Assembly (NCBI RefSeq): GCF_902652985.1
Contig: NC_047015.1
Coordinates: forward strand, 12,214,001-12,278,000
Direction: 5' to 3'
Length of the DNA stretch: 64,000 nt
Source of the DNA: Pecten maximus
Lineage: Eukaryota
The translations under genes and the position numbers were made by a program. Each line of letters begins with the position of its first letter. Position 1 is the first letter of the stretch. Shown piece after piece: positions 1 through 64,000 of this stretch. The notes under the pieces were generated by a model. It was not told the DNA's origin and ran no database searches. It saw only the letters and a program-made list of their open reading frames with translations.

Positions 1-440
1 AAGGCTTAATAAGATAACCCAGTAATATAGTGACCAGTTGCCATAGCAACCACATTTAAAAAAAACAGAAAAAAAAAAGAAACAAAAGTGGCATGCACAT
101 CTACACATGTTCCTCTATATTTGTGAAAAGTTTCATTGAAATCGGCACTATGGTTTAGGAGGAGTTGTCTGGACAAACTTAAAGTTATGGTTCTTATCAG
201 AAAACCTGTTTATAGTGACCAGTTGCCATAGCAACCATAATCTTGAGAAAAATAAAGTGGCATGCACATCTACACATGTTCCTCTATATTTGTGTGAAGT
301 TTCATTGAAATCGGCCCATCAGTTTAGGAGGAGTTGCCCGGACAAAATGCGTCTACAGACGGACGGACGGACGGACGGACGGACGGACAACCTGATTCCA
401 GTATACCCCCCCCCCCCTAACTTCGTTGCGGGGGTATAAT
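1..440 (+). mobile_element. 3' part of a Helentron-associated (HINE/pearl-like) non-autonomous element
   Basis: Two core repeats of about 180 bp, a (GACG)n microsatellite at 358-388, and a terminal hairpin ATACCCCC...GGGGGTAT. Confidence 0.75.
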
Positions 441-1097
441 TATTTTAGAGAATTAATCACTGAATCATTGCAATGACAGTGTCATATACAGCTTTATGAG
501 CAGAGGTTAAATGCCTTCCCTATATAAAATAAAGTAAATTTTACCCCTTCTCAATGAAGACGCTTGACCCCAGGGTTATGAAATTTACAGTTTTGGTAAA
601 GGACCTCAAGACCTTTCCATCTACGTCTTTGATACAAAGAGTATTTGATTTCAGCTTATCTGGGAGTGGAGAAAAAGATTTTCAAAATTTCAGTCAATTT
701 GACCCTTTTTGACCTGCCCCTCAGGCTTCTCTGTTGTGAGTTTGAAACCCAAGTGGGGTAGCTACTTGGCACTGACCAGAGATCAGTGGATCCCTCGGAT
801 TAAACACTGGGTTTTCCAGCGTTCCTTCTCCTCCAAACCCGGTACATCCTTAAATGATATTGGCTTTCAACAGGGCGTAAAAAGAAACCAAACTGACCTG
901 GACGTTGGAAAAGTCAAAGTCAGTGCTTACACATTGATGTTTCATATTTATTATAGAAAATTTATAAAAATTATCACATTTCTTTATGAGCTTGACATGA
1001 AGGTAACAGTGATTAAACAAACAGCAGTTGGTTAAGTGTCCAAATAAATAAGTATTTTTCAAAGATTATTATGAAGTTACAAGACATATGTGATTAC

Positions 1098-1163
1098 CTA
1101 GACTTGAAGCTGACAGGAGTTCTTACAGCTGGTGTCCCTCTAGGAGCTGGATGTTGAAGATAT
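1098..1163 (-). other. Putative 66-nt internal exon of an unidentified leftward transcript
   Basis: Strong acceptor ttttgttttctttgttttag| and donor TAG|GTAATC. Only one frame is open (phase 2-2): YLQHPAPRGTPAVRTPVSFKS. No family recognised. Confidence 0.4.
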
Positions 1164-1304
1164 CTAAAACAAAGAAAACAAAATAGTTTTCAGAAAATAA
1201 AAACATAAATTCAGCTTCATTTAATCATTGATATCAATTTGTTTGCAAACTGTATGAATAAATAAATGTTTTTAACCTCTTATATGGTAGCAGTACGTGT
1301 ATAC

Positions 1305-1423
1305 CACAGGGGCTTGGCACGATTTTCCAAATGATAGTCCATATATATAATATGTATATAGTATCGATACTATATACATATATATATGGACTATCATTTG
1401 GAAAATAGTGCCAAGCCCCTGTG
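1305..1423. mobile_element. 119-bp fully palindromic MITE with 8-bp TSD (hAT- or P-like)
   Basis: CACAGGGGCTTGGCAC...GTGCCAAGCCCCTGTG folds back almost perfectly. The TSD GTGTATAC is at 1297-1304 and 1424-1431. Confidence 0.85.
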
Positions 1424-1477
1424 GTGTATACCAGTTTTAATAAAATATCTAACAATTGCAGTTGTATCAAATAAGTG

Positions 1478-2398
1478 AACAAGAGGCCCATGGGCCTTAA
1501 CGGTCACCTGAGATTTGAAATATTTCAGTTAATTTAATTGACCATTCTTGGCCCCATCCATCAGCCCCAAGGGGTCAGTCAGTACCAATATGTGCATACC
1601 ATCAACTGCTATCCCAAGCTGATAATGTTAACGAAATAAGAATGAATTCCAATAGAAATCAAACAAATCATAGTCAAAAATGTGATTTCCCTATATAAAC
1701 TATAATAAAATTTACCCCCTCCCAAGGGGTAGATGTGTGACCAGTGTCATGAAATTCATAATTTTAATTAAGCACCATAAGCCCCTTCCAACTATGAAGA
1801 GTATTTGATTCTACCTTATTTAGTTATTTGGGTCTTGAGAAGAGGATGTTTGAAATTTTTTGTCAATTTGACCCTTTTTAGCCCCGCTTATCTGCCCCTG
1901 GGGGTCAGTCAGGGCCAACATGTGTATACCATCAAACTGCCATCACAAGCTAATAATGTTAACCAAGTTAGAATGAATTCCAATAGAAATCAAACAAATT
2001 ATAGTCAAAAATGTTATTTCCCTATATAAACTAATGTAAAATTTACCCCCTCCCGAGGGGCAAAATGTGAGACCCCTGGGTCATGAAATTCATAATTTTG
2101 GTAAAGCACCATAAGACCCTTCCATCTATGAAGAGTATTTGATTCCAACATATCTGAGAGTATATAACTATATAGAGAAGAATATTTTTGAAGTTGCAGT
2201 CATTTTGACCCTTTTTAGCCCCATACCTCAGGCCCCTGGGGGGTGGGGACCATATAATTCACAATTTCGTTAACCTTTAGCCAGATTTCATTGAATTTGG
2301 TTCAGGGGTTTTGGAGAAGAAGTCAAAAATGTAAATTGTTTACGGACGCATGACGGACAACGACGGGCAAAAGGCGATAAGAATACCAGGTCACTTGC
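1478..2398 (+). mobile_element. HINE/pearl-like element
   Basis: 5' end AACAAGAGGCCCATGGGCCTTAACGGTCACCTGA, two core repeats of about 360 bp, and a GACG-type microsatellite remnant near the 3' end. Confidence 0.75.
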
Positions 2399-3852
2399 AA
2401 TTGAAATTGAGAGAATAGTTCTGCAATATGAAATGAAAACCATATTTTGTGAAAACTTTTAAAATATTTCAATTTAGTTTTTCTCAAGAGGGAAATAAAC
2501 TGCGCTCTGAGGCCTGGAATTGAATGCCCTTTCTGATGTAAATATTTGTCCATTGCAGTGATGGCCACATACATTGTGAACTTTTTACATTAGTCCCTGT
2601 GCAACTAAGCCAACTATATTTTACCTGTGTGCAGATGACATTTCAAAGAATTGTGATAATTTATTCCTGGTCATTGTTCGAATTTGTCAAATAATTTTCT
2701 TTAATACCTTTGTAAATAGATGAAATCAACTTGAATTCAAAAGTGTACAAAAATGTACATGGTTCCTCACCCAAAATAACTGAATATGACTTAATTGAAA
2801 ATATTTTAGTATCAACTTAGCTTTCTCCACATTGATTTCTTTGTACATGGCAAAAGATATAATTTGGCTCTGTCCAAAGATATAGTCTCAATCAAGGTCA
2901 GAGACTTCAAAACAAATAATTTCAAATTGTTAGCATTTGCATATGATGTAATCATGTTTCATTAAAAATTTGAATAAAAAGTCTAATTTGAAAAAAAAAA
3001 AAAAAGGTTGATAATGTGAGATTCATGAAGCAAATCATTTGAATAGTTAAATTTGATCTTTCAAAATTATTCCCATCACACAACACAGGCTGAAGTTATT
3101 CAATATTTCATTTCGAAATCAATTTCAAATCTTGAAATTTTCTTATTTAAACAATCATTATGACCAGGGACATATCCCTGATATCATGTATTGTAGTGAC
3201 AGGACCTGATGCATGAGGAACTTTCCAGCTTGCAGTGTACATGTCATTTCAATAGTTCTACAAATACATGTAATTGAATGATATAAGTTCAGAAAAAAAT
3301 TATGCAAACAAATTAAGAAATGATGCAGTTCTCTTGTTTGATTCAAAAATATAAAGACAATGCTTTAAAATTTATTCCAAAGAAAGATGTTAAAGTAAAA
3401 AAAAACTTCAGTGAAATTCCCAAAGGTATAAAGAATGTAAATTCACCACTTCCAAAAACCAACCTATAGCCGTATACCCGTTATTAGTACACATTGTTCA
3501 CGTCCAGGAAAATTAAATAGGCCTATAAATCTACAGTCTGAGGTACAATTTGACTCTGGGCAGCAAACTATGTACAATTTACCTGCAAACAGACCTGTTG
3601 GAACTACATCATTTTCCTTTCCCACTCATTCAATATATATCATAGTATGACGTGTCACTCTTACATTTTATGTAACAGATTATGACGTGTCACTCTCATG
3701 AATGTAGGATGGTTGTTCAAGCCAATTTTAAAATCATAAATTCAAATGTTTAAACTTTTAAAAAATGACATAAGACCAACTGCAGTTAGTGTACATGAAA
3801 GCTTGATAAGAATTTGCTTAACTCATACATGAAAATTATATTAATCTATGGA

Positions 3853-3988
3853 TGTAAAAGTTCAAGGAGTAGCAGTGTGCAGCCAGCTGGGATCGAACCA
3901 GCGACCCCGGCTTACTGGTCCACTGAGCTAAAGGGAAATTCCCCCTAGCTGGAAGCTATAGTAGAAGGCGACCATACAACTATGTACA
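3853..3988 (-). mobile_element. tRNA-derived element (SINE or tRNA-bearing LTR)
   Basis: The minus strand has an A box TAGCTCAGTGG and a B box GGTTCGATCCC with an internal deletion. Ends are TGTA...TACA. No TSD found. Confidence 0.5.
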
Positions 3989-4769
3989 GTATTTACAATT
4001 AACTAAAATTTTTCTACTCCAAATATAAAAATGTGTTTGAAGAATATTATTTTGACCATTTACTGTACATTTTTGAGTGTTGTAACAAGCTTTTATACTA
4101 CTATATCATAAATATTTATTTCCCTATTTGGAGAAATGCATGAAATTGAAATATAGATTATTTATATTAAGTTAAAAATGCCAGGTTCAAAGTCTGCATG
4201 CATAAAGGACGCTTTATATATTAGTTATTAGGTAGAGTTAAATTGATGGAAATGAGCATGACTATGAGTCGCATAAATTTCACATCTTCGGAGTTCTTAT
4301 TCTATGGCAACCCAGCTGGGATACCTGGGACAATCATATCATTTCAAAAGTGTAAGATAGCTAGTCATAAGCTTAAGTCTGTACCGGTTTACTTTATGAG
4401 CTTGGTAAAGGTAAGGTGTGATGACCAGTTTCCATCTAACAATTAAGGGGATCTTTATCTAGTTTATATGACCATGTACACCTGTCCAGATCTTCACACC
4501 TTATAAGGTAAACTTTGAAGGAGGGGTCATTATTGGGGTCAGTGTAAGTCACACCCTTGTGACCTGGAAGTGTGGGTGTGTAGGGGGGGGGGGGGGGGGG
4601 GGGGGGGATTATTTCTTATATAACTGGCATAAGAACTCCATGTATGACCTTGATTTAATGAGGCAGGAATAACATGAAAACAAAAAATTACATTAACAAA
4701 ATAATAAGATGATAGGCCTATACTGTATACTTTAAGATAAGTTACATGTTTTATGAGTAGTATACATAT

Positions 4770-6120
4770 GTATATCTATGCGAGCGGTTATAAATCAAAA
4801 TGTATTTCAATATTCTGCTCGTTCACGAGAAAATGTCCGTGAGCACACGTGCGGTTTTCTGTACATTTGTGACCTCAATCTGGCGATTCCCGTTGATATT
4901 TTTAGACGTAAACAATCACTGAGAAAGCTAGCCACATAAAAAACTAAACCGGCTAGGCCTATCGATAACTAAAATTAATTAAATTTGGAGAAAAAAGTAT
5001 TACTACAGTAAATATAAAATAAACGGGATCTGTTCTTCGTGCATATTTAGCGCCGCCTGTTTACATCAATGTCAACAAACAAGTTTACTTACAAGTTACA
5101 GTCAGCGGTACTGGTACTGCCGATGAGCTCGAGGCTACGGGACTTTGCTTGACATTCTGAACGCTGGGTTGATTATTTTTTGCACGCGTGCTTGTGCAAA
5201 GCAACATACAATCATGACAAAACATCCATATCTTGGAATATCGTCTCTGATATTCAGATATTGTAAGAAATACTGGCAGTGACAGTAAAATACAACACAG
5301 AACTTCAATGAGACAGGCGCAGCAACAAACTTGGTGACGTCACTGGCGACGTAACATCCGGAGAAGACCCTACTGAAAAAAACAACACACAAACGAATTT
5401 CACTTACCTATCTGTTATCTTTGTCCGCCTCGTTGGTTACGTGAAGGGAAAAGGATTCGCCGTGAATCACAGATATGTTCTCCGCCACGGACTGCGCTAG
5501 CGATTGTAATTCTGATTCTGTCCAATTTGGTTTTCCGCTTTGTAAGTGACAGTACGACTAACCACCCGAATCCAAACGCAATGGATCGAAAAGACCACAT
5601 ATCATTTATTGTGTTTCTTCTTACTTAGTTTAAATTAATGAAACTGAGCATATTATTTCCCAAAACCTGTTATTCAATTCAAAAAATTACTATCTATTAA
5701 TTATAAGCGGTAAAATATATGAAAATAAATGTTGACATTGTATTTTTTTCTTTTCGCTCCATCGGGTACTGATTAGGGTAATTAGGCCGCCCCGCCGGTA
5801 GCAATATGGCGTCGAGTCAAGTATGAAATTTTCCCTAGCGTAAGCGAGGGTCTATGCGGACGAATTAAAACACCTAGATGGGACTAAATATGTGTTCTGA
5901 GGTAAATAAGTATCTCATTTATCTATATATGTAAGCTAGGTGTTATGTCACACCCGATTTTATTGTATTTGCACCAAATTCTTAGCGACACCAAATTGTT
6001 TTCATATCTAGTGGTGCGCTCTGGCCCTGCACCAGATACAGTGCGTGGACGTGATGCAGGTATCCGTTTCTAGTGGTTTTCGCGATATTTGTCTCAATAT
6101 ATGTGCAGCCTGGCTATGGA
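4770..6120. promoter_or_regulatory. CpG-enriched promoter-like island
   Basis: CpG density is visibly higher than in the flanks. A GC box (GCCCCGCC, about 5789) and a YY1-like AATATGGCG (about 5803) are present. Confidence 0.4.
5408..5540 (-). pseudogene. Decayed Myb/SANT-like DNA-binding domain exon (PIF/Harbinger ORF2 / MSANTD type)
   Basis: With one frameshift it reads KR-KPNWTESELQSLAQSVAENISVIHG...TNEA-[deletion]-TKITDR, followed by the donor AG|GTAAGT. This resembles the RKPN(F/W)xxxExxxLxxxV pattern of Myb_DNA-bind_5 domains. Confidence 0.5.
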
Positions 6121-6894
6121 TCATGGTTACTGCCGTAATATTTATCAAATGAAACAGCCGATGATATTTAAATGTACTTTGCATAATTTTAGGCCTATAT
6201 CAAAGTATATGTTCACTGATTTATGTGCATATTTTGTCAATGTCTTTATGATCATTAAGTGTCGATTGTCAATTTATAATAAAAGATGTAAACACCTTCA
6301 TTTAACAAGATTTCAAGATTTTTATAGATACACTCAGACACATGTGTAACATGAGGACAATTGTGACAAACAATAGAAATAAGCATGAGCAACAAGAGCA
6401 ATTATATAGCTACTGTTAATTAAAAAAATGGTATCATTATGCATTCATGGCTTCTTTAGTCTAACTTAGTCAAATTTACATTGGTGTATACCAGAAATGT
6501 TCTACTATATTGACCTGGTAATCTTGATTATTTGAATTTATTTAGAAAAAGAAATATATATGTACAGTACTGTATATATGTATTCATGTTTCTTAATCTA
6601 TACCATTTGAGTGAAGTTATGTATAAGTCTTGAAATTTGTTTTCAAGTTTAAAAGAATTTGTTCAAATAGTATATATTGTTCATTTTTTTCTGGTTAATG
6701 TGAAATTTAAAACAATTAAAAGATCTCACTTGAAAATCAGTCCTCATTTATATGAAAAGTGATAAAAAAACCCACATAAGCATTAGAATAGACTGTAAGT
6801 GCTGAAAGAATGAAAATAAATGAAAATAGAAAATAAAAATGAATGAAAAACAACAAAATATTTGTTTACGCATGATTCTGATGCTTAAAATCTT

Positions 6895-7133
6895 TAATGT
6901 GATACACGCATGTAAATTTCACATGTATCTCGCATGTAGCAACAAAACATGCGATTCTCATGCGTGTCAAGTAGACATGTAAATCGCATGATAATCGCAT
7001 GTGGATGACATGAACTTTTCATGCGAAAATCATGCGTGTGGAAAATCATATGATATACGCATGAAAATCGTGTGAAAATCGCATGAAAAATGCTACGCAT
7101 GTGGCACATGTGTGGCACTTTTGCCTGTGTAGG
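6895..7133. mobile_element. One end of a non-autonomous DNA transposon (EnSpm/CACTA-like)
   Basis: Dense CACATG/CGCATG subterminal repeats ending in CACTTTTGCCTGTGTAGG. The opposite end is not seen. Confidence 0.45.
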
Positions 7134-7189
7134 AGAGGTCTCCAGCGCAACATGCCGCCCAAAGGCCTCATCCAAGACCAACCTCGAAT

Positions 7190-7342
7190 CACATTCATTA
7201 CGGGATGTAGAATATCAAATCATTCACATTCTGGACACGGATCCCTCATCCTCTGAATCCACCTCCGGCAGGAGAAAATCAGAGTTCTACTTGGTTACAT
7301 CAATTATACACTGACACCACTGGGGATCAATGTTCAAGGGTT
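7190..7342 (+). mobile_element. Relic of the GIY-YIG endonuclease C-terminus of a Penelope-like retroelement
   Basis: HSLRDVEYQIIHILDTDP...RRKSEFY / WLHQL / TLTPLGINVQG across two frameshifts. This matches the R..RE..WI..L.TL.P.G(L/I)N terminal motif. Confidence 0.6.
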
Positions 7343-8730
7343 ACATTATATTCTTAGTCATTTCTTCACAGCGCTCAAATATGTTTAAAAACATCAAGAA
7401 TATTCTTAAATTTTGCAGAAGGTCCAGAAACCTGATATTTTGCCAGCAGGTACGGAATTCAAATGATCTTCTTTTCAAATCTCGGAAGACACATATGCAT
7501 AATTTTTTGATCAAGTGCTATAAAAATGACCATGGCCTATACTTTAAACCTTGATATTTATGCGAGGGGGAAATTTACGCTAATTATATTTTGATATGAA
7601 TTTGCGTAATCGTGAACTAAAAGTGAAAGTGGATCGATCGCGAAAATTAATTTAACAAAAACACCAACAGAGGTCATATTTTGGTATATTGATACCATTA
7701 ATTGACTTGGACATGCATCAATCATTGACCCTACATTATAATGCACCAATGCATCAGTGAATCATATCCTCTATTAATAATATTGTATACTGATTTCTAA
7801 AACATCACTAACATATTACATTCAACGTGAAAATCGGATATACATGTAGTAATTTTGCCATTATTTTTGGCCATGTGAGCGATTCAGGCCCTCTAGGCCT
7901 CTTGTGTGACTGATCGAATAGAGATGGTCTCTTGGCAGCCATCTTTGATTTTGAGGGTCACATATAAAGAATGCTGGCACTGTTTCCATGAAAACACTTT
8001 TCTCTCTTGACTAATCTTATGAAACAAAATTGTAGACTTTTTCAGTACAATATACCCTGATCATTCATGACAGTAACTGACTTAGTGCCAGAGACTATTC
8101 ATGTAATTAATTCTAGTTATTACAATTAATGACCACAACAGTGTTAGTCTTGATCAGTAGTCTCAATCCCTTACATTCTCACATATTTGTTCTTAACATA
8201 TCAATTTATTTAACGTATACATGTATAAATAAAAAAAACAAACAAATTAGTAAGAATTAAAATGAAACCTTTAATTCATTTATAGAAATAGTAAGTACAA
8301 ATCTTAATTAAATAGAAGTGTAGTGAAACAGATGGTTCCTTGAATATGCATCACATGTAACTGTTTAGAAGACAAAACAGCACACTGGTATGTTGAATTA
8401 CAGCTATACATATATATATATAAGTCTCTGGTATGTTGAATTTTAAGTAAACATGTATATAAGTCGCTGGTATGTTGAATTTCAGCTATACATGTATATA
8501 AGTCACTGGTATGTTGAATTTTAAGTATACATGTAAATATGACATATTGGTGACTTATCTGCAAAGAAAATCTGCTTGGTGACAATTTACACACTGTATA
8601 TATAATTGCTGTTTGTACTGTGAACGTACAAATAACAGATTTGATGGAAAGTTGCAGTAGTGCTTATGTGTTAATGATATATGGCCAGTATTTACTGGCG
8701 ATTTGTCGGATACTGTTTATTGTATGAGCC

Positions 8731-8868
8731 CATCCTTGTATATACTGGTGGAGATTTGAGAAAATTATGGTACACATCCTTGTATATACTGGTGGAGATT
8801 TGAGAAGATTATGGTACACATCCTTGTATATACTGGTGGAGATTTGAGAAGATTATGGTACACATCCG
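8731..8868. repeat. 44-bp tandem repeat x3 in the ARPC1 3' UTR
   Basis: CATCCTTGTATATACTGGTGGAGATTTGAGAAGATTATGGTACA at 8731, 8775 and 8819. Confidence 0.9.
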
Positions 8869-8895
8869 TGTGAAAGACTTGTGGTATAAAGATGT

Positions 8896-11800
8896 CTATG
8901 CTATCCTCAGGCCAGAGATGCTCTTTTCCAGGGACTGAAACACCAAAACATGATACGTCATCAGATCAGAGGTTTAACATTGAAAAAGAAGAGGGGAAAC
9001 ATATTCTTCAGTATTCTTTGATCACATGTACAGTGCATATGTAAATTCAAATAATTTATACTTGTATACCACTTTAAACTTGTTGGTATGTATGAAAAAA
9101 ACTTACTTTAAAGTCCCAAATGATGAGCTGGCCATCTGCTCCAGAGGTAGAGAATTTGGTACAGTCAGCCTTAGTCCCAGCAAACACAGACACTTTGCTG
9201 GAGAGATGAAAATAAAGGCATGGCCATCTAGCTCCGGATATATAACCAGTTGAGACAATATACCATTGTGATATAATAATAACCTGTGTGTTGAGACATC
9301 CATTGTAAACAGTTAACATATACCATGTGTATATACCAGTGTGTTGAGACAATATACCATTGTGATATATAATAACCAGTGTGTTGAGACAATATACCAT
9401 TGTGATATATAATAACCAGTGTGTATTGAGACAATATACCAATGTGATATATAATAACCACCGTGTTGAGACAATATACCATTGTGATATATAATAACCA
9501 CCGTGTTGAGACAATATACCATTGTGATATATAATAACCAGTGTGTTGAGACAATATACCAATGTGATATATAATAACCACCGTGTTGAGACAATATACC
9601 ATTGTGATATATAATAACCACTTTTATTTCATCCACCACAATCTATTTAAATATGTTACACAATAAAAGATGTTGGTATCGTGTGCCATCACAGCCATCA
9701 AGCTGGTCTTTTGATAAGAGACAGCTGGCGACCATAGAAAAGTCCTTACCACACAGACCATGCTATTCTCAGTCACCCAAGTCAGACTCATGAAAGGCAG
9801 GAAGTTTCCTTTGACAACAGCAATTCTAGAAGGATAAGATAAACACTTTTAGATAAACTTATTCTACGTCCCTCTAATATAGAAGAAGCATGCAGTGTTG
9901 ATCTTTTAGCTGCATTACTTCAATTCTGGAGGTCTTGAAAGATTATCAAAAGTAGGTCACTATGAGGAATACTCCACCAATACATCATTATCAAAAGTAG
10001 GTCACTAGGGGGAGTACATTATCAAAAATAGGTCACTGAGGAGTACTCCACCGATTTAACGTAGGTCACTGATGAGTTCTACACCAATATATCAAAAGTA
10101 GGTCACTGAGGAGTACTCCACCGATTTAACGTAAGTCACTGATGAGTTCTACACCAATATATCAAAAGTAGGTCACTGAGGAGTACAACAGCAATGTATA
10201 AAAACAAATGTCACTGTGACATATACATGTAGCAACATTTCCATTAAAGCACATATCAGATATTAGATTATAACCTGACTTTAGGACACAGTGTATGACC
10301 GAGTCAATAAGTTGGATATGGCAGGGTGTCAGTAATGTTAGTGTTTGTAATGACGTTTGACTGAGGAGAGTCACAACTTATTTTATTATCAAAAAGTAGT
10401 TATAGAACTGTCTGTGAAAAAGCTTGTCAAGGGAGACTTGACAGAGACTTTTTTGAATACTTTCGTAGTTTTAAGATTTTCTTCCTGTGTCAAGTATGAT
10501 AAATCTAAGTCATACTCAAGCTCATATTGATCACTGGTATGTCTGCGTCTGCATTACTTAGAAACCAAGAGGCTGATAGGCATTAATGGTCATCTGACTC
10601 TAAAGACCCTTGTACTATTGTAGTGTACATACTCAGTAGCAAGTATAGTGGTACTGTTGGCCATAGTGGCCATGTTAGCACTAGTGGAAATTGAGAAATT
10701 TAAAATGTGTTTTCTAAGATGGCAGCCAGGGTTGCCATCTTGGATTTTGGACTGACCTGAAAAATAACAACACTTGGTCAGGATTATCTCAGGATCATTC
10801 CATGCAAATTTCAGCTCAATCCCACAAGTGGAACTTGAGAAGGATTTTGAAATGTGAAAAGTTTATGCACGGCGGATGGCAGATGACGACAGACAAAGTA
10901 CAATGACTATAGGTCTTCCTGATCCTTTGGGCCAGGTGTTTGTTCCTTCTGTTATACAGTTGTAAGAATTTTCACCAATATTCATCATTTCATTAGGTAC
11001 CCACAGGAGTTATCATTTCACAAAGTGGGGAGTTTTCATCCAGGTCATTGAAATTGTTGTTATTTAGATGCTTGGAGCACTCAGTGGTGAAACCAGCATT
11101 TATCGGGAAATAAATACCAATTTAACATCCATACAGGTAAGTTGTTTAAGGTGTCCTTTTAAAGTCTGGTACGGTCATGTGTGTGTACAAGCCAAGTTTT
11201 CTGGCCCTGTGAACTATGATTGAGTGGTATTATCAGAGCAAGTGGTTAGTTAATTGTGAAAATAGAAATGCCATAAATATACGTAAATGATGCAGTGAAT
11301 GTAGTCAGTTATTGTGGATATGGTCAGATCTTCAAGAGGTCATTAAAGTCATTGGTCAGTAAATTCAGGTTTCACTGTTCAGCATACTTACTGGTCACCA
11401 TTTCCTGCCAAGGCAACAGACACACTAGCGTCATGTCCTACCCAGGCCAGCTTTTCCCCTAGTTCACTGTTCAGAATACTTACTGGTCACCATTTCCTGC
11501 CAAGGCAACAGACACACTAGCGTCATGTCCTACCCAGGCCAGCTTTTCTCCACTAGGGGAGAATGACACACTATGGACCCATCCACCTATGGAAATGATC
11601 ACGAAGTTCTCAACAGAATTCCAAATAACAACAAAAAATATCAAAACACACCGTATCCTTCAGTTAAGCAATACAGAATTATCTTGTTAAAATAAAATTA
11701 GGTCAACAAAAGCAATTAATCCAATGAACAGTCTGTTACCGTGGAAACATTTCTTTATGGAATGAAATATTTGCACTAATCATGTACCATGCTATATATT

Positions 11801-14800
11801 GTTCAAATAAATAAAAAGGTTAGTTTGAATTTAAGATCTACATCAATGATGAACGGAGAAAGATGATTCATCCTCCTAATGGTTGTTTTATAAAATCATT
11901 TTAGTTATTTCTTGGATTACTATTCTTACCTCCACCATTGGAGAATTCACACATGAGATTTCCAAGATTCATCTTAGACCCCCAGCTAGTGGCAGATGGT
12001 TTCTTCTCTACATCCTTGATGTATCCAGAGAAAACTCTGAAACAAAACAGCGGCATAAAGTTATACCATACTAAACTAAAAACAGACATATTAATTTACC
12101 TACTGGTATATGAAAAGAAGACTTAGTTTTGTCAAGTGTAATGCTTTTAACGTCTAAGAAAAATTTGACCTGTAATCCTGATAAGTATATAAACCTCATT
12201 CAACAATGCGATGCTTACACAATCATGTAACTTATGTAAACTTCCAGCCTCAGGAGTATCTTTAAACAACATGCTGATGACGGTGACTTGTTCTGCCAGA
12301 GCACCTATTATACAAAGACTTTTTATCCCAAAAATTATTCATTCATTCAATATAGGAAGTAGTAGTTAATCCCCATAGCAATCCTGAAACCAAATATTAG
12401 AACTAGCCTGATTTATAGAAACCAATGCTGACACTGATGTGACAACATAATCTCCCCCTCTCTTCGAGAGGCGAGCTGTTAAGGTTCACCATTTCCTGAA
12501 GTGAAACAAGTATGCATACTTGCCATCTTTTTAGAAATCTCAGGGGGAGAAAAGTACATGAGCAACATCTTAACCAGACAACACACTCTGCGTATGACAC
12601 ATTCAAGAAAATAAAACCTAAGGGGAGATAATTTGCTACAGAAAAATGACTGCCCTTCCTGATCATCTCCGTAAAAGAAAAATTTACTAATACAGATATG
12701 TACAAAAATATTTTTACTTGCTTTTAAAATTACCTCTATTTCTGAGAATTGTCATCAGAACTCACTTATTAAGCTGTCTTATAAGACTCCTTTATTCTCA
12801 CATAGATACAGTAATGTATGTTATCAAAAGTATGCTTTAAACTAAAATTAATGTCAATTAATGCAAATTTTTACAATGATATTACAGCTAGCAGACTTTC
12901 TAGCAGTTACATAAAATAAATTGTCAAAAATGCTACAATAAATATCTGAAATATTATATATATTTCTCTCAGAATGTGAATATGGAATGTCAATTTCAGC
13001 CAAAATAGGTCTCAGGTAATTGTTACTCTGTATTACACAAGCATATGATGATTGAAACAATGTGAAGCACATGTTTACAGATGGCCAGGCCTTTGGTCTA
13101 AATAGGTCGTTGTTAATGATTTATTGAAATGTTTGTGTAATTTTAATAAGCAAGTCAATGATTCTTGTATCTGTTTACTGTACAGAAGAGATCATTTGTG
13201 TGTTTGAGATCAAATCATAGTATATGAAGCCATGTACAAGCATTTAACAAACCATGATCAACCTTTACATTAAATGCTATGAAACCATCATGTGACTGCA
13301 GCTTATAACTAATCGGTTTATCTATTTATCACGGTAACTAATCGGTTTATCTATTTATCACGGTAACTAATCGGTTTATCTATTTATCACGGTAACTAAT
13401 CGGTTTATCTATTTATCACGGCAGTGTCACACTTGGAGTCAGTGAAGTGCCAAATTTTGTTACATGTGTTATTATTATCAAAAGGTCTCCCCAATCGGGC
13501 TGTTACCCTATATTTGACCAATGCAGTTGGGAAACAGGACACAGAGGATGGCATCGGGAAAGTCCCAACTAAATTGGGAAAGTCGGCAAGAATGAATATG
13601 CCAGGTTCAATTATCCTACAAGATAAAACTTTACAAAGTTTTTCAAAAAGTAATGGAAAATTGTCAAAGTTGATTTAAACAACATTGATCTTTTGAAGAA
13701 ACCATACAAACATATCTAAAGTGATCAGCTGATAACCTATGGGTGTACAGCTGTGTAGGGGCAATGACTGGCTTATAGGAGGACTGGAGGTCTGGAGCAA
13801 CATGTATCAGTCTTACCTTGCCTTAAAATCGGTGGAGCCTGCTGCCAACAGAATGTTGTTTGGATGCCAGTCAAGGCTGCAAAACAAACAAGTACATGTA
13901 ACAAAACAGTACACAGTATATACTAAAAATTGGTCACAGTACTAACTATTAATTACAAAATATCTATAAATCACTGAAATCATATCAAACTATCAGACAT
14001 GAGAGGTGGCAACCCTGAACTATCTGTAATAGAATATAGACTTTTTAGTACAGACTTCTATGCAGATAATGTAATATAGACTTATCTACTAATAATGTAA
14101 CACAGACTTATCTACAAATAATGTAACAGCCTTATCTACACATAATATAACACAGATTTATCTACACATAATATAACACAGGCTTATCTATAGATAATGT
14201 AACACAGACTTATCTACACATAATATAACACAGATTTATCTACAAATAATGTAACACAGACTTATCTACAAATAATGTAACACAGACGTAATAGCTATAG
14301 ATAATGTAACACAGACTTATCTATACATAATGTAACAAAGACTTATCTATAGATAATGTAACATAGACTTATCTATAGATAATGTAACACAGACTTATCT
14401 ATAGATAATGTAACACAGGCTTATCTATAGATAATGTAACACAGACTTATCTATAGATAATGTAACACAGACTTATCTATAGATAATGTAACACAGACTT
14501 ATCTATAGATAATGTAACACAGACTTATCTATAGATAATGTAACACAGACTTATCTATAGATAATGTAACACAGGCTTATCTATAGATAATGTAACACAG
14601 ACTTATCTATAGATAATGTAACACAGACTTATCTATAGATAATGTAACACAGACTTATATATAGATAATGTAACACAGACGTAATAGCTATAGTTAATGT
14701 AACAAAGACTTATCTATAGATAATGTAACAAAGACTTATCTATAGATAATGTAACACAGACTTATCTATAGATAATGTAACACAGACTTATATATAGATA

Positions 14801-17213
14801 ATGTAACACAGGATTATTTACAAATAATGTAACACAGGATTATTTACAAATAATGTAACACAGACTTATCTACAAATAATGTAAAACAGAATGCTGTCAC
14901 TTATCTCTGGTCGTTGTTCTAATGAATGTAATAGTAGGAATGAATCACGATATAAAAAGATTAACATACACATATCTGCTCAAGTTGAATTGTCATGTTC
15001 AATACAGATATGTTCATGACATGACTAAAACATGACACATTATGCTAAGCTTAGCCAATAAAAAGACAGTTTTCTGCTGGTCGTGGATGTTGCTGATGTG
15101 ACACACTGAATGCTGATTAATTGATTTGATAATGTGATGACTTACCATGTAACAGTTGATCGTATTGGCTTCTTGATGTGCTTACTGACCCACCACTTAT
15201 TATCTTCTTCAAAGTAGCAAATGGAAATGATACGAGCACCACTTCCAACTGCAAATTTGTTCTCTGTAACAAGAAACAGTTATATAGGAATTTCATGGAA
15301 CTGCATATTTACAATAGAAGTTTATTAGATGTCATATGATACTGAAACAAATGATTAGTTCCAAACAAAATCAAGCATATCTTACCATCTGGTGACCAGC
15401 GCACACAAGTTGCTGCACGGTTGATTCTTAAGATTACCAGGACGGGCTTCCATTTACCATCATCCTGGAGAGTCCAAACATAGGCATTCCTGTCCTGAAG
15501 TAACAAAAATAGTTCTAATTACAACAAGGTAGAGCGTTGCAATCAATCCATTGTTCCCCACCTGTAGCCAAACTTCATTACCAAACAGGGACAAATGATC
15601 CTAACTTTATACAACATTTATGCAGTAGAAACATGAACTAAACTCTTAACTTGAAAATTCACTATCCCGAGACAGTACTCAAATACAATACTGTGTCATG
15701 TAAGTGATGTAGTGTATGAGAGAGATGCATCACACAAAGTAACATTTACAAAGAACAAGGGGCCATAACTCATATATAATGTATCATACACAGTAACATT
15801 ACAAAGAACAAGGGGCCATAACTCATATAAAATGTCTCGCACAAAGTAACATTAACAAAGAACAAGGGGCCATAACTCATATACAATGCCTCATACAAAG
15901 TCTCATATAAAATGTCTCACACAAAGTAACGTTTACAAAGAACAAGGGGCCATAACTCATATATAATGTCTCACACAAAGTAACGTTTACAAAGAACAAG
16001 GGGCCATAACTCATATATTATGTATCATACACAGTAACATTACAAAGAACAAGGGGCCATAACTCATATAAAATGTCTCGCACAAAGTAACGTTTACAAA
16101 GAACAAGGGGCCATAACTCATATATAATGTCTCACACAAAGTAACATTAACAAAGAACAAGGGGCCATAACTCATATACAATGTCTCACACCAAGTAACA
16201 TTAACAAAGATACAAGGGGCCATAACTCATATACAATGCCTCTTACAAAGTCTCATATAAAATGTCTCACACAAAGTAACGTTTACAAAGAACAAGGGGC
16301 CATAACTCTGTATAGAGGTGGGCCTGATACATTATCTCAAAAGGTACTCGTGTGTGATCACACACACACAGTATGTGAAGCATGACCCAACAAAGTTACC
16401 TGAGTTACTCTGAAAAATATCATCCCAGTGATATTGTCACCAGCTACTTCAAGCAGAACCCTACCTCAAAGTAGCCTTGGCTGTTTAGTGGGACAATAAA
16501 CCCAACAAACATGCCCTAATCAACTTTATAATGATCTAAACTAAATTCTGTCATTACAGCACTAAGTCCTTTTCAAGTTTTACAGAATTGTTTGACTTAC
16601 AGCACCACAGGTGACAATGTTGTTACTTTTGGGTGCCCAATCAATACTAGTCACACGCTGTCCATGTTCGCTCAGGGTGGCAGTGTTGTTGTAGGTGATG
16701 CCAGTCTTCTTGTACACCTTCACCTCATGATTATTTAGAGAAACAGCAACCTCTGAAAAAGGATAGAAATAGCATTACATAGTAAAAGGTCTAAAGAGAA
16801 CACATACAACCTAAATGCCTCTATAAATGCTTTGTTAATTAAACTTGATTTGATCGAGTGGCCAATTGTTTTCCTCATAATGCTGATATTTACCAAATGA
16901 TTTCTGTAGAATTATTGATTGCCCATCCCTGTCATTGCAATGAACAGCAACTTATAATGATTTGAGAAAACTCAAAATTAAGGATCTAAATTACTATGTT
17001 TCTGGACCATATATACAAACTTGCTGTCTCAGAAACATAATTGGAATAGGATGTACATATCTATCTATATATTTTGCTTTACAGAGACCAGAATTATTTT
17101 AATGCAAAAATTAAAAATATACTCCTTGTTGTGACAACTTCCATACCTGTATGATTGTTGTTCCAGGAATGAGTAGTAACTGGATCTATACCGAAGCTGA
17201 ATGTCTCAGGCAT
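8896..17213 (-). CDS. ARPC1A: Actin-related protein 2/3 complex subunit 1 (ARPC1A/B, p41-Arc, WD40); one internal coding segment is missing from this sequence
   Basis: Coding exons on the minus strand, all GT-AG: 17213-17147, 16752-16601, 15494-15386, 15263-15146, 13876-13817, 12036-11930, 11586-11484, 9825-9750, [gap], 9197-9107, 8934-8896 (TAG). Translation: [18 protein letters not shown]...[30 protein letters not shown]...[92 protein letters not shown]...[22 protein letters not shown]...[29 protein letters not shown]. This is colinear with known ARPC1 proteins. Confidence 0.96.
9240..9620. repeat. 40-bp minisatellite in an ARPC1 intron
   Basis: Unit CCAGTGTGTTGAGACAATATACCATTGTGATATATAATAA. 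Confidence 0.9.
9944..10185. repeat. Degenerate tandem repeat of about 70 bp (dimeric)
   Basis: ATCAAAAGTAGGTCACTGAGGAGTAC recurs at 10021, 10091 and 10161. Confidence 0.8.
10562..10938 (+). mobile_element. Short, diverged HINE-like element of the 43064/51697 family
   Basis: Same 5' box (GGTCATCTGACTCTAAA), one core subunit (GCCATCTTGGATTT...AATAACAACACTTGGTCAGGA), and the same 3' box. Confidence 0.7.
11371..11554. repeat. 92-bp tandem duplication of an ARPC1 exon 3' end plus its donor site
   Basis: 11371-11462 is nearly identical to 11463-11554. Confidence 0.9.
13306..13421. repeat. 29-bp tandem repeat x4
   Basis: Unit TAACTAATCGGTTTATCTATTTATCACGG. Confidence 0.9.
14030..14890. repeat. 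26-bp minisatellite
   Basis: Unit ATCTATAGATAATGTAACACAGACTT, about 30 copies. Confidence 0.92.
15730..16308. repeat. Minisatellite with a unit of about 54 bp
   Basis: Unit CACAAAGTAACGTTTACAAAGAACAAGGGGCCATAACTCATATATAATGTCTCA. Confidence 0.9.
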
Positions 17214-17902
17214 ATTGTTACTATGTCTTCAGCTATAAGGATAAACCATGTTAACATGTAAATTAATGTGATTTCAATAGTGTAGTCAATCTGAATTAAC
17301 TATGTCAACAGAACATTAAATAACACAGGGATACATTTACACTTCCAATCAACAAGATAGGGAAGATACAAATCAGACCATGATACTCAGAACCTGTGAT
17401 TTCAATGAAGTGCTGTACTAGGTTGTTAATTCTACTTTGCTTAATTTATCCCAGAACTATGATGTTTAACTATGCCATCATTCTAGGAGAATTTAATATT
17501 TTTCAATTATACTGTTCTAGTTTCTTGTAAATTATCCTTTACTGCCTTATAAGCTTGATCAGTAGAACAAACAGACTGTTAAGACAGTGGTCTCTGGTTT
17601 GATCCACTGGTAGAGACACACTAGACCAACTTACTTTCCTGTAAAATGTACATTGCAAATGCATTGCTTGCATACATTGCCCTTTACAAAGCTTTTTTTT
17701 TTTTTTGCTTGCAAATATGTAGGGTTGCAGAAATGGACTGGACTAGTACTGGAAGCTGGTGACAGGAAGCACAATAGTTAATATTTCTATGAATATTTCT
17801 TAGACTAGAACAGAAACTTTATATATACTTCAGTATTTTGACTTTCATTAATCACTTGGACTTCTTCAGGTCTAGTGATAGTCAGTGAGTTAAGGTCACT
17901 CA

Positions 17903-17945
17903 CTCAGCTGAAGAAGGCCAAGTGATTTGGTTGAAATATACTGAG
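17903..17945 (+). ncRNA. Minimal type I hammerhead motif in ARPC1 intron 1 (antisense to ARPC1)
   Basis: CUCAG-CUGAAGA-A-GGCCAAG-uga-UUUGGUU-GAAA-UA-UA^CUGAG. Stem I is 5 bp, stem II is 7 bp with G-U pairs, and stem III is the palindrome AUAU. Confidence 0.6.
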
Positions 17946-18039
17946 GTACATATAAAGTTTCTGTGCTAGTCTTAGAACTATACATAGAATTATGTCATCA
18001 GAACGAGAGATCAATATATTTAGTTGTAATAGTTATATA

Positions 18040-18298
18040 TTGTCTGTTTAGTGTTCCAGGGTTTGAGTCTTACTCTGCTCATTGCATTTTTCATATCCTG
18101 TTACATTTAGCACCCAACTTAAATACCCATCAAGGTGGTATTCGTGTCTCGTGAGGTGTCTTTGAGGTAAACAACTTTGCTGGAGGTGGGGGAAATGCAC
18201 CGATAGTGGAACTGGACAGGGCTGAATGCTGATGACCAGGTTGCAGCTCAAATGGTTAGAGTACCTGTCTAAGAGTTTGGAAGTCACAGGTTCCAGTC
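18040..18298 (+). mobile_element. Decayed TRIM-like miniature LTR element related to 36469-36597
   Basis: LTR 3' end (...TCCTGTTACA, 18105), then PBS-like TAGCACCCAAC (18108-18118), a short internal region, PPT GGAGGTGGGGGAAA (18182-18195), and a second LTR starting with TG that contains GACCAGGTTGCAGCTCAAATGGTTAGAGTA. Confidence 0.55.
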
Positions 18299-18856
18299 AT
18301 CTTAGACTATTTGTTTTTGTAACATACACATGTATGTTGTTACGTATAATTATTTTTCAAGGCCTAATAGGATTGAAACAATGAGCTCTGCAAGATATTC
18401 TGTGGTTTGGATAAACAAAAGCCAAAAGCCAATGCACAATATTTTTTCATAACCTGATCAATACGTTCCACCAAAGTCCATAAGTCTGGTCACATTTCCT
18501 ATTCACTTTAACCCACATTGAACAACTACCCTCTCTTACACATCATGGGACTACATGCAATTTTATAGCTCAAAGGTCATCCCATCAATAATTAAGGTAA
18601 AACGAGACGCTTCATTACGTTTACCAACATATCCTTACAACTCTTTCAGATAACAGTATTAACATTAATATCATGCATACGTATCGCACATATTAGATCT
18701 AAAGAAAATATGAAAATTTTAATTTCCTGTTGACTGTAAAATCTGATCTGATGATTCATTTTATGACCTGCCAAGAAGTGTCGCGTTTTGCAGTGATATT
18801 AATTTTCTGCTGAAATGTTGTAATACACAGACATTAAACATGAATAATCGATTTAC

Positions 18857-18945
18857 CCGAAATGAGGTTAATTCGTATTCCGGTTGGCTATTCGATTCGT
18901 GGACTCTGGCCAGTCGACACGAATGTCTCTCCCAAGTGATTATCT
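18857..18945 (-). other. ARPC1A: Probable non-coding first exon (5' UTR) of ARPC1
   Basis: CpG-rich segment ending in the donor CGG|GTAAAT at 18857/18856. The next exon's acceptor (ccttatag|) is at 17232, 19 nt before the ATG, so an upstream exon is required. The start coordinate is approximate. Confidence 0.55.
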
Positions 18946-19265
18946 TCAAAACCAATGCGGAAGCAACACGCCCGGTGTATGATATGATAACCTCTATACA
19001 TATTTATAAACTCACATATGAAATAAAAATTCTGATACCTTTAAAATATATTTGACTATGATATCACAATTCATAGAGATTTAGAAATCTATATTATATA
19101 CAATTATCACATTTTTAATTAAAGTTTTTTTTATTTTATTTTTACAAAATATTATTTTAGTTTTACGAGGACATCATGTCTTCTGGGTTCAAAAAGGTCA
19201 AGGGTCAGAGTGAACTTCCTAGATACACATCCTGCTCCTGCCTGCCATGTGGATTAGCTGTCAAG
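18946..19265. promoter_or_regulatory. Bidirectional promoter region shared by ARPC1 and CNPY3/4
   Basis: The two 5' ends diverge about 300 bp apart. An ETS-like GCGGAAG lies at about 18957. Nuclear-receptor half-sites GGTTCA-aaa-AGGTCA-a-GGGTCA lie at 19186-19207. Confidence 0.6.
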
Positions 19266-22200
19266 ATGAACTACGTTCGCGTATTCACACTAACGTGCCT
19301 ATGTCTGGTATCATTAAACACAATCTCTATGGCAGATGACGACGATGATGAAGATCCCGTGAGAAAGGCAACTTTATGTGAAGGTATTCTCTTGAATTTA
19401 TATAATTAATTGTAAATGCCCATTCTATACATCTGTGTTTCCGTGGTGGTTGAACATGATCTGACTACACTGTGTCTGTGTCCTATCTAGTCAACAAGTG
19501 ATTGTGATATTGCAGGTAACACTTTTTTTGCAGAATAGGTTGTTAAATTAGTCTCATTATATAGGAGCTTCTACCAAAACTGTTCTTTACCTTCTACATA
19601 GAACTGATAAGGAAATGAGACAATAGCAGGAAGATTAATTTTCAACTGTCAACCACCATGCAGGTATATATTAATTTGTATTGGGAAAATTAGTTTGCAG
19701 CTTCTCTTTAATGGGAGTTTACAGGTGGGCTCCATCCGAGCCTAATAGTTAACTATGAGATTATGATTTAATAATCTATTTTTGTCTTGCTTAAAGTATA
19801 AGTACTCAAAAGCGACTTCATGCTCTTTTGAGGGGCTTATCATATTATTGGGGACACAGAAAAATAACAAGTTGCAAATACAAATGTAAATAACTACAGC
19901 CTAAAGAAAATGAAGATTTTACCATGGGAAGCCATTGTTAGATTGTTTCCCGAAGCATTGATTTGATCCCTGAATTTAACTTTGATTCACTCTATAGGTC
20001 CTAATTTATTTGCCAAGGGTTCTAAATGTGGTTCCTAATATAATAAGCTTGCCTATTGAAGAGAGGGGGAGCTTATGTTGTAACCCAAGCACCGGTTTCT
20101 AACTATTAAGTTTTTGGTGAGAGTATTGAAAGGTATCAGTAAAAAATACTTTATAATTGTACTAGGGTTTTGATTTTTGATTGTGGGGGTTAACTGTTAC
20201 TATCAAGAGTCGGCTTGAATATTTTTTGGGGAAAAAGACTCCTTTATAATTGTACAAGGGTTCTCATATTTGGTTTCAGGGTTTGCTGTAGAGGTTAACT
20301 TTTCCTATCAGGAGTCAAATACGTTTCATAATAATGATAATTTCCATGCTTTTTTGCCATGCAAAACCTAATTTAAACTATGTCTATTTTAGCATACAAG
20401 TTGTATGTACTAGCAAATATATAAGTTAATATAGTTTCTAGTATGTGAACTCACTTTGTGTTCTAGTGTGAGGTGTAGTGGTCACTAGGTCCTTTATTTG
20501 TCATGTGTCCTAACTGTGGTTCCTGATTCTAGTGTGAGGTCTATATAGTGATCATTAGATCCTTTATTTGTCAGAGGTCCTGATTCTAGTGTGAGGTATA
20601 TATAGTGATCACTAGGCCCTTTATTTGTCAGGGGTCCTGATTCTAGTGCGAGGTGTAGTGATCACTAGGCCCTTTATTTGTCAGGGGTCCTGATTCTAGT
20701 GTGAGGTATGATCATTAGACCCTTTATTTGTCAGGGGCCCTGATTCTAGTGTGAGGTGTAGTGATCATTAGACCCTTTATTTGTCAGGGGTCCTGATTCT
20801 AGTGTGAGGTATAGTGATCATTAGACCCTTTATTTGTCAGGTGTCCTGATTCTCGTGTGAGGTGTAGTGATCACTAGGCCCTTTATTTGTCAGGGGTCCT
20901 GATTCTAGTGTGAGGTATGATCATTCTTCCCTTTATTTGTCAGGGGTCCTGATTCTAGTGTGAGGTATGATCATTCTGCCCTTTACTTGTCAGGGGTCCT
21001 GATTCTAGTGTGAGGTGTAGTGATCACTAGGCCCTTTATTTGTCAGGGGTCCTGATTCTAGTGTGAGGTATAGTGATCATTAGGCCCTTTATTTGTCAGG
21101 GGTCCTGATTCTAGTGTGAGGAATAGTGATCACTAGGCCCTTTATTTGTCAGGGGTCCTGATTCTAGTGTGAGGTATATATAGTGATCACTAGGTCCTTT
21201 ATTTGTCAGGGGTCCTGATTCTAGTGTGAGGTATAGTGATCACTAGGCCCTTTATTTGTCAGGGGTCCTGATTCTAGTGTGAGGTGTAGTGATCACTAGG
21301 TCCTTTATTTGTCAGGGGTCCTGATTCTAGTGTGAGGTATAGTGATTACTAGGCCCTTTATTTGTCAGGGGTCCTGATTCTAGTGTGAGGTGTAGTGATC
21401 ACTAGGTCCTTTAATTGTCAGGGGTCCTGATTCTAGTGTGAGGTGTAGTGATCACTAGGTCCTTTATTTGTCAGGGGTCCTGGTTCTAGTATGAGGTGTA
21501 GTGATCACTAGGCCCTTTATTTGTCAGGGGTCCTGATTCTAGTGTGAGGTATAGTGATAACTAGGTCCTTTATTTGTCAGGGGTCCTGATTCTCGTGTGA
21601 GGTGTAGTGATCACTAGGTCCTTTATTTGTCAGGGGTCCTGATTCTAGTGTGAGATATAGTGATCACTAGGTCCTTTATTTGTCAGGGGTCCTGATTCTA
21701 GTATGAGGTGTAGTGATCACTAGGCCCTTTATTTGTCAGGGGTCCTGATTCTAGTGTGAGGTGTAGTGATCACTAGGCCCTTTATTTGTCAGGGGTCCTG
21801 ATTCTAGTGTGAGGTGTAGTGATCACTAGACCCTTTATTTGTCAGGGGTCCTGATTCTAGTGTGAGGTATAGTGATCATTAGACCCTTTATTTGTCAGGG
21901 GTCCTGATTCTCGTGTGAGGTGTAGTGATCACTAGCTATAGGTCCTTTATTTGTCAGGGGTCCTAACTGTGGTTCCTGATATAATTTTGACTTGGTGTCA
22001 GTGACACTCGGAACATTTAAGAGAGGTAAACTGTTTTAAAATATAAATGAACCATTAACAGTTCACATGCTATTTATTTTTCAACAGTGTGTAAATTTTT
22101 AGCTACTGAGCTAAAAGATAGATTGAAAGAGACAGGAAAATCAAAAGCGGTGTTAGAAACTGGCCATGGCTTCGACAAAAAGAAGAAGAGGGTGGAATAC

Positions 22201-25200
22201 CAGAAATCGTAAGTTTCTGTAATGATGTCACATATCGTGACTTTTTCCTGTTCAGTGTTTCAGTCATTGTTAATATGTTCCTGTCGTTCATTTGCCCACC
22301 ACTCTCAGATGGTTCTTAATTATACACATTCCATTTTGAGTCTGATTGAGGGAAAAATGGCTGACAGATAGCTATCTTGAATTTTGATGATAGAAGAATG
22401 TTATCGCTATTTCTTTAGAAGTACTGGAAGGAAATTTTTGAAATTGGATGTGTAGGTTCACCTCAGTTCCTAGTTTTGCCTTTTTTAATTTGTAATTTTT
22501 AGACTGAACTAGAAAACAAGATCGATGACAGGCAACCATTTTGGATTTGATAGTTAAAGTTTGTTATCGCTGTTTCTAATTTTGATACTGAATTAAGCAG
22601 GTTACATCGGTCTCTTATTATGCCTATTTGATTTTGAGACTGTTCAGAGGATAGAAATGGCCGAGGTAATGTAAGCTTCCTTGTCGTTTATCAGGACGAG
22701 GTAATGCAAGCTTCCCTGTTGTTTATCAGGACGAGGTAATGTAAGCTTCCTTGTTGTTTATCAGGACGAGGTAATGTAAGCTTCCTTGTTGTTTATCAGG
22801 ATGAGGTAATGTAAGCTTCCTTGTTGTTTATCAGGACGAGATAATGTAAGTTTCCTTGTTGTTTATCAGGACGAGGTAATGTAAGCTTCCCTGTTGTTTA
22901 TCAGGACGAGGTAGTGTAAGTATCTTTGTTGTTTATGAGGACGAGGTAATGTAAGCTCCCTTGTTGTTTATCAGGACGAGGTAATGTAAGTTTTTGTGTT
23001 GTTTATGAGGATGAGGTAAATGTTTCAAGCTCCCTTGTTGTTTATGAGGACGAGGTAATGTAAGTTTCCCTGTTGTTTATCAGGACGGGGTAATGTAAGT
23101 ATCTGTGTTGTTTATGAGGATGAGGTAAATGTTTCAAGCTCCCTTGTTGTTTATGAGGACGAGGTAATGTAAGTTTCCCTGTTGTTTATCAGGACGGGGT
23201 AATGTAAACTTCTGTGTTGTTTATCAGGACAAGGTAATGTAAGTATCCTTGTTGTTTATCAGGACGAGGTAATGTAAGTATCCTTGTTGTTTATCAGGAC
23301 GAGGTAATGTAAGTTTCCCTGTTATTTATCAGGACGGGGTAATGTAAGTATCTGTGTTGTTTATGAGGATGAGGTAAATGTTTCAAGCTCCCTTGTTGTT
23401 TATGAGGACGAGGTAATGTAAGTTTCCCTGTTGTTTATCAGGACGGGGTAATGTAAACTTCTGTGTTGTTTATCAGGACAAGGTAATGTAAGTATCCTTG
23501 TTGTTTATCAGGACGAGGTAATGTAAGTATCCTTGTTGTTTATCAGGACGAGGTAATGTAAGTTTCCCTGTTATTTATCAGGACGGGGTAATGTAAGTTT
23601 CCTTGTTGTTTATCAGGACGAGGTAATGTAAGCTTCCCTGTTGTTTATCAGGACGAGGTAGTGTAAGTTTCCTTGTTGTTTATGAGGATGAGGTAATGTA
23701 AGTTTCCTTGTTGTTTATCAGGACGAGATGATGTAAGCTTCCCTGTGTAAGCTTCCCTGTTGTTTATCAGGACGAGGTAGTGTAAGTTTCCTTGTTGTTT
23801 ATCAGGACGAGATAATGTAAGTTTCCTTGTTGTTTATCAGGACGAGGTAATGTAAGCTTCCCTGTTGTTTATCAGGACGAGGTAGTGTAAGTTTCCTTGT
23901 TGTTTATCAGGACGAGGTAATGTAAGCTTCCCTGTTGTTTATCAGGACGAGATAATGTAAGTATCTGTGTTGTTTATGAGGACGAGGTAATGTAAGCTCC
24001 CTTGTTGTTTATCAGGACGAGGTAATGTAAGTATCTGTGTCGTTTATGAGGACGAGGTAATGTAAGTTTCCCTGTTGTTTATCAGGATGAGGTAATGTAA
24101 GCTTCCTTGTTGTTTATCAGGACGAGGTAATGTAAGCTTCCCTGTTGTTTATCAGGAGGAGGTAATGTAAGCTTCTGTGTTGTTTATCGGGACGAGGTAG
24201 TGTAAGTATCCTTGTTGTTTATCAGGACGAGATAATGTAAGTTTCCTTGTTGTTTATCAGGACGAGATAATGTAAGGTTCCCTGTGTAAGCTTCCCTGGT
24301 AGTATAGAAATTATTCTTCCTGTTGAAAAAGAGACCTTGTAAGATTTCCTGTGATAGATTACTGGAGACCTTGTTTTCCAATGGAAACTTTGAGGACAAT
24401 TGTAATCTGCCTTTTTGACGCATATACTCTGTATAAAATGTATAGAAACTCATGTAATTACCAATTTAGGGCGCTGCCTCCTGGACATATTAAAAGATAT
24501 TTATTTCATATGATTTTAAAAGCAAAGTCTAGTTCACATTAACACCATACAATATTCATTTTGTTTTCCATTTGAGAACATACACTAAAGTCAGTCTTAC
24601 TGACCTTGTTATTGCAGAGAGCTGAGACTAATTGAGGCCCTACATGAGCCCCATATATGTCAACAGATCCTGAAGTACAAAGTCCACAAGGAAAAGAAGG
24701 GATCACTGAGATTTGACAAAAGAGAAAGTGAAACCATGCAGACACTTCATGGTTTAGTGTATGTGATGAAACATCTGTTTGACGTACATGTAGAATTATG
24801 GGAGAATTAAGGGTAGAACATGCTGTGTATTCTGATCTGTGATTCCTTAATACAAGCATTACAGTGCTAGATGTGACAGAACCATCAAGCTTTCTCCTGA
24901 TGAATTATGATAACATAGTTTCAAGATAAAAACAGCCAATGTATTAAAATCTTTACATTTCTCAATAACAAAAGTGATGTTACTTGCCCAAGATGCTGTA
25001 ATAAAACCTAAATAAAAGGGCTAAACATTTGGTCAAATGAATGACTTTCAAGGTTACACATGTCAGAGCTGTTGTCAGCTATCTGGATGTCTGTTTATGT
25101 TGATTAGAGATTATTTTCTTCCTTAGGAACAAGGGAGTGAAGGTAGATCTGGGCATCCCTGAGGAGATGTGGGACACACCCTCGGCTGAAGTTACTGACA

Positions 25201-28200
25201 TGCAGAGGAAGGTCAGTACACTACATCTATGGGAAGTCATCAACTGTGTACAGATCTGGGTTATCATCATCTATTACTGTTTTGATATGTTAAACTTGTT
25301 CTCTTAGCCAATGGATGGATTTCATCTAAATGACAGACAAAATACTACGTAACTAACAGGAATATGAGGTTGTTACAGGGATAGGCTCCTGTGTATGTAA
25401 TCAAACTATGTCCTCGCTCTACCAACTCATTGATTATATCTGGTTGTCCAGAAACTTCATACACTCACAACCATCATATCTTGTATGAGTTGGCATTTCA
25501 ACCACCTTGGGTCAAAAATGAGGTCACTGTTACTACAGATAGATTTTTGGCATCCTCACTCTGCCAACTTCAGTATGATCCAATTGTCCAATGATGTCAC
25601 TGTTACTATTAATTGATTTTTGAAGCTCTTATTTAACTGACTTCAGTAATTGTCCAATTGTCTTGAAACTTTGTTTACTTACTCAAAACTATCATCTCTT
25701 CTACGAAATTGCATTTAAACCACCTGGGGTCAAATTGAGGTCACTGCTACTATAAATAGATTTCCGATATATCCTTGCTCTACCAACTCCATTAATTATC
25801 AGATATATACATGTATGGTTTTGTTACTTCAAACTCTTACAACTATTATCTCATTATATTTAGTTGTGTTTTTCTGAGTGACATTGTGATTTGACCATTG
25901 TTATCATCTTTTGTTGTAAGTCAATGTTGAATAGCAAGGGCATTCGAATCGCTTGAGATGCCTTGTAAAATGGAAATTTTACAAAGATTCCAGAAAAGAT
26001 AAATAACTTTTTTCTTTAAATTAATAAATGACATGGCCAATAGCATTGAATTAAATATATTCAGACAATGAAACAAATCAGCCTTGTTCTGTATAGTAAT
26101 ACTTAATCTCTAAATTATCTGCTAACTTTATCAACAGAATTTTTCATTGGGAGTTGTGACAGTAGCCTTTTGGAAGACAACCTCTGATTGGTGAAACAAA
26201 CAAACCTTTTTTTTGGAAGATAATCTTTGATTGGTGGTTAGGTAATAGTAATCTTTTGGCAGACGACCTCTGATTGGCTCGTATCATTGTTTACAGTGTT
26301 TCCAGATGGTTGAGGACCATGAGGAGGACATTGAAGACTGGTACTTCCACAAGCAGGAGCAGGATATCATGGACTTTCTGTGTGCAGATCTTGTGCTCCA
26401 AAGGGACAGCAAAGGTACATACCCTCATCATAACTCTAAATGAATGTAAAATGGCTTGGTTATTGAAGGTGAATATTTGTACCAACAGACAGAAGATTGT
26501 TGTGTTTTCTCCTCTTTACATGAACTATATAATGTTCTTTCGCCTGGATGGTATATTGAGGTATTGAATCCCTTTCCAGTTGTATCTCATGTGTGACGAA
26601 TGTAAAGTACATATGTAGTTGCACCATTCTAGTACAGTGGACCCTCGATAATCGAACACCTTCGTTCCCAGCCCAAACCGTCCGGATTACAAGTTTTCCG
26701 GACTGCCGAATTTCGTCTACCATGTCAAAAAAATTGTCGTGTCCCGGAGGTTCACAACCGAGTAGAAATTACAAACGTTAAACACCTGAAATAAAAGAAA
26801 CTTTTTTTTTTACCGTAAGTTAAAACCCTGAGATGTACAATATACGTTTTTGACGTAAATTAGAAGACCCGGTTTTTACAACTTACTAGAGACGTATATA
26901 CCCTGATATACAAGTCTCTGAACTTACCAACAGTTCGTGCTTTTGCGTTGTTTTTTTTTACATTAGTTTAAAACCTGAAATAAAAGACACGTTCTTACCG
27001 TGATCAGTCCATGATTTTAAGATTCTTACGTAAGTTAAAAACCTGAAATAAAAGACCCCGTAAAGAAAAGCAATGTACCGTTATAAAAACAGAGCTACAT
27101 TGTAACACAGGTAAACACCCGGGGCTATGACCTGGCAGCGGTCACTATGACTATGCACAGTGTCAAGCGATAGTCTGTACAGCAGTTGACACGGGTGACT
27201 TGCCCTGACTTTTTTCTCTCCACGTGGTGAAAAAGTCGTCCTGATTATTGCGGGAAATTTACTAATGAAAAGTATGTTCTGTTCCCAAAATAGGGTTCCG
27301 GAATCAGAATCCGAATTTCCGGACTGGTGAGTACAAAAAACGTTACGGAAATCCGTTCCCGTGCATTTCCGTCCGGACTGTGAGTTTTCCGGACTATCAT
27401 TGTCCGGATTATCGCGGGTCCACTGTACATGTATTCATCAGTTCCATTTTAATTCATTGACGGTGGGTGTTGCACGGCATAGTTTCTTCGTTGGTAAATC
27501 CCTTCTCTATGCAGTCCTAGCACCAATCCAACCTCCACGGCTACATAGAGTATTAAAGTAGAGTAACACAATAAACACTTTTCCTAATAACATGCTAATT
27601 AATCTGCTTGCTGTCAAACTTAGCATCATATCTTTCAATGTAGTTAATAACTTGTTTCCTATAAGTAACATGTACAAAACCTGAAACCATTGAAAAAGGC
27701 AAACTTTGCCACAAGATTACATCCCATAGCTTGGTACCTACTGCATCCAGGGAGGTAAAAATATTCACATCAAGATTACATAGAATGGTACAATTGTTCA
27801 TGCCTTGTTTTTTTCAGAGTGCTTGTATGAATCTGCTGATCCACAACTAGAGGAATCTTCAGACTCAGATGACAAAGATGAAAAGCCAAGAACAAAGATT
27901 GATAAAAGTAACTAACTTAATCATAAGTTGATGTATATGGCAGTGTTATATATGCTGAGTTAAAAAAGGAACAATATGTATGCCAACATTATCTTCCATT
28001 TGGAAAACTGTAAGCCCAATGGTCATAACTATTGACTACTGCAAGTTTGTGCCACAAATAAGCCCCTCTCTTCTTTGCAGAACGTCAATTTTGATATAGT
28101 GAACTAAACATTGGTTCAAAAAAGCCCTCCCGAAAACTTAAATACATGTTGTACTTAACTTCTACACTAGGAAAGGGGGCTTATCTGAGGATAAATACGG

Positions 28201-31200
28201 TGCTCTGACGAACCATAATGTCCAGAACCATATTTTACCAGTAAACAGATGAGGTCAAGAGCTATCAGGAAATATCTTAAATAATAAATAATTACTTTTG
28301 TGGGAAAATAATTTACATAAGAATATTTAAATAATTACTCTTGAATACTGTAGAGAGTCTAAAGATATATATATATATTTATCTAAAGACACATTAATGA
28401 AGTCATCAGTTACAATAATACCTTTCATATCACCTGAAGAGCTTGCTCTGAAAGTAAGTGAAAGCACTTATGATTTTTGGGTTTGTGTTTTTATTTAATT
28501 CTATCTAAAGATATATATATCTATAACATCACACTATTCAGTCATAAGCATGCTGGGTGAAAGGTTATTGAACAAGATTGTTTTGTAGGAACAAAATGTC
28601 AAATGATTTTAATAACTTTTTCTAAAAACCTAGATGTCAAAGGGCCATGTTGAAGTCAAGGAATATCATCATTTTAAGAGAATGCTTTTACCTGTACATG
28701 TTGTTTTTTTCTACTATTGTTACTGGCTGTGGAGTGTACCTATGCCTGCCATGCCCCAAATCTCTTAGTTTAGAAATCCACCTGTTACTTATGATGTCAT
28801 CAACATGTTGTTTGATATGTGTTCAACATACATCACACTAATGTTTAATGGTCAATCCATATACGTGTTCAACATACATCAGACTCGTGTTTAATGGTCA
28901 ATCCATATACGTGTTCAACATACACCACACTAATGTTTAATGGTCAATCCATATACGTGTTCAACATACATCACACTAATGTTTAATGGTCAATCCATAT
29001 ACGTGTTCAACACACATCAGACTCGTGTTTAATGGTCAATCCATATACGTGTTCAACACACATCAGACTCGTGTTTAATGGTCAATCCATATACGTGTTC
29101 AACATACATCAGACTCGTGTTTAATGGTCAATCCATATACGTGTTCAACATACATCAGACTCGTGTTTAATGGTCAATCCATATACGTGTTCAACATACA
29201 TCAGACTCGTGTTTAATGGTCAATCCATATACGTGTTCAACATACACCACACTAGTGTTTAATGGTCAATCCATATACGTGTTCAACATACATCAGACTA
29301 ATGTTTAATGGTCAATCCATATACGTGTTCAACATCAGACTCGTGTTTAATGGTCAATCCATATACATGTTCAACATACACCACACTAGTGTTTAATGGT
29401 CAATCCATATACGTGTTCAACATCAGACTCGTGTTTAATGGTCAATCCATATACGTGTTCAACATACATCAGACTAATGTTTAACGGTCAATCCATATAC
29501 ATGTTCAACATACATCAGACTTATGTTTAATGGTCAATCCATATACGTGTTCAACATCAGACTCGTGTTTAATGGTCAATCCATATACATGTTCAACATA
29601 CACCACACTAGTGTTTAATGGTCAATCCATATACGTGTTCAACATCAGACTCGTGTTTAATGGTCAATCCATATACGTGTTCAACATACACCACACTAGT
29701 GTTTAATGGTCAATCCATATACGTGTTCAACATACACCACACTAGTGTTTAATGGTCAATCCATATACGTGTTCGACATACACCACACTAATGTTTAACG
29801 GTCAATCCATATACGTGTTCAACATACACCACACTAGTGTTTAATGGTCAATCCATATACGTGTTCAACATACACCACACTAATGTTTAATGGTCAATCC
29901 ATATACGTGTTCAACATACATCAGACTCGTGTTTAATGGTCAATCCATATACGTGTTCAACATACACCACACTAATGTTTAATGGTCAATCCATATACGT
30001 GTTCAACATACACCACATAGTGTTTAATGGTCAATCCATATACGTGTTCAACATACATCAGACTAATGTTTAATGGTCAATCCATATATGTGTTCAACAT
30101 ACACCACACTAATGTTTAATGGTCAATCCATATACGTGTTCAACATACACCACACTAATGTTTAATGGTCAATCCATATACGTGTTCAACATACACCACA
30201 CTAGTGTTTAATGGTCAATCCATATACGTGTTCAACATACATCACACTAATGTTTAATGGTCAATCCATATACGTGTTCAACATACACCACACTAATGTT
30301 TAATGGTCAATCCATATACGTGTTCAACATACACCACATAGTGTTTAATGGTCAATCCATATACGTGTTCAACATACATCACACTAATGTTTAATGGTCA
30401 ATCCATATACGTGTTCAACATACACCACATAGTGTTTAATGGTCAATCCATATACGTGTTCAACATACATCACACTAATGTTTAATGGTCAATCCATATA
30501 CGTGTTCAACATACACCACACTAATGTTTAATGGTCAATCCATATACGTGTTCAACATACACCACATAGTGTTTAATGGTCAATCCATATACGTGTTCAA
30601 CATACACCACACTAATGTTTAATGGTTAATCCATATACGTGTTCAACATACACCACATAGTGTTTAATGGTCAATCCATATACGTGTTCAACATACATCA
30701 CACTAATGTTTAATGGTCAATCCATATACGTGTTCAACATACATCACACTAGTGTTTAATGGTCAATCCATATACGTGTTCAACATACATCAGACTCGTG
30801 TTTAATGGTCAATCCATATACGTGTTCAACATACACCACACTAATGTTTAATGGTCAATCCATATACGTGTTCAACATACACCACACTAGTGTTTAATGG
30901 TCAATCCATATACGTGTTCAACATACATCACACTAATGTTTAATGGTCAATCCATATACGTGTTCAACATACACCACACTAATGTTTAATGGTCAATCCA
31001 TATACGTGTTCAACATACACCACACTAGTGTTTAATGGTCAATCCATATACGTGTTCAACATCAGACTCGTGTTTAATGGTCAATCCATATACGTGTTCA
31101 ACATACATCAGACTAATGTTTAACGGTCAATCCATATACATGTTCAACATACATCAGACTTATGTTTAATGGTCAATCCATATACGTGTTCAACATCAGA

Positions 31201-33606
31201 CTCGTGTTTAATGGTCAATCCATATACATGTTCAACATACACCACACTAGTGTTTAATGGTCAATCCATATACGTGTTCAACATCAGACTCGTGTTTAAT
31301 GGTCAATCCATATACGTGTTCAACATACACCACACTAGTGTTTAATGGTCAATCCATATACGTGTTCAACATACACCACACTAGTGTTTAATGGTCAATC
31401 CATATACGTGTTCGGCATACACCACACTAATGTTTAACGGTCAATCCATATACGTGTTCAACATACACCACACTAGTGTTTAATGGTCAATCCATATACG
31501 TGTTCAACATACACCACACTAATGTTTAATGGTCAATCCATATACGTGTTCAACATACATCAGACTCGTGTTTAATGGTCAATCCATATACGTGTTCAAC
31601 ATACACCACACTAATGTTTAATGGTCAATCCATATACGTGTTCAACATACACCACATAGTGTTTAATGGTCAATCCATATACGTGTTCAACATACATCAG
31701 ACTAATGTTTAATGGTCAATCCATATATGTGTTCAACATACACCACACTAATGTTTAATGGTCAATCCATATACGTGTTCAACATACACCACACTAATGT
31801 TTAATGGTCAATCCATATACGTGTTCAACATACACCACACTAGTGTTTAATGGTCAATCCATATACGTGTTCAACATACATCACACTAATGTTTAATGGT
31901 CAATCCATATATGTGTTCAACATACACCACACTAATGTTTAATGGTCAATCCATATACGTGTTCAACATACACCACATAGTGTTTAATGGTCAATCCATA
32001 TACGTGTTCAACATACATCACACTAATGTTTAATGGTCAATCCATATACGTGTTCAACATACACCACATAGTGTTTAATGGTCAATCCATATACATGTTC
32101 AACATACATCACACTAATGTTTAATGGTCAATCCATATACGTGTTCAACATACACCACACTAATGTTTAATGGTCAATCCATATACGTGTTCAACATACA
32201 CCACATAGTGTTTAATGGTCAATCCATATACGTGTTCAACATACACCACACTAGTGTTTAATGGTCAATCCATATACGTGTTCAACATACACCACACTAA
32301 TGTTTAATGGTTAATCCATATACGTGTTCAACATACACCACACTAGTGTTTAATGGTCAATCCATATACGTGTTCAACATACATCACACTAATGTTTAAT
32401 GGTCAATCCATATACGTGTTCAACATACACCACACTAGTGTTTAATGGTCAATCCATATACGTGTTCAACATACATCAGACTCGTATTTAATGGTCAATC
32501 CATATACGTGTTCAACATACACCACACTAATGTTTAATGGTCAATCCATATACGTGTTCAACATACATCAGACTCGTATTTAATGGTCAATCCATATACG
32601 TGTTCAACATACACCACACTAATGTTTAATGGTCAATCCATATACGTGTTCAACATACACCACATAGTGTTTAATGGTCAATCCATATACGTGTTCAACA
32701 TACACCACACTAATGTTTAATGGTCAATCCATATACATGTTCAACATACACCACACTAGTGTTTAATGGTCAATCCATATACGTGTTCAACATCAGACTG
32801 GTGTTTAATGGTCAATCCATATACGTGTTCAACATACATCAGACTCGTGTTTAATGGTCAATCCATATACATGTTCAACACACATCAGACTAATGTTTAA
32901 TGGTCAATCCATATACGTGTTCAACATACATCAGACTCGTGTTTAATGGTCAATCCATATACGTGTTCAACATCAGACTGGTGTTTAATGGTCAATCCAT
33001 ATACGTGTTCAACATACATCAGACTCGTGTTTAATGGTCAATCCATATACGTGTTCAACATCAGACTGGTGTTTAATGGTCAATCCATATACGTGTTCAA
33101 CATACATCAGACTCGTGTTTAATGGTCAATCCATATACGTGTTCAACATACATCAGACTGGTGTGTAATGGTCAATCCATATACGTGTTCAACATACATC
33201 ACACTAATGTTTAATGGTCAATCCATATACGTGTTCAACATCAGACTGGTGTTTAATGGTCAATCCATATACGTGTTCAACATACATCAGACTCGTGTTT
33301 AATGGTCAATCCATATACGTGTTCAACATACATCACACTAATGTTTAATGGTCAATCCATATACGTGTTCAACATCAGACTGGTGTTTAATGGTCAATCC
33401 ATATATGTGTTCAACATACATCAGACTCGTGTTTAATGGTCAATCCATATACGTGTTCAACATACACCACACTAGTGTTTAATGGTCAATCCATATACGT
33501 GTTCAACATACACCACACTAGTGTTTAATGGTCAATCCAATATTTTTTTCCAGAGAAATCCAAAGGTGAGACAGGAGATAAAAAAGATGGTCGAGATGAG
33601 CTTTAA
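19266..33606 (+). CDS. CNPY3/4: Protein canopy 3/4-like (PRAT4-type ER co-chaperone, saposin-like fold), 241 aa
   Basis: Exons 19266-19383, 22088-22208, 24618-24758, 25127-25211, 26297-26414, 27818-27907, 33554-33606. All phases are consistent (726 nt). Signal peptide MNYVRVFTLTCLCLVSLNTISMA, then CEVCKFLATEL...SELRLIEAL...SETMQTLHGLVNKGVKVDLGIPEEMWDTPSAEVTDMQRKCFQMVEDHEEDIEDWYFH...FLCADLVL...ECL (six saposin-type Cys), an acidic/basic tail, and a C-terminal RDEL ER-retention signal. Confidence 0.93.
20460..21980. repeat. 53-bp minisatellite in CNPY intron 1
   Basis: Unit TTTATTTGTCAGGGGTCCTGATTCTAGTGTGAGGTGTAGTGATCACTAGGCCC, about 28 copies. Confidence 0.95.
22662..24298. repeat. 35-bp minisatellite in CNPY intron 2
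   Basis: Unit TTGTTGTTTATCAGGACGAGGTAATGTAAGCTTCC, about 45 copies. Confidence 0.95.
26635..27425. mobile_element. Tc1/mariner (pogo/Tigger-like) non-autonomous transposon
   Basis: TIRs CAGTGGACCCTCGATAATC / GATTATCGCGGGTCCACTG, TA TSD, repeated TCCGGA subterminal motifs, no transposase ORF. Confidence 0.85.
28428..28474 (+). ncRNA. Degenerate type I hammerhead motif in CNPY intron 6
   Basis: AUCAC-CUGAAGA-GCUUGCU-cugaa-AGUAAGU-GAAA-GCAC-UU-AUGAU. The core boxes and stem II are intact; stems I and III carry transitions. It lies between 17-bp direct repeats at 28358 and 28504. Confidence 0.5.
28815..33539. repeat. 4.7-kb minisatellite (46-bp unit) in CNPY intron 6
   Basis: Unit GTGTTTAATGGTCAATCCATATACGTGTTCAACATACACCACACTA, about 100 copies with a few recurring variants. 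Confidence 0.97.
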
Positions 33607-33654
33607 TAACTACAAATGTTGTGGTAGAAACGTCCAGGACATGCTGTGTGTTTA

Positions 33655-34660
33655 AATATCAGACAGATGTGTACAAATCTCCGGAAAACAAGTGCTGAAC
33701 TCTCAAACAGATGTATACAATTATTAAAAAATGTGTGTTAAATGTCAGACAGATGTGTACCAATCATCAGAAAATGTGTGTTAAAATGTCAGACAGATAT
33801 GTACAAGTGTCAGACAGATATGTACAAGTGTCAGACAGATATGTACAAGTGTCAGACAGGTGTGTACAAATTTCAGACAGGTGTGTACAAATGTCAGACA
33901 GGTGTGTACAAATGTCAGACAGGTGTGTACAAGTGTCAGACAGATGTGTACAAATGTCAGACAGCTGTGTACAAATGTCAGACAGATACGTACAAATGTC
34001 AGACAGATACGTACAAATGTCAGACAGGTGTGTACAAATGTCAGACAGGTGTGAACAAATGTCAGACAGGTGTGTACAAATGTCAGACAGGTGTGTACAA
34101 ATCTCAGACAGGTGTGTACAAATGTCAGACAGGTGTGTACAAATCTCAGACAGGTGTGTACAAATGTCAGACAGGTGTGTACAAATCTCAGACAGGTGTG
34201 TACAAATGTCAGACAGGTGTGTACAAATGTCAGACAGGTGTGTACAAGTGTCAGACAGATGTGTACAAATGTCAGACAGATATGTACAAATTTCAGACAG
34301 ATGTGTACAAATGTCAGACAGGTGTTCAAATGTCAGACAGATGTGTACAAATGTCAGACATATGTACAAATGTCAGACAGATGTGTACAAATGTCAGACA
34401 GATGTGTACAAATGTCAGACAGCTGTGTACAAATGTCAGACAGATATGTACAAATGTCAGACAGATACGTACAAATGTCAGACAGGTGTGAACAAATGTC
34501 AGACAGGTGTGTACAAATGTCAGACAGGTGTGTACAAATCTCAGACAGGTGTGTACAAATGTCAGACAGGTGTGTACAAATCTCAGACAGGTGTGTACAA
34601 ATGTCAGACAGGTTTGTACAAATCATCAGAAAAAGTGTGTTAAAATCTCAGACAGAGGTG
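33655..34660. repeat. 21-bp minisatellite in the CNPY 3' UTR
   Basis: Unit AAATGTCAGACAGGTGTGTAC, starting about 50 nt after the CNPY stop codon. Confidence 0.95.
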
Positions 34661-35733
34661 AAGCAGATGTGTTCATATTTCTAGTAAACTACTCTGAGAT
34701 GTGTTCAGATTGAGAAGTGTTTCCTGTTGGACTTGTGCTCTGTACTGCTCACGCGTATGTCTCCAAGTTTAATGAAAAATATAAAACATGATATGCAATT
34801 TGTGTCAGGGAAAGATTGAAACTCGTCAAAATGCAGAGTTCAGTGCAAAAGTTGAGTTAAAATATAAAGACAATTTAATGAAGTACAAAATTGATGCCTG
34901 AGGATTTTATGCAAATAAGCAGATTATGCAAATAATTGGTATGCAAATAAGTGGATTCCTCTGTATTGTCATAATGAATAATCCTTTCCTGGCCTAGAAT
35001 CATTTAATTTTTTCAAGTAACTGATTCAAAATTATCTCGGTCACCTTTTAATAGGCTCCACATTGACATGGAGATTTTCAATTTCTTCTCAACTTTTAAC
35101 AAGTTAAGCACACCTGATATGTTTACCTGGTTATAACCTGTCATGACTTGACAGTCATCCATTGATCATCTGTGATTATATCATGTTTTTAGCAATTTGA
35201 TTTTAACCAATATTTGTAAAATGTTTTCATTGCTTTGACAAAATGCTTTTATGTGAATTAATTTTGGAAATCTGAGATGCCCACATATGCATGTCCCCAA
35301 ACTGGTTTGTAGTTCAAATTACAAGTATGTATGCTGGGGAATGGTTCATACCTTGAATGTTCCTTGGACCAATAGCAAGCTGGTGTCGGATGTACGTCTG
35401 TTGAAAATGTGTATAAATCTTCTTTATTTCACGCACATTGTCCTGCATCCATTTCCTTTTATATATAATTATATTTGGAATTTTGCTTGAACGTTATTAC
35501 TTACATAATTGTAATGTATCCTGGAATTGGTTAATTGTTTTGATGCCACGGCCGACCTTTAAATGCCAAAGGATAGAATGAGCGTAATAGATGGTATATG
35601 TACTAGGTACTGTGATGGTGGTTATCTATACAGATGTACATGTCCTATATAATATGTTCTGATGTTTTCTTTATCTATACAGATGTACATGTCCTATATA
35701 ATATGTTCTGATGTTTGTATGGTGTAGTATATA

Positions 35734-36208
35734 CTGTAAAAGTGGAAATGTTCGTGGCGTGGAAACTATCGCTTATTTCGCGATCATTAAATCTCCGCGA
35801 AAATATCCACACATGAATATAATAACACGAGAAAATATTGGCACCACCAAATAAACTAAATACACTAATATCCAAGACGTATGTTCCTGGTGTATTTTCA
35901 ATGTAAAAAACTGAATCAATGCTAAAATATTTGATATATATTAATGTTGTTTTTTTTTCTGTCACACAGATGTAATACAATGATCACACTTACTACCAAT
36001 TAACCTACACTATTTACTGGACCGATCTTCGCAAGCTTTCAATGGAGTTTGCCGAAAAAAAAATCTTACTTTACGTACATGCCCAATGACATCGCAACGC
36101 GAAAATATATTTTCATCATGACTGACAGCAAGAAAATATCCACACCACGAACAGTTTGGAGGCTGACTAAGCGAAAATTTCAACACGCGAAAATAACCAC
36201 TTTTACAG
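35734..36208. mobile_element. MITE with TA TSD
   Basis: TIRs CTGTAAAAGTGG / CCACTTTTACAG flanked by TA, with internal CGCGAAAA repeats. Confidence 0.8.
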
Positions 36209-36468
36209 TAATATAACTTTAATAATTTCCATAGAATAACATCAAATATTGGTACATCTCCAACAGGGACCAGACTATGCTGCCACACCACGATCCAGTA
36301 TCAGTTAATGAACTGTGAGATGTTGTTTATTATTGACATCATATTACGTTACTTACACCATCACGATATATGCAACCACTTAATTTTGTATTTAGATGAA
36401 AGCTTTTGTATCTAAATTGGATGAAGCAAATCAGGTCACCATGATGAACCTTGCGGTCAGATACAGTG

Positions 36469-36597
36469 TGTAGCGGGACTGGACTGGGTCGATCATCGGT
36501 GACCAGGTAGCTCAATTGGTAGAGCATCCTGCTAGTGTTCAGAGGTTCCGGGTTAGAACCCCGGTCTGGCCGCTACATTTTCTCCTCTCCTGTTACA
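36469..36597 (+). mobile_element. 129-bp solo-LTR-like element containing a tRNA-Thr(AGT)-like cloverleaf (36501-36572)
   Basis: Ends are TGTAGCGGGA...TCCTGTTACA (8/10 inverted match, TG...CA). Flanks are CAGTG/CTGTG (4/5 TSD). A box TAGCTCAATTGG; T-arm CCGGG-TTAGAAC-CCCGG. Confidence 0.65.
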
Positions 36598-37319
36598 CTG
36601 TGTTTAAGTTGATGTTGATGCATCATGTAAAGTGAATTTCATCAGAATATGACCAAGCTAAACCAAGAATTTAAGTAGATATATAATTTGTCTGCTCTAG
36701 GTTGTTATTTGTTGTGAATTTTTCATCTGGTTTCATCAGTCAACCATCAATAAGGATCTGTCTCGTTTCTGTATTACTGGCCTAACACCATGCTCATTGT
36801 TACCATTGTATGCATGTTACTTAAACCTTATCTATATCTATTGCCATCTAAGTAATTAAAAGTATTTTTCCATTTTTTTAAATGCGATTTCAACTTGTTC
36901 TTTTTTCCTGTATACCAACTGATGTGTATGTATTTTGTAATAAACCCAGAAATCTGATGCATAATGTCTGACTCTGAATCTGTACGACTCGTGATCAGTG
37001 GCCATATTTCAGGACAGAAAAATAGAATGTCTTGCCATTTCTACTAAAATCACAATATATGGGTGGAATTATTACCAGGCATGGGCATGTTGCTGATTAA
37101 TACACATCAGTTGCTACTGTTTCTTCTTTAGAATCGAAATATATATACTGGTATAAATCTATATATATATGTCATGCACTTTTTTGATTCCTTGATATGT
37201 CTGTCCATGCCAAAAAGAAATGGATAATTGTATCAAGTGAAAACAGTAACTGTAATGCAAGATTAATATTCTCATGAAAATGCCACTGGGAATGTACAAT
37301 TTCATGTCATAGTAAAGTC

Positions 37320-37431
37320 CAATCTAATTAAAATTAGACTTGTAATTTCCGCTTCTCAACGATACACTACAATACAAGATGCAGTGTATCGTAGAGGAAC
37401 GGAAATTACAAGTCTAATTTTAATTAGATTG
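37320..37431. mobile_element. 112-bp palindromic MITE with 10-bp TSD
   Basis: CAATCTAATTAAAATTAGACTTGTAATTTCCG...CGGAAATTACAAGTCTAATTTTAATTAGATTG. The TSD TAGTAAAGTC is at 37310-37319 and 37432-37441. Confidence 0.85.
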
Positions 37432-37907
37432 TAGTAAAGTCTACAAAGTTTGAAAATTGTTTGAAAACTGAGGATCTACAGAGACAAACATATGTTAGGG
37501 CAGCAATGACTTTTCCAAAATTGGTCTAATCAAAATGTCAGTCTGGGAAACACAACCACATAGATTACAAAGCTGTCTGAGTTTTAAAGTGATCAATTGA
37601 AAAAATGTAGGGGATGATCTCCAGGCAAAAATAAAAAATAAAGGGCAGTAAGTTTTGCAAAAAATAGTTGGATCAAAATTCCTTTCAGGGGAACTCAACT
37701 ACATATTAAAATTATAATGCACACCAAGTTTCAAAAATATCAGACTAAAGTAGGAAGAGATTTATGGATAAACTAAAGTTTGCACTGGACAACTACATAC
37801 CATAACACTCCCAATCAAACTTGCTAGGTGCATAAAAAGATTGTTTTTTTACTTCCATTTCCTGAGAAAAAAATTACACTAATATGAAAAAAAACCCAAA
37901 ACAACTT

Positions 37908-52400: not shown

Positions 52401-55400
52401 ATGTGTTTTCAAAATGGCGGCTATGGCGGCCATCTTGGATTTCGGACTGACCCGAAAAATAACAACACTTGGTCAGGACCATCCCAGCATCATTTCAGGC
52501 AAGTTGCAGCTCAATCCCACTGATGGAATTTGAGAAGAAGTTTTAAATAGGTGTTGTTTAGAAGAACCATGATTGCGCAATCACTTTACAAAATGGCCGC
52601 CGTGGCTGCCATGTCAAAGTTTTTACGGGGTCGAAAAATAACAACACTTTGTTGGCTTTCCTTCCTTAACATCCTCACCAATTTCCAGCTCAATGGCACC
52701 AGTGGAACTGGAGAAGAAGTTTAAAATGTGTTTTTCAACATGGTTGCCATGGCGGCCATCTTGGATTTCTGACCGACCCGAAAAATAACAACACTTGGTC
52801 AGGACCATCCCAGCATCATTTCAGGCAAGTTGCAGCTCAATCCCACTGATGGAATTTGAGAAGAAGTTTTAAATAGGTGTTGTTTAAAAGAACCATGATT
52901 GCGCAATCACTTTTCAAAATGGCCGCCATGGCTGCCATGTCAAAGTTTTTACGGGGTCGCAAAATAACAACACTTTGTTGGCTCTCCTTCCTTAACATCC
53001 TCACCAATTTCCAGCTCAATGGCACCAGTGGAACGGGAGAAGAAGTTTAAAATGTGTTTTTCAAGATGGTTGCCATGGCGGCCATCTTGGATTTCTGACC
53101 GACCCGAAAAATAACAACACTTCCTCAGGACCATCTCAGGATCATTTCTGGTAAGTAAGAGCTGAATCCCACTGGTGGAATTTGAGAAGAAGTTTTAAAT
53201 AGGTGTTGTTTAGAAGAACCATGATTGCGCAATCATTTTACAAAATGGCCGCCATGGCTGCCATGTCGAAGTTTTTACGGGGCCAAAAAATAACAACACT
53301 TTGTTGGCTCTCCTTCCTTAACATCCTCACTAATTTCCAGGTCAATGGCACCAGTGGAACTGGAGAAGAAGTTTAAAATGTGTTTTTCAAGATGGTTGCC
53401 ATGGCGGCCATCTTGGATTTCTGACCGACCTGAAAAATAACAACACTTCCTCAGGACCATCCCAGGATACTTTCAGGCAAGTTTCAGCTCAATCTCACCA
53501 GTGGAACTTGAGAAGAAGTTTCAAATGTGTTTTCAAAATGGCGGCTGTGGCGGCCATCTTGGATTTCAGACTGACCCGAAAAATAACAACACTTGGTCAG
53601 GACCATCCCAGCATCATTTCAGGCAAGTTTCAACTCAATCCCACTGATGGAACTTGAGAAGAAGTTTGAAATGTGAAAAGTTTACGCACGGCGCATGGCG
53701 GACGGCGCACGGCGCACGACGACGGACGAAGCATGATGACTATAGGTCATCCTGACCCTTCGGGTCAGATGACCTAAAAACTATGGAATCAATGATAAAG
53801 AATTTAATGTAAATGTACTAATATCTAAACCATAAGACATTCTAGATCATTTTATGTTTGATAAACCTCTGACCTGTTCCTGTATTTAGTCATGGTCATT
53901 TATTGGGACTAGCTTGACAGTCCTCTTCACATTTGCCGTTTTCAGGCAACTTATCAATACTCAAGGTGATATAAGATAGTTTTGTTACAGATTTCCCAAA
54001 ACATAACAGTAATGATATCATTATATTACTGGGTAGTTTCATAGGTTATTCACAAGTGCTTTCTATAAGTGTATGACCTTAAATGTAGGCAAAGATGAGC
54101 ACTTATAAAATAAACAAACAAGCATGCTGGGCTTAAGATAAAGTCCCCAACTGGACCCGCACCCAGACGGGGAGGAAACCTTTAGTCCTCCGGTTTCTCC
54201 GGTAGGGGACTTAAAATACAGTGGTTACTCATTTATACAACACAAAGATCATAATCTAACAGCTTTTACATACTCAGGGGAAAAAAATGCAAAAAGGAAA
54301 ATCAAAGTGTTGAGGCCACTTATAGGTGCTGTGCATGAGGGATTGAAAACAGGAGACAAGCAAATATTATATAAATACAAGAGATCCCAGAGGGATCTTG
54401 GCGCCCACCATTGAATGATCTTTATAGGTTCCATGTCAGATTGATCTTTTCTCTACTTTTCCCTTCCTCTAAGTCTTACTAATCTGTGTAAATTCAGAAA
54501 CAGCCCTCTAGTACTTTTCAAACAAGGGGAACCTATATATAAAATTTAAGATTTAGCGATAATGGCTGTCTGTTGTTTTCGGATTGGTCCCAAAATGCAA
54601 CACCAGGGACCAAGGGGAACCTACATATGAAATTTGAGAAAGATCCCTTCATTACCTTCTGTAAAATAGCGATAACAAACTTCAATTGTCAAAATACAAG
54701 ATGGCTGCCTGTCGGGCAGGTTGTTTTCTGACTGGTCTCAAAATCCAATATGCATAACTAGGCACAGAGGGCAACCTACAAATGAAATTTCACAAAGATC
54801 CCTTCAGCAATTTCTGATAAATAGCGATAACAAACTTCAATTGTCAAAATCAAAGATGGCTGCCTGTCGGCCATGTTGTTTTCCTATTAGTCCCAAGAAT
54901 TAGATGCAATATGCAGAACTACAGACCAAGGAGAACTTGCAAAAATGTTTGAGAAAGATCCCTTCAGTACTTTCTGAGAAATAGCGATAACAAACTTCAA
55001 TTGTCAAAATCCAAGATGGCTGCCTGTTGGCCATGTTGTTTTCCGATAGGTCTCAAAATGCAATATGCATAACTAGGCACAAAGGGGAACCTACATATGA
55101 AATTTGAGAAAGATCCCTTCAGTACTTTCTCAGAAATAGCGATAACAAACTTCAATTGTCAAAATCCAAGATGGCTGCCTGTCGGCCATTTTATTTTTTC
55201 CGATTGGTCTCAAAATGGAATATGCATAACTAGGCACCAAGGGGAATCTACATATCAAATTTGAGAAAGATCCCTTCAGTACTTTCTCAGAAATAGCGAT
55301 AACAAACTTCAATTGTCAAAATCCAAGATGGCTGCCTGTCGGCCATGTTGTTTTCCGATTGGTCTCAAAATGCAATATGCATAACTAGGCACCAAGGGAA

Positions 55401-58400
55401 ACCTACATATGAAATTTGAGAAAGATCCCTTCAGTACTTTCTCAGAAATAGCGATAACAAACTTCAATTATCAAAATCCAAGATGGCTGCCTGTCGGCCA
55501 TGTTGTTTTCCGATTGGTCTCAAAATGCAATATGCATAACTAGGCACCAAGGGGAATCTACATATGAAATTTGAGAAAGATCCCTTCAGTACTTTCTCAG
55601 AAATAGCGATAACAAACTTCAATTATCAAAATCCAAGATGGCTGCCTGTCGGCCATGTTGTTTTCCGATTGGTCTCAAAATGCAATATGCATAACTAGGC
55701 ACCAAGGGAAACCTACATATGAAATTTGAGAAAGATCCCTTCAGTACTTTCTCAGAAATAGCGATAACAAACTTCAATTGTCAAAATCCAAGATGGCTGC
55801 CTGTCGGCCATGTTGTTTTCCGATTGGTCTCAAAATGCAATATGCATAACTAGGCACCAAGAGAAACCCACATATGAAATTTGAGAAAGATCCCTTCAGT
55901 ACTTTCTGAGGATTAGCGATAACAAGAATTGTTTACGGACGGACGGAGGGACGGACGGACGGAGGGACGGACGGACGGACGGACGACGGACCACGGACGC
56001 AGGGCGATTTGAATAGCCCACCATCTGATGATGGTGGGCTAATAAAATGGCATGTGATAAGAAGGCATTTTCATTATTTTTAAGTGCATTCCTGAATCAT
56101 TTTACTGATGATTCCTGAATCATTTTACTGATGATTCCTGAATCATTTTACTGATGATTATCCTATGTCATTTTAAGAAATTTTATTTACTTTAAAAAGG
56201 CTGTGGTTGCGTTGAATTTGTGATGAACAGTGAAGAATTACGTTTTTAGACCTCACTTGAATTGGCATACTATGATTAACCTTAATTTCTATTATCGATT
56301 AATCCACGACGTCCTTCATGTTTCTCGATAAACAACATCACGATTCCCTATATACAAGATTCCTGTGATTTATTTTCCCAGTTTTTAAATTGTACTCAAT
56401 TTGCTATTTTTTTTTCTCTTCGTGTAATAACTGATCTGTATCCTGATTAGAAATCTCGGATATTTAATTTGTTCCCCATGAATTGGCCTACCTTATCTCT
56501 TCCTATGACTTGTTGAATCGCACGTTTATGTTAAATAATTTGGGCAAGCATTTCACTATCGACTGATTTAAAACATGCAACCTCTTAATTTATTGCTATC
56601 AGAATCTCTGTTGCGGAAACAAGCTAACTTTAGGTTTTGTTTCATAATCACTTCAACGAAGTCCACCAGCACGACCATTTTGGGGTGACTATTTTAACTA
56701 TGGCCTATTTCTCGGAAATGACGAACCAGTGAAGTATTTGACTTTCATTTTAAGTATCGAATGTAAAACAATCGGAGATTTCACTTATCAATTTCCAAAT
56801 GGAAAATCTGAGACTAAAAACATTATCCGATGGCCAAGGGCCATTTTTATCAACCCAAGAGCTCAAGGCAACTTTCCAATGTGGCATCAACTGGAGTGTA
56901 GACGAATTACCTCCCCTCGCACAAACCAGCAAGCAAGCGTAATAATTTGCACAGAAGATAGTTCGGAATACCAGGGATAAAACAGGTATGATTAAAGCTG
57001 TTTTTCTATAATTTATTTAAATTCAACGAATATCTTCAAACATATAAAAGCATGAATCATATTACTTAATCACAAACAAATACCTTGCAGAAGGAGACAA
57101 GATTGTCTAGTGTGTTGTTAGCATTTTTGGGAAAAATTATTTCCGGTCCCATCCTGAACTCATCCAGATTTATCTTTGAAATAAGCAACATTTCATTCCC
57201 CCGAGAGTTCCAAATGAATTGTTCTAGCAAAATTTGGGGATGACCGTTAAAGGATGCTGTTTCACAGCACCTAAACATTATGTTTAGCTATATCTAGATA
57301 GACATACTTAACTTACATGTGTTATATAGAAATACATGTGAATCACTCTATAATTCTAAAGGATTCGGGTAATCTGCAGGTGATCCACATCCATCACTTT
57401 TTAAGATACTATTGAAGAAACTAAGACAAAATTTAATACCCAAAACATGTAAGTAGATACTTCATGTTTCAAGTTTGATTTTACTATCTAATTATATAAG
57501 TGAGCATATCTAATTATATAAGTGAGCATTTCTATATAAATCTATTTATGATCTTTTTAAACCTACAAGTTGAAATACTGCCCATGTAACCACACAGATT
57601 ATTCAATTCAAATGTAAAGTAAATCAACCTTACCTGGAACTCTGTGGACAGTTTTTTCTCAATCCACTCTGTTATGTGTGTGATGGTCAGTTCTCTAGCT
57701 CCAACCTTTGGTTTAGCGACCAGGTGTAGCTTGGGATTGCCTCTGAACCCATACCTAATACAACAGGGCATCACAGACTATAAGAATCAACTTATCAAAA
57801 ATAATCTATTTATAGTAACAATGACCTCAAGATAGCTGAAACACACACTAGTACAAGAGATGATAACTGTGAGTAAATGAGTATGAAGTTTCAGGATAAT
57901 CGGATCATTAAACAAGGCATCGCAAACGATACAAATCCCCTCGTGTGCTAACACATGAACTCTGACGCAAAATGGGGGGTGGGGTTATTGCAGGACATTG
58001 AAATAACATCAGTTGTCATTTGCACTGAACTGCAATAGACATGGATGGGCTTATTATCGGGCACGGGCTATCGAGGTATTGCCATGCTGGACCAATACAT
58101 GAAGTTTGGTCAGGATCCATTCAAAAATGAAGTCGCAATAACGTCGACAAAGATTTTCTATAAATAGTAACGGTGACCTTGACCTTAACATTGGCGCCCT
58201 GAAACACGAACTTGTTTGAGGTATTGCCATGCTTGACCCATATATGAAGTTTGGTCAGGATCCGTTCAAAAATGAAGTCGCAAGAGCGCTGACAAAGATT
58301 TTCTATAAATAGTAATGCTGACCTTGACCTTGGCACCCTGAAACACGAACTCGTTCGAGGTATTCCCATGCTTGACCCATATATGAAGTTTGGTCAGGAT

Positions 58401-61400
58401 CCGTTCAGAAATGAAGTTTCAAGAGTGCTGACAAAGATTTTCTATAAATAGTAACGGTGACCTTGACCTTGGCACCCTGAAACACGAACTCGTTCGAGGT
58501 ATTCCCATGCTGGACCCATATATGAAGTTTGGTCAGAATCCGTTCAAAAATGAAGTCGCAAGAGCGCTGACAAAAAGTAAACATACGTACTTACGTACCT
58601 ATGTACGTACTTACGTACGAACGGAACGCTATATCCCCTCCCTGACTTTCGTCCCGAGGGGATAATAAGTCCTAAGCATGAGGAGGACAAAAATCTATTT
58701 ACATTTACCAGTAATAATTGCATGAAGTATCAGGGCAATTGGATCATTAATGAAGTCTGCAGTAAGGGGACAAAAAGGGGAAATAGCTATAGTTCCACGG
58801 AATTGGGCAGGCTCACATTTTCTGTAAATCTTATTGTACTGTATACATGAAAACAAATGTATATTACTAAGTAAAACTTTGTTAATAGAGGATAAAAATA
58901 AAAGTGATTAGGGGATTCACCAAAAAATTTATGTATCTGTCAAGATTTTCATGAGATATGTGCACCAGTTTTTTCAAAAATTTAGTTAAGTGCAGTCTTT
59001 GATCTTTAACTTTGAGTGAGGACCATCAAAATCTAATTTGGATTAGAATTTCATGCTGTGATGTTATGATGTGGATATGAACTATATATGTCCAGGAGAT
59101 CAAGAGCTATAATGTACTTTCAGAGACAAGCTTTTTATTTGAAAAGTGGTTAAGTGTGACCTTTAACCTTATAACTTGGATGATATAATCTGGTGTAGAA
59201 CCTGATAGTATGATGCTATGGTGTGAATATGAACTAAATATTTCCAGTGGTTTATGAGATATGATGTAGACAAAATTATCATGGATGGGCGTACATATGC
59301 ACATGCAGACCCAAAATGTGATTACTACACCCCTTGCTAAAGTGAGGGGTATGATGAACAATAAATGTTTTGATTGGCCTGCAGGAGGGAAATTTTCAAA
59401 TGTTGACAGACAGTTAGGGTCTCTCAGGCAGTAGCCACAGTCTGTCAGTGGGAGTGGGAGGAATGTTGATAGCTATGTCTGTATTCTTACCACAGTCTGT
59501 CAGTGGGAGGGGGAGGAATGTTGATAGCTATGTCAGTATTCTTACCACAGTCTGTCAGTGGGAGGGGGAGGAATGTTGATAGCTATGTCAGTATTCTTAC
59601 CACAGTCTGTCAGTGAGAAGGGAGGAATGTTGATAGCTATGTCAGTATTCTTACCACAGTTTGTCAGTGGGAGGGGGAGGAATGTTGATAGCTATGTCAG
59701 TATTCTTACCACAGTCTGTCAGTGGGAGGGGGAGGAATGTTGATAGCTATGTCTGTATTCTTACCACAGTCTGTCAGTGGGAGGGGGAGGAATGTTGATA
59801 GCTATGTCAGTATTCTTACCACAGTTTGTCAGTGGGAGGGGGAGGAATGTTGATAGCTATGTCAGTATTCTTACCACAGTCTGTCAGTGGGAGGGGGAGG
59901 AATGTTGATAGCTATGTCAGTATTCTTACTACAGTCTGTCAGTGGGAGGGGGAGGAATGGTGATAGCTATGTCAGTATTCTTACTACAGTCTGTCAGTGG
60001 GAGGGGGAGGAATGGTGATAGCTATGTCAGTATTCTTACCACAGTCTGTCAGTGGGTGGGGGGATGTTGATAGCCATGGCAGTCTTACTTACCACAGTCG
60101 GTCAGTGGGAGGGGGAGGGATGTTGATAGCCATGGTCCCAGACAGTATTCGAACTTCAACCGTCAGTTCTATAGGTGTGTTGGAAACTTCTTCCATCTTC
60201 TTCTTGATATACTTGATCTCTGTAGCACTTTGGAAATATTTGGACTGTGTGATCTTGCCTAGATATCCCATGATCTTTTTGCTGGCTCTACCACCTCGTG
60301 CACTACCGACAAAATAAAAGCTATTAACATCATCACTGGTATATTTTGAGTATATGTAGTAACATTCTATTGAATAAGGAAGGTAGAGCCAACGTCAGTT
60401 CAGGTGGGTGGGTCCTTCAGCGGGGTGCTTCACTTGAACTTGGATACACAAGGTATGCAGGGCGATTAACAGAGTATATAAATATAAAGAGGGGGGAGGT
60501 TAACCGCAACAAGGACAAGTGTCACCAGGTAAGTGGGTTACTTATAATTTATTTGTCGACTAGTTTCGCCTCTATATGCGAGGCTTCATCAGGACCTTCA
60601 ACATTCTATTGAGTGACATAGAAATAATACTTAAAACAATTAATATACTGTTTCCATATATATATATACATGTAAAAACAGTTATATTACTGCAGTATAT
60701 TTAGTATAATTGTACATCAATTTGGTGAAATGTATACAGACAGGAACAAACCATCTAACAAACATTAATTCCCTAAAAAACCTATTTTAACATGAATAAA
60801 TAATTCTATTTGACAGTACTATTTATAGACATACCCATCTTCTGCACTTGGTGAGGAAGCATCTTCTTCCTCATCACTTGAAGATTCAGCACTGTCTTCC
60901 TCGTCTTCATCTGTTATTGCTGATCTGAAAATGAACATAAAAAAGTTCTGCAGATTCCTAAGCTTCATTTCTTCACATGTTCACAAAATATCTTGCATTT
61001 AACTAGGTCTATGTCCAAAATACATTCAAGCACTAGCTATGCTGCATAAGAAGTTAGTTATGCACACACCATGCTTCGATTGACATTTAAACTTTGGTCA
61101 CCAAAAATTGATCACAATAATAATAAGCGTTGTTGCACTCAGTGCAGCAGGTGCTTAAAAAGGGTTTATCTTAAATTGAAAACATAAATGATAATCTTTT
61201 GCATGCACAGGTAGAATAAGTTATAAAGGTACAATAAGTGTGCCTACCTTCTGGCTGACTCTGTCTCTTGTTTGTCAATTGGTGTCTTCTTCAGCCTCAT
61301 AAGGTTCACTTTGGTCTCTATTGTCATTTGAAAGCCACCTTCATAGTTGACATCTATATCTACCCAGAATCCTTGCTCATCAAAGTAGGGTCGTGCTCCA

Positions 61401-63160
61401 CGACGCAAATTTGGCACCTCATTTCCCAGGTCGATATTTGTAATCTTTAGCTCCTCTATGAAATATGGAATCTGAAATAAGCATGGGAAAACTGTGAAAA
61501 TGTGGAACGATTATAGAGATTTGTTCAGAAATAATAATTCTTATGAATCAAATGCAGAAGAGTACAATTCTACATGCGGATGTCTGAAGATGAACAGACC
61601 TCTGACCATATATAGAATTTACCTACTTTAAACTGGTCTATGATATTCTAAGACTTACCAATGGCCAATGGTCTTTCAGTACAATCACTAGTTCTCAAAA
61701 TTTGCCTAAATATGACATTTTACCCCAAATAACGCTCTTTCTGAGAAGTGAGAAAAAATACATCTGATTTGTTATAGAATTCATTCCAATTCGGCAATAA
61801 ACTATATTATAAATCAATTGGAGAGACAATAAAGATTTCATATCTAAAAATCTAAGGTTAATATTCATGTAATACTACAATGCAATAGTATAATTTTTGA
61901 GAAACTGATCTTAAAAAGTCCAGATTCCCAGCATACATAACTTCCCAATAATAGAACCATAAATTCTGGATGTTATTATGTTAATGAAGAGTGTATTGAG
62001 GCTTTCCACTGTGTGAACTGACCAAGTTTGGTTATAGTTGAAATGATACCTTTGAGCAACAGATTTAAATACAAAAACTGCAGAGTGAAATGTTTATAAC
62101 GGCCCTTTCAGCATTGGCATCATCACTGGATAGGTAAAATCATAGACTTAAACTTACCTTGAGACTTTAAAAATTATCTTTTCACGCAGGAAAAATCATA
62201 ATACAGAAATCTCAGTATGTAGGGTTTCTATTTCAAATTATACAAAAATTATACAAAACTCACATGTATTTTACTTAATTTCCTCTGCAGTTTATCCAGG
62301 ACTTTATCAATAAAATACTGCTCATGCAGGAAGTCCCAAAATATTCTATTGATGAGTGCATTTAGCCAGAGTATGTTGAAATCACAATCAATGGGGCTAA
62401 CATATTCTGGAGTCCCTCGCTTCACATGAGTTGGGGTTGACTGGGAGTCTTTCACCTCCTTAGGCATAACCCTGCCCATGAAGCGTATAAAGTCTTCTAA
62501 GCTAGATTTACTAGACACAGGGATATCATCTGTTTCCTTAGTTGGGGAGGATGACCCTGACGACGTTGAATCAGTTGATTCCTGCCTTTTGTTCTGTTGT
62601 ACACCTTCTGTGCTGTTGTTCCTGCTATGGCGCTGGGATTGGGATGATGACTTTTTAATGCACTTGCGTATGAGACCAAGATGGCTTGGGAGGGGCTTAG
62701 CTGCTGCAGCTGCAGTAAAACGTTTGTACCAGTCTTCCTTCTCCCTACAAGTCCTCGCAAACAGGAACAGGATTCCATTCCCACAGGTTTGCTCTGTTAC
62801 AATTTCAAATCCTAGCTCAGAGTCTGGAGTCTCAGCAAGCTTTTGCTCATTCACCATAGCATGGTGTTTTGGGTCAGTACTTGCTAGGGCTATGCAGATT
62901 GGATATTTTTTGCTCCAAATACGTTTTTTCACCAGTCCTGGTGGCACCAAAAATACCTTGCTGCCCTCTAAGTTGTAATGTCTCTGATGAATGAACTGGG
63001 GTGTCGGAATTGGAGGTTCATCCCACATTGAACGCCTGGCAATGTTTGTTTTTGGCCGCCGCAGACGTAAAACTGAATTTTCTAGATCGACATAGATTGA
63101 ATGAGTTTGGTTGATGTGATACTTTTCTGGGTTGTAGCTTGGAATTTCATTCATCCATCC
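49439..63160 (-). CDS. TEX2: Testis-expressed protein 2 (PH + SMP domain ER contact-site lipid transfer protein), 3' part only (545 aa); 5' exons lie beyond the window
   Basis: Exons 63160-62264, 61471-61248, 60924-60835, 60302-60093, 57754-57634, 49534-49439 (TAG), phases consistent. Motifs: GWMNEI..YNPEKYH..THSIYV.LE..LRL; LVPPGLVKKRIWSKKYPICI; LFARTCREKEDWY; WLNALINRIFWDFL; QRKLSKIHIPYFIEEL; MTIETKVNLMRL; DEEDSAESSSDEE; EEVSNTPIELTVEV..LSGTMAINIPPPPTDRLWYGFRGNP; FVYPNLDD. Confidence 0.96.
50225..51696 (+). mobile_element. Two abutting HINE-like elements (50225-50621 and 50622-51696)
   Basis: The first resembles the 1478 family and ends CAGGTGATCTAAAA. The second starts at once with AACAAGAGGCCCATAGGGC and has four core repeats of about 160 bp. 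Confidence 0.7.
51697..53780 (+). mobile_element. Complete HINE/pearl-like element, same family as 43064-44210, with an expanded core array
   Basis: Terminal boxes are nearly identical to 43064. The 326-bp periodicity appears as repeated pseudo-ORFs at 52623, 52949 and 53275. Confidence 0.85.
54374..56046 (+). mobile_element. Complete HINE/pearl-like element with about nine 155-bp core repeats
   Basis: 5' hairpin AAGAGATCCC-AGA-GGGATCTT, a homogeneous array, (GGAC)n microsatellite at about 55936-55985, and a 3' hairpin AGCCCACCATC-TGA-TGATGGTGGGCT. Confidence 0.85.
57909..58666 (+). mobile_element. HINE-like element with about four core repeats of about 135 bp
   Basis: AAACAAGG start, TGACCTTGACCTT core repeats, (TACG) microsatellite, and a 3' hairpin TATCCCCTC...GAGGGGATA. 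Confidence 0.8.
59436..60092. repeat. 55-bp minisatellite (12 copies) derived from a TEX2 exon/donor junction
   Basis: The minus-strand unit ATAGCTATCAACATTCCTCCCCCTCCCACTGACAGACTGTG-GTAAGAATACTGAC copies the last ~41 nt of the exon (AINIPPPPTDRLW) plus a donor site. Confidence 0.95.
60374..60599 (-). mobile_element. 226-bp hammerhead-containing retro-insertion (retrozyme or Penelope pLTR-like)
   Basis: Flanked by a perfect 13-bp direct repeat AACATTCTATTGA (60361-60373 and 60600-60612). It is more GC-rich than the host intron and contains the hammerhead. Confidence 0.7.
60555..60595 (-). ncRNA. Minimal type I hammerhead ribozyme (intact core) in a TEX2 intron, sense strand
   Basis: The minus strand reads GUC-CUGAUGA-A-GCCUC-gcauaua-GAGGC-GAAA-CUAG-UC^GAC. 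Both catalytic boxes are complete, stem II is 5 bp, stem III is the palindrome ACUAGU, the cleavage triplet is GUC, and stem I is GUC/GAC. Confidence 0.8.
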
Positions 63161-64000
63161 CTACAATAACAATATTTATAATACTACAATGGTGTATTGT
63201 ACCAGCATTTCAATTACATCATTTTATCATATGAGAGCTCTGTGCGTAATCACAATACCATTAATAGCATCTTAAGGCAATACATTTTGTACCAAGCCAG
63301 CTAGTCCAAGAATGCTGCATTACTTATCATATCTATGGGCATTTAAAACTATACAAGTCTGAAAATATCAAATACTGTTTTAAATCTTCAATTTACCACC
63401 ACATAATATTGACACCATTCTACAATAGATATCCTCAAGACAACAATAGTTAACAGATCAATCTCATGGGAGTCCATAATAGTGAATATATCAATACAAT
63501 TTCTTAACCTGTATATGATCCATATCAACATGGTCAAAGGCTTATATTCTGTAATAAATGCTCATTTGGAGCGAATCTGAGAATGAATTGTTTTAGAATG
63601 AGCCTAATACCAAGATAATTGATATTCAATCAACATTTGATAATAATTTAAATGTAAACAAATGTACATTCAACTACATATTCAAAAAATAAATGTTCAA
63701 TTTTATATCTTTTTTGCAACAGTGACCTTGACCATTGTGGACCTTTAGGCCTGGAAATTAAAGCTATATCCAATAAATGGACTTTCTTATAAGAAGCACT
63801 GAATGAAGTATGGTCAATTTCCACTTTTCCTGACCTACAAATGTAGGTCACATACAGAGAAATTCTGGGCTAAAATACAGGTACACGTACGCGTGACACC
63901 AGTGATTCCAAGAGTACCAAAATTGATCGTCATGGTCCATGGCATGGGCACACTGTGCATTGTGAATGGTATATATATATGTAGTCAATCAATACCATAA

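What the first reader, a model, noticed from the sequence alone, without database searches (positions are those of the whole stretch)
60361..60612. Intact hammerhead ribozyme inside a young, TSD-flanked 226-bp insertion on the sense strand of a TEX2 intron
Seen: the minus strand at 60595-60555 is a complete minimal type I hammerhead (CUGAUGA, stem II GCCUC/GAGGC, GAAA, palindromic ACUAGU stem III, GUC cleavage predicted between 60558 and 60557). The insertion has a perfect 13-bp TSD and no ORF. Known: minimal hammerheads with a palindromic stem III are typical of Penelope-like elements and of small non-coding metazoan retrozymes, and they generally fold as dimers. Inference: this is a monomer of a non-autonomous ribozyme retroelement that is co-transcribed with TEX2. 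It may be tolerated because a lone monomer cleaves poorly, but it could be cut in trans by family RNAs.
Basis: partly seen in the sequence, partly recalled or inferred. Interest (0 to 1): 0.8.

Follow-up and report, generated by a model that had tools for sequence, protein, structure and literature searches.

The report
Penelope-like element stub carrying a hammerhead
A 226-base end-piece of a Penelope-like jumping gene, carrying that family's usual small hammerhead ribozyme motif, recently landed in a short intron of a TEX2-type gene and is spliced out; this is an ordinary kind of insertion, not a new ribozyme element.

Summary
Window 60374-60599 is an insertion flanked by a perfect 13-bp duplication. 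It is 100% identical to another copy in the genome. On the minus strand it carries a hammerhead core (CUGAUGA, helix II GCCUC/GAGGC, GAAA, palindromic ACUAGU, GUC). RNA contigs show that it lies, in sense, inside a 532-nt spliced intron.

- There is a bulged A between the core and helix II. This is a known hallmark of hammerheads in Penelope-like elements (PLEs).
- Helix I has only 3 bp here, against 7 possible bp in longer copies.
- The unit is the 3' end of a PLE family that encodes reverse transcriptase and a GIY-YIG endonuclease. That 3' end is the last ~118 nt of the pseudo-LTR plus a ~105-nt "tail".

The family shows the standard PLE signatures: 5' truncation, head-to-head double insertions with the tail on one arm only, two alternative 3' ends, and 9-15-bp duplications. 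I found no tandem arrays and no evidence of circles, so it is not a retrozyme in the strict sense. Rfam models do not detect it.

The verdict is a new member of a known kind, of low-to-moderate interest. Two side observations deserve follow-up. Copy 5' ends pile up at the hammerhead's 5' edge. Three insertions elsewhere start exactly at a hammerhead cleavage site.

The parts
60361..60373 (.). Target-site duplication, left copy (AACATTCTATTGA)
   Evidence: The last base could also belong to the element, so the duplication is 12-13 bp.
60600..60612 (.). Target-site duplication, right copy
60374..60599 (-). Inserted unit (q1-226): a 5'-short copy of the 3' end of a Penelope-like element
   Evidence: At least 48 matches in the genome, several 99-100% identical. 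It is contiguous with the RT/GIY-YIG body in L031, L032, L033 and L040.
60596..60599 (-). Four letters, GAAG (q1-4), that are not in body-linked copies, which read ATTT here. AG, AAG or GAAG recurs at this junction in six independent copies.
   Evidence: Origin unexplained.
60555..60595 (-). Minimal type I hammerhead motif. Helix I is GUC/GAC (60595-60593 with 60557-60555). The core CUGAUGA is at 60592-60586 and the bulged A at 60585. Helix II with its loop is at 60584-60568 and GAAA at 60567-60564. The palindromic ACUAGU spans 60564-60559, with C17 at 60558. The predicted cut is 60558|60557.
   Evidence: The features match the published PLE min-hammerhead description (PMC4209133).
60478..60595 (-). 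End of the pseudo-LTR (q5-122). Many copies end at q115-123, which is the 'short' 3' end.
   Evidence: It is homologous to L065 reverse-complement 660-769, 75% identity.
60374..60477 (-). 'Tail' extension (q123-226). It is homologous to the first ~105 nt that follow the 5' pseudo-LTR in a full-length relative. Its end is the 'long' 3' end, the likely internal start site of reverse transcription.
   Evidence: 71% identity to L065 reverse-complement 770-885; score 81 against 44 +/- 5 for shuffles. It is present on only one arm of head-to-head insertions. The mechanism is taken from PMC11167929.
60303..60834 (-). Host intron, 532 nt with GT..AG on the minus strand. It would be 293 nt without the insert and one duplication copy. 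The insert ends 71 nt upstream of the 3' splice site.
   Evidence: Spliced joint 60302/60835 in contigs of two RNA-type runs.
60835..60924 (-). Host exon upstream of the intron
   Evidence: Joints 60302/60835 and 60924/61248.

Best explanation
The insert is a dead-on-arrival retro-copy of the 3' end of a Penelope-like element (PLE).

Shown. [quoted passage not shown] The hammerhead is the family's own pseudo-LTR ribozyme motif. The last ~105 nt are the PLE 'tail'.

Inferred, from published in-vitro work on a lizard PLE. The element's RT/endonuclease cut an AT-rich site in the intron and started reverse transcription internally on the element RNA, at the tail site (q226). It then copied back only as far as q5, producing 222 templated bases plus four extra letters and a 12-13-bp duplication.

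Inferred, less certain. The stop at q5 is not random truncation. It reflects a real 5' end of the template RNA at the 5' edge of the hammerhead. That end may be a transcription start inside the pseudo-LTR, as is known for Penelope, with an extra G from the cap. On this reading the unit is a run-off copy of the first ~220 nt of a transcript.

Role in the host. In the host pre-mRNA the motif is a passenger. It is a single copy with a 3-bp helix I and a 2-bp helix III that needs a partner molecule, so little or no self-cleavage is expected. The intron is removed normally.
For: Family and parent element:
- There are at least 48 genomic matches, and several are identical.
- Body-linked copies carry a GIY-YIG ORF and an RT ORF with the YIDD motif.
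- The full-length relative L065 reads pseudo-LTR(hammerhead)-head-RT/GIY-YIG-C2H2 ORF-pseudo-LTR(hammerhead).
- q123-226 is homologous to the segment just after that relative's 5' pseudo-LTR.

PLE insertion signatures:
- The family has two 3' end classes, at q115-123 and at q226.
- Head-to-head insertions always have one arm of each class inside a single 9-15-bp duplication.
- This matches the PLE 'tail at one end only' rule and the finding that both strands are cut and extended (PMC8557442; PMC11167929).

Hammerhead:
- In 37 variants from this genome, 24 have the bulge, 25 have a palindromic centre, and 24 different helix II sequences occur.

5' ends:
- 11 of about 19 short copies begin at q2-8.
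- Seven begin with an extra G before G5, including a 72%-identical old relative.

Host: the intron is spliced in RNA contigs.
Against: - No full-length copy of this exact family is in the assembly. The longest copy has 1.8 kb plus a partial RT. The source element and its 5' pseudo-LTR are therefore inferred from a relative with 59% protein identity.
- The transcription-start idea is untested. Contigs cannot show RNA ends, and the recurrent A before the GG is not explained by cap copying.
- AG-type copies occur with both alleles of the one shared SNP, whereas body-linked copies show only one allele. This would also fit an independent short lineage.
- Whether the motif cleaves at all in vivo in this copy is unknown.
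Confidence: 0.8

Rival explanations
1. The unit belongs to a self-propagating, non-autonomous short lineage. This would be a monomeric, retrozyme-like or SINE-like derivative of the PLE pseudo-LTR, whose master copies start with AGGTCC and borrow the PLE enzyme in trans.
For: - Six independent copies share the non-parental AG before G5.
- The T allele at q194 is found only in short copies.
- An RNA-run contig from a diverged subfamily also shows ...AGGTCCTG after an inverted arm (loose end at 60597).
- An old 72% relative starts GGTTCTGATGA.
- Animal retrozymes are reported to be pseudo-LTR derivatives with variable monomer fractions (bioRxiv 10.64898/2026.07.22.740005).
Against: - Apart from the two to four junction letters there is no diagnostic difference from body-linked copies.
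- No internal promoter is evident, and there is no tRNA, 5S or 7SL head.
- There are no tandem arrays.
- Only five exact AGG-type copies exist in 918 Mb.
- Short copies starting at GTCC, TCC or CTGATGA without AG also exist.
Confidence: 0.15
2. It is a solo pseudo-LTR left by recombination between the two terminal repeats (pseudo-LTR plus head/tail) of a once full-length insertion.
For: In a full-length copy the 5' pseudo-LTR+head and the 3' pseudo-LTR+tail would be identical direct repeats, as in L065. Recombination between them would keep the duplication.
Against: - At least seven such units exist against no full-length copy of a family whose copies are 99-100% identical. That leaves too little time for repeated recombination.
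- The units carry the extra AG letters and are often fused to short inverted arms within one duplication, which recombination does not produce.
Confidence: 0.03
3. The hammerhead has been co-opted to regulate the host gene, for example by intron cleavage or control of transcript level.
For: It is in sense orientation in an intron. Conserved intronic hammerheads are known in amniotes (from memory).
Against: - The insertion is as young as its identical siblings.
- It has a crippled helix I and lies in an intron that is spliced normally.
- It has no conservation history.
- Monomers of this motif class are inactive in vitro (PMC4209133).
Confidence: 0.02

Closest known systems
Minimal hammerheads of Penelope-like elements (Cervera & de la Pena 2014, PMC4209133)
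   Same: [quoted passage not shown]
   Different: Nothing essential. It is a family not described by name, in a different host. Parent copies could form a helix I of up to 7 bp, longer than the 2-5 bp quoted.
Canonical endonuclease-positive Penelope-like elements (Penelope/Poseidon, Neptune, Nematis; PMC8557442) and the in-vitro mechanism of the Anolis element PAc (PMC11167929)
   Same: RT plus C-terminal GIY-YIG, pseudo-LTRs with a hammerhead, heavy 5' truncation, adjacent inverted copies, a tail on one side only, two alternative start sites of reverse transcription, and AT-rich targets.
   Different: The tail is about 105 nt rather than 30-40 bp. A second ORF with two C2H2 zinc fingers follows the RT/endonuclease ORF. 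The clade was not determined.
Animal non-LTR retrozymes (Cervera & de la Pena 2020, PMC7229834; Li et al. 2026 preprint)
   Same: Small, non-coding, carrying a type I hammerhead, and related to PLE pseudo-LTRs.
   Different: Retrozymes are tandem repeats of 150-450 bp expressed as circular RNAs. This unit occurs only as dispersed single copies or head-to-head pairs. Its ends are not at the ribozyme cut site and no circle was seen.

Membership tests
PLE minimal hammerhead (min-HHR) | Conserved core: CUGANGA, GAAA, and U-H at the cleavage site | tested here: met
   CUGAUGA, GAAA, GUC.
PLE minimal hammerhead (min-HHR) | [quoted passage not shown] | tested here: met
   A at q15; G16-C32. 24 of 37 genome variants have such a bulge. 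The feature is as listed in PMC4209133.
PLE minimal hammerhead (min-HHR) | Palindromic 15.2-16.2 / loop 3, giving dimer-type helix III | tested here: met
   ACUAGU. 25 of 37 variants are palindromic: CATG, CCGG or CTAG.
PLE minimal hammerhead (min-HHR) | Located in the terminal repeat of an RT/GIY-YIG element | tested here: met
   L031, L040 and L065.
PLE minimal hammerhead (min-HHR) | Self-cleavage | not testable with these tools
   The only indirect evidence is that three insertions elsewhere begin exactly at the cut site.
Penelope-like element (insertion product) | Continuity with an RT + GIY-YIG ORF in longer copies | tested here: met
Penelope-like element (insertion product) | 5' truncation, adjacent inverted 5'-truncated copy, and a tail at one end only | tested here: met
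   compared with PMC8557442.
Penelope-like element (insertion product) | Partial tandem forming direct pseudo-LTRs | tested here: inconclusive
   Seen in the relative L065 (408-nt repeats). No full-length copy of the window's own family is in the assembly.
Animal non-LTR retrozyme | Head-to-tail tandem repeats of the unit | tested here: not met
   No adjacent direct copies among 48 hits. No unit-end/unit-start junction in the genome.
Animal non-LTR retrozyme | Circular RNA of unit length | tested here: inconclusive
   No back-joint in the two RNA-type runs, but only contigs were available.
Rfam Hammerhead_1 / HH9 / HH10 / type II / type III | Score at or above the gathering threshold | tested here: not met
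   No hit at E<=10 for the window copy or for the full-context parent. Unbulged relatives score 18.6 and 21.6 bits, below threshold.
SINE | Head derived from a Pol III-transcribed RNA (tRNA, 5S or 7SL) | tested here: not met
   No such Rfam match in 60300-60700 at E<=10.

The most novel reading that the evidence does not exclude
The PLE families of this genome may preserve a fossil record of their template RNA ends. One class of short copies ends at the 5' edge of the hammerhead with an extra G, which suggests a capped start inside the pseudo-LTR that leaves the first hammerhead with a crippled helix I. A second class (L110 both arms, L111, L063) begins exactly at the base after the hammerhead cut, with no extra G, which suggests cleaved RNA with a 5'-OH. 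If this is real, it is in-vivo evidence that PLE hammerheads cleave and that both cut and uncut RNAs serve as templates. The in-vitro and RNA-seq work read here did not find such evidence.
Probability: 0.3. Interest if true: 0.55.

Novelty: new member of a known kind. Interest (0 to 1): 0.3.

Why it matters
For the host gene it probably does not matter. The insert is young, lies in an intron and is spliced out. Its ribozyme motif is of a class that is nearly inactive as a monomer.

Its value is as a clean, datable example of PLE insertion mechanics. It has exact boundaries, a tail of about 105 nt, and identical sibling copies. It also led to two patterns that bear on an open question, namely what PLE hammerheads do in vivo: copy 5' ends that pile up at the hammerhead edge, and insertions that start exactly at the cut site.

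Tried and rejected
- Rfam hammerhead models gave no hit for this copy or its parent. This is a limit of the models, because of the bulge and the minimal helix III, and not evidence against the motif.
- Empty-site search. The flanks are unique in the assembly and there is no haplotig without the insert. DNA contigs of other runs bridge the junctions and show no skipping joint, so polymorphism is neither shown nor excluded.
- Tandem or circular forms were not found.
- Full-length source element of the exact family: none in the assembly. L059-L064 are truncated copies, not element heads.
- A spliced-intron explanation for the AG|GTCC junction was rejected, because the parental sequence has no AG at that point.
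- Template switching to q186-193 was rejected because of a central mismatch.
- A snap-back hairpin fits only L009.
- A second ribozyme upstream of q5: none was seen by eye or by Rfam.
- A shared ACATTCTAT in the flank of L064 is a local minisatellite, so the resemblance is chance.
- TEX2 naming. Pfam on single exons gave only a weak PH_SMPa match. The protein atlas was unavailable. The word search returned unnamed homologues with PF23065.
- Folding. The minimum-energy fold of the whole unit pairs q1-6 with q216-221 rather than forming helix I. Helix II forms in every fold. This is not decisive.

Full report
**1. What is in the sequence**

The 13-mer AACATTCTATTGA stands at 60361-60373 and at 60600-60612, around a 226-bp insert. 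I number the insert on the minus strand, q = 60600 - window position.

It reads GAAG (q1-4), GUC (q5-7), CUGAUGA (q8-14), A (q15), GCCUC-GCAUAUA-GAGGC (q16-32), GAAA (q33-36), CUAG (q37-40), UC (q41-42), then GAC....

Two details were not reported. There is an unpaired A between the CUGAUGA box and helix II. Helix I is only GUC/GAC.

Rfam gives no hammerhead hit at the gathering threshold or at E<=10.

**2. It is a repeat, and the repeat is the end of a Penelope-like element**

The unit has at least 48 matches in the 918-Mb genome. One is 100% identical over 224 nt and at least six are 99-99.5% identical.

In many copies the sequence continues upstream of q5 as ...TATAATTT|GTCCTGATGA into a longer body. 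On L031 that body is 1.8 kb. It holds an ORF with a GIY-YIG domain (Pfam PF01541) and a following ORF with two C2H2 zinc fingers. On L040 the body reaches back into a reverse transcriptase with the YIDD motif.

A protein search of the genome finds hundreds of related RT/endonuclease elements. One is a full-length relative with 59% identity, L065. Its layout is: pseudo-LTR with hammerhead, head, an ORF, an RT + GIY-YIG ORF of 748 aa, a C2H2 ORF, and a second pseudo-LTR with hammerhead. The two pseudo-LTRs are 408-nt direct repeats, 99.5% alike.

**3. Anatomy of the 226-nt unit**

Copies end either at q115-123 or at q226, usually followed by TTA.

The stretch q123-226 is 71% identical to the segment that follows the 5' pseudo-LTR of L065. 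The alignment score is 81, against 44 +/- 5 for shuffles. It is therefore the start of the next unit, which is the PLE 'tail' extension.

Head-to-head double insertions are common. Each has one arm with the short end and one arm with the long end, inside a single duplication of 9-15 bp.

These are the published PLE signatures:
- heavy 5' truncation, an adjacent inverted truncated copy, and a tail at one end only (PMC8557442);
- reverse transcription that starts internally at two nearby sites which delimit the tail;
- cutting and extension of both DNA strands;
- AT-rich targets (PMC11167929).

The older relatives of L065 show the same two end classes, about 96 nt apart.

**4. The hammerhead is the family's own, and it is real**

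The loose pattern CTGANGA-N10-24-CGAAAC-NN-GTC occurs 175 times in the genome, against 2 for the reversed control. I read 37 different variants with their flanks. Of these, 24 have an unpaired base after the CUGANGA box. In 25 the central four bases are palindromic (CATG, CCGG or CTAG). 24 different helix II sequences occur, all able to pair.

These are the features that Cervera and de la Pena list for PLE minimal hammerheads, together with a short helix I.

Rfam sees only the unbulged variants, and below threshold: 18.6 bits for Hammerhead_1 and 21.6 bits for HH9. It does not see the parent of the window copy even with its full helix I. The negative Rfam result therefore says nothing against the motif.

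**5. How intact is the window copy?**

The core, helix II and the palindrome are unchanged. This copy is one of 17 in the genome with the exact 38-mer.

The insert's 5' boundary replaces AUUU with GAAG. Helix I therefore falls from 7 possible pairs to 3. Three pairs is also what the L065-type hammerheads have in full context, and 2-5 bp is the published range. The copy is weakened compared with its parents but is not outside the class.

Single motifs of this class showed no detectable cleavage in vitro, and dimers cleaved only weakly. The lizard element's hammerhead needed the element's protein.

**6. Host context**

Contigs of two RNA-type runs join 60302 to 60835 and 60924 to 61248, with CT..AC ends on the + strand. 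The host gene is therefore on the minus strand. The insert lies in sense inside a 532-nt GT..AG intron, 71 nt upstream of the 3' splice site, and the intron is removed.

DNA contigs of another sample bridge both junctions. No empty allele was seen, and the assembly has no second copy of the flanks.

The large exon at 62249-63154 has a weak Pfam match to PH_SMPa, and its homologues carry that domain. This fits a TEX2/Nvj2-type protein, but no source names it.

**7. Is it a retrozyme?**

Animal retrozymes are defined as tandem repeats of 150-450 bp with type I hammerheads, expressed as circular RNAs. A 2026 preprint derives them from PLE pseudo-LTRs and notes monomer derivatives.

This family shows none of that. 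I found no adjacent direct copies and no end-to-start junction in the genome. There was no back-joint in RNA contigs. The unit's ends are not at the cut site.

It is best filed as a PLE terminal fragment. The kinship with retrozymes is real, but membership is not met.

**8. The 5' boundary (unexplained)**

Among copies that do not reach the body, 11 of about 19 begin at q2-8. Six independent copies carry AG, AAG or GAAG before G5 where parents read TT. A 72%-identical old relative begins GGTTCTGATGA.

Random truncation does not explain this. I favour a real RNA 5' end at G5, that is a transcription start in the pseudo-LTR, as is known for Penelope. The extra G would come from the cap; that last point is from memory of LINE-1 work.

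On this view the unit is a run-off copy from the tail start site to the transcript's 5' end. A short self-propagating lineage is the main rival. The T allele at q194 occurs only in short copies. I could not test either idea, because only contigs were served.

**9. A side result**

In the L065 family, 3 of 11 arms begin exactly at the base after the hammerhead's GTC. These are both arms of L110, and L111 (which is ambiguous by 2 nt). None has an extra G.

In an older subfamily of the window's own family, L063 also begins exactly there, after a 4-nt filler and within a 10-13-bp duplication.

That makes three independent events at one particular base. This is unlikely by chance: by my rough estimate about 0.2 such events are expected among about 35 short copies. 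These look like reverse transcripts of cleaved RNA.

**10. Verdict**

The object is an ordinary member of a known kind, with a well-supported mechanism of origin. Two small patterns are worth a proper census.

Noticed in passing
L110 (G000:C14:35806100-35806650) 155-411; L111 (G000:C3:34569800-34570300) 157-332; L063 (G000:C10:3818000-3818900) 375-452: Three independent PLE insertions (four arms) begin exactly at the first base after the GTC of their family's hammerhead, within normal target duplications. They look like reverse transcripts of ribozyme-cleaved RNA. In the L065 family this is 3 of 11 arms.
   Followed up: partly
L001, L002, L004, L007-L010, L012, L018, L025, L027, L034, L062 (5' junctions); window 60593-60599: The 5' ends of short copies pile up at the 5' edge of the hammerhead (q2-8). 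They recurrently carry AG, AAG or GAAG before G5, which the parent copies lack. The cause is unknown: a transcription start with cap copying, a short lineage, or template switching.
   Followed up: partly
window 60526-60534 (+): CAGGTAAGT, a perfect 5' splice-site consensus, lies on the strand antisense to the element. On the element's sense strand it reads ACUUACCUGG, which from memory is like the 5' end of U1 snRNA. It is not conserved in the related family. It could make antisense intronic insertions harmful.
   Followed up: no
L031:3250-3882 (+); L065:3160-3753 (-): Both PLE families carry an ORF of about 200 aa with two C2H2 zinc fingers directly after the RT/GIY-YIG ORF. Canonical PLEs are described as single-ORF elements.
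   Followed up: partly
window 60374-60477; L065 reverse-complement 770-865: The 'tail' extension is about 105 nt in this family and about 96 nt in the relatives. This is three times the 30-40 bp usually quoted for PLEs.
   Followed up: partly
window 36501-36572 (+): Rfam tRNA match, 37.9 bits against a gathering score of 29. It is the subject of another first-stage note.
   Followed up: no
G000:C7:22598596-22598817 (L004): A contig from an RNA-seq run holds this sibling copy with both of its flanks at depth 22.6. The host exons in the window have depth 2-7. Either some copies sit in well-expressed transcripts or the run contains DNA.
   Followed up: no
window 60346-60612 (+): A TTG-started open frame of 88 codons spans the whole insert on the antisense strand. 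It has no ATG and no support, so it is most likely chance.
   Followed up: no
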